Under the pieces are notes generated by a model, which made no database searches, had not been told where the DNA came from, and was given only the letters and a program-made list of their open reading frames with translations. A stretch of DNA of 64,000 bases from Chthonomonas calidirosea (lineage in GTDB: Bacteria; Armatimonadota; Fimbriimonadia; Fimbriimonadales; Fimbriimonadaceae), in contig CAMAPH010000002.1 of NCBI GenBank assembly GCA_945859975.1, forward strand, positions 96,001 to 160,000. Direction: 5' to 3'. Positions 1 through 64,000 of the stretch are shown in pieces. Numbering within the stretch: position 1 is the first letter of the stretch; the number at the start of each line of letters is the position of its first letter. A program made the translations under genes and the position numbers.

Positions 1-587
1 TGCAATGGTTGGTGAATATCGGCGATCACGTGCGTCGCCCAGTAAATCCAGAATGCGCCTTCGCGGTACTTCTGATTGGTTCCGGCGAGGGTGGTTCGCA
101 ACCCATTGTCTATCTGCTTCAAGCCATAGAGCGCGTTTGAGGGGCGTGGCGGCGCTGGTGTTCCCGAGCCGGCAAAGAACAACGGGAAATCTACGTAGTG
201 CCAAGTCTTCATCCGGTTCTCCTCGCTTCCACGCTGGAACGGATCTTGCGTAGGCTTCGTCCCCGGAGACTGCTTGTTAAGGTTGTTCACCCAGTCTTCA
301 AACCGCTCAGACGGCTTTCCTTTGATGTCGTCCGGCCACAGACCTGCCTCGCGGAACCACGGTCGAACCCGACTTTCGAGGTACTGCTCGGAGTACACAT
401 TATCGATGGGCCGCTTTGGCTGATAGGCGGTGTCCCCTTCAATGAGCGCACGAGCAATCTTTGCTTTCACCGCAGGCTTGAGAAGCTTCCAGGCGATGTC
501 GTTGACTTGCTGGTGACCGATGCCATCCCAGCCGAAAGCCGAAGCTCCGGCAGCGAGGGTGAGCACGAGGCAGATATTGCGGCGCAT
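1..587 (-). CDS. S1/P1 nuclease family protein, secreted (5' part; runs off the window edge)
   Basis: Translated by hand, absent from the ORF track: MRRNICLVLTLAAGASAFG|WDGIGHQQV...WPDDIK...WHYVDFP...HVIADIHQPL. Signal peptide plus the W-x3-H, WxD, WHY and H-x3-D-x-HQPLH zinc motifs of S1/P1 nucleases. Confidence 0.9.
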   Translation of the reverse strand, partial: MRRNICLVLTLAAGASAFGWDGIGHQQVNDIAWKLLKPAVKAKIARALIEGDTAYQPKRPIDNVYSEQYLESRVRPWFREAGLWPDDIKGKPSERFEDWVNNLNKQSPGTKPTQDPFQRGSEENRMKTWHYVDFPLFFAGSGTPAPPRPSNALYGLKQIDNGLRTTLAGTNQKYREGAFWIYWATHVIADIHQPL

Positions 588-751
588 GCCTATGGATACC
601 TCAGACATCTAGAGTTTCATGCAACTATCCGAGACCCTCGTGATCAAATCTATCGCTTCATAAGGATGGAAAATTGCACTGATTCTATCGAACCGAATCT
701 ACTTAATGACCATCATACGAGAGGGACTCATGTCCCATCTAAGTTGCCGTC

Positions 752-3565
752 ATGAAAGCCGGACCATTTGCACTCGCCCTATTCACGCTCTCAACAATGT
801 CGTTGGCAGACAGCCCGCAATCGCGCCAGGCCGGCGTCCGATGGCTTTCTGACATCGTGATTCAACTTAAGCCGAACCAGAACGCAGAGATTTTCGCCAC
901 TCTCAACGGCCTCAAGTACAAACGCGCGCTCCCTTCGATGAAGGACAGTTTTGTCTTCACCGTCGCCAATTCGTCCCTCGTGCCAGATGAAGTCGCTCGC
1001 TTGCGACGGAACCGAAACGTCATTGGCGCTTGGCAAGACGTAGTCGCGCCACGAATGCAGTGCCAGTTCGTTCCCAACGACCCGTACATCAATGCAATCG
1101 AGACGCAACCCAACGCCCCGTCCGATGACACGTACTATTACGGCCAAGCCGTTATCGGGTTCGAAGCGTTCGCGCAGTCATACACCGGCTCGTCCAAGGG
1201 GTATTCGCCGTTTCCAATCCCGATCAACTTTCTTGATGACGGTTTCGAAGGTGCTCACCCAGACGTAGCCATCAACACGTTTGGTTATGATTTCATCGGA
1301 AACGATAACGACGTCCGTCAGCCTGGTTCCTTCCACGGCACCGCGATGATCGGTTTGGCAACCGCCCGAGGCGGAAACGGGATTGGAGTCTGTGGTACGG
1401 CTCCTCACGCAACGGCGAATGGAGTCCGCGTCAACGTCGTTTCTGGCCCGATCTCTGCCTATGTAAACGCCATGAATAGCGGCTATCCAAATAGCGCCAT
1501 GGTTCACGGAAGCGTGATCGCGACTCCTTGGCTCTCTGCCCCACTGGCTCGCACCGGCCTACAACAGTCGAGTACGAACCTCAGCCTCGTGCATTTGATG
1601 CCGTCCGGAAACATGAATCGAACGGCGGAAGCCGATGAGATGCTCACCAGTTCGGATGTGATCGTTGTAAGCGGCTACAACATTAACACGTCAACCGGAG
1701 ATAACGAGATGATCGAAAACTCGGCGTTCGGCCCGAACGTTTTCTGCACGGCGCCGGCGTCGATTTCTAGGGAGCCGAGCATGTTCGGCTCGCCACCGAT
1801 ACTGCGGGGCTTCGGAACCACCGAATCTCTGTCCGGAGGGTTTGGCTCAGACGGGCGCCTGCTTTCTGGCTATACCGACCGGTTCTCGGGCACGAGCGCA
1901 TCGGTCGCGATGATGGGAGGCGTGATGGCCCAGTTCCAAGAGTCGGTCCTGAGCCGGCCAAGCATGTTCCAGACCCGCGTCATTAAGCATCTGATCGCGA
2001 GAAACTCCACCCCGATCAATACCGAGGACAACACCAATCCACGCGGCGGCTGGATTACGAACGCCGCCGGGCGCCAGTTCAACAACAGCTACGGGTTCGG
2101 ACGAGTTCGGGTGCTCGACATGATTCGGGACGGAGCGATGTTCGATGGAGTCACCGCTCCAAGCTTTACGTCGAACGCACTCGAAAATCCGGTTGGTATT
2201 CCAGACAACGATGTCGTCTCCATTCCATTCGAAATGTCTGCGGCGGCACCGCTTGAGGATGTCCAGCTGTTTCTGAATACCGATCACAACAACATCGGGC
2301 AGCTTCGAATCGAGCTGGTGAGTCCAGCGGGGACGGTTGCTTTGTTGAAACCCGAAGACTTCTCTGACACCACAAACGGTCTGGTGTGGAACTTTAGTGC
2401 CAATACGTTTTGGGGCGAAGCGGCCACCGGAACTTGGCAACTGAACATCAGCGACCTCTCGCTAGGAACGGCTGGAACGGTTGATGCTGCCATTCTTCGC
2501 CTGAACACCGGACAGCTGATTCCGCGAGGTGTGGTGAACGATGCGCAGTTCATCGATGCTACTTTCCGAACTCCGCTGTATCGTGGAGCTCAGACCGAAG
2601 CTACCGTTACCCTTCGCAACACTGGTTCAACGACTTGGAGCGAAGCCCAGTCCTACCGACTGATCTCACTTCCGTTCGGAACAAACACCTGGGGACGAGT
2701 CAACGTTGCCTTGGGACCTACGGAGACGGTCGCACCCGGAATGCTCAAGACATTCCGCTTTAACATCGTCGCACCGAATACAGTTGGTTTCCACCTGTTC
2801 CAATGGCAAATGCGACGGGGCGCTGCACCGGCGGCAAACTTTGGTCAGACCACTCCGTTCCGAATGCTGGAAGTACGCGACGGCAACGATGCGCAGTTCG
2901 TGAGCTTCTCCACTCCAACGTTTATGCAGGCAGGTCAGCGCTATTACGTGCGAGTGATCATGAAGAACGTCGGAACGCGATCTTGGACCAATGCTGGCAA
3001 CTACTATCTCGTTTCGCAAAACCCGTTCAACAACACCACTTGGGGCCGAAACAACGTGCCACTTCCCGTGACCGACAACGTTCGAACGAACCAGTCGAAG
3101 GAGTACTTCTTCCCCGTTATCGCACCGAATACTCGCGGATTTGTGAACATGCAATGGCGAATGCGGGAAGGCGGTCGTGAGAACTTCGGCGACTTTACAA
3201 ACAACGTTCCGGTGTACGTGACCCCCGACAAAGGTGTCCTGGTATCGGAGAACTTCGATGGCGACTTCTTTGCCGGTGGAACGGTGAGCTACACCATCAC
3301 GATGCGCAATACCGGAACGTCAACATGGACCCGAGGAAGCTTTGACCTCGTTTCGTTGATTCCAGAAGCCGTCACCACTTGGGGTTGGCTCAGCGAGCCG
3401 ATTCCTGAGGGTGTCTCCGTTCCGCCCGGTGGAACCTTGGCGCTTTCGGTGAACCTGCGCTGCCCGCTCGTTCCTGGGGAGTATCCGTTCGAGGTTGGGT
3501 TCCGGCACACCACATCGAATCGCTTCTTTATCAATGGAGCACCTCGAACGTTCACCGTAAACTAG
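752..3565 (+). CDS. S8 (kexin/furin-like) serine peptidase with P-domain and three C-terminal NBR1-type Ig-like repeats
   Basis: Signal peptide; triad motifs LDDGFE, HGTAMIG, SGTSAS; P-domain (LRIELVSPAGT...GTWQLNISD); repeats DAQF...NTG.TW...WG...AP...QW.M...FG. Confidence 0.88.
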   Translation: MKAGPFALALFTLSTMSLADSPQSRQAGVRWLSDIVIQLKPNQNAEIFATLNGLKYKRALPSMKDSFVFTVANSSLVPDEVARLRRNRNVIGAWQDVVAPRMQCQFVPNDPYINAIETQPNAPSDDTYYYGQAVIGFEAFAQSYTGSSKGYSPFPIPINFLDDGFEGAHPDVAINTFGYDFIGNDNDVRQPGSFHGTAMIGLATARGGNGIGVCGTAPHATANGVRVNVVSGPISAYVNAMNSGYPNSAMVHGSVIATPWLSAPLARTGLQQSSTNLSLVHLMPSGNMNRTAEADEMLTSSDVIVVSGYNINTSTGDNEMIENSAFGPNVFCTAPASISREPSMFGSPPILRGFGTTESLSGGFGSDGRLLSGYTDRFSGTSASVAMMGGVMAQFQESVLSRPSMFQTRVIKHLIARNSTPINTEDNTNPRGGWITNAAGRQFNNSYGFGRVRVLDMIRDGAMFDGVTAPSFTSNALENPVGIPDNDVVSIPFEMSAAAPLEDVQLFLNTDHNNIGQLRIELVSPAGTVALLKPEDFSDTTNGLVWNFSANTFWGEAATGTWQLNISDLSLGTAGTVDAAILRLNTGQLIPRGVVNDAQFIDATFRTPLYRGAQTEATVTLRNTGSTTWSEAQSYRLISLPFGTNTWGRVNVALGPTETVAPGMLKTFRFNIVAPNTVGFHLFQWQMRRGAAPAANFGQTTPFRMLEVRDGNDAQFVSFSTPTFMQAGQRYYVRVIMKNVGTRSWTNAGNYYLVSQNPFNNTTWGRNNVPLPVTDNVRTNQSKEYFFPVIAPNTRGFVNMQWRMREGGRENFGDFTNNVPVYVTPDKGVLVSENFDGDFFAGGTVSYTITMRNTGTSTWTRGSFDLVSLIPEAVTTWGWLSEPIPEGVSVPPGGTLALSVNLRCPLVPGEYPFEVGFRHTTSNRFFINGAPRTFTVN

Positions 3566-3574
3566 GCTCGACAA

Positions 3575-3613
3575 TGCGACGGGCAGTCAGAAATGGCCGC
3601 CCGTCGCAACTTT
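3575..3613 (+). terminator. hairpin, probable terminator
   Basis: TGCGACGGGC...GCCCGTCGCA followed by a short T run, just after the S8 stop. Confidence 0.55.
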
Positions 3614-3719
3614 ATCAGCTTAAAATTCTCAATTCTTTATAAATTGGGAACCATTTTGTCCTTCGCGGACTTAGAATGGATTGTAGGCAGTGATTCTGCC
3701 CCCAAACGAGGAAAAGACC

Positions 3720-4256
3720 ATGATCAACACCCTAATCGCTCTCAGCGCCGTCGCGTTCGCTGGCCCTAACTCTGGTCTCAAGCCAGGCGAAGCCATCACG
3801 CCTTTCCACCCAACGCACGTTGCTGGCCCTCTCGCTGGTTCGACCGACTGCTTCCCTTGCACCTTCCAGAACCGACCACAGGTTCAGGTTTGGGTTAACG
3901 GCGATGACAGCGCAAACGTTGGCAAGATCGTCAGCGCCCTCAACAAGGCCGTCGAAGCTAACAAGTCAAGCGAATTCAAGGCCATGGTCGTCATCCTCGC
4001 ACCAGCCGGAAAGAAAGCTGCCTACGTCAGCATGGTTAAGGGAATGATTCCAAACCTCAAGCAGGCAACCGCAGTTTCGGTTCTCGAGAAGAACGAAGAT
4101 GCCGTCAGCGCATACAAGATCAACACCTCGGCCGACGTCAAGAACACCGTTTTGGTCTACAAGAACTGGAAGGTCGCACAGACGATGACCAACCTCAAGG
4201 CAGACGAAGCTGGCGTTAAGTCGCTCAACGCTGCTATCGCAAAGATCGCTAAGTAA
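3720..4256 (+). CDS. secreted hypothetical protein, thioredoxin/AhpC-like fold with CxxC
   Basis: Signal peptide, GLKPGE...PF, CFPC motif; GAGG RBS before ATG 3720. Confidence 0.6.
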   Translation: MINTLIALSAVAFAGPNSGLKPGEAITPFHPTHVAGPLAGSTDCFPCTFQNRPQVQVWVNGDDSANVGKIVSALNKAVEANKSSEFKAMVVILAPAGKKAAYVSMVKGMIPNLKQATAVSVLEKNEDAVSAYKINTSADVKNTVLVYKNWKVAQTMTNLKADEAGVKSLNAAIAKIAK

Positions 4257-4273
4257 GTTAGTCGATCCGTGCC

Positions 4274-4306
4274 GCCCCGCTGAAGTGATTCAGCGGGGCT
4301 TTTTTT
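4274..4306 (+). terminator. intrinsic terminator
   Basis: GCCCCGCTGAA-gtga-TTCAGCGGGGC followed by T7. Confidence 0.85.
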
Positions 4307-4345
4307 CGCCTCATTGCGACCGAAGTGCTGTATCATGGTTGGCAA

Positions 4346-4933
4346 GTGGCAATAGCGAGAAATCTAAGAGAGCGTGCGGGCAAGCGTGGTTTCTCGCTGC
4401 TTGAACTTCTCGTGGTGCTGGCGATCTTAGCCGTCCTTGCCGCGCTGCTGTACCCCGTGTTTGTCTCAACGCAACGCAGCGCTCGAACGACTGAGACCAT
4501 CGCCAAGTTGCGAAACATTGCCATCGCGACGGCTTTGTACCGCGCTGAGCATGATGGGGATGGCAACTTTGGGACTCCAGCGGAAATGGGTTTGCCGACC
4601 TTTTTTCAGATGGACTTAATAATGCGGCGCGATGACAATCCGTTTTTCAAGCGATCGATGTTTGAACCCGCATGTGACTGGCACGGAGTCGAGGGAGGCT
4701 TTACATTCGGTTATGTGGAAGAAGAGGACAACGAATGGATGCCAATCCTAAAAAGATTGCGAGGCGATTTTCCTTTGGTATACACAACCGGCTGCACACC
4801 TCCTCGTGCATCGCTGCATAACCCATATATGCCAACGCTTTTTCTCGGAAACGCAGTGGATGGTCACTTAATCCGGTTCACTACCCACGGGAATCCGGAG
4901 TTTTCAGAATACTGGAAGGATTGGAGCCCGTGA
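4346..4933 (+). CDS. prepilin-type N-terminal cleavage/methylation domain protein
   Basis: RG|FSLLELLVVLAILAVLAALLYPVF motif; C-terminal VDGH. Start uncertain. Confidence 0.85.
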   Translation: MAIARNLRERAGKRGFSLLELLVVLAILAVLAALLYPVFVSTQRSARTTETIAKLRNIAIATALYRAEHDGDGNFGTPAEMGLPTFFQMDLIMRRDDNPFFKRSMFEPACDWHGVEGGFTFGYVEEEDNEWMPILKRLRGDFPLVYTTGCTPPRASLHNPYMPTLFLGNAVDGHLIRFTTHGNPEFSEYWKDWSP

Positions 4934-5559
4934 TAAAGTCCAAAAAGAACCAATCCAGTAAACGACGGTTACTTCGGTCGGTCACCATCGGACTCGGTGT
5001 CGTATCTGCTAGCATCCTTGGCTTTTTCTTGACTCGGGCGGAAACGGGCGAGGATGTTGCTCGAAAAGTCCTCGCGTGCGTGGAACGGGGCGATGGCGCG
5101 TGCGTCAATAAGTACCGTTGGGAACTTGACAAGCGTGACCAACCCATTTCTGATGCGGAAATGTCCCGGTTCTTGCGCGAGTTTATGGACGCGAGACTGT
5201 CATTGAACGAACCACTTGAGGCACCAAAGGTTGTTGTGGAAAGATCGTCTGTTACAATCGAGAGACAGTATCAAGGTGGGCTGATCGCATTGGCCGTTGA
5301 GCAAACGGAAGCTGGATACCGAGCAATTCATCCGGTAACGATGATGATCCTCTGCTCGTACCACGGCACGCAACGCCTTTCAGGACGAGCCAAAACGCAG
5401 GCTTGGGTGGCAGGACTGACTAAAGATGCGAGTCAACTGAATTCCTACGGCATCATCGGTCTAGAGCGCCAGCCATACGGTTCAGTAGAGACCTTTGAAG
5501 ATTTCGTCCGCCGGAGGACTGCGGTGCTTAGCAAACCGATTCCGAAGATGAAGCCGTAG
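4930..5559 (+). CDS. hypothetical membrane-anchored protein
   Basis: Long ORF coupled (GTGA) to the pilin-like gene; N-terminal TM helix. Confidence 0.6.
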   Translation: MIKSKKNQSSKRRLLRSVTIGLGVVSASILGFFLTRAETGEDVARKVLACVERGDGACVNKYRWELDKRDQPISDAEMSRFLREFMDARLSLNEPLEAPKVVVERSSVTIERQYQGGLIALAVEQTEAGYRAIHPVTMMILCSYHGTQRLSGRAKTQAWVAGLTKDASQLNSYGIIGLERQPYGSVETFEDFVRRRTAVLSKPIPKMKP

Positions 5560-6070
5560 GTGCGCAACGCGCATGGAACGCCACCACCGCCGCCGCGACG
5601 TGGACGTTGATGCTTCTTCCCTTCCCGGCCATCGGAATAAACACTGCCGCATCGCACTGCTTGAGCACGTTGCCGTAGATGCCCCCGCCCTCACTGCCTA
5701 ACACCAAGCACAACTTGTCGGGGTACTCAAACTCGGTGTACGACACCGCAGAATCTGCGACCTCAACCGCCACCAGCGTGTAACCCACTGCCTTGGCGGC
5801 CGCGACCGCCTCATCATGCCGGGCAAAGTGGTGGAACGGCACCCGCCGATGCGCCCCCATGCTGGTCACGCCAACCATCGGATTCTCGAGCGTCGGCGTC
5901 TTCCCGCTCGCAAAAATCTCCACCGCCCCGCAGGCATCGGCTACGCGAAACATTCCGCCGACGTTGTAGCCATCCGCCCAGTCTTGGAGTAGAAACGCAA
6001 CGTCCATCTCCCGCATTTCCGCTGCCTCAAGGAAGCGCTTGATCTGGGTTTTGGATCGTAGCTGTTTCAT
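5528..6070 (-). CDS. SpoU/TrmH family RNA methyltransferase
   Basis: NVGGMFRVADACG, LVLGSEGGG, IPMAGKGRSINVHVA SPOUT motifs. Confidence 0.9.
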   Translation of the reverse strand: MKQLRSKTQIKRFLEAAEMREMDVAFLLQDWADGYNVGGMFRVADACGAVEIFASGKTPTLENPMVGVTSMGAHRRVPFHHFARHDEAVAAAKAVGYTLVAVEVADSAVSYTEFEYPDKLCLVLGSEGGGIYGNVLKQCDAAVFIPMAGKGRSINVHVAAAVVAFHARCAPTASSSESVC

Positions 6071-6095
6071 CGCGTGGTCGATGCTACTACAAAAC

Positions 6096-6132
6096 AAAAA
6101 ACGGGCTTCGGCGAAAACCGCCGAGGCCCGTT
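6096..6132 (-). terminator. intrinsic terminator of rplJL
   Basis: Minus strand AACGGGCCTCGGCG-loop-CGCCGAAGCCCGTT followed by a T run, after rplL. Confidence 0.75.
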
Positions 6133-6148
6133 AACATCTTGTAACGAA

Positions 6149-6550
6149 TTACTTGATGTCGACTTTGCCGCCGGCTTCTTCGACCGACTTCTTGATCTTC
6201 TCGGCATCGTCCTTGCTGATGCCCTGCTTGAGTGGCTGTGGAGCGCCATCGACGAGGTCCTTGGCTTCTTTGAGGCCGAGACCCGTGAGTTCTCGAACGA
6301 CCTTGATAACCTGAAGCTTGGCAGCGCCAGCTTCGGTGAGGATGACATCGAATTCGGTCTTCTCTTCTTCAACCGGTGCAGCTGCTGCTGCGCCGCCGCC
6401 CATGCCAGCGAACATGGCTGGGTTGAAGCCACCCATCGGAGCAGCGGCGGTTACACCGAACTTGTCTTCGAGGGCCTTCTTGAGTTCTGAGAGTTCAATT
6501 GCGGTCATTCCTGCAATCGATTCGACGAGTGATTCTACGGTGGTTGCCAT
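6149..6550 (-). CDS. rplL: 50S ribosomal protein L7/L12
   Basis: [10 protein letters not shown]...[22 protein letters not shown]. Confidence 0.98.
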
Positions 6551-6555
6551 GGTTT

Positions 6556-7203
6556 TTAGTTTCCTTCTGCTTCCGGGGTCGCCGGGGTTTCGGCCGGAGC
6601 CTCGGTGGCTTCCGGTTCTGCCACAGCTTCGGCGGCGGGCGCTTCGGCTGGGGTCTCTTCAGATGTCGTTGCCGGGGTTTCTACACCCTCATTGACCTTG
6701 TCGGCCACGGCATAAATGGTGCGAATCGGATCGGCGTATAGCGCCTCGATAACGCCCACAAGATTGGTTAGCGGTGCAGCGATGGCACCGATCACTTGCG
6801 AGATCAGTACTTCCTTCGATGGCAGTTCGCTGATGCCTTCAACTTCTTTCGAAGTGTAAGCTCGGCCGGCGAACAGGCCACCCTTCACCACCAGCTTCTT
6901 GCTGGTTCGTGCGTAATCGAGGAGCAGCTTGGCCACTTCCGGCTCGTTCTCGAACACAAACGCATAAGCGGTCGTTCCGTTGTCGTATTCGAAGGGCAGG
7001 TTCTGTCCCGCTTCGCCCGCGGCCTGGCGGAACAAGGTGTTCTTGACGATGTGCAGCTCGGCGCCCTTCTCTCGAAGGCTAGCGCGAAGCGCCTGCAGGT
7101 CCTTAACCTTGAGTCCGCGATAGTCGGTAAAGACTACGCCGCTCGACTTGGAATACCACTCCCGCGTTTGCTCGATGACTTGTGCTTTTTCTGCGGTCGG
7201 CAT
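6556..7203 (-). CDS. rplJ: 50S ribosomal protein L10 with acidic Ala/Glu/Pro C-terminal tail
   Basis: MPTAEK...DYRGLKV...VKNTLFR...[11 protein letters not shown]; real start ATG 7203 with GGAG RBS. Confidence 0.96.
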
Positions 7204-7234
7204 ATTGCTCCTGTTTTCTCGGAAGCCTTCGGCA

Positions 7235-7370
7235 ACAAAAAAGCCCCTGCCCAAACCGAAGGACAGAGACGTGTGCGAGGCGAACCTCCAACGTATTCTC
7301 TTGTATCCCCTCGGCGGGCCGATCCTTGCGAATCGCTTAAGGCAATTAAGCCACCTGCTGTCTCCAGAGT
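7235..7370 (-). promoter_or_regulatory. ribosomal protein L10 leader (autogenous attenuator)
   Basis: Minus strand GAGACAGCAGGTGG...TTAA...CCCGCCGAGG core matches the L10 leader, followed by a terminator-like hairpin with T6 upstream of rplJ. Confidence 0.85.
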
Positions 7371-7411
7371 TCGTAAGAGTATGACACGAGCGATGCCGCA
7401 GAATGCAACAC

Positions 7412-7455
7412 AAAAAATGCGTCGGCTCCCGAAGCGGGAGTCCGACGCAAGTTTT
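7412..7455. terminator. bidirectional intrinsic terminator
   Basis: A6-TGCGTCGG CTCCCG-aag-CGGGAG T CCGACGCA-TTTT. Confidence 0.75.
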
Positions 7456-7468
7456 GAATTCAAAAAGC

Positions 7469-8245
7469 TCAGTTCTTGATCGTGTTCTCAGACAGCTTCC
7501 AGGTGATGTAGCCTTTGTCGCCGTCCGGCTTCGTGTACACCGCGTGGAAGTACGAGAAGTTCTTGTCAAGGTTCTCGGCGTAAACCGTTCCCGCAATCGG
7601 GTTCGTCTTTCCGCGCTCATAGAAGCCGACAAACAGAGGCGAATCCACCGGGAACGAACCCGTGAGGGCGTTGCCGCCGCTCTGGATGGCTCCAACCGGA
7701 CCGACTACCGTGCGCTGAGAATCGGTTTGACTCACCCGTCGCCAAGCCGCGTCGAGGTTTGGCGTTGCTTTGTACGCCGACATCAGGTTGACCCAGGCAA
7801 AGTTGTTCGCGTATCCGATCGGGAAGTCCAGCCAGTTGAAGGCCGAGTTGGAACCGGCGAAGGCGAAGACCTGGAACGAGTACTCCATCTTCTGGTAGCC
7901 ACCGAAGACGTAGTTGCCGGTCGTGGCGTCCGTGACCGACCAGTAAACGTCTGGCCCGGAGAACACGCGGTCAAAGAACTGCCCCTGCTCGAGGTTATCT
8001 ACGATCGTCACTCCGTTGACGCGAACGCGAATCCGCTCATATTCCGTGAAGTTCGCGAAGCGAACCTTTGGCGTCGGATCGAGGATCGGCGCTGGGCCAG
8101 TTCCACCTGCCGTTGTTCCTGAGCCTCCGCTCGAACTGGAGGTCGATCCGCCAGAACTTGACGATCCTCCGCCAGAGCCGCCGCAAGCCAAGATGACAAG
8201 CGCGGCAACCGTAAGGGTTCCGATAGCAACGGGTGAAGTGCGCAT
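7469..8245 (-). CDS. lipoprotein, possibly DUF4397-like
   Basis: Lipobox ILA|C, Gly/Ser linker, KVRFANF...VNG beta-rich domain. Confidence 0.65.
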   Translation of the reverse strand: MRTSPVAIGTLTVAALVILACGGSGGGSSSSGGSTSSSSGGSGTTAGGTGPAPILDPTPKVRFANFTEYERIRVRVNGVTIVDNLEQGQFFDRVFSGPDVYWSVTDATTGNYVFGGYQKMEYSFQVFAFAGSNSAFNWLDFPIGYANNFAWVNLMSAYKATPNLDAAWRRVSQTDSQRTVVGPVGAIQSGGNALTGSFPVDSPLFVGFYERGKTNPIAGTVYAENLDKNFSYFHAVYTKPDGDKGYITWKLSENTIKN

Positions 8246-8348
8246 TTTTCCTCTCTGGCGTCCCCAAGCAAGCCGGGGACGCTTTTGCAAGAGTTTAGGT
8301 CACCCGCAAAATGTACGAGGTCACACGATTCCGTGAACTCAAATCACC

Positions 8349-10211
8349 TTATTTTGGCAATGGCAAACTAAGAGCACTCAGGAAGCTACGGAGCTTTTGA
8401 ATTCGGTTTGGCGTGTTCAGATTGATGTCGAAAGGTCGTCCTCGGGCGTCAACGATGACGCCAACCGTGCCGCCTTCCAACTTGACCTGAATGGCCTTGC
8501 CCTTTCCTTCCCCAACGTCAAAGCCTTTTGCCGGAGTAATCGTGACGTTTTTAAACTCGTCTCGACCGACCGGAATCACCTTGACTTCGCCGAACGGCAC
8601 CGAGACGTTGATGCCGTCGCCGGAGATCGTAACGCAAGGTTCGCCGTCCTTGCCCGTGCCGACCGGTGCGATGCAATGTCCGCACTTGACGATACAGTCG
8701 TACTCAAATACTTGCTTCGCGGCCGCGTAAAGGTGCTCGGAAAGCACGCCGAGGTGCGGCATCATGAAGATGCTGTCGACGGTGAGCATCGTGACGCCTT
8801 CCGGCAGGTAGGCATCCATCATCATCAGCGCCGATTGAGCTCGGTTTGGTGCGTGAGAAAGCACGCCGCCGGAGCCGATGACCATGTCGAGCGCCATCAT
8901 GTTGACCAAACTTTGCCCCGCCGCGCCTTGGTTGAAGAGACGGTCGATGTTCGATTCGGTCTGAACGCCGACGAGGTCTCGGGCAAGGGACTTGTGGTGC
9001 AAGAACGCAAGCCGCAGCGCTTCGCGCGAAACCGCATGCTCGATAAGCAAGTCCTCGTAAGTCTGAGGAATCGTCGTCGGACGAATCATCTTGTTGCGAA
9101 GTCGGTTTCGAACCTCCGCTGGCGAAATTTCAAACGGTAGCCATCGGGCAATGTTCTCGACTCCGGTCTCCTTGAGGACGTTACAAATCGAGTAGCTCAT
9201 GCCGAGGTTGGCCGAAACCGTTCGGTTGTAGATGCGCTCGCCGGAACCAGAGAGGAAGACCGAGAAAACGTCGGTGGTCGCGCCGCCGATGTCCACGCCA
9301 AGAACGTTGATCTTTTCGTTTTCAGCGTATTCCTTAAGCAGCTTGCCCACCGCGTTTGGCGTGGCCATAACCTCTTCGCTGGTCCATTCGAGGAGCTTCG
9401 AATAGCCCGGCGCCTGTTGCATCACGTGCTCCAAGAACATCTCGTGAATCTCTTCTCGCGCGGGGCCGAGGTTTTCCTTCTCTAGGGTCGGTCGAAGGTT
9501 GTCAACCACTTGAAGGCTGATGCCCTCGCCGAGAACCTTGCCGACGTCTGCGCTGGCTTGCTTGTTACCCGCGTAAATGATCGGAAGCTTCATGTCGCCG
9601 AATCGTGGCTTCGGGTCGGCGCGGCGAATGACTTCCGCCATTTCGATAAGGTGGCTGGTGGTGCCGCCATCGGTTCCGCCCGACATGAGAATGATGTCGG
9701 GGCGAAGCTGTCGAAGTCGTTCGACCTTTTGGTAGTCCTTTCGACCGTCATCAACGGCTAGCGTGTCCATCAGGATCGCGCCGGCGCCAAGGGCAGCGCG
9801 CTCGGCGGATTCGGCCGACATCGACTTGACCACGCCCGCGACCATCATCTGCAAGCCGCCGCCCGCGCTCGAAGTCGAAACGTACAGGTCGGAGCTTTCG
9901 AGCGGGCCGTTCACGCCACTGCTATCTCGCGCGCCTTCTTTAAGCTGTCGCCAAACTTTCCCGTCCTTAATGAGCGTTCGGCGGCCAGCGGTGTAGCCAG
10001 CCGGAACCGTGGTCTCGGTGATCTCCTCAAGCTCGGTGATCGAGTTGAGCACGCCGAGGGTCACGTCTTCGAACGGTCGTTCAACCGTCGTCGGTGCCTC
10101 ACCACGGGCAACGAGGCGATAATCGCCGGCCTCGTTCTGCTCAATGAGGATCGCCTTGGTCGTGGTGGAGCCGCAGTCGGTAGCTACGATACGCTTGATC
10201 GCGTCGGACAT
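8349..10211 (-). CDS. glmL: glutamate mutase L / GlmL family actin-like ATPase
   Basis: TDCGSTTTKA, SSAGGGLQM, GGTDGG, VDIGGATTDVFS motifs. Confidence 0.88.
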   Translation of the reverse strand: MSDAIKRIVATDCGSTTTKAILIEQNEAGDYRLVARGEAPTTVERPFEDVTLGVLNSITELEEITETTVPAGYTAGRRTLIKDGKVWRQLKEGARDSSGVNGPLESSDLYVSTSSAGGGLQMMVAGVVKSMSAESAERAALGAGAILMDTLAVDDGRKDYQKVERLRQLRPDIILMSGGTDGGTTSHLIEMAEVIRRADPKPRFGDMKLPIIYAGNKQASADVGKVLGEGISLQVVDNLRPTLEKENLGPAREEIHEMFLEHVMQQAPGYSKLLEWTSEEVMATPNAVGKLLKEYAENEKINVLGVDIGGATTDVFSVFLSGSGERIYNRTVSANLGMSYSICNVLKETGVENIARWLPFEISPAEVRNRLRNKMIRPTTIPQTYEDLLIEHAVSREALRLAFLHHKSLARDLVGVQTESNIDRLFNQGAAGQSLVNMMALDMVIGSGGVLSHAPNRAQSALMMMDAYLPEGVTMLTVDSIFMMPHLGVLSEHLYAAAKQVFEYDCIVKCGHCIAPVGTGKDGEPCVTISGDGINVSVPFGEVKVIPVGRDEFKNVTITPAKGFDVGEGKGKAIQVKLEGGTVGVIVDARGRPFDINLNTPNRIQKLRSFLSALSLPLPK

Positions 10212-10377
10212 GGACTTATTATGAACATGGATTGGCTTCAGCGAAGTTTGAAGCTAGCGGAGACCGTCGTCTTGAAGTACGGCGATTCCGGTGCGTACTG
10301 CAAGGACTTTGTTTAAGTTTGCTTGCACGACAAATTTTCTGATTACGCAGGGTCGGTTTCGCCGTCTTGATGATGTG

Positions 10378-11400
10378 ATGAAAATTGCGGTATTGGCGGG
10401 TGTTCTTTTGGGGATCAGCGGGGATTGCCTGGCCAGTGGTCCAGTGCTACCTATCCCGGCGAGCAACATTTTGTTCAGCCACCGGATTAATGCGCAGCAA
10501 CCTGATCTGATCGTGGACAAGTTCGAAGCCAACAACGAAAACGTCCGAGGGGTTCTACGAAGCCTCTTTAAAAAGATGGGAGTTGCGGGCTACACGATTG
10601 ATCCCACAGTTCAGGGGAACGTGACGCTATCACTATCACGAATTTCGTTAAATACCGCTTTAGAATCATTAGTGCGTCAGGTTGATGCGACTTTTAGGGT
10701 CGAGGATGGGATTTACCAAGTACTGAGGAAGGAACCTTCGCCAAGTCCCGTGTCCACGACTCTAAACAAAACAGGGATACGATGGGTTAGCTACGAAGAC
10801 CCCGAACTCAGAACTCTGGTCCAAAAAGCACCAGTCGGAGACGAGGTTGGAGAGAAACTGATCACGATCGGATCGGGTTCCGATGAAGACATTCGTGACT
10901 TCCTTTCTCGAATCTTTTCCGAAGCATACGTGTCGTTCGTACTCAGCCCGAAAATTGAAGGTAAGGCGTATTGCACATTTAACTCGATGAAGCTGAAGGA
11001 TGTTCTAGCTGTCCTAGGCGAAGTTCACGGGTTTCACGCGGAGTTGCGAGCGGGTTGCTACGTTCTGCAGCCAACCCTTCAGGTGGCGGTGAATCTCGCT
11101 CCCTCCAAAAGCAGCCGCATTCTGGTTCTTGACGGCGGCACGGTGGAGCTAATGGCGTCCCCCAGGGCGAGCACGGCAGGAAAATTACCGGCAAAGCGAC
11201 TGCGGTCCGTCCCGGTCGCGGATGAGATCACCGCGCTGTTTCGACAAATGAACGCGAAGTACCGCATCTCTCCGAACTTGCCAAAGATTTCCGGGAACCT
11301 CCCCAGCGAATCTAAAGCGTCAAGGTTGTATCGACTCAAGAATCTTGCCAACGTGAGCGTGAAGCTTGAAAATGGCGTCTACGTAGTTCGACCAAAGTGA
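10378..11400 (+). CDS. secreted protein with repeated STN/secretin N-terminal-like domains
   Basis: VRGVLRSLFK...YTIDPTVQGNVTLSL...ALESLVRQVDATFRVEDGIYQV repeated; no secretin barrel. Confidence 0.7.
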   Translation: MKIAVLAGVLLGISGDCLASGPVLPIPASNILFSHRINAQQPDLIVDKFEANNENVRGVLRSLFKKMGVAGYTIDPTVQGNVTLSLSRISLNTALESLVRQVDATFRVEDGIYQVLRKEPSPSPVSTTLNKTGIRWVSYEDPELRTLVQKAPVGDEVGEKLITIGSGSDEDIRDFLSRIFSEAYVSFVLSPKIEGKAYCTFNSMKLKDVLAVLGEVHGFHAELRAGCYVLQPTLQVAVNLAPSKSSRILVLDGGTVELMASPRASTAGKLPAKRLRSVPVADEITALFRQMNAKYRISPNLPKISGNLPSESKASRLYRLKNLANVSVKLENGVYVVRPK

Positions 11401-11549
11401 CGCTTGGCTAGGGCCCGAACCTTGGAAGAAGCTCAATTTTCAACTTAGTGTTAAGAGAGCCGAATCCTGCGGAGGAACGCGCAAAATCTGACGCACGAAA
11501 TCGACAGATTCGTGTTGTCACCATAAGTGACCAGCGATAGAATGACGGC

Positions 11550-12461
11550 ATGCGAGCGGTCTGTGTTGCTCTGTTTGTTTTTGGTGTTTTGTCGAACGGT
11601 TTTGGAGATATAGCCCCGATCTCCGGTCAAGCCCCGGTGCTGGTTACTTACAAAACTCAAGGGGCAGAGGTTCGCGAGGTCCTTCGCGAACTGTTTCGGC
11701 AGGCCAAGGTCAGCGGATATACGATCGATCCCGATGTGCAGGGCAAGGTCCAGTTCTCGGCTGCGAAAGTGCAGATTGATGTTGCGCTTGCATCCGTTCT
11801 AACTCAAGTGGGCGCGACGTTTTCCGCTGAGAACAACGAATACCGAATCTTCTCGAAGCAGCAAGCCGCAATCCAGACGACGGAAGCCCCTGGTTTTGAA
11901 GCCAAACGTGCGAGCTTCAGCTTCAGTGGCGAAGATTTAGAAGCGGTTGTTGCTCACATTTTTAGCGAGTTCGATCAGAGCTTTGTGATGAGCTCAAAGA
12001 TCCAAGGCAAAGTAACACTGATCTTCAACTACGTCACCCTTCCGGTCGCTCTGGATCGCCTTGGCCGCGCTTGCGGATTTACGTATGAGTTGAAGGACAC
12101 CGTCTACACCTTGTTGCCTTCCCAAACGAGCGCACCGCTTGGAATGGAAAGCGCTTTGCCTGGGTTCTCCGAGCGACTGGCGACCACGACTTTAGCCGAC
12201 CAGAAGGGCATTCAAAAGGAAGTCCCGGCCAGTTCGGGACAGTTTGTCGCCCTTACCTTCACTGATCGCCGCGCTTCCGATCTCTTTGCCGAGACCTTTG
12301 CCCAAATGCGACTGCGGGTAAAAATCATGCCCGGACTTACGCAGAAACTGAGCGGCTACTTTGCCGCCGGAAGTTTTGAGTCGCGACTCTACGAACTCAA
12401 GACCCTCGCGAACGCCAAGGTCACCCTCGAAAAAGGCGTTCACGTCGTGCGGCCACGCTGA
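11550..12461 (+). CDS. paralogous STN-repeat secreted protein
   Basis: YTIDPDVQGKV...; C-terminus SRLYELKTLANAKVTLEKGVHVVRPR parallels the upstream paralogue. Confidence 0.7.
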   Translation: MRAVCVALFVFGVLSNGFGDIAPISGQAPVLVTYKTQGAEVREVLRELFRQAKVSGYTIDPDVQGKVQFSAAKVQIDVALASVLTQVGATFSAENNEYRIFSKQQAAIQTTEAPGFEAKRASFSFSGEDLEAVVAHIFSEFDQSFVMSSKIQGKVTLIFNYVTLPVALDRLGRACGFTYELKDTVYTLLPSQTSAPLGMESALPGFSERLATTTLADQKGIQKEVPASSGQFVALTFTDRRASDLFAETFAQMRLRVKIMPGLTQKLSGYFAAGSFESRLYELKTLANAKVTLEKGVHVVRPR

Positions 12462-12462
12462 C

Positions 12463-12795
12463 TCAGGTCGTCAGCACTGAATAGGTAGCGAACTCGCTTT
12501 GCATCGGCGGTGCTTCCCCACAGGCTTTCGCCGTCGCGAGGTCGGCAAAAGCGCGCCGATGCCCTTCGATGAACTCAGGAGAAGCGGTCCACGCCTTGAA
12601 GCTGTCCTCATCCTGCCACTGACTGACCACCAGGTAGGGCTCCTCTGGCTTCGCGGGACGTAGCACCTGCATGCTCACGAAGCCCGAAAGGCGGTCAATG
12701 GCCTGCGCACGAGTTGAGAACAGCTCCTCAAATCGGGGCCGATAATCTGCGCGAACGACGATGCGATTTACCGCGACGAATCCGATATTTTGCAT
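12463..12795 (-). CDS. antibiotic biosynthesis monooxygenase family (IsdG/MhuD-like)
   Basis: FVAVNRI...FEELF...GFVSMQVLRP...YLVVSQW..E.SFKAW..S.EF...H. Confidence 0.85.
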   Translation of the reverse strand: MQNIGFVAVNRIVVRADYRPRFEELFSTRAQAIDRLSGFVSMQVLRPAKPEEPYLVVSQWQDEDSFKAWTASPEFIEGHRRAFADLATAKACGEAPPMQSEFATYSVLTT

Positions 12796-12932
12796 AGACT
12801 TACTCAAAAGTTTGATGAGCCAAACTTTTTTCATTCTACACAAATCCGTCCAGTTTCGTGAAATCAAGGCGAACACTGAACAGATTCCGTTAAGTTCGCT
12901 ATAATGGACCCGTCCAGAAACAGGAGACCCTA

Positions 12933-14081
12933 TTGGCAGGAGTAGCGTTCAAAAGCGTAACAAAGGTGTACGGTAAGGACGTCAAGGCGGTCAGCGACCT
13001 CAACCTCGACATCCAAGATCAAGAGTTCATGGTCCTCGTCGGGCCTTCAGGCTGCGGAAAAACCACCGCCCTGAGAATGATCGCCGGCTTGGAAGAAGCG
13101 ACCGGTGGAGACATCATGATCGGCGACGTTCGCGTCAACGACGTTCCGCCAAAGGATCGAGACATAGCGATGGTTTTCCAAAACTACGCGCTCTATCCGC
13201 ACATGAACGTGTACGACAACATCGCGTTCGGTCTTCGGCTTCGAGAACTCAAGAGCTTCTTCTGGCAAATCACCCATTTGGCCGAAGCCAAGACGATCAA
13301 GGAAGACATCGACAAGCGGGTCAAAGAAGTTGCCCGTATGCTGGACATCGAGAAGTACCTCCATCGAAAGCCGAAGGAACTCTCAGGCGGTCAACGACAG
13401 CGTGTCGCTCTTGCGCGAGCCATCGTCCGAAAGCCGAAAGTCTTCTTGATGGACGAGCCGCTATCGAACCTGGACGCAAAGCTCCGCGTTCAAACTCGAG
13501 CCGAGCTCATTCGACTTCACCGCCAGCTCGGAATCACGACCGTATATGTCACCCACGACCAGGTCGAGGCCATGACGATGGGCCAGCGAATGGCCATCAT
13601 GCGCGACGGCATCCTCCAGCAGTGCGATCAGCCTGAAAAGGTCTATCAGTACCCGGCAAACAAGTTCGTTGCGGGCTTTATCGGCTCTCCTCCGATGAAC
13701 TTCATCGATGCTGAGATTCGCATGGAGAACGGTGTCGCGATTGTTGACGCCGGGGAGTTCAAGCTTCCGGTGCCAGATGGCAATCCTGCAGCTCACATGA
13801 GCGGCAAAAAGATCACCCTCGGCATTCGCGCTGAAGACATTCACGACGCTGCCATTCCAAGCAACGTGGTTGCGACCGATGCGAATAGCGTCCAGGCAAC
13901 CGTTGACGTAATGGAACCACTCGGCCACGAGTACGTTGCTTATCTGAAGATCGGCAAGATCAACCTAGTTGCTGCCATCAGCAACGAGAGTAAGGTCCGC
14001 GTCACCGAAGTCGCCAAGTTCGTGGTCAACCTTGACCGCGTACACCTCTTCGATGCCGAGACCGAACAGGCAATCCGCTAA
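12933..14081 (+). CDS. sugar/sn-glycerol-3-phosphate ABC transporter ATP-binding protein (MalK/UgpC family)
   Basis: GPSGCGKT, LSGGQRQR, DEPLSNLD, TOBE domain; TATAAT at 12900 and AGGAG RBS. Confidence 0.95.
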   Translation: MAGVAFKSVTKVYGKDVKAVSDLNLDIQDQEFMVLVGPSGCGKTTALRMIAGLEEATGGDIMIGDVRVNDVPPKDRDIAMVFQNYALYPHMNVYDNIAFGLRLRELKSFFWQITHLAEAKTIKEDIDKRVKEVARMLDIEKYLHRKPKELSGGQRQRVALARAIVRKPKVFLMDEPLSNLDAKLRVQTRAELIRLHRQLGITTVYVTHDQVEAMTMGQRMAIMRDGILQQCDQPEKVYQYPANKFVAGFIGSPPMNFIDAEIRMENGVAIVDAGEFKLPVPDGNPAAHMSGKKITLGIRAEDIHDAAIPSNVVATDANSVQATVDVMEPLGHEYVAYLKIGKINLVAAISNESKVRVTEVAKFVVNLDRVHLFDAETEQAIR

Positions 14082-14095
14082 GAAACCTGAATCCT

Positions 14096-14134
14096 AAAAG
14101 CGCGAGGTGAACCTAGGTTCCCTCGCGCTTTTTT
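14096..14134. terminator. bidirectional intrinsic terminator
   Basis: AAAAGCGCGAGG...CCTCGCGCTTTTTT between the convergent ABC ATPase gene and the candidate ncRNA. Confidence 0.85.
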
Positions 14135-14147
14135 GCGTCTTCTGTTT

Positions 14148-14343
14148 CCCCTAAGGGCGACGACGGGACTGACCGCGGGAAGAGTCTTGATGTTTAAGGT
14201 TTGAGGATTGAAGTCACGAACTTTGAGTTTTGAGGCCATAGGCCGCTTGATCAGGTTCAATGATTCTTGTCAAGAATCAGCCAGGATTCGATGTTGATCG
14301 AAGGTGCTAAGTCAGTCGTATTCCGTCAATCGCCCTTAGAGGC
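14148..14343 (-). ncRNA. candidate structured ncRNA with 7-nt repeat tract, downstream of a DIP1984-like gene
   Basis: Closing stem 14342-14310 / 14174-14148 (about 27 bp, three G.U pairs valid only on -); three inner hairpins; seven UYAA-type heptamers; TAGAAT at 14355-14350. Confidence 0.7.
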
Positions 14344-14363
14344 GGCTTCATTCTATCGGTTTT

Positions 14364-14813
14364 TCACTCGGAAAACTCAATGGAAACGGTGGCGTTGTGC
14401 TCGTCCAGACGATCCTGAAGTTCGTCGATCTCCGCTTCAAGCCGCGATACTTCTTCTTCGACTTCGCGGGCGGAAAGGGTCGCGATGTACTCCTGCGGTT
14501 CCTGCATTCCGTACGGTTGCATGAACTTTCCCGACGTGGTCGGAATCCTCCGCAAGAAGCTGATGTGACTCTTCAGTTCCCCGATGCGATAGATCGTCTC
14601 CTGAATCGGAGCATTGGCGAGGCTAATTGCCGCTTTCAATTTCACGAGCGCCTCAGTTGCATTTCGGAGTTCAGCGAGACTTGCCGCCACATCAAACTCT
14701 TCCCTGCCGCCAACGAGGCGCGAATTGTGAGCGGTCACGATGCCCTGAAGCTTTTGAATCTTCGCCACTTGGCGATTCTTGAGCTTCAGGGCTTTCGCGA
14801 GCGAGATTGCCAT
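14364..14813 (-). CDS. DIP1984/DUF6847-like coiled-coil protein (149 aa)
   Basis: MAISLAKALKLKNRQVAKIQKLQ...LKAAISLAN...EIDELQDRLDEHNATVSIEF resembles the DIP1984 helical-hairpin pattern; ATG 14813 overlaps the S8 stop (TAATG). Confidence 0.7.
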   Translation of the reverse strand: MAISLAKALKLKNRQVAKIQKLQGIVTAHNSRLVGGREEFDVAASLAELRNATEALVKLKAAISLANAPIQETIYRIGELKSHISFLRRIPTTSGKFMQPYGMQEPQEYIATLSAREVEEEVSRLEAEIDELQDRLDEHNATVSIEFSE

Positions 14814-17344
14814 TACTGGACGGTAACCCAGACCGATGTGCTCGCCGAACCGAACTGAACGGTTCCGCGGGTGAACTTCCAGCAGGACTGATAGAGGCCA
14901 ACGGTGTTCGGCGCCGTGAGTCGAGCCTGAACCGTGATCGTTTGGCCAGGTGCAACGTTGCTTCCGGGCGGCATTCCGAGGCGGCTCTTGCCGAATGTGG
15001 TCGACCCCACGGGCATTGAGGTCAGCGCAAGGCGCTGCACATCCGCCGAGGTCCAGTTCTGCGTACCGGCGTTTCGGAACGTGAACGCGACCGTGAAGAC
15101 TTGCCCCGGTGCGACCGTGTTCGGAACCTGCTGGGAAACAAACGCGGCATCCCATTCGGTGTTGACCGACATTGGGACCGAAATCGTCGTGGTCGTTCCG
15201 TTACCGTTGGTAACCGTTAGCGTTGCGTAGAGTTTTGCGCTAGGCGTGATAGCGGCATGATTCAGCACGACTTCATTGCTGGTCGGAGCAATTTCGGTGT
15301 TCGCGACAACATCGCCTGCGCCAGCCGTTCGACCAATCTTGATCTGGTACTTCTCGATTCCCGTCTCGGTGTCGTATGCCCAGAGCTTGAATCGAGTCGC
15401 CGAGTAGGCGCCACCCGTCGGGACGCCTTCCCAGTTGGAAAAAGCAAATCGATCCACGATCGGCGCGGTGTCATCACCGGTGTAAGTTCCGCACCAGAAG
15501 TCCGTCGCCGGTGCATCGCTGCCCGAAATGACTTCGACGCGCCGGACCTTAGTCTTCCCAAAGGCCACCGCGGTTACGGTGTACATGCCCGGTGCCAGCT
15601 GGTCGTATCGGTACGTACCGTTAGCAAGCGTCGAGGTTTGGTAGGTGATCGTGCCACCGTCCTTCTTAGCGCGAACCGTAGCGTTGCCTTGTGCAGTGCC
15701 TTCGTTGTAGACGATTCCTTCGATTGCCCCGGCGGTAGCTCCTCGGGAGTCCGCATCCTGCAACAGATAGTAAGCATCAAGCGAGCCGTAACCCTGGTGG
15801 GTCTCCCAAGAGCCTTTCGGTGCGCCGTACACGCTCAGTGCCGACCGCTGCAAGGCTCGATAGGCCCGAAGGTTCTGCATGCCCTGAGCTCGATCCATAT
15901 CGTTCTTGCCGTAGTACAAGCTTGCCGCGCCCGCGACGATCGGGCTCGCCATCGATGTTCCAATCAAGTAGCCGTAGCCAAGGTCATATCCTGGCGCCCC
16001 GACGTCCATGATCGGGTTATGGGTGGTCATCGTGGTGGAGTAGATGTACGCCAGCATCGCGATCGGGTCTTCGATGTTGCTGTAATCGAGGATGATGTTT
16101 CCTCCTGGTGCAGCGAGGTCGATGTACGAACCGGTTCCCGCGTAGTAGTCCGAGGCATGGATGTAGCCGTAGCCGTTCGCGGTGACCGCGAAAGCGCCAC
16201 TGCAAGCCGCAGGATAAATCGGCCCTAAGTCACCGCCACCGGCGCCGTCCTCGTTACAAGCCACCACGACGAGGACTCCCTTCTGCCAGGCGTAGGTCAC
16301 CGCGTCCTGGAAGAGCTGCGAGAAGTTTTCCGTGCCAAGGCTAAGGTTGATGATGTCCACGCCATGATCGGTCGCGTAGAAAATCGCGCCCGCCGCATCG
16401 GCGTCTGAGCCGTTTCCGGTGTCATCGAAAACGCGGAGATTGATTCCCTTGCTTGGATAGCCGAGCCCGACGATTCCCTTTCCGTTCCAGTTTCCGTTGT
16501 TCCCAGAAGCAAGGGCAAGTCCGGTGACGTGAGTGCCGTGCCCCATCGCATCTTCGGTGGATCCTTCTTGCAGAACTTCGCCAAAGCTGAACTGGGCGTC
16601 CAGGCTCAAATCGAACTGCCCGCCTTCTTCGATGCTGCTGTCAAATCCCCCGGCGTTGATGAAGTCCGGGTGTTGTCGCTCAACTCCGGTGTCGATGACC
16701 GCGATCATCGGCACGTTCTGTGGTTTGTCGGCGCTCGTAAACCATCGATTGGGCCAATCGTTCCAAGCATCGAAAGCGCTGGTCTCGTCGAGATACCAGA
16801 GCCGGCGATACGTGACGCCCTCTCCGAGCGGAATCATTGGCTCTCCGATTTCAATAACGTTCCAGTCCCCGTCATTGGGCTCTGGCAAGAGCGGATAAAT
16901 TTTGTTGAGCGGCTGTGCCGCCACGACGTTTGGTTTGCCCTTCAGGCTTGCCGCGACCGCCTTGGGATCCTCGCCCTTTCCGAGTTGCCATACCGTCCAG
17001 CCGGACCGCTGAATCCGGTTTCGAAAATTCTCGGAGCGCAATCCGGTAGGCACAAAACGAGCGCGCGTCGCTTCGGTTTTCGTTAGCTCTGCCGCAACCT
17101 TGGTCGGAAACTTGACCAAAACGTAGCCAGGAACGATCTCGTTCTTGCGCTTCGCGGGAATGTTTCGCTTCAAGATGCTTCGCAAAACCAATCCCAGTGG
17201 TTTCGGTGCAAAAATAGAAACGGCCGGATTACCGATGACTCGGCTTCTCCGTCCTAGCGATTCGCTCACGGGACCAACGGTCTGGGCGGGAGCAACGGCA
17301 ACCAGAAATAGGCTTGCAGCCAAACTCAAAACTCTAAAATTCAT
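14813..17344 (-). CDS. S8 serine peptidase with carboxypeptidase-regulatory-like and NBR1-type Ig domains
   Basis: Signal peptide; VIDTGV, HGTHVTG, GTSMASP triad; C-terminal DAAFVSQQVP...NAGTQNW...AP...G.Y...W. Confidence 0.92.
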   Translation of the reverse strand: MNFRVLSLAASLFLVAVAPAQTVGPVSESLGRRSRVIGNPAVSIFAPKPLGLVLRSILKRNIPAKRKNEIVPGYVLVKFPTKVAAELTKTEATRARFVPTGLRSENFRNRIQRSGWTVWQLGKGEDPKAVAASLKGKPNVVAAQPLNKIYPLLPEPNDGDWNVIEIGEPMIPLGEGVTYRRLWYLDETSAFDAWNDWPNRWFTSADKPQNVPMIAVIDTGVERQHPDFINAGGFDSSIEEGGQFDLSLDAQFSFGEVLQEGSTEDAMGHGTHVTGLALASGNNGNWNGKGIVGLGYPSKGINLRVFDDTGNGSDADAAGAIFYATDHGVDIINLSLGTENFSQLFQDAVTYAWQKGVLVVVACNEDGAGGGDLGPIYPAACSGAFAVTANGYGYIHASDYYAGTGSYIDLAAPGGNIILDYSNIEDPIAMLAYIYSTTMTTHNPIMDVGAPGYDLGYGYLIGTSMASPIVAGAASLYYGKNDMDRAQGMQNLRAYRALQRSALSVYGAPKGSWETHQGYGSLDAYYLLQDADSRGATAGAIEGIVYNEGTAQGNATVRAKKDGGTITYQTSTLANGTYRYDQLAPGMYTVTAVAFGKTKVRRVEVISGSDAPATDFWCGTYTGDDTAPIVDRFAFSNWEGVPTGGAYSATRFKLWAYDTETGIEKYQIKIGRTAGAGDVVANTEIAPTSNEVVLNHAAITPSAKLYATLTVTNGNGTTTTISVPMSVNTEWDAAFVSQQVPNTVAPGQVFTVAFTFRNAGTQNWTSADVQRLALTSMPVGSTTFGKSRLGMPPGSNVAPGQTITVQARLTAPNTVGLYQSCWKFTRGTVQFGSASTSVWVTVQ

Positions 17345-17488
17345 GGGCAGAACCAATCCTCAGAGAGAGTTTAACGGAAAAAAGTCAAAAGACCAACCAT
17401 TCCTCCCCCAGAACGTTAGCCTTTTTAGACTTGGAATAGGAAGGCGTTGTTCCGTGGCAAGTAACCTGTTTGCAGGTCGGATTTGAGC

Positions 17489-18154
17489 ATGTTTTTCTGC
17501 CTGCGAATCGATGTCGATTACGTTCCGTGGGATACGCCAGATGCGGAGGAGTTTGGGCATGGCGAGCCGGCGATGTTACTGCGAATCTTCGAGTTTGCAA
17601 AGGAGCGAGGCCTGAAGTTCCAGTTCTTCGTTTCCAACCGAGTGATCCGAGCTTTTCCCACTACCGCCGATGCCATTTTGAACGAGGGACATGATCTCGA
17701 TTGGCTCTGCAAGCATCCCGATGATTCCGCCTCCCGCTACGAAGAGGCCCTTGTTCTTCTCCGGGCCATTGGACATTCGCCACGAGGCGTCGCGGTAAAG
17801 CAGGTTTGGCCAGAATCGGCAGCGACCCAGCACTTCGAAGGCATCGAATTCCTCAGCTCCGAAGGGGCCTTTTGCCCAACCGCATGGCGGCACTTTCCGA
17901 TTGAGCTGAAGCAAGCGCGTTCGGCGCAGCAAGCCGGGATGAGTGTTCGGACTTGGACCGATACGGCCAAGAGACTCGTGCGCGACGCTGCGAGCCGTAA
18001 TCGCAACGTGACGATCGCGGTCCGGCCTCAAGCACTTGCTCGTTGGGACCCTCGTCTCACCCACCTCGCCGAAATCGTGGACCTCGCCACCGCCGTGATG
18101 CTGCCCGTGATGACTCTTCGTGAGGCGTTTAGCGTAGCCCAGGCAGATTCATAA
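17489..18154 (+). CDS. polysaccharide deacetylase-like (NodB-type fold) protein
   Basis: LRIDVD...GLKFQFFV...ILNEGHDLDW. Confidence 0.6.
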   Translation: MFFCLRIDVDYVPWDTPDAEEFGHGEPAMLLRIFEFAKERGLKFQFFVSNRVIRAFPTTADAILNEGHDLDWLCKHPDDSASRYEEALVLLRAIGHSPRGVAVKQVWPESAATQHFEGIEFLSSEGAFCPTAWRHFPIELKQARSAQQAGMSVRTWTDTAKRLVRDAASRNRNVTIAVRPQALARWDPRLTHLAEIVDLATAVMLPVMTLREAFSVAQADS

Positions 18155-18593
18155 CCACCGTCCACTCATCGGGCGTTACCGGCATGATGCTGAGGCGCTG
18201 CCCGCGCCGTGTTACGAACATTTCTTCAAGGCCCGTGGTCTGACGCAGCTCCGCGAGGGGCACGACGCGCGAAAATTTCTCAACGAATTCAACGTCTCGA
18301 ACCAGCCATCGCGGGTTGTCTGGCAGGCTCTTCGGGTCGTGGTATTCCGAAGTTGGATCGAACTGCGTGGGATCGGGATAGGCCTCGCTCGAGATTCTTA
18401 GAACTCCGACAATTCCGCTGGGCGCCGAATTCGAATGATAGAAAAACGCAAGGTCTCCGATGGCCATCGAGTCTCGAATAAAGTTGCGAACCGTGTAGTT
18501 TCGGCAACCTTCCCACATTTCAGGCTTGCCCGCCTTCGCGAGATGGTCAATTGAGTAAACGTCCGGCTCGGACTTCATCAGCCAGTAGTTCAT
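18129..18593 (-). CDS. EVE domain protein
   Basis: YWLMKSEPDVYS...WEGCRNY..RNF...FFYHS...RLSIMPV. Confidence 0.95.
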   Translation of the reverse strand: MNYWLMKSEPDVYSIDHLAKAGKPEMWEGCRNYTVRNFIRDSMAIGDLAFFYHSNSAPSGIVGVLRISSEAYPDPTQFDPTSEYHDPKSLPDNPRWLVRDVEFVEKFSRVVPLAELRQTTGLEEMFVTRRGQRLSIMPVTPDEWTVVMNLPGLR

Positions 18594-18645
18594 GAAACAT
18601 ATTGTGCCGACCCGAGCAAAACTCGGATCGGCATATATCACACCA

Positions 18646-18683
18646 GCAGGCTGGTTTATGGCAGGCTGGTTTACGGGAGGCTG
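18646..18683. repeat. short 15-bp tandem repeat (about 2.5 copies) spanning the DUF4097 stop
   Basis: GCAGGCTGGTTTATG GCAGGCTGGTTTACG GGAGGCTG. Confidence 0.7.
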
Positions 18684-19867
18684 ACGTGAACGGCGATGTC
18701 GCCGGTCACCGCGCTGATGTCCAACACGCCGGTGCCTTCGCCGATCCGGCCGGTGATCCGCTGCGCGGTTCGGTGCTCTTCTGACAGCTCACCGCTGAAT
18801 GCGACTTCGCCGTTGAGCGTCGAGATCGAAACCCGAGAATCCGAGTTCGCGGGAATCTCGATGTTCGCATCACCGGACACCGTCCGAATATTGACCGTAC
18901 CGCTGACCGCATTGATGAGCGACACTGCGATGTCCCCGGAAACGGTTTCAAGCGAGATCACCTTGCTTTCCAATCGCTTGGCACTCACATCGCCGCTTGC
19001 GGTTCGAGCACTGACGTTTCCGCGAATGTTCTCCAATGAGACGTCGCCTGACTTGTGCTCGATATTGAGGATCGTCGCCGTTACGTTTGAAACGTGAACA
19101 TTTCCAGAATCGGAACTGACCTCAATTGCGCCATTCAGCCCCGAGAGGTGAATGTCGCCGGATCGACTATTGATGCGTACGCCAGCGCCAGTCTCGTGGA
19201 TGTGGATGTCGCCCGACTCGGCCCGCACTTCGATTGCGGCAAAGCCGTTAAGATCGATGTGCAAGTCGACGTTGAGCCCGGTCATATCCGGCTGCTTGAT
19301 CACGACCGCATGGTCGCTCTCCTCGATCGTGAGGGTGTATTGGTCAGCTTTTGCCTTCGCGTCATCAAGTGACGCGCCCCGAATTGAGGCTTCGGCTCGA
19401 ACGTTTCCGATCTCCTTTCCGCCATGGATATGGATGTCGCCAATCGGATTCTCGATCCGAAGCACCTTGCCGGTTGGAACCATCAACGGCAGGTCGATGC
19501 TCTTGTGCTCACTCGTTCCCAGCCAGCCAAGATTGACCGATCCCTTCGAAATGTCATCGATCGTCTCGCGAACGATATCTCGGCCACGCTTGGCGCCTTC
19601 GTTCATCTTTCGGCCAAGATCGGCCCAGTCAATGGACTCGGTCTTTTCACGCGCCATCCTCTCAAGGTCTTGGAAGAACCCAGAGATCTGATCTACGGGT
19701 GGCTTCGGGGCATCGGGCGGAGGAGGAGGAGTGCCCGCATCAGGAGCCACACGTTCGGTTTCGGTGCGTTCTCCCTGCATCAACGCCTCGATCAAATCGG
19801 CCGCTTCATCTGCGGTTAAAGCACCATCGGCTACGAGTTGGTTGATTTTTCGAATTTGTTCTTTCAT
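18671..19867 (-). CDS. DUF4097 beta-strand repeat protein with N-terminal SHOCT-like helix (YvlB/LiaX-like)
   Basis: GALTADEAADLIEAL followed by many SGD[IV] repeats. Confidence 0.85.
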   Translation of the reverse strand: MKEQIRKINQLVADGALTADEAADLIEALMQGERTETERVAPDAGTPPPPPDAPKPPVDQISGFFQDLERMAREKTESIDWADLGRKMNEGAKRGRDIVRETIDDISKGSVNLGWLGTSEHKSIDLPLMVPTGKVLRIENPIGDIHIHGGKEIGNVRAEASIRGASLDDAKAKADQYTLTIEESDHAVVIKQPDMTGLNVDLHIDLNGFAAIEVRAESGDIHIHETGAGVRINSRSGDIHLSGLNGAIEVSSDSGNVHVSNVTATILNIEHKSGDVSLENIRGNVSARTASGDVSAKRLESKVISLETVSGDIAVSLINAVSGTVNIRTVSGDANIEIPANSDSRVSISTLNGEVAFSGELSEEHRTAQRITGRIGEGTGVLDISAVTGDIAVHVSLP

Positions 19868-20259
19868 CGGAGTTCCTGTAATCTTCGCTTTGCCTCTTGA
19901 GCCGACAGTTCGCCGTTCTCAAGCTGCTCGATAATTCGTCGTTTTTCATCCACAATCGCTTCCCGGCGGTTCTCTTGCTGGGGCGGGTGTAGGTCAAGTG
20001 CGGCAAGCAAGGCATCGAGTCGCCCGCGCACGGTTGGGTAGCTGATGCCAAGCTCCTTCTCTACGTGGCTGAGCATTCCGCGGCACTTCAGGAATGCTTC
20101 CAAGAATTGAACGTGCTCGGGCTCAAGCTTCGCATACCTCGGGATCTCGAACTTGCCTCGAATCGTTATCCCGGACTCTTCGCTGGCGAGTTCGCTGATG
20201 TAAAGCTCTCCGCCGGAGACCGGGTCTCGTGGTGGGATGGGATGAAGACTTGACTTCAT
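19864..20259 (-). CDS. DUF2089 domain protein (HTH)
   Basis: FLEAFLKCRGMLSHVEKELGISYPTVRGRLD...LENGELSAQEA. Confidence 0.9.
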   Translation of the reverse strand: MKSSLHPIPPRDPVSGGELYISELASEESGITIRGKFEIPRYAKLEPEHVQFLEAFLKCRGMLSHVEKELGISYPTVRGRLDALLAALDLHPPQQENRREAIVDEKRRIIEQLENGELSAQEAKRRLQELR

Positions 20260-20376
20260 GGTTCTATTATTCTCGTCTTTTTAAATGTTTCACGAGATTT
20301 TAATAAGTTTTTTCAATTTTCGTCTTTAAATTATGAAGTTTTCAGTGAATTCAGGCTCACAAAGTACAATTTGGGC

Positions 20377-21855
20377 ATGGCTAATGCACTGGAGTCCCTG
20401 AAGGACCGATTGTTCGATGTGAACGCGCTCAACGTCGCGGCGGTAATCATGGACTGGGACCAGCAGACGTATATGCCAAAGCAAGGCTCCGACGCCCGTG
20501 CCGAACACATGAGCATCTTGAGCCGAATGGCCCACGAGATGTTCGTGGCCGACGACACGCAGCGCTGGACGGAGTCTGCCCAGCCGACTTCCGAAGACGA
20601 TGAAGCCCTGATTCGGATCGTCAAGCGGCAACTCCTTTTAAAAACTAAGTTGCCAAGTCGGTTGGTCGAAGAAAAAATGAAAGCATCCGTGCTTGGCCAT
20701 GAAGCATGGGTGAACGCCAGAGCCAACAACGACTTCAACGCATTCGCTCCAGTTTTGGAGAAGCTGTTTGATCTCTCCCGTGAAGAAGCGGAATGCTACG
20801 GCTATTCCGATGACATCTACACTGCTCTTCTCGATATCTACGAAGAGGGTGCCACCGCGGGCGAGGTCCGGTCCATGTTCGACGCCATCAAGGGTCCACA
20901 AGTTGAGCTCGTAAAGGCCATCGCCGCTCAGGGTCCAGTGGATGACTCCTTCCTCCACGGCGAATGGGACACCGCTGCGCAGCAGAAACTCACGCTCCAC
21001 TACGTAAAGGCCATTGGCTTCGACCTTGAAAGAGGTCGGCAGGACACCGCACCACACCCGTTCTGCACCACTTTCTCGGTGAACGATGTCCGGCTTACGA
21101 CCCGGTTCAAGCCGTACCTGCCAAGCAGCATTTTCGGCTCTTTGCACGAAGCAGGCCACGGACTTTATGAGCAGGGCTCGCCTAAGGCTTGGGACCGCAC
21201 ACCGCTCGCTGGCGGAGTTTCGCTGGGAGTTCACGAGAGCCAGTCTCGGCTTTGGGAAAACCTCGTTGGCCGATCCCCCGCCTTCTGGGAATGGGGCTAT
21301 GGCGACCTTCAGAATGCCTTCCCGGCCCTGAAAGACCACTCGCTCGACAAGTTCCTCAAGGCGGTAAATCGCGTGCAGCCATCGTTCATCCGCGTGGAAG
21401 CAGACGAGCTGACCTACAACCTTCACATCATCATTCGGTTTGAAATCGAAAGCGCCGTTCTGAAGGGTGAGTTGGCGGTCAAAGACATTCCGGATGCATG
21501 GAACGCGAAGTACGAAGAGTATCTCGGTATCACGCCGAAGACCGACTCCGAGGGCTGCCTCCAAGACGTCCACTGGTCAATGGGCTCGATCGGCTACTTC
21601 CCTACCTACACCATGGGCAACCTACTGAGCTACCAGATTTGGGCTGCGATGCAGGCTGATCTCGGCGATCTCGATGCGCTCATCGCGGTCGGCGACTTTG
21701 CTCCGATCCTGAACTGGCTGCAGACCAAGATCTACCGACAGGGCAGCAAGTTCCCGCCGAAGGAACTGATCGCTTCGGTGACCGGCAAGCCAATGGGCGC
21801 CGAGGATTACCTAGCCGGCCTGGGTGCAAAGTACCGGAATCTGTACGGGATCTGA
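20377..21855 (+). CDS. carboxypeptidase M32 (Taq family)
   Basis: WDQQTYMP, HPF, HEAGH, HESQS, IRVEADE, GCLQDVHW, GYFPTY. Confidence 0.96.
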   Translation: MANALESLKDRLFDVNALNVAAVIMDWDQQTYMPKQGSDARAEHMSILSRMAHEMFVADDTQRWTESAQPTSEDDEALIRIVKRQLLLKTKLPSRLVEEKMKASVLGHEAWVNARANNDFNAFAPVLEKLFDLSREEAECYGYSDDIYTALLDIYEEGATAGEVRSMFDAIKGPQVELVKAIAAQGPVDDSFLHGEWDTAAQQKLTLHYVKAIGFDLERGRQDTAPHPFCTTFSVNDVRLTTRFKPYLPSSIFGSLHEAGHGLYEQGSPKAWDRTPLAGGVSLGVHESQSRLWENLVGRSPAFWEWGYGDLQNAFPALKDHSLDKFLKAVNRVQPSFIRVEADELTYNLHIIIRFEIESAVLKGELAVKDIPDAWNAKYEEYLGITPKTDSEGCLQDVHWSMGSIGYFPTYTMGNLLSYQIWAAMQADLGDLDALIAVGDFAPILNWLQTKIYRQGSKFPPKELIASVTGKPMGAEDYLAGLGAKYRNLYGI

Positions 21856-22106
21856 CCGGTCGGACGGTCGAGGGTTTTGAATTTCTCACACTTCTTCGAG
21901 TCCCGGTGATCCGAAACTTGAAGAAGTGTGATATCTTTTTCTTGGATTGGCGGGAAACTCCGGTCTTGCCTGCGCTCGACGTTGAGCCAGGCTAAGCAAT
22001 CCCTCTGCGGCCGATTTTCAGCCAAAGATTCGTTCGGTTTCTGCTTCCGAACGTTCAAGTAAGCGAGTAGATCACATTCAAACCTGCTTCCTTGGTTTAA
22101 TGAACT

Positions 22107-24065
22107 ATGCTCAAATCCACCCTGTTGGATGCCCTACAAGATCGCGTGCTCATTTATGACGGCGCGATGGGGACGCAGATCCAAGGGTCGAACCTGACCG
22201 ATGCCGACTTCATTCTCCGGCCGGAGCATGGCCACTCTCCTGCCCTGGCGGCTGCCGCCGAGCGACTGAATGGCACTTTGCTGGATGGCTGCAACGAAAT
22301 CCTCAGCATCACCCGGCCCGAAGTCATTCGCAATATCCACGCGGCGTACTTTGCGGCGGGTTCTGATCTGGTGGAAACCAACACGTTTGGTGGAACCTCG
22401 ATTGTCCTTGCCGAATACGACATTCCCGAACTCGTTTATGACCTGAGCCTGGCGAGCGCTCGAATCGCAAAAGAAGCAGCGATCGCCGCGAGTACCACCG
22501 CCAAGCCACGATGGGTTGTTGGAGCTTTGGGTCCAGGCACGAAGCTGATCTCGCTCGGCCAGACCACTTGGGAAGAACTAGAGGAAACCTACAAAACGGG
22601 ATTCGTTGGACTCATCGAGGGTGGCGCGGATGCGCTGCTTCTGGAAACTCTCCAAGACTTGCTGATGGTGAAGGCCGGGGTTGTCGCGGCCGAGAAGGCG
22701 ATGGCCGAGACTGGCAAGCGCCTTCCCCTCTTTGTCCAAGTCACGATGGAGCAGACCGGAACCATGCTCCTCGGCTCCGAAATCGGCGCCGCCCTCAACA
22801 TGCTGGAGGCATTCCCGAGCGTCGTCAGCTTCGGCATGAACTGCGCGACTGGCCCGGTCGAAATGGCTCCTCACGTCCGATTCCTTGGTCAGAACTCGAC
22901 CCGCCCAATCGCCATTCAGCCCAACGCGGGACTACCGCAAATGGAAGCTGGGCGAGCGGTTTACAAGCTGAGTCCTGACGATCTTGCTGGCCACCACGAC
23001 CGGTTCGTTTCTGAAATGGGAGTCGCCCTCTGCGGCGGCTGTTGCGGCACGACACCTGCACACCTCAAGGCGGTGGCCGATGCCGTCGGCGGTCGCCGGC
23101 ATCAGGACAACGCACACTGGCAAAAGAGCCGAGCCGTGTTTCCCGGATTCGATTTTGAGATTAAGCAACCCGAGCAGGCCGATGCGTTTGCCCTCGTCGG
23201 GTGCTCGTCGCTCTACCAATTCCAGCCGTACGTTCAAGACAACAGCTACCTGATCATCGGCGAAAAGACAAACGCCAATGGTTCGCGTGCCTTCCGCGAC
23301 ATGCTGGCAGCGGAGAACTGGGATGGCCTGACGGAGCTCGCTCGGGAACTGGAGGGCGAAGGCTCGCACATTCTTGACGTGTGTGCCGCCTACGTTGGTC
23401 GCGACGAAGTTAGGGACATGAAGTCTTTGCTGGCCAACTACAACCAGCACATCACGGTGCCGATCATGATCGACTCGACCGAGGTTCCGGTGATGGAAGC
23501 GTCGCTTCAGGCATTGGCAGGCAAGCCGATCATCAACTCGATCAACTTTGAGGACGGTGATGACCGTGCCCGAAAGGTTCTGGGCTTAGCGCGAAAGTAC
23601 GGCGCCGGCGTGGTTGCGCTGACGATCAACGAAGACGGCATGGCCAAAACCGCCGAGAAGAAGTTGGAGATCACGGACCGACTGATCGCCCTGACTCGCG
23701 AGTTCGGATTGCCCGACCACGATGTCTTCATCGATACTCTCACCTTCACTTTGGGTTCGGGCGACGAAGAATTCCGCACCGCAGCCATTGAAACGATTGA
23801 GGCCATCAAGGGGGTTAAGGAGCGGTACCCGAGGGTGAACCTGACGCTTGGCGTTAGCAACATCAGCTTCGGCCTCAAGCCCGCTTCGCGGCAGATTCTG
23901 AACAGCGCATTCCTGCACTTTGCCCGTGAAGCTGGGCTAACGAGTGCCATCGTCCACTTCAGCAAAATCCTTCCGGACAACCGGATTCATCCCGACATCT
24001 GGAAAATCGCTTCGGACCTCGTCTTCGATCGTCGCGAGTTTGCCGAAGCACCCGTCGAAGCATAA
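22107..24065 (+). CDS. metH: B12-dependent methionine synthase, N-terminal half (homocysteine- and folate/pterin-binding domains only)
   Basis: DGAMGTQIQ, GMNCATGP, GGCCGTTP, IGEKTNANGS, GVSNISFG; ends before the cobalamin-binding domain. Confidence 0.9.
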   Translation: MLKSTLLDALQDRVLIYDGAMGTQIQGSNLTDADFILRPEHGHSPALAAAAERLNGTLLDGCNEILSITRPEVIRNIHAAYFAAGSDLVETNTFGGTSIVLAEYDIPELVYDLSLASARIAKEAAIAASTTAKPRWVVGALGPGTKLISLGQTTWEELEETYKTGFVGLIEGGADALLLETLQDLLMVKAGVVAAEKAMAETGKRLPLFVQVTMEQTGTMLLGSEIGAALNMLEAFPSVVSFGMNCATGPVEMAPHVRFLGQNSTRPIAIQPNAGLPQMEAGRAVYKLSPDDLAGHHDRFVSEMGVALCGGCCGTTPAHLKAVADAVGGRRHQDNAHWQKSRAVFPGFDFEIKQPEQADAFALVGCSSLYQFQPYVQDNSYLIIGEKTNANGSRAFRDMLAAENWDGLTELARELEGEGSHILDVCAAYVGRDEVRDMKSLLANYNQHITVPIMIDSTEVPVMEASLQALAGKPIINSINFEDGDDRARKVLGLARKYGAGVVALTINEDGMAKTAEKKLEITDRLIALTREFGLPDHDVFIDTLTFTLGSGDEEFRTAAIETIEAIKGVKERYPRVNLTLGVSNISFGLKPASRQILNSAFLHFAREAGLTSAIVHFSKILPDNRIHPDIWKIASDLVFDRREFAEAPVEA

Positions 24066-24096
24066 AAAATGCCCTCGGTCAAAGACCGAGGGCAAA
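24064..24096. terminator. terminator hairpin between convergent genes
   Basis: AAAAAA-TGCCCTCGGTC-aaa-GACCGAGGGCA. Confidence 0.75.
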
Positions 24097-24121
24097 CGGG
24101 CAATGGCCCTAACTCAGTTGA

Positions 24122-24907
24122 TCAGTCTCGGGTGTCGAAGCAGAAAGCGATCACTCGATCGGAGCCTCGGAAAGCTCCGTAAAGGGTAAGCGCCCCAGTT
24201 GCTAGGTCGATCTGGTGGATCGTGCTTGAGCTTGAGCCCGGAAGGTTCACAACGATGAAGCCGCGGTTCTTGCCGCTTCGGCTGTAAATATCAAAGCTCG
24301 TTCTGTCGTCCAGGTCGACGCCAAGGTTTGCAACCACGGTCAGGGTGCCATCATTGGGTGGACTCTGGAGAACGAGGGCATCGAGTTCGGAATCGATGTT
24401 ATAGAGAGCGGTCGAAGTTGCACCAGCGAAGCTATTGGTGTAGGCCGAAGCGACGATGTTCGGCGCGGTTGCGGTACCGAAGGAAAGGGTTCCATCGATG
24501 AGGGCAACGCCGGTTTCAACGTTTACGCGCAGGTTCTGGTTCTGCGTGCTGGTGATCCGAAGTCGGTCTGGGACCGGATTGAAGTCAACTCCGAACTTGG
24601 AGCCGTTCAGCATCGTCGAGATCAGCGAAGCCGGGGTTGCGTTTGCGGTGAGCGGGTTGATGGTGTACAGGTTGCCGAAGCTACCGACGCCGTAGACCAT
24701 GCCGGTGGCCGGTCGCGAATCGATTCCAACGATCTTTTCATTCGGAGCAAGACCGGTAATCGCCAAGGTGTAGTAAGGCGATTGAGGTGACGTATGCTCA
24801 AAGGAAACAAAGTTTCCAGATTCCGTGACCGCGTAGGAACGAACGGCGTGAGCGCTTGCAACAGCAGCTCCAAGAACAACGAAAGCAAGGATCCGATTTG
24901 TTTTCAT
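24122..24907 (-). CDS. DUF4394 domain secreted protein
   Basis: IVGIDSRPATG..YG, GVDFNPVPDRLR, AYTNS, PPNDGTL. Confidence 0.9.
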   Translation of the reverse strand: MKTNRILAFVVLGAAVASAHAVRSYAVTESGNFVSFEHTSPQSPYYTLAITGLAPNEKIVGIDSRPATGMVYGVGSFGNLYTINPLTANATPASLISTMLNGSKFGVDFNPVPDRLRITSTQNQNLRVNVETGVALIDGTLSFGTATAPNIVASAYTNSFAGATSTALYNIDSELDALVLQSPPNDGTLTVVANLGVDLDDRTSFDIYSRSGKNRGFIVVNLPGSSSSTIHQIDLATGALTLYGAFRGSDRVIAFCFDTRD

Positions 24908-25065
24908 AAGAATCTCCAGCAAGCTGGGCATTTTGATTATAACCTTAATTGCTCTTTTGTGCGCACTTTTTTACTTTCGTGCCTTGTTTTTGATCTTTTT
25001 CAACATCTAGTCGGAGTGAGGGTTTTTTCGATGCGCTTGGGGTATCCTTTCTTGTTCACGACGTT

Positions 25066-25350
25066 ATGGCAAACCTGAAGTCAAGCAAGAAGGATATGCG
25101 ACGAAGCCGACGAAAGTCGCTCGTCAACAAGTCGGTCAAGAGCGCGCTCAAGACCTACATCAAGAAAGTTAAGGTCGCGGCCGCAGTTGCCGCTCCGGAT
25201 GCTGACGCGATTCAGAGCGCCCTTACCCTCGCGGTGAAGGCACTGGACAAGGCTGCTCAGAACGGAACGATCCACAAGAACCAGGCGGCACGCCGAAAGA
25301 GCCGAATTGCCAAGGCTGCAAACGCTGCCAAAGCTAAGCTCGCTGCCTAA
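25066..25350 (+). CDS. rpsT: 30S ribosomal protein S20
   Basis: MANLKSSKK...LDKAAQNGTIHKNQAARRKSR. Confidence 0.97.
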   Translation: MANLKSSKKDMRRSRRKSLVNKSVKSALKTYIKKVKVAAAVAAPDADAIQSALTLAVKALDKAAQNGTIHKNQAARRKSRIAKAANAAKAKLAA

Positions 25351-25361
25351 ATTCACTTTCT

Positions 25362-25398
25362 AAAGCCCTCGATGAGATAACTCATCGAGGGCTTTTTT
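25362..25398. terminator. bidirectional intrinsic terminator
   Basis: AAAGCCCTCGATGAG-ataa-CTCATCGAGGGCTTTTTT. Confidence 0.88.
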
Positions 25399-25402
25399 AC
25401 GC

Positions 25403-26077
25403 CTACTTGATCTCGACGGCTTCGAGTTCGAACACGAGGGTTGCGTCCGGTGGAATGACCCCGCCGGCACCCTGCGAACCATAACCCAAAGTTGGTGGGA
25501 TTGTGACCGTGCGCTTTTCGCCCTTGCGCATGCCGAGAATTCCTTGCTCGAATCCAGGAATGACTTGCTGCGCGCCAAGTTTCACGGCTATCGGCTCGCC
25601 GCGAGTGTAGCTTGAATCAAACTGCTTGCCACCCTTAAGCGTGCCCTTATAGTGAATCTTGACATCCGAACCGACAACGGCTGCTGGACCAGATCCCTTC
25701 TTTGTAACCTTGAACGTTGCTCGCTCGATCGCTTTAAGCGTCACATCAAACAGCAAAGTTGAATTCGCCGGGATGTCGCCCTGAGCTTGGTCACGATAGC
25801 CCATCTCCGGCGGAATACGAAGGCTTCTCTTGCCGCCAACTTTCATACCGGCCACTCCCTTATCCCAGCCCTCGATTACCTGACCGACTCCGAGGCGGAA
25901 CCGGAACGGGGCACGGCCGATGCTGGAATCAAACTTCTTGCCGTTTGTGAGGGTGCCGGTGTAATCCACCACCACAAAGTCCAGCGCCTGAGCCGCTTGG
26001 CCGCTGCCTACCTTAACGTCCTTCACTACCATCTTCTCTGCGCTCATCATCGCAATTGCCGCAACCGTGGCTAACAT
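25403..26077 (-). CDS. FKBP-type peptidyl-prolyl isomerase with two FKBP domains
   Basis: Twice Y.GTL..G..FDSS...VI.G...G..GM..G.KR...IPP..GY. Confidence 0.93.
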   Translation of the reverse strand: MLATVAAIAMMSAEKMVVKDVKVGSGQAAQALDFVVVDYTGTLTNGKKFDSSIGRAPFRFRLGVGQVIEGWDKGVAGMKVGGKRSLRIPPEMGYRDQAQGDIPANSTLLFDVTLKAIERATFKVTKKGSGPAAVVGSDVKIHYKGTLKGGKQFDSSYTRGEPIAVKLGAQQVIPGFEQGILGMRKGEKRTVTIPPTLGYGSQGAGGVIPPDATLVFELEAVEIK

Positions 26078-26134
26078 GCTGGCAGGGTACCCGTCGATAT
26101 TCTCACTGCGTTCCCTCGAAGATATACTGACCGA

Positions 26135-26740
26135 GTGCGGAAATGGATGCCTCTGCTCGGATGGATTGCCTTGTTCTCGGCAGCAAGCGGCCAAACGGCG
26201 GTTCCACAAGGTTCAACCCCGACCGAAACGCTGAACCAATACGATGACCCCGTAGTGCGGCGTACCGTTTCGCTGGCTGGAAACTATTCCGTCACCGAAA
26301 TTCTCGACTTCATGAAGTCGTTTAGCGTCAACTTCGTCGTCCCGGCACGAACGGACCTCGATACGTTCCGGCTTCGTCTGAACATCCAAGACAAGCCTCT
26401 GCGCGACATCATGGTTTGCGTTTCGACCGCGATGAACGGCACTTGGATTTATCAAGCCGGGATTTACATCTTGCGGCTACCCGGCACTGACCTTGTTCGC
26501 ACGGCCGCACCGGCGCCAAAGTCGCCCAATCCCAACGCGATTCTGCCTAAGCTGTCCGACGACGAATTCACGCGACTTCGCGAAGCCGCGGAACAAATGA
26601 AGGCGAAGCCACCAACGCCGAAGCCGGCTCCCGCCCCCAAGGTCGCGCCGAAGAAAGTGACCACAAAGAAGCCGACCACGCGAAAGCCAACGGTAAGAAG
26701 AACTTCGTCGAAGCGAAAGAGATCATCCTCGCGGCGTTAA
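26135..26740 (+). CDS. secreted protein with one STN-like domain and a Lys/Arg/Pro-rich tail
   Basis: Signal peptide; VNFVV...LNIQDKPLRDIM...GIYIL. Confidence 0.6.
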   Translation: MRKWMPLLGWIALFSAASGQTAVPQGSTPTETLNQYDDPVVRRTVSLAGNYSVTEILDFMKSFSVNFVVPARTDLDTFRLRLNIQDKPLRDIMVCVSTAMNGTWIYQAGIYILRLPGTDLVRTAAPAPKSPNPNAILPKLSDDEFTRLREAAEQMKAKPPTPKPAPAPKVAPKKVTTKKPTTRKPTVRRTSSKRKRSSSRR

Positions 26741-26765
26741 GCGCCGTTCCGGGTAACACCGGCAA

Positions 26766-27767
26766 ATGGAATATCGATCCCTCGGCCGCACTGGCATCCA
26801 AGTTTCCGTTGCCTGTTTCGGCACCATGACGTTCGGCTGGGACCCGGAAGATTGGGGCAGTTCCGAGGAGGCGTCGATCCAGATCACGAACACTGCCCTC
26901 GATCTGGGGATCAACTTTTTCGATACCGCCGACGTGTACGCCCGCGGCGTCAGCGAAACCATCCTTGGCAAAGCTCTCCAGGGCAAGCGCGCCGAAGTCG
27001 TGCTCGCGACAAAATGCCACGGCAAAATGTCCGATTCAGACGTGAACGCGTCGGGCAATTCGTATCGGCATATCATCCTCGCGTGCGAAGCGTCATTGAA
27101 ACGACTGGGCACGGACTACATCGACCTTTACCAAATTCACCGGCCCCAGCCGAGCGTTCCCATTGACGAAACCCTCCGGGCACTGGATGATCTGCGTCGG
27201 GCCGGAAAGATCCTTTATGCGGGTTGCTCAACGTTTGCGGCATGGCAAGTCTGCGAGGCGCACTACGTAGCCAAGGAGCTTGGCGCGGCTGGATTCGTCA
27301 CCGAACAACCACCCTACAACCTCCTCGATCGACGCATCGAGCGTGAGCTTCTTCCCTTCTGCCGAACGTACGATTACGCTGTCATCCCTTGGTCACCGTT
27401 GGCGGGTGGAATGTTAAGCGGCAAGTACCTCGATGCAAAGCCGGAAGAGGGACGCTACGCCAAGAGTGATCCGGGCGGACGGCTGGCGCAGCTGCCGATG
27501 GACAAGCTTCGTGAGTTCCAAACCGTGGCGACGGAACTTGAAATGAGCATGGCCAGCCTGGCGCTGGCCTGGGTTGCGAACCAGCCAGGAATCACCAGCC
27601 CAATCATCGGAGCAAGAAGCGAAACCCAACTGAAGGAATCGGCTGCTGCCCTTGAAATCAAACTGAGCGACGAGACGCTGAAAAAGATCGACAGCATCTT
27701 TGCGCCGGCGTCGCACTCTGTTGCTTACTACAACGCAAACTTCGGGCCGAACGCACGAACTCGATAA
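26766..27767 (+). CDS. aldo/keto reductase
   Basis: GTMTFG, FFDTADVY, LATK, DLYQIH, PWSPLAGG. Confidence 0.95.
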   Translation: MEYRSLGRTGIQVSVACFGTMTFGWDPEDWGSSEEASIQITNTALDLGINFFDTADVYARGVSETILGKALQGKRAEVVLATKCHGKMSDSDVNASGNSYRHIILACEASLKRLGTDYIDLYQIHRPQPSVPIDETLRALDDLRRAGKILYAGCSTFAAWQVCEAHYVAKELGAAGFVTEQPPYNLLDRRIERELLPFCRTYDYAVIPWSPLAGGMLSGKYLDAKPEEGRYAKSDPGGRLAQLPMDKLREFQTVATELEMSMASLALAWVANQPGITSPIIGARSETQLKESAAALEIKLSDETLKKIDSIFAPASHSVAYYNANFGPNARTR

Positions 27768-27815
27768 TCTTGCACCTTCTCCCCGGTAGAGAGTGTCTTG
27801 AACTTCCGGGGAAAC

Positions 27816-28499
27816 ATGTTAGCGAAGGCGCTTGTATCTGAATTCGTAGGGACGTTCGCGATTTGTTTCGTTGCGTTAGCCGTGAAGGCCAATCTCGGCG
27901 AAGTACCGGGAGGTTTGCTCGGCATTGCCCTTGCAAATGGGCTGGTGGTGGCTTGCTTCGCCACGGCGGCGGGACCGATCAGTGGTGGACACTTTAACCC
28001 GGCGGTCACGATCGGTTTTTGGGTTGTCCGCAAGATGGATCACCTTCGGGCATTGACGTACATTGGCGCTCAACTTGCTGGTGCGGTCGCCGGTTCGTTC
28101 TTCGCGAGTTCTTCGTTCACAAACGACCCGAACGTCGCCGCGAAAGGGCTTTCGGCGGTAGAGCTTGGGTCCACCGTCGGGGCTGCATTTGTCGCGGAGA
28201 TCATTGCGACCTTCATGCTGATGTGGGTCATCTATGGCACAGCCGTAGATCAGCGACAGCCGAAGTTTGGTGCCTTGTACGTCGGACTATTTGTGGCCGT
28301 TGGCATCCTTGCCGTGGGACCGATCAGCAGCGGTGCCATGAATCCTGCCCGCTGGTTTGGACCCGCGGTGGTTACCGGAGATTTCAGCGCCTTAACGCTG
28401 TTTGTTGGTGGTCCGGTTGCCGGGGCCATCTTGGCATCTGTGGTTTATTCCTGGTTCTTAAAGGAAGACGCCAATAAAAAGCCCGAAGCTATCGCATAG
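27816..28499 (+). CDS. MIP family aquaporin
   Basis: SGGHFNPAVT and AMNPARW. Confidence 0.93.
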   Translation: MLAKALVSEFVGTFAICFVALAVKANLGEVPGGLLGIALANGLVVACFATAAGPISGGHFNPAVTIGFWVVRKMDHLRALTYIGAQLAGAVAGSFFASSSFTNDPNVAAKGLSAVELGSTVGAAFVAEIIATFMLMWVIYGTAVDQRQPKFGALYVGLFVAVGILAVGPISSGAMNPARWFGPAVVTGDFSALTLFVGGPVAGAILASVVYSWFLKEDANKKPEAIA

Positions 28500-28517
28500 C
28501 TTCGGGCAACTGGAATC

Positions 28518-28820
28518 TCAGAGTTCGCCAGCGGCAGCCATCTCGGCAAGCGTTTTGTAGTGCTTGTCAGCCTGTGCAGCGTCGTTGTTGTGATACTGCA
28601 AAAACGGAGCCTTTTCGGCCTCCGGTACGGCGGCCCAACCGGCTTGTTTCTTAGCGGTTGCGGTCATTGCAGGAAGAAGCGCCTGCTTTGCGGGATCATC
28701 GCTGGTTTTTTCGACCTTTGCGGTCGAGTCAACCTTAACATTCTGGTCGTTGTTGGGTTCACATCCAACCAAAAGGATGGAAGTGAGGGCGACAAAAAAG
28801 AGGATCTTGTTCATATACAA
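28518..28820 (-). CDS. small lipoprotein
   Basis: Lipobox LVG|C; lies downstream of the pilin-like gene. Confidence 0.7.
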   Translation of the reverse strand: MYMNKILFFVALTSILLVGCEPNNDQNVKVDSTAKVEKTSDDPAKQALLPAMTATAKKQAGWAAVPEAEKAPFLQYHNNDAAQADKHYKTLAEMAAAGEL

Positions 28821-28848
28821 AAAGGCCCTCCGCTTTTGCGGAGGGCCA
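28819..28848 (-). terminator. terminator after the prepilin-like gene
   Basis: Minus strand GGCCCTCCGC-aaaa-GCGGAGGGCC-TTTTT. Confidence 0.75.
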
Positions 28849-28856
28849 TGGGCTCT

Positions 28857-29867
28857 TTAGAGCTGAACTGGGAGACCCGAGATTGGGTCGAGGATGTTCT
28901 GGTTGTTAACCGTGTACATCTGAGCGCCCCACATGTATCGGTTTGGTGCGAGGGTTGCGTTGAACTTGGAGTACTTCGCAGATCCGTCGGCCATGCCGTA
29001 GTTGTCGCCTTCGTTCCATCGGAATGCCGAGTGGTACGAGATGAGTGGGTAGGTGCCTGCTGGGTTGCTCTTGCAGTTCGCGAAGACGTTTCGGACCTGG
29101 CCGAAGTTCAGCGCGTAAAGCACAGCAGTTGCAGCGTCGGTGTTCTCACCAAGGTACTGCTGGGTGTTAGCAGCATCTCGGGTAACGGCGTTGGTGGATC
29201 GGTGCGAAGAGTTTCGGATACCGGTTCCAAGCGACTGGCCGTTCAAGCACTCGAGGTTGTCGGTGAGACCAGCGATCATGATCGTGCTGGAGACCGCTGG
29301 AAGAACGGTCTGGCTGATAACCTTAACGCCTGCGTTGAGGTCGTTGATGTTTCGAGCTCGTGGCATAACCGCACTGTTAACGGTGTACGAAAGTCGTGGA
29401 ACCTGGTTGTCGATGATGAAGCCACCGAGCGAAGGCGTTCCTGGAGGGGTGTTGCCGCTGACTGCACATCGGTCAGCCTGCTGTCCGGATGGGAAGCCCT
29501 TTCCGCTGTTGTTGTTAGCCGAAGCGAAGCACGTTGGACCGTGACCGCGGAGGGTGTCTCCTGGGCTCACGAACATGTCAACGTTCTTGATGTATGGCTG
29601 GCAAACGCCGGACCAGTGCTCGTATCCGCCAGCGGTACCGCCAAGAGCTGGGCTGAATGCGCGGTGGAAGTAAGCCGATGGAAGAACGTCATCAGCATCG
29701 CCCGAGTAGATGAGGATGCCGAGCGCGGTCTGCTTGATGTTCGAAAGATCCTGAGTCTTCTTTGCAGCAGCCTTAGCCTGTGCGAAGACAGGGAATAGGA
29801 TCGCGGCGAGAATTGCGATGATCGCGATGACCACCAAGAGTTCAATCAGAGTAAATGCCTTTTTCAT
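28857..29867 (-). CDS. prepilin-type N-terminal cleavage/methylation protein (DUF1559-like)
   Basis: MKKA|FTLIELLVVIAIIAILAAILFPVFAQAK...LSNIKQ...NYGMADGSAK. Confidence 0.92.
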   Translation of the reverse strand: MKKAFTLIELLVVIAIIAILAAILFPVFAQAKAAAKKTQDLSNIKQTALGILIYSGDADDVLPSAYFHRAFSPALGGTAGGYEHWSGVCQPYIKNVDMFVSPGDTLRGHGPTCFASANNNSGKGFPSGQQADRCAVSGNTPPGTPSLGGFIIDNQVPRLSYTVNSAVMPRARNINDLNAGVKVISQTVLPAVSSTIMIAGLTDNLECLNGQSLGTGIRNSSHRSTNAVTRDAANTQQYLGENTDAATAVLYALNFGQVRNVFANCKSNPAGTYPLISYHSAFRWNEGDNYGMADGSAKYSKFNATLAPNRYMWGAQMYTVNNQNILDPISGLPVQL

Positions 29868-29905
29868 GGTTGCGTTCCTCACGCAACGTATAGAGAACCC
29901 CGGGA

Positions 29906-29935
29906 AAGTTAAGACAGGGTTAACGAAATGTTAAG
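29906..29935 (-). promoter_or_regulatory. three direct repeats at 11-bp period (OmpR/PhoB-type, Pho-box-like)
   Basis: CTTAACAT-ttc-GTTAACCC-tgt-CTTAACTT upstream of a TATACG -10-like hexamer. Confidence 0.55.
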
Positions 29936-30122
29936 GCTTCGTAAATTTTGACCTTCGTGATGCATTTCTTAGATCGAATTTTAATGCTGAAAATCGATGA
30001 TTTGAACCTAAGTAGGTTGTAGGTTGAACCTACTCAACGGACAGGAGTACATTTAACAATGAATCGGCCTTGTTTTACTTGTAACACTTTTCAGTGACAT
30101 TGGATGACAGGCCCTCTTAACG

Positions 30123-30157
30123 AAAAAACGCCCGAAACAACTGTTTCGGGCGTTTTT
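30123..30157. terminator. clpC terminator (bidirectional)
   Basis: AAAAAACGCCCGAAACA-ac-TGTTTCGGGCGTTTTT. Confidence 0.85.
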
Positions 30158-30176
30158 GGTACTTCGAACCGCGAGC

Positions 30177-32675
30177 TTAGTTCAGCGCGAGTTCTTTCTG
30201 TGGTTCGTTGCCGTCCGGTGTACTCTTCCGTCGAAAGATCACCGTATCGGTTCCTGGCTCAAGTTCCGCGATGATCACGTCACCAGTCTGGAATCGGCCG
30301 AGCAGCATCTCTTCGCTGAGCGGATCCTCAATGAATCGCTGAACCGCTCTTCGAAGCGGTCTTGCGCCCATGTTCGGATCGTAACCCTTGTCGACGAGAA
30401 GGTTCTTGACCTCTTCGCTGAGTTCGATCTGAATCCCCATCGAAGTCGCCTGCTCGTTGACTCGCGCCAAGAACAGCGAAGCGATCTGGAGGATCTCTTC
30501 TCGCTTGAGGTGTTGGAACACGATGACTTCATCGATTCGGTTGATGAACTCAGGGCGGAACGATTTTTTCATTTCGTCCAGCATCTTGGTCTTCATGTTC
30601 TCGTACACCTTCGGATCGTTGTAATCCGGTCGCGTATCGCGGAAGCCAAGTCCCTTGTCCATTTCGATCGGACGAACTCCGATGTTCGAAGTCATGATGA
30701 TCAGGGTGTTTCGGAAGTCCACCGTCCGTCCCTGCGAGTCGGTCAACTGTCCATCTTCCAGAACCTGGAGAAGCAAGTTGAAGACTTCAGGGTGTGCTTT
30801 TTCGATTTCATCGAAGAGCACAACGCAGTACGGATTTCGCCGAACCTGCTCGGTCAACTGACCGCCCTCATCGTAACCCACGTATCCGGGAGGGGCACCG
30901 GTCAGTCGGCTTACCGCGAATCTCTCCATGTATTCGGACATGTCGATTCGGACCATGTTGCTTTCCTTTTCGTAAAGGTAAGCCGCAAGTGCCTTCGCGA
31001 GTTCGGTCTTACCGACACCGGTTGGGCCAAGGAAGACGAACGAGGCAATCGGTCGCTTTGGATCCTTGAGTCCGGATCGGGAACGTCGGATCGCTCGCGA
31101 GACCGCGCGGACCGCATCTTGCTGGCCGATGATTCGCTCGTGCAAGTCCTCTTCCATGCGAAGTAGCTTTTGGCTCTCGGTCTCGACAAGTCGCGTAACC
31201 GGGATACCGGTCCAGCTCTGGACGATGCCAGCGATTTCGGGCTCACCAACGACAGGCTCCGGTTTTGGCTCGGCTGCCCAAGCTTCTTCTCTTTCGAGAA
31301 TGCTAGCTTCGAGGCCTTCAATCTCAGCCTTCATCTTCTCAAGCATTTCCTGATCTTCTGATCGCTTAGAAAGATGCTCGAAATTCGTTCGAAGCTTCGT
31401 CAGCTTTTGTCGATCGGCGCGAACGTCTGCCGGCGGCAAACTCTGCTGCAAGCGAACTCGCGAAGCGGCCTCATCGATCAGGTCGATTGCCTTGTCGGGC
31501 AAAGTTCGATCCGAGATGTAGCGCTGAGACAATGAGACCGCGCTGGTGATCGCCTCGTCGGTGATCTCCACTTGGTGGTGAGCTTCGTATCGCTCACGCA
31601 AGCCGCGCAAAATCTCAATCGCTTCTTCTTCACTCGGTTCTTTGACTTTGACCGCTTGGAATCGTCGCTCAAGAGCCGCATCTCGCTCGATGTACTTGCG
31701 GAATTCGTCCTGCGTCGTCGCACCAATGCACTGGAGTTCGCCGCGCGCCAAGGCAGGCTTCATGATGTTTGAGGCATCAATCGCGCCTTCGGCTGCACCA
31801 GCTCCCACCAAGGTGTGAAGCTCGTCGATGAAGAGAATGACTTGGCCTTCCGACTTGCGGACCTCTTCCATCACTTTCTTCATGCGCTCTTCGAATTCGC
31901 CGCGGTACTTCGTACCAGCGACCAATCCAGCAAGGTCAAGGGAAACGATGCGCTTGTTCTTCAGGATCTCTGGAATGTCACCAGAGACGATTCGAAGGGC
32001 CAGCCCTTCGGCAATCGCGGTTTTTCCGACGCCTGGGTCACCGATGAGACAAGGGTTGTTCTTTGTTCGTCGACAAAGAATTTGCATAACTCGCTCGATT
32101 TCGGTGTGTCGTCCGACCACCGGGTCAAGCTTCCCTTCTCGTGCCAATTCGGTCAAGTCCCGACCAAATTCGTCCAGGGTCTGGGTCTTGGCGTTGGTAG
32201 TTGAAGCAGCCTTGGAGCCGAAGCCAGACTTAGCTTGCGTATCGTTGTCTTGAAGGGTCATCACCTCTCGGCGAGCCTTTTCAAGTTCAACTCCGAGTTT
32301 CGAAAGGACGCGTCCAGCTAGGCCATCGCCTTCTCGAATCAGCCCGAGGAGCAGATGCTCGGTGCCGATGTAATTGTTGTTCAGGTTGCGAGCCTCGTCA
32401 TATGCAAGATCGATCACGCGCTTGGCTCGAGGAGTCAGGGTCATATCCTGATTGGGTCTCGCATCGCCACGAGGAAGCTGCTTCTCAACCTCTGAGCGAA
32501 TGCGATTTAGGCTGACGCCTAATTTCTCGAGAACGCGTGCGGCGACGCTATCCGACTCTCGTACGAGCCCGAGGAGAAGGTGCTCCGTCGAAACGTAGCC
32601 TTCCCCGAACTTCTGAGCCTCTTCTTGCGCATAGAACACCACCTTTCGGGCGCGTTCAGTAAAGCGTTGCCACAT
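30177..32675 (-). CDS. clpC: ATP-dependent Clp protease ATP-binding subunit ClpC
   Basis: Two Clp_N repeats (TEHLLLG), [16 protein letters not shown], short middle domain. Confidence 0.95.
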
Positions 32676-32900
32676 ATTTATTCTTTTCCTGTTTCGAAGA
32701 TGAATTCATCCCGGTTGTTTAGTTCTACGTCGTCAGGCAAGTTGTCATTAGGACCACCTGAGCTTAGATACATGACGTGCGGGACTACTTCATCGCATCG
32801 ATGTAATAAGGAGAGTACCACTGCTCCCCATAAGTTCCCAGACCCTGTTATAAGGACCTAGTGGGCGCTACCGGCATCGCTTGATTCTTTTGCCGCTGGC

Positions 32901-32942
32901 GGCATCGGGATTCGACTTCGATGGACGCCGATCTGAACTGTC
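32901..32942. repeat. direct repeat copy A: displaced duplicate of the ndh 3' end
   Basis: 40/42 identical to 33995-34036. Confidence 0.9.
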
Positions 32943-32989
32943 ATCCCTCTCCAATTCCGGGTCGACAGCGCCGCTGCCTGCCACGAAAG

Positions 32990-33889
32990 TCAGCCCAACC
33001 GCTTTTGGATCTCGTCAACTGCGCGGCGCAGGTCCTCCAAGGAAACTCCAACGCTAGCCAGTATTCGCGCCGCAGCGCCATCTTCCACCAGCATGAGCCC
33101 CAACAGAATGTAGTGAGAACTGAGATTTGAGTCTCCGAGCGGTGCTTCAGCGTACGCGAACTGGATTGCTTGGTACGCATCGGCACTGAGAACGGGAGAT
33201 TCGGCTCGGGAACCGGGATGCTTCGAGACTTCGGCTTCCAGAATCGTCCGAAGGTGGTCCAAATCGATCTGCAACTCGTTTAAAACGGCGATGGCACAGC
33301 CGTCTGGCACATCCAAGAGGCCCAGAAGGAAGTGATCGGTTTCGACCAGGGCTTGCCGTCTTTCAAAGGCGGCTTGGCTGGCATAGTAAACCGCCGTCCG
33401 GCCCTCGGTTGAAAATTGCAGCCAACCGCGAAACCGGACGGAGTCGAAGCCGGCTGAATCGATCTCTGATTTTGCAATTTCCAGCCGCGCCGAGTTGACC
33501 ACGACACCAAACTTGAACAATATTTGCGCAGCAGTGTTGTTACTGTGCTTGACTATGCCGACCAAGATGTCTTCCGATCCAATCTTCGATCGCCCCTGAT
33601 GTTTACACTCCAACTCTGTGAGGTCAAGCGAGTCTTTCAGACCGTCGTCGAGATTGGAGAACCAACCGGCTGAGGTCGGTTGCTGGGAAATGACCCGGTG
33701 AAGCTCGTGCTGCAGCTGATCAATCGCAATGCCAAGGCTGACGAGAACACTCGTTGCCTCGCAGTTCGGCTGCTCAAGCATGCCTAGCAAACAATGAGCC
33801 GTCCCCACCTTTTTGTGTCCATATCGCTCGGCAACTTTCTTCGCCATGTAAACGGTATTCCGAGCGTCATCAGAAAGGTTCTGCCACAT
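32990..33889 (-). CDS. Clp N-terminal domain-only protein (two tandem N-domains, no ATPase)
   Basis: MWQNLSDDARNTVYMA...GTAHCLLG...; second unit WLQFSTEGRTAVYYA...TDHFLLG. Confidence 0.85.
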   Translation of the reverse strand: MWQNLSDDARNTVYMAKKVAERYGHKKVGTAHCLLGMLEQPNCEATSVLVSLGIAIDQLQHELHRVISQQPTSAGWFSNLDDGLKDSLDLTELECKHQGRSKIGSEDILVGIVKHSNNTAAQILFKFGVVVNSARLEIAKSEIDSAGFDSVRFRGWLQFSTEGRTAVYYASQAAFERRQALVETDHFLLGLLDVPDGCAIAVLNELQIDLDHLRTILEAEVSKHPGSRAESPVLSADAYQAIQFAYAEAPLGDSNLSSHYILLGLMLVEDGAAARILASVGVSLEDLRRAVDEIQKRLG

Positions 33890-33933
33890 CGCCTATCCTC
33901 ACGCAAAGCCAAGCATTACGCGATACCTAAATT

Positions 33934-35271
33934 CTATTCCTTTTCCCTCAAAGGAGCAACTAAAGATTCTTCAACCTCATTTCCGATCGAGCCTGGCATC
34001 GGGATTCGACTTCGATGGACTCCGATCTGAACCGTCGGCACTCGCAAAAACAGGTCCAAGAACCAATCCATTGACAGCCTTAGCTTCAGCGCAAAGGTGG
34101 GCATCTTGCTGAGGTACGCCCCCCGGAACAGGAACCAACCGATCAGACCGTTGACATTGAAGCCAAACAGGTCCGCAGCTGCTTTGTATCCCCCCACGAC
34201 CGCGAAAGCTCCCAAGGATCGGTATTCAAAGTTCTCGAGTGGCTTTCCGCCGACACTGCTGAGGATGTTTTTCGCCACCTGCGGACCTTGGCGAACCGCG
34301 TTCTGTGCGGTTGCGGCAAAAGGTTTCCCGTTTGGCATCGGCACCGAAGCCGCGTCACCAACCGCCCACACGTTGTCGTAGCCCTCAACGCGAAGGTCAG
34401 CCTGGGTTTTGATGTACCCGCGATCCGTCAAGGGCAAGCCTTCGATCTGGCGAAGGAGCGGAGATGGCTGAATCCCAGCCGTCCAAAACGTGCTTTCGGC
34501 AGGAACCCACTCGCCCGCTTCCGTGCGCACACGGTCGGGCAAAACCTCAACGACGCTGGCGCCAAGGTGCACAACGACCCCTCTTCGGCGCAACGTTGCG
34601 AGCGCCCAAGCCGAAGCCCGCTCGCTCATCGCGCCCAGGAGTCGACTTCCATGCTCGAAAACCATAACGGAAATGTCGGACTTCTTTAGGTTCGGATAGC
34701 CATCCACAAGCTCAAGCAAGAAGTGTTGGAGCTCACCTGCAAGCTCGGTCCCCGTAAAGTTTCCGCCCACGATCACGAACGTCAGCAGTTGCTTACGCTT
34801 CTCCGGATCTCGACACTCATTGGCCTGCTCAAGCAAAGCGATCGCGCGGTCCCGAATTCCGATTGCGTCTGCGACCGACTTTAATTCGTAGGCATTCTCC
34901 GCCAGACCAGGAATGTTTGGAAACCGCGTGACGGAGCCCATTCCGATGACCAAATGATCGAACGGAATTTCGGTTGGATTGGATACTCCGGCTGGTTGGA
35001 ACCGAACAGTTTTGCGCGACAGGTCCACGCTCAGGATTTCGCCCATGCGAAAACCGTCTCGGGCGTACGAACGGAGCGGAACAACGACATGGCGTGGCTC
35101 AATGCCACCAACCGCCGCTTCGACGAGCAAGGGATAGAAAGTGAGGTAGTTGTGCCGATCCAGCAGCACCACGTCGACTTCCCCACGTCCATGCTTCACT
35201 AATCGCTTTGCGGCTTCGGCTCCGCCAAACCCACCACCAAGAATTACAACTCTCGTTTTCGTGCTGGACAT
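33934..35271 (-). CDS. ndh: type II NADH dehydrogenase family FAD oxidoreductase
   Basis: GGGFGG, VGGNFTGTELAGE, WTAG, AVGD, ATAQNAVRQG. Confidence 0.9.
   Translation of the reverse strand: MSSTKTRVVILGGGFGGAEAAKRLVKHGRGEVDVVLLDRHNYLTFYPLLVEAAVGGIEPRHVVVPLRSYARDGFRMGEILSVDLSRKTVRFQPAGVSNPTEIPFDHLVIGMGSVTRFPNIPGLAENAYELKSVADAIGIRDRAIALLEQANECRDPEKRKQLLTFVIVGGNFTGTELAGELQHFLLELVDGYPNLKKSDISVMVFEHGSRLLGAMSERASAWALATLRRRGVVVHLGASVVEVLPDRVRTEAGEWVPAESTFWTAGIQPSPLLRQIEGLPLTDRGYIKTQADLRVEGYDNVWAVGDAASVPMPNGKPFAATAQNAVRQGPQVAKNILSSVGGKPLENFEYRSLGAFAVVGGYKAAADLFGFNVNGLIGWFLFRGAYLSKMPTFALKLRLSMDWFLDLFLRVPTVQIGVHRSRIPMPGSIGNEVEESLVAPLREKE
33995..34036. repeat. direct repeat copy B, inside the ndh 3' end
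   Basis: 40/42 identical to 32901-32942. Confidence 0.9.
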
Positions 35272-35333
35272 CCACTCTCATGATGTCGCCAAGCCGAAGG
35301 AGCGCCTGGGCTAAGCCTCATTCCGGATCGCCG

Positions 35334-37010
35334 CTAGCGACCTAACTGCTGGGGAATCACAACGTCGTACATCCGGCTCATAAAATCGTTGATGAACTCG
35401 CCGCCTTTCCCGCCGTCGTAAGGGCTCGCGTTGGTCATCGCGACGACCGCAACTCCGCGCACCGGGCGAATAAACATGTCGGCCGAGTTTAAGGTGTTCG
35501 ATCCGCCGTGGCTCAGGTCGTATTCGCCGGTAGGATACGGTCCGCCAACTGCCCAGCCCATGCCATAGCCGTTGTGTGGAGTGTGCAGAGTTTTGAAGGT
35601 CGGTCCGGTTAGCAACGTCGGATAACCCATCTCGGCCCGCAGGTGCAATCGGGCGAATCTAGCAAAGTCGGTCACCGTCATTTGTAGGCCCCCTGCCGGG
35701 TTCCCCCAACCCTGGTTATCGGCCCATGCCGGCTCATACGCTTGGTTGACAAAGCGGTGACCATAGGGCCCGAGCAAGGTGCCTGGTAGGCCCATCGGGC
35801 CGTACCCGACCCAGTTGGCCCCGATGGGCTGGAACAAACGCTTTTTAATCGACTGCTCCCAAGGCTCGGCGGACAGGCGATCCAAGATTGCTCCGGCAAT
35901 CACGAAATTCATGTTCTGATACTGGAACTGAGTGCCCTGCGCGAAGGTTGGGGCTTTGCCTACTGCCTTTCTCACCGCTTCAGTCCGAAGGGCCATGAGG
36001 GAGGTGCCGGCGTAATCTGGATAACTGGTGTCCCCAGGGATTCCGGAACTGGCATGGAGCAGATTGAACAAGGTGATCTGCTTGGTGGAAGGGTGCATGG
36101 CGCTTTCCAGATCGGGGAGCAAGACGGCGAGCGTGTCGGAGAATCTGATCCGACCGGCGTCAACGTACTTGCCAAGCAACGTCGCCGTCATCGACTTTGT
36201 GTTTGAGCCGAGGTGAAAAAGGTCGTTTAGGGTGACTAGGGTTGGGCTGCCGACTCGGCGGACTCCGGTCGCGGCCGAGCAAACAATCTTGTCGTCAACG
36301 ACCACCGCGCAAGTCGCTCCAGGCAGATTGAACTTCGCGCGTGACTTCTCAAGTTCGGCCTTCACAATCGTGGCGAAGTTTGAGAATCCCGGCTCGCTCT
36401 CCAAAGTGAGTCCATTCGGGACATAACTTGGAAGCTTGGAAGGAAGTAAAGCCATTGGCAGCTCCTGGCGGTCCAAGGGGCCACGTTTGATAAATGCGGT
36501 GAACGAAGTTAGCGAGCCTTTCGAATCGTACGCAAATGCCGCAGGCTCCTGGAAAGCCGCGAGGGTGGACGGTAGATCAACGTTTTGTTCGGCTCCGCCA
36601 TCGACTTTGATCTTCAATCGACTGCGAGTTGATGACAGTTGGACAAGCGAAACATCGATCAGAGACTCTTTCCCGTAGGCCAGCGTTGGAGCAGAAATGT
36701 TCTTCCAAACCGTGCCTTGCCAAGGCATTTCGTAGATCACGACATTCTTGGCTCCAGGTTGTATGCCGATCACGTACCGAGGGCCGTTTGCCGCCACGGA
36801 GGATGGAATGAAGCCGAAAGTTTGGCCCTCTTCAACTCGAACCTTTGCTTGGAGCCGCGAAAACTTGATGCCTGGGGCCTCGCTTGGCAGTGCCCACGCG
36901 CTATCCCGGGCTACTTTCGCAGCCGCAACCGGGTAGCGATTGGCCACCGACCAAACGCCATCCACAAGACTGCTTTGCGCGGCGAGAAGCAACCAGGCCC
37001 CAACATACAT
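35334..37010 (-). CDS. serine hydrolase (beta-lactamase/AmpC-like) with an extra N-terminal domain
   Basis: SNTK, YQN, HGGS motifs. Confidence 0.85.
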   Translation of the reverse strand: MYVGAWLLLAAQSSLVDGVWSVANRYPVAAAKVARDSAWALPSEAPGIKFSRLQAKVRVEEGQTFGFIPSSVAANGPRYVIGIQPGAKNVVIYEMPWQGTVWKNISAPTLAYGKESLIDVSLVQLSSTRSRLKIKVDGGAEQNVDLPSTLAAFQEPAAFAYDSKGSLTSFTAFIKRGPLDRQELPMALLPSKLPSYVPNGLTLESEPGFSNFATIVKAELEKSRAKFNLPGATCAVVVDDKIVCSAATGVRRVGSPTLVTLNDLFHLGSNTKSMTATLLGKYVDAGRIRFSDTLAVLLPDLESAMHPSTKQITLFNLLHASSGIPGDTSYPDYAGTSLMALRTEAVRKAVGKAPTFAQGTQFQYQNMNFVIAGAILDRLSAEPWEQSIKKRLFQPIGANWVGYGPMGLPGTLLGPYGHRFVNQAYEPAWADNQGWGNPAGGLQMTVTDFARFARLHLRAEMGYPTLLTGPTFKTLHTPHNGYGMGWAVGGPYPTGEYDLSHGGSNTLNSADMFIRPVRGVAVVAMTNASPYDGGKGGEFINDFMSRMYDVVIPQQLGR

Positions 37011-37071
37011 CACATTGAATTTTAGCTCCAATCCACTCGTCAGTCAAACCCGGCCAAGAAGCGACTGCGCG

Positions 37072-38004
37072 CTAGCCGAGCCTCAGGCTCATCGAAGCAT
37101 AGGACCGCGAGACCTCGAAACCGAACTTGCCATAGAAATCGGTGAGCGTGGTCCAGTCGATGATGGTGCGCTGGCACCCTCGGTCCCGCAAAATTTGAAG
37201 CGCCGACCCGAGCAGATACCCTCCGCGGCCCGAACCCCGAACGGCCATCGAAACGCCAATCGGTCCGAGCGAACCCCAGTTCGGACCGAGGTCGGCATGC
37301 CAAACGGCGCCACCGATCGGATACCGATTACTTGAGTCCTGAATTAAGGCAAATCCCTCAATTCTTTGACCACAGCGGAGCACGGCCACGCACTCCGGCC
37401 CTTCTTGGCGGACTTTCGTCAGGGTGTCGTAATGCCAGCGACCCGGAAATTCCCTTTGTAGGAACCCTTCCAGCTCCGCGATCTCAGGCTTGGACAAAAC
37501 TTCGACTCGATCACCTTCGTGGGAAGGACCAGAGTACGTAAAGTCATAAAGGTCGCGCTCCATGTCGACCTGAAGTCCATGCTCCATAAATCCTTCGATT
37601 TCCAAGAACTCCTTGAGCTTTGGAAAATCCTGCGGACATCCGGGAAAGAAGTGATTGTTGTCTTGCCCAAACACCAACCGGGTGGCGCCGCGATCCGTGA
37701 GCAACTGCCGCACATCGCTGAGCAAATCCCCGCAGACTCCCGGCTCGGAGTACGCAACGGCACTTAGGTGGTACTGATCGATGTCGCTGACTCGGTACAG
37801 AGATGCCGACGGTCGCTTTACGAAGGCAAACCCGATCACACGCTCGTCCCGGACATAGATCGACGACGCCCCCCAGTCAAACACCGGGCAATCGACCGAC
37901 TTCTGCTTCAGAAGTTCGGGCGAAACGCGATATCGCGCGGGATAGAACTGGTTCCAGAGTTCGGCCAGTTCGGTAAACGGTGCTGAAGCGAGCGGGATTC
38001 TCAT
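37072..38004 (-). CDS. GNAT family N-acetyltransferase (tandem GNAT)
   Basis: GPIGVSMAVRGSGRG...IIDWT...FYGKFGF. Confidence 0.88.
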   Translation of the reverse strand: MRIPLASAPFTELAELWNQFYPARYRVSPELLKQKSVDCPVFDWGASSIYVRDERVIGFAFVKRPSASLYRVSDIDQYHLSAVAYSEPGVCGDLLSDVRQLLTDRGATRLVFGQDNNHFFPGCPQDFPKLKEFLEIEGFMEHGLQVDMERDLYDFTYSGPSHEGDRVEVLSKPEIAELEGFLQREFPGRWHYDTLTKVRQEGPECVAVLRCGQRIEGFALIQDSSNRYPIGGAVWHADLGPNWGSLGPIGVSMAVRGSGRGGYLLGSALQILRDRGCQRTIIDWTTLTDFYGKFGFEVSRSYASMSLRLG

Positions 38005-38396
38005 CCGACCGCGCGCGCAAGCTCCCGCAAATGCTGGCCGTACAGCGTGATCGCTTGCTCAGTGCGATAAAGCACATTCATCAACTCAGCGGTATCCCGC
38101 AGTCTTGTATCTCGCAAAGCGCCAAAATTCCCCAAAGCCTCAAAGTCCTCGATGCCGGTTACTGCGGTGTACGACCGCAGGTATTCGGCAACTGGTTCGT
38201 ATTCTCCGCGATACTTCGAGCGCACGGCCCGAAATTCCGCTTCGATGACTCCAACCGGTCCGTACCGAAGGATATCTTCGATCGCCTGGCGGTATGCCTC
38301 GTAAGCGCGGCGGAAACTCGCCAGCTCATCGGTTCGTTGCTTCACCCGGTTTCGGCAAACGATGGGCCGGGTGGAAGGTCGGGACGAGTCTTTCAT
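38001..38396 (-). CDS. hypothetical protein
   Basis: ORF coupled by ATGA overlaps on both sides. Confidence 0.6.
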   Translation of the reverse strand: MKDSSRPSTRPIVCRNRVKQRTDELASFRRAYEAYRQAIEDILRYGPVGVIEAEFRAVRSKYRGEYEPVAEYLRSYTAVTGIEDFEALGNFGALRDTRLRDTAELMNVLYRTEQAITLYGQHLRELARAVG

Positions 38397-38677
38397 GACT
38401 GAGCCCCGACGCGCTGGACGTAGTTCACCTTCAGGTCTCGGATAGAGTTTTGCACCGTTCGCCGGTCGGCATCGTCGAGCTGCGGGATCGCGGCATCGGC
38501 GAGTTGCGAAGCAACGTCAATCATAACCTTCGCCTGCGCAAGATCCGGTTCTATCCGACCGGTCATAAAGTCGGGTTGCAACCCAAGCTTTTGCCACGAC
38601 AGTTCAATCGACTGCTGCAGCATCATGCCAATCACATCGTAGACATCAATAGGACCCTTTTCCGGTGAATCTTCCAA
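38393..38677 (-). CDS. DUF1844 domain protein
   Basis: WQKLGLQPDFMTG...DLAQAKVMID...LKVNYV. Confidence 0.85.
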   Translation of the reverse strand: MEDSPEKGPIDVYDVIGMMLQQSIELSWQKLGLQPDFMTGRIEPDLAQAKVMIDVASQLADAAIPQLDDADRRTVQNSIRDLKVNYVQRVGAQS

Positions 38678-38846
38678 AATCGCCCCCTTTACCTAGCCCT
38701 CGCTTGGCGCTTCCACGCCGTTCTTGGGCCGCAAATTGAGTGACGTTTCAAATGTCCCTCTAGCCGCCAAAACTTGAATCCCTTTCTGTCCGCGACAAGA
38801 GGGGACAGGAACCCGGTCGGTAGACTACGTATTGGTCTTTATAAGA

Positions 38847-39776
38847 ATGGAAAATGTGATTATCATTGGCTCTGGCCCTGCGGGATACACCGCCGCTCTT
38901 TACGCCGCGCGGGCCGATCTGAAACCTCTTCTCTTCGCGGGTTGGCAGCCTGGCGGTCAGCTCATGATCACCACGGACGTCGAGAACTATCCTGGCTTTC
39001 CCAAGGGCATCATGGGACCAGAAATCATGGAGCTGTTCCGAGAACAGGCCGCTCGCTTTGGTACCGACATTCGGGATATCAACGTTGACAAAGTTGACCT
39101 GACCGGCCCGACCTTTAAAGTCTGGGTCGGCGAGGAACTTCACGAAGCACGGTCAATCATCATCTGCACCGGTGCAAGCGCGAAGTGGCTCGGGCTGGAA
39201 GGTGAAGTCACGTTCGGCGGATACGGTGTGAGTGCTTGTGCGACCTGCGACGGGTTCTTCTTCCGAAACAAGAAGGTCGCCATCGTCGGCGGTGGCGATA
39301 CCGCTATGGAAGAGGCCCTCTTTTTAACGCGCCACGCTTCGGAAGTCCATGTTCTGCACCGACGTGACAGCTTCCGCGCCAGCAAGATCATGCAAGAACG
39401 CGTGCTAGAGCACCCAAAGATCAAGATTCACTGGAACACGGCCGTGACCGAAATCCACGGCGAGATGGAACCGCACAAAAAGCTGAAATCGATCACTTTG
39501 CAAGATACGGTCACCAGTGACATTCGTCAGATGGAAGTTGACGGCTTGTTCATCGCGATCGGACACCAGCCGAACAGTTCGCTGTTCACCGGGGTTCTCG
39601 ATATGGACGAGGCTGGCTACTTGATCACCATGCCTGATAGCACCCGCACCAAGATCCCCGGCGTGTTTGCCGCTGGCGACGTTCAAGACAGCGTTTATCG
39701 CCAAGCCATCACCGCTGCCGGTTCGGGCTGCATGGCTGCAATCGAAGCTGAGCGCTTCTTGGCAGGGCTGCACTAG
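38847..39776 (+). CDS. trxB: thioredoxin-disulfide reductase
   Basis: GSGPAG, CATCDG, GGGDTA, YRQAITAAGSG. Confidence 0.97.
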   Translation: MENVIIIGSGPAGYTAALYAARADLKPLLFAGWQPGGQLMITTDVENYPGFPKGIMGPEIMELFREQAARFGTDIRDINVDKVDLTGPTFKVWVGEELHEARSIIICTGASAKWLGLEGEVTFGGYGVSACATCDGFFFRNKKVAIVGGGDTAMEEALFLTRHASEVHVLHRRDSFRASKIMQERVLEHPKIKIHWNTAVTEIHGEMEPHKKLKSITLQDTVTSDIRQMEVDGLFIAIGHQPNSSLFTGVLDMDEAGYLITMPDSTRTKIPGVFAAGDVQDSVYRQAITAAGSGCMAAIEAERFLAGLH

Positions 39777-39778
39777 TC

Positions 39779-40900
39779 ATGACGGGCGTTCTGTGTTATC
39801 TCGCGTTGGCTCAAGCGGTGAATCAGAAACCGCAAGACCCCAAAACGACCTACACGGAATACCGCCTGCTTCAGCCGGGGACGAACGATTCCCGGCTGAG
39901 CGTTTTCGCTTTTGACAAGCGAATGGACCCGCCAAAGCGATCGCCGAAGAAGTTTGGCGATCCACCCTTGCAGTGGGAGTTCGACTGGATCACCGGTGGC
40001 TACGGCGTTCACCCTTCGGTGAACAACAATCTCACCCTGCGGTTCTCCATCTTTAGTCAGCAGCGAGCTTCGAAAAACGATTCCGCACTCGATGTTGGCA
40101 AGATGCTCATGCGACTTTGGGATTTCAGTTTCCAGAGCCTCAAAATGGACCACTCGGGTGCCCTAAACAACGGGATCGTTGACGTCTACCTCTGCTGGGG
40201 CGGCAAGGCAGGCGGCGAGCAGCTCTTCGACGAGGACTATCGCGGCGGTCGCAACATCAAGGTCAACACGATCTACATCTATGACCTCGCGAGCTTCACC
40301 GATCCAGTTGAAAAAGCACGCGAGATCGCCCACGAATACGGCCATGCGATGCTTCCGCCAGTGGGAGTTTTTACCGCGCCGGAAGATTGGTCTAACGGCT
40401 ACTTGGGCGAGAAGCTTTACCTTCGCCATATTCGAGACGAAATGGCGGCCGGACGATATGGCGCGCCGGACGTGATGGGAGCCGACCTTCCCGGACTCGA
40501 TAAATGGGTGAAGGCAAACGTTAACCCGATCGTTTCCAGCGCCGCTACAAACGGCCCAGCGAACAAGATCAGCGCCGGCGGCAAGCTGGCCATGGACATG
40601 TACCTCGGCCTAGCCTTGTACGTTGACCAGATCTACGGCCACAACGTGCTCTCGCGCGCCTATCGCTTTACCGACATGACCAAGCCAGAAACCTTCTTGG
40701 ACGCCGTGATGACCGCCGTCGAAGAATTACCGAACGCCACCCTGAATTTTCCAAAGGAATGGGCCGGACGGACGGTGTGGGTTCCCGTGAGCACTTCCAA
40801 CCTCACCGGGTCGGCGATTCTGGCCAAGAAGACAGGTTGGGTTCAGGTTCGAATCACCGAGAAGCCGATCGTGATCCGCTCGGTTCGTGCTGATCAGTAG
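39779..40900 (+). CDS. secreted hypothetical protein with HExxH motif
   Basis: AREIAHEYGHA...W.NG...E. Confidence 0.6.
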   Translation: MTGVLCYLALAQAVNQKPQDPKTTYTEYRLLQPGTNDSRLSVFAFDKRMDPPKRSPKKFGDPPLQWEFDWITGGYGVHPSVNNNLTLRFSIFSQQRASKNDSALDVGKMLMRLWDFSFQSLKMDHSGALNNGIVDVYLCWGGKAGGEQLFDEDYRGGRNIKVNTIYIYDLASFTDPVEKAREIAHEYGHAMLPPVGVFTAPEDWSNGYLGEKLYLRHIRDEMAAGRYGAPDVMGADLPGLDKWVKANVNPIVSSAATNGPANKISAGGKLAMDMYLGLALYVDQIYGHNVLSRAYRFTDMTKPETFLDAVMTAVEELPNATLNFPKEWAGRTVWVPVSTSNLTGSAILAKKTGWVQVRITEKPIVIRSVRADQ

Positions 40901-40923
40901 TTCTGCACGGTACAACCAAGCGC

Positions 40924-42285
40924 ATGAAAGCCGCACCGCGAATTCTTGTTTTCGCGGTTCTTGCTCTTTTGAGTTGGAGCATTCTGGCGTCTCACGCCTC
41001 AAGCCCATCATTGTTGCAAGACAGCGACACGAAGGTTCTGCTCCTCAAAATTCGCGAAGTTAACGACCCAATGCGTTGGTTCTTTGGCGATTGGCCGCTG
41101 GAAAACCATTTCTACCGCCCGATTTCAACGCTGTTCTTCGAACTTGACAACGCAATTGGCGGTTCAAATGCGGCGGTCTACGGGTGGACAAACGCGATTC
41201 TTGTGACCGCGAGCATGCTGCTTCTGGTGTGGCTGGCGTTTGAGCTCTTCGCGAGCTTGCCCATCGCCATTGCTTCGGGAGTGGTCTTCACGCTCTACAT
41301 CCATGACCGAACCGGCCTTGTCGGAGTCATTCCGGCGTACTTGGCCATGTTGGTTTTGGTCGTTGGGCTATTCCGGCATGGATTTGCCTTCCGGCAATAC
41401 ATTCCCGCCACGCTAGCCTTGTGGGGACTACAAACCATCGCGTTCGGAGCGAGCCCGCTGTGGAACCGCATGATTGGCTGGATTCCCGGACGAACGGCTA
41501 GCGTCATGACCGTATTTGCCTTGATCGCAATGGCGGCATACGCACGGTACGAACGGCTATCTGCGGAGCGATTGCCCCCGCCAGAACCCGGTCCGCTGGA
41601 CCCGCCAGCCACCCGTGGGACCAAGAAGTTTACGGCTAAGAACGGCCTTGGATGGGCGTTGCTCAGCATCGTTGCCGCCGCGCTGGCGTTTGGCAGTTAT
41701 GAGCAAGCCGTGATGCTTCCGGCGGTCCTCCTTGGGACGGCCATTCTTCTGCGTTGGCAACGGCTCAAGGTTCGTTGGGGCTGGCAAGGCGCTTATTGGG
41801 CGCTCCTTGTCGGATACCTGGTGCTTCGACGGCTGATTCTCCCGACCGAGAACTCGGGTTACCAGGACCAGCAACTGCGGTTCGGACAAGGAGTTTTGAT
41901 CTCGTTGCTGGAATATGCCGCTCCATTCGCGGCCGGGTACAGCACGTTCTGGATCATTGTTACGGGCGACCCTTTGATCTGGGTCACGGGTAGCCCTTGG
42001 GCATACATCATTCGTTGGGCCTCTGAGGTCAACACCTTCGCCGCTGCCCGCAATCAGTGGATCATCTGTGCGGGCGGATATCTCATGAGCCTACTTGCGT
42101 ACTTGCCGATGGCTTGGCTCCAGCAGTTCGACCACTATCACTTCTGGCCGCTTGCGCTTCGCTCAATGATGGTTGTCGGGCTCTATGCGGCGATGGTGCC
42201 GCTGGTGATTACCGCAGTATCCCGCCCAACTCAACAATCGCCGCAACGATTGCGTCCCGCGCCTGGTTCCCTTCCTCGTCCGTAA
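40924..42285 (+). CDS. polytopic membrane protein, GT-C glycosyltransferase-like
   Basis: Many TM helices, FYRPIST and WIPGRT motifs; 3' end overlaps pheT. Confidence 0.6.
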   Translation: MKAAPRILVFAVLALLSWSILASHASSPSLLQDSDTKVLLLKIREVNDPMRWFFGDWPLENHFYRPISTLFFELDNAIGGSNAAVYGWTNAILVTASMLLLVWLAFELFASLPIAIASGVVFTLYIHDRTGLVGVIPAYLAMLVLVVGLFRHGFAFRQYIPATLALWGLQTIAFGASPLWNRMIGWIPGRTASVMTVFALIAMAAYARYERLSAERLPPPEPGPLDPPATRGTKKFTAKNGLGWALLSIVAAALAFGSYEQAVMLPAVLLGTAILLRWQRLKVRWGWQGAYWALLVGYLVLRRLILPTENSGYQDQQLRFGQGVLISLLEYAAPFAAGYSTFWIIVTGDPLIWVTGSPWAYIIRWASEVNTFAAARNQWIICAGGYLMSLLAYLPMAWLQQFDHYHFWPLALRSMMVVGLYAAMVPLVITAVSRPTQQSPQRLRPAPGSLPRP

Positions 42286-44248
42286 GGTTCGCGCCCATCT
42301 TTCGGAACTGCAGCCCGATGCCGAGGCTGTGCTTTCCTTCAGGAATTCCGATGCCTTCGTACACGTCGAACAGCCAGCAGTTCTCTAGCAAATCGGTCGG
42401 TGCCGAAGTGATCGCCGCTTGGATTTTGTCAAATGGCACTGACTTATCGATGAGAACCGCGATATCTCGACTGACCGCTGGGTTGCGGCTAATTGATTTC
42501 AGTTGCGGATTTTCTTGAGCATTTCGGAAGGCCGGATCAAGCCAGATTTCTGCGATGAACGTCGCTTCAGGCAAGTCGGAAGCCTCGGCCACAAGCGGAT
42601 GAATTTGCCCCATGACTCCGATGCAGTCACCCGCACGGTCAAAAACTAACGCCCGACGTCCTGGATGGAATCGGCCCTCGTTAGGTAACTCGTCTGCGGT
42701 GAACCGTGCCTTGATGCCAACACTTCGAAGCACCGATTCCAGTTCCGCCTTCAACGAATAGAAATCAGCAACCGGTGGCTGATCGCTCGCGCGATTTGCA
42801 GGTTGGAGCTTGCCGGTGGAGAGAACAGCCATAAAGGCTAGTTCTCGATGTCCATCTTCATCATTCTCGAAAACCTTCCCAACCTCGAAAAGGTGAACGT
42901 CTTTGCCGCCGTTGCGCAGTGCCGCTTCCGTCAGACCCGGCAAGAGCGAGTTGCGCAGTAGCGCAAGCTCTGGCGAGCCCGGATTTCGGGGGCCAACGCG
43001 TTCGGTCGGGGCGTCCAGAGGGTGCTCCGATCGTAGCGTGTGACTGACAACCTGCACATAGCCGAGCCGAATCATGCCTTCGACGACGGCATCGGAGAGT
43101 CGATACTTGCCATGCACTCCGCCCATCGTGGTGTGTCCAACCGGGAGTTCTTCGGGGATCCGCTGGTAGCCGTGGACTCTTCCGAGTTCTTCGACGACGT
43201 CCTCTGCGCGCACGACATCAGGGCGCCAACTTGGGACTTTCACCTTGAGCGGTTCGGTGGCGAGGATTTCGAAGCCTAGCGCCGAAAGGTAGCGACTGGC
43301 TTCATCAAGGGTGATCTCCATGCCAAGAAGCCGCGAGGCACGAGCGAGCTCAAGTTCAACAGAGACTTCTGCGGGCTCACTTCGAACGACATCGGTCAGT
43401 TCGGAGATCGAAACATCTGGCAGAACCGTCGTCAGCAATTGAAGAAATCGCCGAATCGCGACGTCCGTGATCTTGGGGTCAACGCTGCGCTCGAATCGGT
43501 AGCTCGCCTCTGTGTTGAGTCCAAGCTGCTTTCGTGTTTTGCGGACGGAGGTGTTGACGAAGTGGGCTGATTCCAAAAGGATCGCGGTCGTTGAATCGTC
43601 CACTTCCGTGTCGAATCCGCCCATCACTCCGGCTACTCCGACCGGTCGCGATGCGTCGCAAATCATGAGTTGGCCCGCGGTCAGGTTGCGGTCGACGCCG
43701 TCCAGCGTCTTGATCGTCTCACCGTCTCTCGCTTCGCGGACGACGATCTCTTTTCCGAGCTTTCCGAGGTCGTATGCGTGCAGCGGCTGGCCGATTTCCA
43801 GCATCACGTAGTTCGTGAGGTCGACCAGCAGGCTTATTGAGCGCATTCCGATCCGCTCAAGTCGATACTTGATCCAGTCCGGAGTGGCGGCACTAGAGAT
43901 GCCGGAGACGGTCACACAGGCGAACCGATTGCATAACGCCGAATCGATGCGGACCAAAGCCTCCGCCGGTCGAGACGTAGCCACGTTTGGGAAGCCCGAC
44001 TTGGCCGCAAGATAGAGTTCGGTCGGCTGGCTGTCGGCGTCCTTAGCAAGAACTTCGCGAGCGAGGCCGAGAATGCTGAGCCCGTCGCCGCGGTTCGACA
44101 TCACTTTGACGTCGAGAATAGGATCTTCTGAAGTTTCCTCTTCAATCCCCTCAAGCTCAAAGCCGGCCATCGTGAGCAGGTCGCCCAGGGCTTCGGCATT
44201 AAGGGAAGTCGCGACGTAGTCGCGCATCGTGGAGTAGGTGAACTTCAT
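42209..44248 (-). CDS. pheT: phenylalanine-tRNA ligase beta subunit (short form)
   Basis: NRGDGLS, TNYVMLEIGQPLHAYD, SYRFER, WRPDV..EDVVEE, C-terminal FDX-ACB. Confidence 0.95.
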   Translation of the reverse strand: MKFTYSTMRDYVATSLNAEALGDLLTMAGFELEGIEEETSEDPILDVKVMSNRGDGLSILGLAREVLAKDADSQPTELYLAAKSGFPNVATSRPAEALVRIDSALCNRFACVTVSGISSAATPDWIKYRLERIGMRSISLLVDLTNYVMLEIGQPLHAYDLGKLGKEIVVREARDGETIKTLDGVDRNLTAGQLMICDASRPVGVAGVMGGFDTEVDDSTTAILLESAHFVNTSVRKTRKQLGLNTEASYRFERSVDPKITDVAIRRFLQLLTTVLPDVSISELTDVVRSEPAEVSVELELARASRLLGMEITLDEASRYLSALGFEILATEPLKVKVPSWRPDVVRAEDVVEELGRVHGYQRIPEELPVGHTTMGGVHGKYRLSDAVVEGMIRLGYVQVVSHTLRSEHPLDAPTERVGPRNPGSPELALLRNSLLPGLTEAALRNGGKDVHLFEVGKVFENDEDGHRELAFMAVLSTGKLQPANRASDQPPVADFYSLKAELESVLRSVGIKARFTADELPNEGRFHPGRRALVFDRAGDCIGVMGQIHPLVAEASDLPEATFIAEIWLDPAFRNAQENPQLKSISRNPAVSRDIAVLIDKSVPFDKIQAAITSAPTDLLENCWLFDVYEGIGIPEGKHSLGIGLQFRKMGANLTDEEGNQARDAIVAAIVELGGILR

Positions 44249-44263
44249 GCGTCGGACAGTTTA

Positions 44264-44291
44264 CTAGCGGCCCCTGATTTGGGGCCGCTAG
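44264..44291. terminator. hairpin after the desaturase gene
   Basis: CTAGCGGCCCC-tgattt-GGGGCCGCTAG; no T tract. Confidence 0.5.
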
Positions 44292-44307
44292 GGCGAGACG
44301 GAATGTC

Positions 44308-45402
44308 TCAGCTTGGGATCAGCTTAAGGAAGGAAGTGCGCTCGGACTCAGGGACTTGGATGCCCTCTTCGTACTTGGCAATCTTCTGCCAAAGCATGTT
44401 GGCCTTCTTGGTTGCCTTCTCGTAGTCGAAGCCTTCAAACACGGCACCAGGTCGCATCTCGCCGTCGACCTCGGGCACTCGGCGCGAAGCGCGAATTCCA
44501 GCCTCAACTGCCTTCAGATCGTCAATGCCAAGTGCTTCTAGAGCAACCTTCGCAACGTCTCGCGAATACTGTCGCATACCGAAGATCGCCGACTTGTGCA
44601 GGATCGTCGCAAACTCATCGTAGTCTGGAATGATGTGGCGGGCAGGCATCGCGAAGTGGCGAAGCACCTCGACGCAGACCTCGGTCGCTCGCTCTGGGAA
44701 GAAGTACATCAGCAACCAGCAACCTTCAAGGAAGAAGGCATAGTGGGCGCTTTCGTCCATCGCGATAAAGCGACAAGCATCGACGAAAACTGGATCGTAA
44801 TCCGTCGTAAGCGTGCTTGCATTCCAGTTTCCTTTTGCTACCAAACCAAGGTTAAGGTAGTTGATCTGGGTTGCGCGTTCTTGGAAGACGGTATAGAAGA
44901 ACATGTGGATGGGATCTTCCCAAGGAAGGTGCCATTGTTGTCCTCTTAAGTTGTAGCTGTACTCCTCAATCTCGTCCGTCGTCATCGCCTTCGTGAAGAT
45001 GAGGGAGTTGCGCCAGAGGTCGCTATGTCGCTCTTCCTCGGCGCCCCATCGAAGGTGGAACTGCACCCGCCCATAGCTTTGGCGGAACATCTTGAGGCCT
45101 TCCGAAACGTAGTCTGGGATGTACTGCTCGACGGCATAGAATCCACGCAGAATCGTGTTGAATTCTTCGGTGTGGTCCGTTCGAACTTTCGACCATTCGA
45201 TCGACGTGTCTGGGTTCCAGTTTCGGGCACGTTGCGATTTCTCGGTGTACCACCGATAGAGACCGTAGAGGCAGCGTTCCAAACAGAGCCATCGCTCTTG
45301 AATGGAATAGTTTCCTACCGGGCCAGACGGGAGATTATCTTCGTACCACTGGACCAGGGAGCGAGGAACGATTTCGTCCTTGTAACAATTAACTTGCGTC
45401 AT
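44308..45402 (-). CDS. acyl-ACP desaturase (soluble di-iron, DesA-like)
   Basis: W.AEEERH, FQERATQINY, IAMDESAHY, FAMP. Start uncertain. Confidence 0.85.
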   Translation of the reverse strand: MTQVNCYKDEIVPRSLVQWYEDNLPSGPVGNYSIQERWLCLERCLYGLYRWYTEKSQRARNWNPDTSIEWSKVRTDHTEEFNTILRGFYAVEQYIPDYVSEGLKMFRQSYGRVQFHLRWGAEEERHSDLWRNSLIFTKAMTTDEIEEYSYNLRGQQWHLPWEDPIHMFFYTVFQERATQINYLNLGLVAKGNWNASTLTTDYDPVFVDACRFIAMDESAHYAFFLEGCWLLMYFFPERATEVCVEVLRHFAMPARHIIPDYDEFATILHKSAIFGMRQYSRDVAKVALEALGIDDLKAVEAGIRASRRVPEVDGEMRPGAVFEGFDYEKATKKANMLWQKIAKYEEGIQVPESERTSFLKLIPS

Positions 45403-45579
45403 TTCTATAAGTCCTGGTGTGACCACTCTCGAAGATGCATTGCATCATCATCACTCGGATGTGTCATCAACTCTGCCTTCATCCCGGTGCACCCTCGGCC
45501 AAAGGTGAATGCAGCTACTGAACGTGTTTTACGTGCTGTACTACTCATTCTAGCGGTTTTCGTCTTTGCTTTTCCGAAC

Positions 45580-46587
45580 CTACGCGGCAATTCCTTGGAA
45601 TTGGGACAAGAACCTCAAATCGTTCTCCAGGAACAACCGGAGGTCATCCACACCGTAGGCCATCATCGGGATTCGCTCGACTCCTAAGCCAAAGGCGAAC
45701 CCAGAATACTTCTGAGGGTCGATTCCGTTGGCCTCGAGGATGTTTGGATGGATGAGGCCAGCGCCGCCAAGCTCCACCCATCGGCCGTTGAAGAGCTTCG
45801 GTGACGAAATCGCGTAATCCACGCCCGGCTCCACGAACGGGAAGAAATCGGGACGGAATCGCACCTTGACCTCCGGTCCAAACATCGCTCGGGCGAAGGT
45901 GCCCAACGTTCCCTTGAGGTGCGCCATGGAGACGTTCTCGTCAATCATGAAGCAGTCGACCTGGTGGAACGTGTGGTTATGGGTTCGGTCGACGGCCTCG
46001 TTTCGGAAGGTTCGGCCGACGGTGAACACTCTCAGCGGCGGCTTCTCCTGCGCGAAGATTCGGCCTTGGAGTGCGGTGCACTGGGTTCGCAGCACGAGGT
46101 CGTCCGCAACGTAGAACGTGTCCTGGTCGTCCATGGCCGGGTGATCGGGAGGGTAGTTCAGGGCATCGAAGTTGTACTTAAAGTCCTCAAGCTCTGGGCC
46201 TTCTTCGTAGCGAAATCCGAGGCCGCCGAGCACGCGCTTGATCTTGAGCGTTGTGAGGTGCAGGATGTGAGCATAGCCGACTCGGGTCTGCCGTCCTGGC
46301 ATCGTGACATCGATCTTTTCGGCTTCGAAGCGATGCGCCATCTCGACATCACGCAAAGCGGAAAATCGATTGTCGATCGATTCTTGAACGGTAGCCTTTG
46401 CCGTATTGACCGCGGCCCCGAATGCGGGTTTTTCTTCGGCGGACAGCGAACCCATTTGCCGCATGAGCGAAGTGATCAGCCCGTTCTTGCCAAGATATTT
46501 GATCTCAATTTGTTTGAGATCAGCCGTAGATGCTGCGGCGGTGATTTCGTCCTGCGCCGCCAAAACCAGCGAACCTACGTTTTCCAT
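45580..46587 (-). CDS. pheS: phenylalanine-tRNA ligase alpha subunit
   Basis: NFDALNYPPDHPA, FRPDFFPFVEP, GFAFGLGVER. Confidence 0.97.
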   Translation of the reverse strand: MENVGSLVLAAQDEITAAASTADLKQIEIKYLGKNGLITSLMRQMGSLSAEEKPAFGAAVNTAKATVQESIDNRFSALRDVEMAHRFEAEKIDVTMPGRQTRVGYAHILHLTTLKIKRVLGGLGFRYEEGPELEDFKYNFDALNYPPDHPAMDDQDTFYVADDLVLRTQCTALQGRIFAQEKPPLRVFTVGRTFRNEAVDRTHNHTFHQVDCFMIDENVSMAHLKGTLGTFARAMFGPEVKVRFRPDFFPFVEPGVDYAISSPKLFNGRWVELGGAGLIHPNILEANGIDPQKYSGFAFGLGVERIPMMAYGVDDLRLFLENDLRFLSQFQGIAA

Positions 46588-46643
46588 GTGCCGCTCATTT
46601 TGACACGATGGGCATTGGCGAAATGCGGACGCTAAACTGTGGT

Positions 46644-47867
46644 GTGGTTACCGAGCGCATCAGTCTGCATGGCGATCTTCTGGACAAGAATCTTTTGGGC
46701 CAGGTCCTAGATCTTCTGAACGCGCACGGCGTTCAATTTGCCACCAAGAAGTTTCATGTTGGCGAGTGGAGCCAAATGCCTTCGATCATCGAGATCTCCA
46801 TTTCTGCGGACACGATGGACCGCCTGAACGAGACTCTGGAGGCTCTGCGTCCCCTTGGCGCAACCTTCTCGCTCGAAAACGCTACGCTCGCCGTCGCGGA
46901 GCAAGATGGCGTTTTGCCGGAAGACTTCCACAGCACCACCAACTTCCCCACTCAGGTCCTCATTGACGGGCACCGGATCGATGTCGAGAGGCTGGAGATG
47001 GACTGTGGCATTCGAGTTTGGCAAGACCAGGGCCGCTGGCGAGCCGAAACTTGCCCGATGCATCGCGTCATCAAGGGTGACCTATTGGTCGTCGGTTGGG
47101 ATGGCGTGCGGGTGAGCCCGGAAACCGAGGAAGCCGATGAGCAGGAAGCCTTCCGCTTTATGAGCAACGACATCAGCTCAGAGCGTCCGAAGTCCCGCAT
47201 GATCGCCCAAGCCGCCGCACACATTCGCGAGGCCCGTGCAAAGGGCGAAAAGGTGCTGCTCGTCGGCGGTCCCGCCATCATCCATTCCGGCTGTGGGCCG
47301 GTGCTTGCTCAGCTCATTCAGAACGGCTGGATTACGCTGCTCTTCGCGGGCAACGCACTTGCCGCGCACGACATCGAATCCGAGATGCTCGGAACGTCTC
47401 TCGGCGTTGATCTCGGAACCGGGCAGAGCAAGACTCACGGACATACCCACCATCTGCGCGCGATCAACCGTGTGCGCCGCGCGGGCAGCATTCAAGCTGC
47501 CGTTGAGACCGGCCTCATCACGGCGGGTGCAATGCATGCCTGCATCAAAACGGGCACGCCGTTTGTACTTTGCGGCTCGATTCGAGACGACGGCCCATTG
47601 CCGGATGTCATTACGGACAACGTGCTCGCCGTGGACACGATGCGCGAGCACGTCGGGAACGTTGGCGTGTGCCTGATGGTCGCGACGACCCTTCACAGCG
47701 TTGCTACTGGCAACATCCTTCCGGCCAAGGTCAAGACTTACTGCGTCGATTCCGATGCGGATACCGTGATCAAACTCACTGACCGTGGCACCCACCAGGC
47801 GGTCGGGATCGTGACCGATTGCGAGTTCTTTATGAAGGAACTGTCCGCCCAACTCGGAACCAACTGA
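46644..47867 (+). CDS. TIGR00300 family ornithine cyclodeaminase-like (LOR/SDH) protein
   Basis: FHSTTN, EMDC, FMSNDISSERPK, GNALAAHDIE, GSIRDDGPLP, LHSVATGN. Confidence 0.88.
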   Translation: MVTERISLHGDLLDKNLLGQVLDLLNAHGVQFATKKFHVGEWSQMPSIIEISISADTMDRLNETLEALRPLGATFSLENATLAVAEQDGVLPEDFHSTTNFPTQVLIDGHRIDVERLEMDCGIRVWQDQGRWRAETCPMHRVIKGDLLVVGWDGVRVSPETEEADEQEAFRFMSNDISSERPKSRMIAQAAAHIREARAKGEKVLLVGGPAIIHSGCGPVLAQLIQNGWITLLFAGNALAAHDIESEMLGTSLGVDLGTGQSKTHGHTHHLRAINRVRRAGSIQAAVETGLITAGAMHACIKTGTPFVLCGSIRDDGPLPDVITDNVLAVDTMREHVGNVGVCLMVATTLHSVATGNILPAKVKTYCVDSDADTVIKLTDRGTHQAVGIVTDCEFFMKELSAQLGTN

Positions 47868-47898
47868 AACAATTTCATCCGAAGATCCCAAAAACTGG

Positions 47899-47927
47899 CG
47901 CCTTGGTAGACACTGTCTACCAAGGCG
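47899..47927. promoter_or_regulatory. perfect 14-bp inverted repeat, probable TetR operator
   Basis: CGCCTTGGTAGACA-C-TGTCTACCAAGGCG 20 bp upstream of an operon ending in a TetR gene. Confidence 0.75.
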
Positions 47928-47947
47928 TGGTAGGGTGACGCTGGCTC

Positions 47948-49273
47948 ATGAAAATGGATCATCCGACCGTCCTCAAAGTGAAGGCGCAACCTCCGGCAGC
48001 GGAACCAACGCGAATTACTGCCCAAGAACTCCGCCAGCTCTGCCTCGATTGCGGTGCCGACGATGCCGGTGTGGTTCTCCTGGAGCGCCCGGAGCTTGAT
48101 ACGGAGCGTTCTTACATCCTGAAGGCCCTCCCTTCTACTCAGGCGGTCATTTCCTTTGTTGTCCGAATGTCACCCGAAGCCGTCCGCTCGACCGCCCGAA
48201 GCGTGGCGAATCAAGAATTCCATGCCGCGACCAAGGAACTCACCCACATTGCAAGGGCCATTTCGAAAGCTTTGCGAGACCGGGGGATCAGGTCGCTCCC
48301 GACCGCCGCCGGATTTCCGATGGAAATGACGGAGCTGCCGGGCCGAAGTTGGATTGTCGCGCACAAGGTCGTGGCCGAAGCCGCGGGCATGGGCAAAATG
48401 GGGATTCACCGGAATGTCATCCATCCGATCTTCGGCAACTTCATCTTGCTGGACAGCATTCTCATCGACACGGCGCCAACCGATGACAGCCAGCCGATCG
48501 ATTACAACCCGTGTCTCGAATGCAAGCTTTGCGTGGCCGCTTGCCCGGTCGGGGCAATTGCGCCAGATGGTCACTTCGATGCCGTGGCGTGCCTCAACCA
48601 CAACTATCGTGAATTCTTTGGTGGGTTTATCGACTGGGTGGATACCGTCGCGGATAGCAAGAACCGGCACGAGTACCAAAGGAAGGTGGAAGACACGGAA
48701 ACCGCAAGCCTTTGGCAAAGCCTATCGTTTGGTGCGAACTACAAATCGGCTTACTGCGTTGCGGCTTGCCCGGCTGGGGAGGACGTGATCGGGCCGTTTC
48801 TTCGAAACAAAGCAAAGTTCATCAAGGAAGTTTTGAATCCGTTGCAGGAGAAGGAGGAGCGAATCTACGTGGTGCCGGGAACGGACGCGGATGCATACGT
48901 GCAGAAACGATTCCCCCACAAAACGGTCCGGCACATTGGAAGCGGGATTAGGCCACGGACCCTTGCAAAGTTTCTCGAAGCGATGCCCCTTGGCTTCCAA
49001 CGCGGAAAAGCCCGTGGCCTTTTGCTACGACTGCACTTTACGTTCACCGGGCCCGAGCCTGGTCAATTCACGTTCACGATTGCGAATCAAAAGCTCAACA
49101 TCGAACGCTCCCACACCGGGACTCCGGATCTTTCTGTCACCGTGAACTCCCGAGCTTGGCTGGATTTTGTTTCGAAGCGGCGTTCGTTGCCAAATCTCCT
49201 TCTCACCCGAGCCCTCCGGCTGCGTGGAAATCCCAAACACCTGGCTGCTTTTGGAAAGTGCTTCCCCGGATAA
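47948..49273 (+). CDS. QueG/reductive dehalogenase-like 4Fe-4S protein fused to an SCP2 sterol-binding domain
   Basis: HKVVAEAAGMGKMGIH, CLECKLCVAACPVGAI, CVAACP; C-terminal SCP2. Confidence 0.82.
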   Translation: MKMDHPTVLKVKAQPPAAEPTRITAQELRQLCLDCGADDAGVVLLERPELDTERSYILKALPSTQAVISFVVRMSPEAVRSTARSVANQEFHAATKELTHIARAISKALRDRGIRSLPTAAGFPMEMTELPGRSWIVAHKVVAEAAGMGKMGIHRNVIHPIFGNFILLDSILIDTAPTDDSQPIDYNPCLECKLCVAACPVGAIAPDGHFDAVACLNHNYREFFGGFIDWVDTVADSKNRHEYQRKVEDTETASLWQSLSFGANYKSAYCVAACPAGEDVIGPFLRNKAKFIKEVLNPLQEKEERIYVVPGTDADAYVQKRFPHKTVRHIGSGIRPRTLAKFLEAMPLGFQRGKARGLLLRLHFTFTGPEPGQFTFTIANQKLNIERSHTGTPDLSVTVNSRAWLDFVSKRRSLPNLLLTRALRLRGNPKHLAAFGKCFPG

Positions 49274-49279
49274 TTGAAC

Positions 49280-50074
49280 ATGAATCAACGCCTGAAATCT
49301 CAGTACGGCCCTTGGGCCATTGTCACTGGTGCATCCTCCGGCATCGGGCAAGCGTTTGCCACTGAGCTTGCCACCGCCGGGCTCAATGTCGTCCTGGTCG
49401 CCCGAAACGAGTCTGCTCTAGCCAATCTCGAATTGATTCTTCGGAAGGCGCACTCCATCCAAACCCGGGTGATCGTGGCCGATTTAGCCGAGAGAGCCGG
49501 GGTGATCAGCGTTACAGAAGGCACCAAAGATCTCGAAATCGGACTACTGGTTGCATCGGCTGGGTTTGGCTCATCGGGGCCGTTCCTTGCCGCCGATATC
49601 GCGGAACACCAAAACATGCTCAGCGTCAATTGCGATGCGCTGATGACGCTGACTCACGGCATCGGGGCTCGACTCAATGCACAACGCCGAGGCGGGGTCA
49701 TTCTGCTCTCCAGCCTCCTGGCTTGGCAGGGGGTGCCGAACTCGGCGGTTTATGCCGCGAGCAAGGGGTTTGTGCAATCGCTTGCGGAAGGTTTGTCGCT
49801 GGAATGGAAATCGAACGGCGTGGACGTGCTGAGTTGTGCGCCCGGGCCGGTGCTCACCGCCTTCGAAAAGCGAGCGAATATGACGATCAAGGCCGGCGCG
49901 ACCGCCGAGCAGGTCGCCAAGGCATCGCTCCGCGCCCTCGGGAGGCGCTCATTGGTCATTCCCGGAGTGCTTTCAAAAGTTCTCAGCTATTCGCTATTCA
50001 CCTGTCCGCGCCCTTGGCGGGTCCATATCATGAAGCAGGTGATGGCGGGACTCTCGAACTACGGAAAGTCGTAG
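49280..50074 (+). CDS. short-chain dehydrogenase/reductase
   Basis: TGASSGIG, YAASK. Confidence 0.93.
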   Translation: MNQRLKSQYGPWAIVTGASSGIGQAFATELATAGLNVVLVARNESALANLELILRKAHSIQTRVIVADLAERAGVISVTEGTKDLEIGLLVASAGFGSSGPFLAADIAEHQNMLSVNCDALMTLTHGIGARLNAQRRGGVILLSSLLAWQGVPNSAVYAASKGFVQSLAEGLSLEWKSNGVDVLSCAPGPVLTAFEKRANMTIKAGATAEQVAKASLRALGRRSLVIPGVLSKVLSYSLFTCPRPWRVHIMKQVMAGLSNYGKS

Positions 50075-50088
50075 ACTTGACGTCACTG

Positions 50089-50751
50089 ATGTCGGAACTC
50101 TCCAACCCAACTCGGGCGGATCGGTCAGGGCTTGGCGTGCGCGAAGCATGTATTCAGGAAGCCCTGAACATCATCGCGACCGACGGGATTGAGAACCTGA
50201 GCCTCCGCGAAGTTGCACGCCGACTTTCGATTTCCCATCAGGCGCCATACAAGCACTTCCCTAACCGTGAAGATTTGCTGGCCGAGGTCATCGGGCGGGC
50301 ATTCGACGACTTCGCGACTTTTCTCCATTCTCGTCCGGTGGCCGAGCACCCTCAGCAGGACCTTGGCGAGATCGGCCAAAGGTATCTAACTTATGCCCGG
50401 GTAAAGCCGCTCCAGTACCGGCTGATGTTCGAGACGCCCTTTCCAAACCTCCATCGCCACGCGGGACTAGAACAAAAGGCGACGGCCGCCTTCGGCCTTC
50501 TTCACGACGCGATTCGGCGGTTGCGCGGCAACGACAATCCCGAAGCGAACCGGGAGTTGGCGCTTTTTGCTTGGTCCACCGTACATGGTTTGGCTTCGAT
50601 CACGACGAACGGCGCATTGCCGGCGGTCGGAATTTCTGCCCCGGATGCGCAATCCCGCGCGGTCGAACATGTGCTGGCCATGATCTGCAACGGCATCGTC
50701 GCGCCTTCTCCGTTCACAATATCGAAGCCCAATGAGCCAACCAAACCCTGA
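50089..50751 (+). CDS. TetR/AcrR family regulator with WHG-type C-terminal domain
   Basis: LSLREVARRLSISHQAPYKHF; WSTVHG. Confidence 0.92.
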   Translation: MSELSNPTRADRSGLGVREACIQEALNIIATDGIENLSLREVARRLSISHQAPYKHFPNREDLLAEVIGRAFDDFATFLHSRPVAEHPQQDLGEIGQRYLTYARVKPLQYRLMFETPFPNLHRHAGLEQKATAAFGLLHDAIRRLRGNDNPEANRELALFAWSTVHGLASITTNGALPAVGISAPDAQSRAVEHVLAMICNGIVAPSPFTISKPNEPTKP

Positions 50752-51742
50752 AAGCTGGCAGCGCATGGTGTTGAAATCCATGCCAAAACCGCTTTGGCTC
50801 ACCCAAGAGGGCCCGCATCGCGATGTCTGTCTGAGCACCCGCGTTCGGATTATGCGAAACCTTGTGGGCCATCGGTTTCCTACCTTTGCCGACCCCGAGG
50901 AGCTAAATGGGATCATGGCGGAGGTTCTTGCCGCGACCGAGGTGGAAAAGTTTGAATCGACGAAAAACCTCACCAACGCGGAGCGGGACTACCTCGTTGC
51001 CTCGCGTCTCGTCAGCCCGGAATTTCCTTGGACCCTCCCCGGCCGTGCCCTGCTGACTAACCAAGAACGCAGCCTTTGCGTGATGGTGAATGAGGAGGAC
51101 CACGTCCGCGCGCAGGCGATTCTCGGCGGATGGAACCTAGACGCGGCCAGCCCTTTGGTCTCGGGCCTCATCAAGCGGATGGCGGGCAAACTCGATTTCT
51201 GCACTCACCCCAAATTCGGCTACCTGGCCGCATCGCCGCCCAACTGTGGATCGGGCCGTAGGACGAGCATTTTCTTCCACCTCATCGGCCTCGCCCACTC
51301 CAAACGTCTACCATCTGTCCTCCAAGCTCTGGCAACCAAGAACATCGTTGTTAGAGGGCTCTTTGGCGAATCGAGCCGAGCGATCGGTGCCTTTTTGCAG
51401 GTGAGCGTTTTGCGAGAGGAAGACGCCGAGTTTCGGGGTGCCTGCGAATATTTGGTGCAGCAAGAGCGGATCGCCCGTGAGGACCGGCTGAGCGGGCAAT
51501 TGCGAACTCGGGCCGATCAGGCTCGGGATTTTGCGCTCGCGAACCGGACTCTGTCGCTCGCCGACTCCGTCCGAATCCTTGGCTGGATTCGCTGGGCTGC
51601 CGCCGAAAAACTTTCCACCTTCCCCGCGACCGTGCTTTCGGTCGATCACGTTTTGGCATCTCTAGAACTCCGGCCAACTCTCGGTGAGGACGCGGCGGGC
51701 ACCACCCGCGCCGACCTTATCCACCAATTGTGCGAAAGCTAA
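50732..51742 (+). CDS. mcsB: protein arginine kinase-like ATP:guanido phosphotransferase
   Basis: STRVRIMRNL, VMVNEEDH, GYL...N.G.G, VRGLFGE.S.A.G...QVS. Confidence 0.82.
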   Translation: MSQPNPESWQRMVLKSMPKPLWLTQEGPHRDVCLSTRVRIMRNLVGHRFPTFADPEELNGIMAEVLAATEVEKFESTKNLTNAERDYLVASRLVSPEFPWTLPGRALLTNQERSLCVMVNEEDHVRAQAILGGWNLDAASPLVSGLIKRMAGKLDFCTHPKFGYLAASPPNCGSGRRTSIFFHLIGLAHSKRLPSVLQALATKNIVVRGLFGESSRAIGAFLQVSVLREEDAEFRGACEYLVQQERIAREDRLSGQLRTRADQARDFALANRTLSLADSVRILGWIRWAAAEKLSTFPATVLSVDHVLASLELRPTLGEDAAGTTRADLIHQLCES

Positions 51743-51818
51743 GGGAAAACCCGTTAGCAACCATTCCCTCTGGAAAACTCCGTGGAAAAGCTGCGTCAAA
51801 CATTCGGAAAAATTATGC

Positions 51819-51872
51819 TTGACACACAACCGCTTGTGGTTGAATAATGTTTGTAACCCAATATGTTGGGTT
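51819..51872 (+). promoter_or_regulatory. sigma70 promoter overlapped by tandem NrdR boxes
   Basis: TTGACA 51819, AATAAT 51843; boxes ACACAACCGCTTGTGG (51824) and ACCCAATATGTTGGGT (51856), 32 bp apart. Confidence 0.8.
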
Positions 51873-51886
51873 GGAGTCTAAAGAAA

Positions 51887-52354
51887 GTGCGTTGTCCGTT
51901 CTGTGGTTATGTCGATCAGCGAGTGCTGGATTCACGTCCATCGCTCGAAGGCGACTCCGTTCGACGTCGCCGTGAGTGCACGGGATGCGGACGAAGATTC
52001 ACGACGTTCGAAAAAGCCGAAAGGCCGCGACTATTTGTCGTGAAGCGAGATCGATCGCGAGAAGAGTTCGACCGAGACAAGGTGATGAACTCGCTCCTCC
52101 TCGCGTGCCGCAAACGCCGGATTCCAATTGAGGACCTCCGCGCCGCCGTACAACGCATCGAACGGGACCTATTTATCGAAGCCGATGAAGAAGTGCCCAC
52201 CCAAGCCATCGGAGAGCGCGTCCTCCGAGAACTTCGCCGCATCGATCAAGTCGCCTACGTACGCTTTGCCAGCGTCTACCGCGACTTCGAAACTCTCGAT
52301 GATTTCATCGGCATCGTCAACGATGTCAGCGGCCGCGCAACCATCGCCGTTTAG
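51887..52354 (+). CDS. nrdR: transcriptional repressor NrdR
   Basis: CPFC...VLDSR...RRRRECTGC..RFTTFE, ATP-cone, VAYVRFASVYR. Confidence 0.97.
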   Translation: MRCPFCGYVDQRVLDSRPSLEGDSVRRRRECTGCGRRFTTFEKAERPRLFVVKRDRSREEFDRDKVMNSLLLACRKRRIPIEDLRAAVQRIERDLFIEADEEVPTQAIGERVLRELRRIDQVAYVRFASVYRDFETLDDFIGIVNDVSGRATIAV

Positions 52355-52416
52355 TAATCAGATCAGAATTTAGGTAGACAAAAGTCCACATATCAAGGAG
52401 AATGTAGCAGGAAGCC

Positions 52417-55400
52417 ATGCAAGTTAGTCGTTATTTCACTGTCGCCGATCAGAGTCCGTACTCAGGGATTGAGTTTGAAGCTCGAAAATCCGAAATCAAG
52501 AACACCGACGGGTCAAAGGTGTTCTCGATGGAGAACGTCATGGTTCCATCCGGATGGAGCCAAGTTGCCACCGACATCCTGGCCCAAAAATATTTCCGCA
52601 AAGCGGGCCTAACCGTCGGACAGGTGAACGGCAAAGAGTACGCCGGAGTCAATGCCGAGCACGTCACCCCAGTTGCCGAGCACGAGTCCGATTCCCGCCA
52701 GGTCTTCCACCGCCTTGCCGGCTGTTGGCGAAGTTGGGGCGAAGCGAACGCCTACTTCGATACTGCCGCAGATGCTCAAGCTTTTTATGACGAGCTCGTC
52801 CGCATGCTCGCGATGCAGGTCGCCGCGCCGAACAGTCCGCAGTGGTTTAACACCGGCTTGCACTTTGCCTACGGCATCGAAGGTGTGGCTCAAGGTCACT
52901 ACTTCGTCAATCCAAATACCGGCGAACTTGAGCGATCGGCGAACGCCTACGAGCGACCTCAGCCGCATGCTTGCTTCATTTTGAGCGTCAAGGATGACCT
53001 CGTGAACGAAGGCGGCATCATGGACCTCTGGACCCGTGAAGCCCGAATCTTCAAGTACGGCTCCGGCGTCGGCACCAACTTCTCGAAGATTCGCGGCGAG
53101 AGCGAAAAGCTGTCCGGCGGCGGCCGCAGTTCCGGCCTCATGAGCTTCCTTCGCGTCGGCGACCGATCTGCCGGCGCCATCAAGTCCGGTGGAACCACCC
53201 GCCGCGCGGCGAAGATGGTCTGCCTTGACCTTGATCACCCAGACATCGAAGAGTTCATCAACTGGAAGGTTCGCGAAGAGCAGAAGGTTGCCGCGCTAGT
53301 TGCCGGTAGCCGGATTGTTCAGAAGCACCTGAACGCCGTCATGGCCGCTTGCACCAGCGACACGAGCGAAGGTCGATTCAACCCGCGCACGAATCCCGCG
53401 CTGTACCGCGCCGTCGCCGAAGCCAAAGCTTCCGAGGTTCCACCGAACTACATCCAGCGGGCGATTCAGTTTGCCCAGCAGGGTTACACCTCGCTGGAAA
53501 CCGAGACCTACGACACCGGCTACGAGAGCGAGGCTTACCTGACCGTATCTGGCCAGAACAGCAACAACTCGGTCCGCGTTCCGAACGAATTCTTCTATGC
53601 CGTTCAGCAGGGCAAGTCTTGGGATTTGACTTCCCGAACCACCGGCAAGACGGTGAAGTCGGTTGAGGCGACCGACCTTTGGGAGCAGATTTGCGAAGCC
53701 GCTTGGAACAGTGCTGACCCAGGTCTTCAGTACGACACCACCATCAACGAGTGGCACACCTGCCCCGCCGATGGTCGAATCAACGCCAGCAACCCTTGCT
53801 CGGAGTACATGTTCCTCGACGACACCGCGTGCAACCTCGCCAGCATCAACCTGGTGAAGTTCTACAACCCGGAGACGCGAGAATTTGACATCAAGGGCTA
53901 CCAGCACGCCATCCGAATCTGGACGATGGTTCTGGAAATCAGCGTTCTCATGGCGCAGTTCCCGAGCAAGGAGATCGCCCAGCTCAGCTATGACTTCCGC
54001 ACCCTCGGCCTCGGCTATGCCAACCTCGGCGCGCTCCTCATGCAGATGGGAATCGCCTACGACAGCCCAGAAGGCTTCGCGATCACCGGAGCCCTCACCG
54101 GCATCCTTGGTGGCGGCGCCTATGCTGCGAGCGCCGAAATGGCGCGAGAGCACGGACCGTTCCCGGGCTACGAGCGCAACGCGGAGAACATGCTGCGGGT
54201 CATCCGAAACCACCGCCGCGCTACTTACAACGCGCCGAAGGACGACTACGAATCGCTCAGCGTGTATCCCGTCGGGATCGACCAGAACATCTGCCCGGCC
54301 GATATGCTCGCCGCATCCAAGGACATTTGGGATCAGGCACTGGCCCTTGGCGAGAAGCACGGCTTCCGCAACGCTCAGGTCACCGTTCTCGCCCCAACCG
54401 GCACGATCGGTCTGATCATGGACTGCGACACCACCGGAATCGAGCCCGATTTCGCGCTGGTCAAGTTCAAGAAGCTCTCGGGAGGCGGTTACTTCAAGAT
54501 CATCAACCAGGGTATTCCGGTCTCCCTTCGCGGCCTCGGATACTCGCAGGCTCAGATCGACGGAATCATCGGCTACGCGCTTGGCCACAAGACGCTCGCC
54601 GGTGCGCCGTACATCAACCACGAATCGCTGGGCATGAAGGGCTTCGGCTCCGAGCAGATCCAGGCGATCGAAGCCGCCCTTGAGTCGGCCTTCGAAATCG
54701 GCTTTGCCTTCAACAAGTTCACCCTGGGCGATGACTTCTGCCAGAACGTGCTCGGCTTCAACGCCGATCAGCTCAACGATTGGTCGTTCAGCATGCTGCA
54801 GGAGCTCGGCTTCTCCAAGGCCGAAATCGATGCTGCAAACGAGTACGTCTGCGGAACGATGACCGTCGAAGGTGCACCAGACCTTCGACCCGAGCATCTA
54901 CCGATCTTCGACTGCGCCAACAAGTGCGGAAAGAAGGGCACGCGGTTCATCCACGCCAGCGGACACATCCGACAAATGGCCGCCGCGCAGCCGTTCCTTT
55001 CGGGAGCCATCAGCAAGACGATCAACTTGCCCGCCGAAGCTAGCATCAAGGATGTTGCCGACGCTTACTGGCTCAGTTGGAACCTTGGCATCAAGGCAAA
55101 CGCCCTGTACCGAGACGGAAGCAAACTAAGCCAGCCGCTGAACGCGAGCTCGGACGATGCTGCCGCCGCCATTCTCGACGCATCGCTCGATCACCCGGCT
55201 CCGGTCGCGGCGGTCGAAACCAATGACGCCGTGATGGACGCCGCCACCAAGCTGGTCTATCGCTACATCAGTAAGCGCCGAAGCATGCCCGCCCGACGTC
55301 GCGGCTACACGCAAAAGGCCCGAGTTGGAGGCCACAAGGTCTACCTGCGAACGGGTGAGTTTGAAGACGGAACGCTGGGAGAAATCTTCGTGGATATGCA

Positions 55401-56073
55401 CCGCGAAGGTGCCGCCTTCCGGTCGCTCATGAACTGCTTCGCCATCGCGATTTCGCTTGGCTTGCAGTACGGCGTGCCGCTCGAAGAATTCGTCGAAGCG
55501 TTTGTCTTCACCCGGTTCGAGCCAAATGGCCCGGTCGCCGATCACCAGAACATCAAGATGTCCACCAGCATCGTGGACTACATGTTCCGCGAGTTGGCGC
55601 TGAGCTACCTTGGCCGAACGGACCTGGTTCAGGTGAAGCCCGAAGATCTGCGGAATGACACGGTTGGCCGACCAAGCCAGTACCCTGACTTCGATGATGA
55701 AGAAGTGGAAGACGAGAACTTCGCTGGCCACATCCCTGGCCGCGCCGGGACCGAGCACTCCTCGGCCGGTTTCCAAGCCCCGCTGCCTTTCGGTGACAAC
55801 GCCGGAGCAACGGGTAGCCCAACCGACACCCTGATCCGCTCCCAAGTCGGCGCGGCGGCGGTATACGAGGATCGTTTCGTGAGCGGAAACGGCGCCAATG
55901 GCCGAGCGCTGATTGAGACCTCGGCTCGGTCGGAGAGTTCGGAGAAGGTTCGAATCGCTCGCCTAAAAGGCTACGAATCCGACCCGTGCACAAACTGCGG
56001 GTCGTTCACGATGGTCCGCAATGGCGTCTGCCTCAAGTGCGACACCTGCGGCGAAACGAGCGGCTGCAGCTAG
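52417..56073 (+). CDS. nrdJ: vitamin B12-dependent (class II) ribonucleotide reductase with fused TSCPD and Zn-ribbon domains
   Basis: [30 protein letters not shown]-terminal CTNC...[11 protein letters not shown]. Confidence 0.96.
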
Positions 56074-56078
56074 GAAGT

Positions 56079-56819
56079 ATGGAAGGATGTTCCCCACAAA
56101 ATGTGCTCCTGGCTTTCTATGAAGGTTCCGAGCGCCTCCTAAGATCACAGTTTGATGGTCTTCGGTCACATCCTTCCAAACATCCATCTATTAGAGGACA
56201 GTATCTAGAGTCATTTGTGAGTAGTTTTCTAACGAACGTGCTTCCTGATCATGTTGGCATCAGCGCAGGAACGGTGATTTCTTCCACTGGTCAATTAATG
56301 GAGCAATCTCGTCAACACGATATAATCGTGTACGATAAAACGGTTCCATCCTTCCGCGTGGATCCCCACAACGGGATTTTTCTTGCGGAAGGAGTGATCG
56401 CCTGCCTGGAAGTTAAGACTCGAATAGATCTTCCAGCAATTCGGCAGGCATCATCTGCAGCGACGATGTTGAAAGGAATGCCGAGGAACTATGGTTCTGG
56501 TCTAGGCTTTGAGAGCCCAGCACATGATCCTTCTCGGTACGCTCGTCCACTATACTTCTTGGTTGGATCGGAGGGCGCAGGGTGTAGGAGTATCTCGAAC
56601 GATTATATCAGCAAGTCGCTCATCGACGCCGTAGTCATACCATGCAGCTTAAATGTAAGTCACTCAGACCTAACGTTTAGAGCTAAAAATGCATATCACC
56701 AAACGCTACTAACGAGTAGTGACCCCGTTGGCATGGGAATCATAGCCCTAAACATCTCGACTTGGGCTGCACATCGAGGTTGTAGAAACTTTTCTCTAGC
56801 ACCGTACTTTAGCGAATAG
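56079..56819 (+). CDS. DUF6602-like putative PD-(D/E)xK nuclease
   Basis: RGQYLE..V..FL...LP, SRQHDIIVYD, LEVKT; visibly lower GC than nrdJ. Confidence 0.7.
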   Translation: MEGCSPQNVLLAFYEGSERLLRSQFDGLRSHPSKHPSIRGQYLESFVSSFLTNVLPDHVGISAGTVISSTGQLMEQSRQHDIIVYDKTVPSFRVDPHNGIFLAEGVIACLEVKTRIDLPAIRQASSAATMLKGMPRNYGSGLGFESPAHDPSRYARPLYFLVGSEGAGCRSISNDYISKSLIDAVVIPCSLNVSHSDLTFRAKNAYHQTLLTSSDPVGMGIIALNISTWAAHRGCRNFSLAPYFSE

Positions 56820-56865
56820 AATTGTTTTAGAAATATATCTTCTCTGTAGGTTTGAAAAACGAAAA

Positions 56866-57078
56866 ATGTCGGACGATAACAAAGTGAAGGGACCGGCTTC
56901 CTACTTCCCTTCAATCGAAAAAACCTACGGCCAGCCGATCTCGCATTGGGAGACGATCCTTTCCGGGCTCGCCGACAAGACCCACATGGAGCGGGTTACG
57001 GTTCTGAAAGAGCAGCACGGATTAGGCCACGGTCACGCGAACGCTTTGGTGGCCTACTTCAAGTCGAAGGCTAGTTGA
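56866..57078 (+). CDS. DUF4287 domain protein
   Basis: KGPASYFPSIEKTYG...HME.V..LK..HGLGHGHANALV. Confidence 0.92.
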   Translation: MSDDNKVKGPASYFPSIEKTYGQPISHWETILSGLADKTHMERVTVLKEQHGLGHGHANALVAYFKSKAS

Positions 57079-57080
57079 GC

Positions 57081-57818
57081 TCAGCCACCGTAGAGAAGGG
57101 CCTGGTTCACTCGGTAGGTTTCGTCAAAGCCAACGCGGATCACAATGGTGTCTCCACTCTTTGTAGTGATCACGTCAACTGGTGCGTCGCTGGCGACGGC
57201 TTTGCCTTTGACGAAAAGCACGCGCCGCTTTTGATCTTTGAATGTAAATTCGAGCGTGGCGGTCCCGCCGGTACCCCGGCGGATGACTCCGGCTTTGGCC
57301 TTCTTGATGTCCTTGTACAGGTAATGCTCAAACGGCACCTCGGCAGTGGCGTGGTATGGGGTGCCAGGGACTAGAGCATCTTTCCCGCCGGACAGCGCAG
57401 GCAGCGGCTGACCGGAAATTTTTGCGTTAAACGAGTAGTTCGTCGACTCGCCTCTCCGACCCGCGGCACGATTGATAAAGACACGAACGCGGACTGGCCC
57501 ATCGATTGGCATCATGCAGGTCGCCTTGTTTCCGCTGATGTCGCTGGTAGCCATTGCGGTCTCCGTATTTGGCGCGTAGATAAGGTATCCCGCGCTCAGA
57601 TTCTTTGCAGAGAAATCGAGAGAAAGGGTTTGACCCGCCTTCATTTTGATGAGGTGATCCGCCATTTGACGCCCCACCAACTTGCCCTGAACGGTCTTTG
57701 AGGTCTGCCCAGGACCGAAAGTCAGCGGCATCTGTTTTGGTGCCTGCGCATGCGCGAAGGGCGTGGCACACAGGAACGAAAGCAGAAACGCGGGCGACCA
57801 AACAAGAACTTTTTTCAT
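57081..57818 (-). CDS. secreted protein with a PPC/PliG-like domain
   Basis: Signal peptide; FGPGQTSKTVQG...AGQTL; DALVPGTPYHATA..P. Confidence 0.6.
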   Translation of the reverse strand: MKKVLVWSPAFLLSFLCATPFAHAQAPKQMPLTFGPGQTSKTVQGKLVGRQMADHLIKMKAGQTLSLDFSAKNLSAGYLIYAPNTETAMATSDISGNKATCMMPIDGPVRVRVFINRAAGRRGESTNYSFNAKISGQPLPALSGGKDALVPGTPYHATAEVPFEHYLYKDIKKAKAGVIRRGTGGTATLEFTFKDQKRRVLFVKGKAVASDAPVDVITTKSGDTIVIRVGFDETYRVNQALLYGG

Positions 57819-58032
57819 CTTCAAATTCTCTCGCAGAACGCCGCCCCCGCCGGTTCCGGCTGCGAATCGCAAACCGCCAACTGGGCGATGGCGCACGCTC
57901 AATCTAAGTTATTGGCTGATTCACGCCGGGCCGCACCAGGTTTTTGGGGCTTTCGATTTGCCAAAGTCACGTCGTCCTAGGGCTCCCGAAACTTTGTTTG
58001 AGAAATGAATGCATTGACGATAGACTATTGCT

Positions 58033-59388
58033 ATGCCGCTCGCTTCGACGCTCAGCTTATTGCTCGTGATTGGGGCCTCCAGCGCTTCTGGGCCGATTCA
58101 GGGCCAGAAGGTGCGGACGGCGCAGGACGATTATGCGGCGGCTGGCAAGCTGGTGCGAGGATCAATTGCGGCAACCCTGACTACCTACGACACCGTCGAG
58201 CAGCTACGCGCCTCGATGGAACAGAGTAAGCAAAGCGCGAAAAAAGAAAACGAACTTGGTATTGGCCCTGAAGAGTCAAATCAGTTTATCAAGGAACTTG
58301 AAAGAGCGCTTCGTGCCTTGCCCACTGGACCAAGGCGGCCGACTCGGCTCGACTTCGACCGGGTGATTGCCCAGGAATTCGAACCCACATGGCGCTTGAT
58401 TCTGCAAGGGAATCGAAATCCTAATATGCCTGAGCCACGAAAGGAGGCGAGCCTTGGTCTTGACTTTCCCATAAGCGCAAGTTTCAAATTTCTTGTAAAG
58501 ATTGCCGTCCGAAAGGCTCGCTTTGAACTCGCGATTGGCAACGGCGCGGCGGCGCTGCGAACCTTCCGCGAAACTTTCCAGTTCGCTCAGCGAACCAGAA
58601 ATGAGTCTTACATTGATCGCCTGGTGATGGTGGCTCTAGAAGCGATCATCTTTGCTGAGCTCGAAAAGTCCTTGAGTGCTCTTCCGTCCCAAGGACTTCC
58701 CGAGCTCATACAAGCCATTAATGCCAGCATTTCTGGCCCATCGAAGTTACAAAGCTCAATACTCGGCGAAAAACTCAATAATTTGGCGCTTATTGAAATG
58801 ACGGAGAAGGGATTTGAATCTGACCCGAAAGGGTCTGCGGACTACGATTCAGATTCGGATGATGACGAGGAAAAGGATGAAGACGAACCAAAGTGGCGTG
58901 CATTGTTCCAGAGTCTTGGGAATTCAACTCCCGCCGAGCGCCGAATCTTCTTCCAAAATACTCGCGCTCGATTGGATCAAACCTACGGAGCGTTCGGACG
59001 AATGCTGTCTCAACCGGAGTTCAACTGGAACTTCAAACCGGCATCGACGCCTTCTGAAAGCCACTTAGATTTCTACGTGTATTTCCACACACAGCTTCTT
59101 CCGAGCGTGGCTCGAGCTGATGCCGAGGCGCGAACGCGATGCCGAATCGCTGCAATCACACTGGCGGCGAGGGAGTTTGCTTGGCAGCATGGGCGGTACC
59201 CGACCGAGCTTTCGGAGTTCCTCACCAAAGCCGAAGCTCACGACCCGCTCAACAACAACCCGTTTGAGTATTCGATCGAGCAGGGCAATATCGTCGTCAA
59301 GACCGCCGTCCACCCAATCCTCGGCCAGATCACCCTCCGCAAACTCCCAGCGGACCCGGCGGCAGCGCGGCGTCCGAAGCGGCCTTGA
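58033..59388 (+). CDS. secreted hypothetical helical protein with a pseudopilin-like C-terminus
   Basis: Signal peptide; HGRYPTELSE...DPL....FEY. Confidence 0.6.
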   Translation: MPLASTLSLLLVIGASSASGPIQGQKVRTAQDDYAAAGKLVRGSIAATLTTYDTVEQLRASMEQSKQSAKKENELGIGPEESNQFIKELERALRALPTGPRRPTRLDFDRVIAQEFEPTWRLILQGNRNPNMPEPRKEASLGLDFPISASFKFLVKIAVRKARFELAIGNGAAALRTFRETFQFAQRTRNESYIDRLVMVALEAIIFAELEKSLSALPSQGLPELIQAINASISGPSKLQSSILGEKLNNLALIEMTEKGFESDPKGSADYDSDSDDDEEKDEDEPKWRALFQSLGNSTPAERRIFFQNTRARLDQTYGAFGRMLSQPEFNWNFKPASTPSESHLDFYVYFHTQLLPSVARADAEARTRCRIAAITLAAREFAWQHGRYPTELSEFLTKAEAHDPLNNNPFEYSIEQGNIVVKTAVHPILGQITLRKLPADPAAARRPKRP

Positions 59389-59392
59389 TCCA

Positions 59393-59938
59393 ATGAAACC
59401 AACCCTCCTTCTCAAATGGCTTGCGATCATTCTGGTTGGCGAATCATTGGTTTTGGCGCAAATTGCGTTTGGCGATCAGTTCCTGACGTTCTTCGTCCTG
59501 ATGTTTATCCAACTATTCGCTGGCATGTTTCTGTTCGGCGTCGTGCCTAACCTTGGCCCAGATTCAAAATCTTATCAATATTGGCTAGCTGGCGTTGTTC
59601 TGGTTGTCTGGATAACCTCGTCATTCGCTCCAGCGAGAGAAACCGTTTACTCAGCCGTACGGTTTAACTTTGTAAAGCCACAGCTCCTGCAGGCCGTTTC
59701 GGAAGCGCAGAGAGCAGCGGCCAAATCGGGAACAGTTGGACGATGCGAATTTGAAAGAACGGATGCGCTCCGGCTTTACTGCACCGAGGGGGGAATCATC
59801 GATAACCACTTTGGCTACCTCTACGATCCAACCGGCAAGGTTCTGACTTTGAACGGAACGGTCGAACAATGGTTTGGTGGCCGACTAATTGGCGCCCGCT
59901 CCATTGGCGGCGATTGGTACATGGTTTCCTTCACTTAG
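59393..59938 (+). CDS. hypothetical membrane protein
   Basis: Three TM helices; GIIDNHFGYLYDPTG...GDWY. Confidence 0.6.
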   Translation: MKPTLLLKWLAIILVGESLVLAQIAFGDQFLTFFVLMFIQLFAGMFLFGVVPNLGPDSKSYQYWLAGVVLVVWITSSFAPARETVYSAVRFNFVKPQLLQAVSEAQRAAAKSGTVGRCEFERTDALRLYCTEGGIIDNHFGYLYDPTGKVLTLNGTVEQWFGGRLIGARSIGGDWYMVSFT

Positions 59939-60227
59939 GTCGTTAGGGATCCCAAACTGGTTTCTCTGAGACAAGTTCGCGAAGATTCCCGAGGTCTCTT
60001 GGCGGTGCATACGTGAGGTTGCAGAGCCAAGTGAAATCCTGGACGGATATCACAACTCGACTTTCATGCTGAAGCGCTTGCGTCAATTTCCGATCGGCGG
60101 TTATGGGAATCGAAAGTTCATCTCGAGGTTACATGGCTTTACAAATTTTGCAAGCTGTAACGGCAGTTGTATTTCGAGCTTTTGAACAGTTTCCGAACAA
60201 ACCCGAACCCAGAGGTAAAACCGACGC

Positions 60228-60605
60228 ATGAGCGAAATCGCTTTCAAGGGCGCGTTCCCGATCGGCGACACCGACGTCGCGGCGCTTCCGGTGAAGGAAA
60301 TCGGCCCGGCGGTGGCCTTTTACACCCAGGTCCTAGGGTTCACCCTCGTCGAGAAAACCGCCAAAACTGCGAAGCTAAAGCGCGATGACACCGAAATCGG
60401 TGTTGCCGTTAACGGTGCAGACCCCGAGCAAGCGAGCGTGTACTTTGAGGTCGAGAACCTGGACGCGCTCCGGCAGAAGTTCGTCGATGCCGGATCGAAC
60501 CCGAGCGATTTTCGGATCGACCAACACGGCGGCAGCAAATACCGCGTCTTCTTTGATAAGGAGCCGTACGGAGTTTGTTTCTGTTTCGGCTCGAAGATCG
60601 AATGA
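60228..60605 (+). CDS. VOC/glyoxalase family protein
   Basis: AVAFYTQVLGF, VYFEVENLD, EPYGVCFCF. Confidence 0.85.
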   Translation: MSEIAFKGAFPIGDTDVAALPVKEIGPAVAFYTQVLGFTLVEKTAKTAKLKRDDTEIGVAVNGADPEQASVYFEVENLDALRQKFVDAGSNPSDFRIDQHGGSKYRVFFDKEPYGVCFCFGSKIE

Positions 60606-61918
60606 TCACCGCACTACTTGCGTTCGGACTCAACAGCGTCGCTCTGAAATACGCGCCTGCCCCGGCAGATAACCCGTTGAAAGGGCTCGTTCCGTATCAG
60701 CGGCCGGTTGGCGAGTTCCCGCACAGCATGGAGTTCAATTACATTGGGCTCAACAAGCTGGTGGTCGGCAAGGACAAGTACGACTGGACGAAGTTGGAAG
60801 CCCTCCTGAACGACGTCGCTAAACGCGGAAACCAGACGATCTTCCGCGTGTTCCTGGAGTATCCCGGGCAGCCCAGCGCTATTCCGAGCTACCTGACCGA
60901 CGGCGGCCTCAAGGTGCACCGATACAGCAACACAAACACCGCGCCGCATCCGCCGCAAGAGAGCATTACGCCAAATTACGAAGACCCTGAGCTTCGCCGC
61001 TGCCTGAAAGACTTCATCGCGGCGCTGGGTCGGCGATACGACGGTGATTCGCGAATCGGGTTCATCACGGCCGGCCTTCTCGGCACGTGGGGCGAGTGGC
61101 ACACGTATCCGCGCGAAGACCTTTGGGCGAGCAAGGCGGTGCAGAACGAAGTGTTGGATGCGTACGAGGCGGCCTTCAAAAGCACCCGCATTCTGCTTCG
61201 CTACCCCGCTGGTCCCGCGGAGCCAACAAAGGCTCCCACGGTCGGAAGAAGGTTCGGCTATCACGACGATAGCTTCGCTTGGGGCACGCTGGATACGCCG
61301 AGCAGTCGCGATTGGTACTTCGTACCGGCCCTGAAAGCCGCAGGTCCGCTTGCCCTTTCCGCTTGGAAGACGCAGCCCATCGGCGGAGAAATTCGGCCCG
61401 AAGCCTGGGGCAAAGTGTTCGAAGCCGACCCCGGCGATCCCCAGATTCAGGACTTCCGGACCTGCGTGGAAGTCACCCACGCCTCCTGGCTGATGGATAG
61501 CGGGATGTTCAAGGAAACCCAGAGCAAGGAGCGCATCGAGCGGGCCAAGCGTGAAGTGCAGCGAATGGGTTACGAGTTCTATGCTAAATCCGCGACGTGG
61601 TCTGTTGACGCAGGACAACTAAACCTAGCGGTGATTGTTGCCAACCGTGGTGTCGCCCCGTTCTATTACAACTGGCCAGTCGAGTTCGCCGTAGTCAACT
61701 CGGATCGAAAGGTTTTGGCTTCGCGAAAGCACACGTTTCGACTCGTCCAATTGTTGCCAGACAAGCAAACGACTTGGCGAGCGCAGATCAATCTTGGCGC
61801 GGTGACCGAGGGCACGCTCGCAATGCGGATCAAAAATCCTCTGCCAAACGGAAAGCCGCTTCGCTTCGCAAACGAATCGCAAGCCGCCGACGGCTGGCTG
61901 ATTCTAGGCGAACTTTAG
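60602..61918 (+). CDS. DUF4832-domain glycoside hydrolase-like protein
   Basis: NPLKG, YDW..LE, RYDGD.RI, G.WGEWH, MGY, NRGVAPFY..W. Confidence 0.75.
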   Translation: MITALLAFGLNSVALKYAPAPADNPLKGLVPYQRPVGEFPHSMEFNYIGLNKLVVGKDKYDWTKLEALLNDVAKRGNQTIFRVFLEYPGQPSAIPSYLTDGGLKVHRYSNTNTAPHPPQESITPNYEDPELRRCLKDFIAALGRRYDGDSRIGFITAGLLGTWGEWHTYPREDLWASKAVQNEVLDAYEAAFKSTRILLRYPAGPAEPTKAPTVGRRFGYHDDSFAWGTLDTPSSRDWYFVPALKAAGPLALSAWKTQPIGGEIRPEAWGKVFEADPGDPQIQDFRTCVEVTHASWLMDSGMFKETQSKERIERAKREVQRMGYEFYAKSATWSVDAGQLNLAVIVANRGVAPFYYNWPVEFAVVNSDRKVLASRKHTFRLVQLLPDKQTTWRAQINLGAVTEGTLAMRIKNPLPNGKPLRFANESQAADGWLILGEL

Positions 61919-61972
61919 GTCTTAGGCATAAAGATGGATTCTTAACAATTAGAGCGTATAGTGATTGGCACA

Positions 61973-62542
61973 ATGAGACGGTTCGCCCCCCTTGCGCTTG
62001 TTTTGCTTTGCGGCTGCACAGCCATGATGCCCAGCGGACCGGCTGGCCCGAAAAAGTACTTGCCCGATACTGCGGCAGCCGAGCCAATGAAAGCTGGGCA
62101 GAACGCGCTGGCGTTTCTTGAAGGCAGTTGGGTGGAAGAGGACATCACAAAGCCAACTCTGCGCGTTTACACCTTCGAGCCAGGAGGCAATTTCATCTTT
62201 GTCATCGACGGCAAGAAGCTCGGCGGTAAGGCGAGTGTCGGGACCGACACCATCACCCTGGACTATCGCACCATCGATGACCAACCGCTTAGCGTGTTCT
62301 TAGAGAAAGCAAGGAAAGCCGAAGAATCCGGCCGCCAGGGTGCAATCGTCGACGCCATGCTCGTCGACTTTTTGACGAAAGACTTGGATCGCCGACGGGA
62401 ACTGTCGTTTAATGAAGACCTGAAGTCGGTCTTCTTCGGCCGCCCGGCTCCGCCGAGCACGGGGAACGAGGACATGATGGAAGCGCTGAACTCGATGAAG
62501 TCGGCAGGTCCAACTTTAGTGCGGGCCAAAACCGTCGAATAA
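61973..62542 (+). CDS. lipoprotein
   Basis: Lipobox LCG|C. Confidence 0.65.
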   Translation: MRRFAPLALVLLCGCTAMMPSGPAGPKKYLPDTAAAEPMKAGQNALAFLEGSWVEEDITKPTLRVYTFEPGGNFIFVIDGKKLGGKASVGTDTITLDYRTIDDQPLSVFLEKARKAEESGRQGAIVDAMLVDFLTKDLDRRRELSFNEDLKSVFFGRPAPPSTGNEDMMEALNSMKSAGPTLVRAKTVE

Positions 62543-62565
62543 GTAGCACTGTCGGAGATCGCAGA

Positions 62566-63300
62566 ATGAAAAGAAAACCTCAATTCCTCAGGAGACTCAC
62601 ACTCACGGAATGCATCGCAATAGTGATGCTGGGAGTTCTCTTCTTCGTACTCGCGACTCCAGTTGCAGGATCGGGACCGGGAAAAAGGAACCAGTGCCTG
62701 TCAAACATGAAGCAGGTCGGTCTGGCGACTTTGATATACGTTGGGGATCACGACGACCAGTATCCGACGGATGATCCGACCAAGAAGGCAATTACGGGTC
62801 GGCCACCATTTCCTAAGAACAAGCCGGAGCACGATCCGCTCACCACTGGCTGGGTGTCGGCGATCCGACCATACGTTAAGAACACGGCTATTTGGCGTTG
62901 CACCGAGGACCCAAGTAAGCCACCTCTCGACATCGATAATCCAGACCTGGCCAAAGAGTATCCGGTGTCTTACGCCATAAATGGCTGGTCAGAATATCAG
63001 CTGAAGCAAACCGACATCGCACGGCCCGAAAATTGGATTCTTCTTGGCGAAAGAAACAACTCGGTCCTTCCTGCTGCGGGCTCTTACTCGTTTTATTTCT
63101 GGTCCTGGCAGGGCTTACCGATCGTTTGGCCACCGACTGCTAATCCAGACCCAACGCAGTTAGCCGCTCAGGATCTCATCCTTGATCGGCACAACGGAAG
63201 ATCAATCTGGACCTACGGTGATGGTCACGTAAGGGCGGTGAAACTGTCAGAGTTATGGAAGCTAGGCAAGGAAAATGCCTTCTGGCCGACCCGGGACTAG
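62566..63300 (+). CDS. DUF1559/H-X9-DG pilin-like protein with degenerate cleavage motif
   Basis: RRLTLTECIAIV, CLSNMKQVG, SYAIN, RHNG...YGDGHV. Confidence 0.8.
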   Translation: MKRKPQFLRRLTLTECIAIVMLGVLFFVLATPVAGSGPGKRNQCLSNMKQVGLATLIYVGDHDDQYPTDDPTKKAITGRPPFPKNKPEHDPLTTGWVSAIRPYVKNTAIWRCTEDPSKPPLDIDNPDLAKEYPVSYAINGWSEYQLKQTDIARPENWILLGERNNSVLPAAGSYSFYFWSWQGLPIVWPPTANPDPTQLAAQDLILDRHNGRSIWTYGDGHVRAVKLSELWKLGKENAFWPTRD

Positions 63301-63410
63301 TTGACCGACGGATCGCTATTCTTGAAAGGAACCGAGGAAAGTCCAACTTTTATGCCCGCCAAAGCCGTCGACTCATTGCGGCGCGCCGCCACCATCTCCC
63401 GGAGATGACC

Positions 63411-64000
63411 ATGCAGCCCCAAAAAAAGAAGATAACATTCGTCGAAGGATTGGTGGCGGCGTTCTGTGGCATCGTAATTTACGTAGCTCTTTCGCCGTTC
63501 ACGGCACCTCCGTATAGACCCCGGTCGCTATACCTTTCCAACATGAAGCAGGTCGGTATAGCCTTTATTCTTTACCAAGAGGCAAACGACGGTCAATTTC
63601 CGACCGACGACCCCGCAAAGAAGCCGATTGAAGGTACGCCGCCGTTGCCGAGGGACCTTGACGTGATCAGGCCCTACTCCCCGTACTGGCTCACGGCAAT
63701 TCGGCCGTTTCTTAAAGACGAGTCCCTGTTCCGATGTCCGCAAGACACAAGCCGGGCGCCAAAAGACCCGAAGAATGCGAACGCGGTTTTCGAATACAGC
63801 TCCTCCTACGCGATCAACGGCTGGACGGAGTACCAACTAAACATAAGCGACGTCGCGAACCCAGCCGACTGGATTTTCCTGGCAGAGCGAAACAACGTTG
63901 CTAGGCCCCCAGACAAAAGTTGGTCGTTCTATTTCTGGACATGGCAAGGCACGAATCCGCTTGTTTGGCCTCCCACTCTGAGCCCCGATCCGACACCGCA
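63411..64000 (+). CDS. tandem paralogue of the DUF1559-like protein (3' end beyond the window)
   Basis: Hand translation MQPQKKKITFVEGLVAA...LSNMKQVG...FPTDDP...SYAINGWTEYQL...FYFWTWQG; GGAG RBS at 63401. Confidence 0.8.
   Translation, partial: MQPQKKKITFVEGLVAAFCGIVIYVALSPFTAPPYRPRSLYLSNMKQVGIAFILYQEANDGQFPTDDPAKKPIEGTPPLPRDLDVIRPYSPYWLTAIRPFLKDESLFRCPQDTSRAPKDPKNANAVFEYSSSYAINGWTEYQLNISDVANPADWIFLAERNNVARPPDKSWSFYFWTWQGTNPLVWPPTLSPDPTP

Follow-up and report, generated by a model that had tools for sequence, protein, structure and literature searches.

Ro60 (Rsr, TROVE) and the bacterial Y RNA (YrlA) are among the closest described counterparts of the locus treated here. The Y RNA is encoded beside the protein gene, its 5' and 3' ends form a long stem with a functional module inside, and the pair is found in bacteria and phages near RNA repair genes of the RtcB type, as set out in two sources (PMC4201824; PMC7824862). 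According to section 3.4.9 of the latter, Ro60-Y RNA is the only known protein-RNA platform in the islands of tRNA and RNA-repair genes that large phages carry; the 149-aa protein considered below goes unmentioned in that section, and the term 'coiled-coil' is absent from the text of the paper (PMC7824862). Our locus resembles Ro60/Y RNA in having a protein gene and an RNA side by side, a long end-to-end stem (27 bp here), an occurrence in phages and a vicinity to RtcB. It differs in that the protein is a 149-aa coiled-coil predicted dimer and not a TROVE ring, in giving no match to the Y RNAs of Rfam, and in its inner module, which is an array of heptamers.

ToxI, the RNA of ToxIN-type type III toxin-antitoxin systems, carries repeats of ~34-36 nt, lies upstream of the toxin gene and is cut into units by the endoribonuclease toxin. 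The present locus likewise combines a small protein with a repetitive RNA, and both are common on mobile elements, but here the units are of 7 nt, lie downstream of the gene and inside one clamp, and the predicted protein fold is the rod of 3KDQ. A short motif that recurs with constant spacing in a single-stranded RNA also recalls the targets of TRAP (GAG/UAG repeats), HutP (UAG-N4 repeats, with a period of 7) and CsrA (CsrB/RsmZ), and an oligomer that offers several identical binding sites would suit such a motif. These proteins have unrelated folds, however, and their RNAs are leaders or sponges rather than clamps tied to the gene of their own protein. ROOL and GOLLD are structured RNAs that often occur in phages and lie beside tRNA genes, GOLLD being found in lake metagenomes; both are of ~600-800 nt and are not known to have a linked protein gene. 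Neither of their Rfam models matches the element described here or its homologues.

Architecture of the RNA element

The window, i.e., the whole 64,000-nt stretch of DNA analysed, carries on its minus strand a structured RNA of ~195 nt (14148..14342 from 5' arm to 3' arm), supported by folding, by a pair-by-pair check and by the covariance model R3, which scores it at 138 bits. Both ends are joined in a closing stem, P1, with its 5' arm at 14310..14342 and its 3' arm at 14148..14174. The outer segment pairs CCUCUAAGGGCGA with UCGCCCUUAGGGG (14342-14330 with 14160-14148, 13 bp), the middle segment UGACGG with CCGUCG (14328-14323 with 14166-14161, 6 bp) and the inner segment GACUGACU with GGUCAGUC (14317-14310 with 14174-14167, 8 bp), which gives 27 bp in total with three G.U pairs, one in each segment. 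Enclosed by P1 are three small hairpins. P2 (UUCGAU-caac-AUCGAA, 14287..14302) is found by folding and by the pair-by-pair check, and in the alignment of full-length matches described below (A6) all 6 pairs of the corresponding helix change on both sides. P3 (UGAUUCUU-gac-AAGAAUCA, 14261..14279) and P4 (GGCC-uau-GGCC, 14234..14244) are found in both ways as well; the former is variable or absent in other clades and the latter is present only in some relatives, its helix 5 being gap-rich. A single-stranded tract of eight 7-nt units (14178..14233) follows P4, and a G+C-rich hairpin, found by folding (14096..14134, minus strand), separates the RNA from a convergent ABC ATPase gene. All of these elements, from the stem with its hairpins and heptamer tract to the hairpin downstream, had been proposed in an initial annotation of the locus, and every one of them lies where it was proposed.

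The 274-nt region folds with a minimum free energy of -94.3 kcal/mol as compared with -66.4 +/- 4.7 kcal/mol for shuffled sequences (n=200; z = -6.0), and no shuffle equals it. The plus strand of the region also gives a strong fold (z = -4.6), so that folding energy alone cannot fix the strand.

Covariation and strand

Covariation in the closing stem is strong. A first covariance model, seeded on the structure in the window, yielded 15 full-length matches (A6), in which 91.1% of the P1 cells are paired vs. 39-45% when the 3' partner is slid, and 44 of 45 pairs change on both sides. The second model, R3, contains the closing stem only and yielded 26 matches, with 90.9% of the cells paired (38-45% slid) and covariation in 27 of 27 pairs. 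With filters off, R3 adds nine RNAs from Fimbriimonadaceae and Verrucomicrobiota-type loci and no further match in 96 kb at E<=0.05. In these nine (A11), none of which was used to build the model, 84.9% of the cells are paired (42-49% slid) and 26 of 27 pairs covary, although all these counts come from alignments that were fitted to the model and are biased towards the structure. The raw sequences likewise pair, e.g., GGGGAC with GUCCCC, AGAGUGGAGGG with CCCUUCCACUCU, CACGGCUGGC with GCCAGCCGUG, GGUGCGCGGUGGC with GCUGCCGCGCACC and GGGAACAGC with GCUGUUUCC. G.U pairs are far more frequent than A.C pairs (112 vs. 11 in A10; 19 vs. 8 in A11), which indicates an RNA read from the strand of the gene; the strand call made earlier from the three G.U pairs in the window therefore holds family-wide.

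Several other approaches were less informative. MAFFT and RNAalifold on eight Fimbriimonadaceae RNAs returned 0 pairs, the alignment being too poor. A model built from the window and one near-identical relative (R1) gave 63 matches with filters off, few of them real, as it matches any long hairpin. A duplex-energy z-score of the arms failed to tell real sequences from shuffled ones (9 of 70 RNAs below -3), and the number of MFE pairs enclosing the tract exceeded all 8 shuffles in 17 of 65 RNAs; both statistics were badly designed and constitute no argument against the stem.

The heptamer tract

In the window the eight units read UCAAAAC UCAAAGU UCGUGAC UUCAAUC CUCAAAC CUUAAAC AUCAAGA CUCUUCC, and the consensus unit of the family is Y-U-C-A-A-R-N. 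When 45 tracts were aligned (MAFFT), the eight units came to lie in register, an invariant A recurred at intervals of 7 nt, and unit number and order were kept throughout. The U at unit position 2 reaches only 60%, in a consensus matrix that was built from units picked for AA. The tract in the window scores 22.7 against this matrix, the 99th percentile of 284 window chunks being 11.8. With 11.8 as threshold, a tract was found at 70 of 75 loci, taken without deduplication from genomes, phage records and IMG/VR; this set excludes two loci with flanks that were too short and L070-L072, which matched weakly or in part. As the matrix was trained on these tracts, the argument is carried by the controls, i.e., upstream flanks with a maximum of 9.0 and antisense sequences with a median of 2.3. 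Among loci at or below the threshold, one (L068) was recovered by the structural model and three (L081, L089, L091) have variant tracts by eye, while at one phage locus (L082) no tract was seen within 450 nt.

A tract model based on sequence only, R2, has one match in each of the nine genomes that carry the gene among 61 related ones, always beside the gene. It also matches 11 genomes of the same genus that lack the gene. These were considered as candidate orphan copies of the RNA and rejected, as all 8 sites inspected are perfect tandem heptamers, (CTCAAGG)n, (CCTCAAT)n, (CGCAAGC)n or (CGCTCAA)n, directly 3' of unrelated genes. Heptamer microsatellites with the YCAAR pattern occur in 8 of 46 genomes of the genus (reversed control, 9 of 46). 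Because microsatellites carry the same unit, the heptamer alone is not specific to the RNA.

Origin of the RNA

The initial annotation gave the RNA a promoter of its own, with a TAGAAT hexamer (14350..14355, minus strand) as -10 box and G14343 as +1. The hexamer is present, 8 nt past the stop codon, and is kept in a 97%-identical relative; its promoter role is unsupported. A pattern scan of 13900-15100 revealed no sigma-70-like promoter and no -35/-10 pair. In relatives the R3 match starts between -9 and +32 nt from the end of the stop codon, and the 5' arm, which begins 3 nt after the start of the match, at about -6 to +35 nt. In most clades a promoter could not be accommodated ahead of a stem that starts so near the stop codon, and the TAGAAT spacing is missing there; the proposal of a separate promoter was consequently abandoned and the hexamer in the window is probably fortuitous. 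Since the stem starts about at the stop codon in relatives, the RNA probably arises by processing from the 3' end of the transcript of the gene itself.

The 14134-14096 hairpin had been interpreted as a terminator. The hairpin is there, but its function as a terminator is less certain, as it was not listed by a terminator scan. Its U-run on the minus strand consists of four U; on the plus strand, on which it lies behind the convergent ABC ATPase gene, it carries a run of T6, and it is probably a two-way terminator. Many copies in relatives are also followed by terminator-like hairpins.

Each of four lake or freshwater metatranscriptomes (4 of 4, from four studies) contains a single contig of 151-161 nt that matches the RNA with 2 differences; these contigs cover 14151-14324 only, end before the 14134-14096 hairpin, and give no RNA ends, strand or level, DNA contamination being possible. 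The RNA part predicted by the initial annotation is accordingly present alone, at this level of identity, in all four runs. From the coding sequence there is one 92%-identical piece in one run (14695-14880), which leaves 14325-14694 free of contigs but is no evidence that the coding sequence is untranscribed, and from the neighbouring ABC gene only contigs that are ~95% alike. Such a distribution of contigs is compatible with a stable RNA that persists longer than its mRNA.

The protein and its gene

The RNA follows a gene for a DIP1984/DUF6847-like coiled-coil protein (14364..14813, minus strand, 149 aa, stop codon included). Its ATG overlaps the TAA of an upstream S8 peptidase gene of 847 aa (TAATG). 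The genes around it in the window, i.e., an ABM monooxygenase-like gene, the MalK-type ABC ATPase gene and the S8 peptidase gene, are ordinary chromosomal ones, and an L10 leader was located at 7228-7385 by the Rfam scan.

The DIP1984-like label given in the initial annotation stands as far as the fold is concerned, while the protein scores below both curated cut-offs. NCBIfam DIP1984_fam (NF038048) gives 33.5 bits (cut-off 70) and Pfam DUF6847 (PF20935) 19.3 bits (cut-off 27). Residues 5-143 nevertheless align with profile positions 2-147 of 149 in DIP1984_fam, which corresponds to a full-length single domain of equal length, and the DUF6847 alignment likewise spans the whole protein. NF038048 is matched by 35 of 47 family members at E<=0.001, and PF20935 is present in 8 of 24 close relatives of the protein. 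An AlphaFold2 model from an alignment of 47 sequences (pLDDT 93.3) has helices at 5-29, 42-88 and 115-142 together with short strands. With Foldseek the sole match at E<=0.001 is 3KDQ (E = 5e-4, TM 0.71/0.70), the uncharacterised Corynebacterium diphtheriae protein DIP1984. This entry was reached by fold search only, a profile search of PDB sequences having returned no DIP1984 entry at E<=1.

Structure prediction gives a homodimer with an ipSAE of 0.70 (best control 0.00), a contact agreement between runs of at least 100% and a partner pLDDT of at least 88. Of 30 solved pairs 20 attain the mark applied, as does one of 23 single chains, and the pass may stem from memorisation by the predictor because a similar complex (3KDQ) has already been solved. 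The protein is therefore predicted to be a small, dimer-forming coiled-coil of the DIP1984/DUF6847 fold. Its invariant basic N-terminus (K7, A8, L9, K10, K12, and N13; region K7-R14) lies outside the predicted dimer interface.

Distribution and genomic context

The gene was found in 9 of 61 related genomes, its own included (8 of 36 of the same genus, none of 24 from the rest of the order). All 8 intact homologues within the genus, which share 43-97% protein identity, are followed by a comparable element of 184-197 nt, and these elements have a common plan with differing stem sequence. A scan of one genome per species extended the set to 56 loci from Fimbriimonadaceae, Gemmataceae, Isosphaeraceae, Planctomycetaceae and Verrucomicrobiota plus four oddly labelled single bins (a delta-proteobacterium, a Pacearchaeota, a Sulfotelmatobacter and a Bifidobacterium), the labels of which may be binning errors. 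The gene is also present in two huge GenBank phages and in 21 IMG/VR contigs of up to 340 kb, and a tblastn search of plasmids with the protein gave no match at E<=0.01. The RNA always lies downstream of the gene and on the same strand. At one locus a small ORF (L075) and at two others an extra palindrome (L029, L039) is found between gene and RNA. At L017 the gene has in-frame stops (3 TGA, 1 TAG) and the RNA is kept, which suggests that the RNA could work without the protein. The RNA is thus a conserved family linked to one protein subfamily, and the earlier view of gene and RNA as one two-part unit is borne out by its recurrence across phyla and phages and by the downstream element of the homologues.

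At the gathering score, no family of Rfam 15 matches the element in the window. When a 551-nt region was searched at E<=10, the best matches reached 13-19 bits, i.e., chance level as compared with cut-offs of 40-80, and the homologous RNAs of 20 other loci had no match either. The RNA class is new to Rfam, as the initial annotation, which recognised no named family, had suspected. A MITE scattered independently of the gene had been named there as one of the alternatives. The element is single-copy in its own 3.1-Mb genome (one copy by BLAST, and one by R3 at E<=1), and in 9 of 9 relatives with the gene the one tract match lies beside it.

At phage-type loci the module keeps company with genes for tRNA and RNA repair. 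Same-strand tRNA genes flank it at 12 of 55 genome or phage loci and at 7 of 21 IMG/VR loci, with up to 18 tRNA genes at one locus, and Rfam adds a further tRNA-flanked locus (L051). RtcB adjoins the module at L050 and, in partial form, at L033 and L062. Other neighbours are an RNA ligase (L083, L092), a directly upstream AAA_33/KTI12-like kinase (L083), cRec domains (L082, L083), Metallophos domains, i.e., calcineurin-like phosphoesterases (L077, L092), an RNA-binding domain of the poly(A) polymerase/CCA type (L090) and a PP-loop ATPase (L085). At L061 a TROVE/Ro60 gene is found directly upstream, the only one among ~153 neighbouring ORFs scanned. Such components are contained in large-phage tRNA and RNA-repair islands as described in section 3.4.9 of PMC7824862. 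The chromosomal loci scanned (8 from Fimbriimonadaceae and Planctomycetota, and the window) adjoin unrelated genes, none of them for tRNA or repair. In the genome of the window, which is 95.8% complete, no TROVE gene was found and the only RtcB gene is located on another contig. It is conceivable, in view of these chromosomal loci, that the link to repair holds only for the phages or that it reflects a general hotspot for gene insertion.

Discussion

The gene and the ~195-nt RNA would, as we see it, make up a conserved two-part module in which the 3' end of the gene's transcript gives rise to the RNA. The latter may be regarded as a clamp, in which the long closing stem of both ends and one to three small hairpins would hold out a single-stranded array of six to nine YUCAARN heptamers. 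It would be trimmed from the mRNA and accumulate alone. Several copies of the protein might then sit on the heptamer array through the basic N-terminal helix and thereby form a ribonucleoprotein particle. That the dimeric protein binds the array in this manner is drawn from linkage alone, and we consider the arguments for and against it to be about evenly balanced. Since the module lies in tRNA and RNA-repair islands of phages, the particle, if it exists, would most likely act on tRNA or damaged RNA in the conflict between phage and host. Such a role in tRNA or RNA-damage conflict is possible but doubtful, and in the present Fimbriimonadaceae chromosome the module stands alone. It is tempting to speculate further that this is an undescribed ribonucleoprotein, widespread in bacteria and large phages, in which DUF6847 dimers occupy eight tRNA-loop-like heptamers held by the clamp. 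Its task where the cleavage and repair of tRNA are contested would be that of a decoy, a sensor or a scaffold, and it would parallel Ro60-Y RNA in function while consisting of unrelated parts. This complete picture is offered quite tentatively, and its probability is rather low. The module is filed as new because membership tests for known kinds failed, rather than on a demonstrated mechanism. If it is what it appears to be, large phages likely have in it a new component of their islands of tRNA and RNA-repair genes; it adds a class of RNA that Rfam lacks, and eight 7-nt units within a clamp are a simple architecture suited to binding and structural work.

The element could instead be a purely cis-acting 3'UTR without any function as a free RNA, which protects or destabilises its mRNA or mediates feedback on its own gene, e.g., by the protein binding its own message. 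A stem that begins at or just past the stop codon, ahead of a terminator-like hairpin, and an element that is always downstream on the same strand are what such a 3'UTR would look like. However, the four metatranscriptomes with the RNA and not the coding sequence, the small ORF or extra palindrome interposed at three loci and the retention of the RNA beside a gene with in-frame stops are at odds with it, and an eight-unit periodic array in a 27-bp clamp exceeds the needs of a 3' stabiliser. We regard a purely cis-acting role as unlikely. The decay of the gene at L017, which the RNA outlasts, also agrees with an RNA that is itself the active part and has another partner. In this case the heptamers, as sponge or decoy, would sequester some factor of host or phage origin that recognises YUCAAR-like loops, for instance an enzyme or nuclease directed at the loops of tRNA, and the protein would be a helper or functionally unrelated. 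The Y-U-C-A-A-R-N unit presumably fits the anticodon-loop pattern Y32-U33-NNN-R37 and also resembles the T-loop UUCRA, and the module resides in phage tRNA arrays beside repair genes. Against this, the U at unit position 2 is present in only 60% of the units, the matrix having come from units picked for AA, and the tight linkage to one protein family across phyla is left unexplained. A tRNA-like domain in the RNA was considered in the same connection and rejected, because a T-arm-like hairpin (UUCRANN loop, stem >=4 bp) is present in only 2 of 70 RNAs. Another partner for the RNA thus appears improbable to about the same degree as the cis-acting 3'UTR.

Compared with these two, an organisation like that of type III toxin-antitoxin systems, in which the protein would be the toxin and the repeat RNA its antitoxin, is a much weaker candidate and in our view very unlikely. 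The analogy was drawn in the initial annotation, and it is true that a small protein gene adjoins a repeat-bearing RNA and that members of the family are often met in phages and in mobile contexts, but the defining features fail: the repeats are of 7 nt and not ~36 nt, they lie downstream and not upstream behind a terminator, and the protein has a coiled-coil rod fold like 3KDQ, with no nuclease fold among the Foldseek matches at E<=0.001. The gene moreover belongs to a core region close to the L10 leader, and its translation is coupled to that of a peptidase gene. Least credible of all is a feature of the DNA only, i.e., a palindromic repeat, a MITE or the decayed remnant of a heptamer microsatellite, none of which would function as RNA. 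The plus strand folds well too and heptamer microsatellites are common in the genus, yet the element occurs once in its genome, compensatory changes preserve its pairing despite the sequence divergence between phyla, the excess of G.U over A.C and the conserved number and order of units would not be expected, and the element is present in RNA libraries.

The protein family is large, comprising 2053 clusters at 50% identity in a profile search at E<=0.001, and members are ~130-210 aa long in all of the 150 matches listed. The ESM Atlas clusters nearest to the 149-aa protein are 86-98% viral. DIP1984, DUF6847 and PF20935 found no mention in the literature searched. A structured RNA that one subfamily always carries gives this large and mostly viral family a testable handle. 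An ESM Atlas cluster named 'putative Septicolysin' is 100% PF20935, and some records and annotations label the protein family 'septicolysin'.

Integrity of the module and its genomic surroundings

One homologue of the coiled-coil protein gene (locus L017, G015:C142:4572-4988) carries three TGA codons and one TAG codon in frame, and despite these stops the RNA downstream is retained, scoring 83 bits with R3, the covariance model of the RNA. The gene may be decaying while its RNA survives, or the stops may reflect a sequencing or recoding issue. In the huge phage LR756511.1 gene and RNA are separated by a small ORF that encodes about 28 amino acids and is rich in lysine (MAKGKTPKKEPKK..., L075:3466-3560). 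In two Gemmataceae loci (L029 and L039) a long palindrome, almost perfect, intervenes between them in the first ~100 nt after the stop codon and looks like a REP-like insertion.

In several loci the module is flanked by tRNA arrays, and the arrangement Ala, Asp, Pro, Arg, Asn, Ile, gene, RNA, Phe is repeated across bins assigned to different phyla, which suggests mis-binning of a phage or other mobile element. The arrays of L043, L048, L069, L081, and L055 contain unusual anticodons, among them Phe-AAA, Ile-TAT and the CTA of suppressor-like genes, which ARAGORN names tRNA-Pyl. On the minus strand of two further loci (L034:3069-3161 and L066:3061-3153) the same program called an odd "tRNA-???" whose anticodon has two bases; both calls lie within the RNA element, on the opposite strand, and are most likely false calls caused by its stems. 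In a contig labeled "delta proteobacterium" (L060) the module has a group II intron domain (965-1104) and a SAM-alpha riboswitch (1478-1553) on its upstream side and a gene for SAM synthetase on its downstream side.

The window itself contains a ribosomal protein L10 leader at 7228-7385 on the minus strand (Rfam RF00557, 48.2 bits), which shows that it is core chromosome. On the plus strand, a pair of paralogous ORFs (10291-11400, 369 amino acids, and 11550-12461, 303 amino acids) gave no Pfam matches, and their C-terminal ends are alike (...NGVYVVRPK and ...KGVHVVRPR).

Heptamer microsatellites in the genus

Long, perfect heptamer microsatellites were found in other species of the genus at eight places (L097-L104: G017:C56, G009:C56, G016:C462, G003:C8, G017:C4, G018:C130, G032:C205, and G003:C4), where they lie a few bases 3' of the stop codons of unrelated genes. 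One array holds about 60 copies of CCTCAAT, and in two arrays a short sequence that could pair with the repeat as its complement comes before it. In L103 a hairpin-rich element occurs twice in tandem and terminates in a (CGCTMAA)n array.
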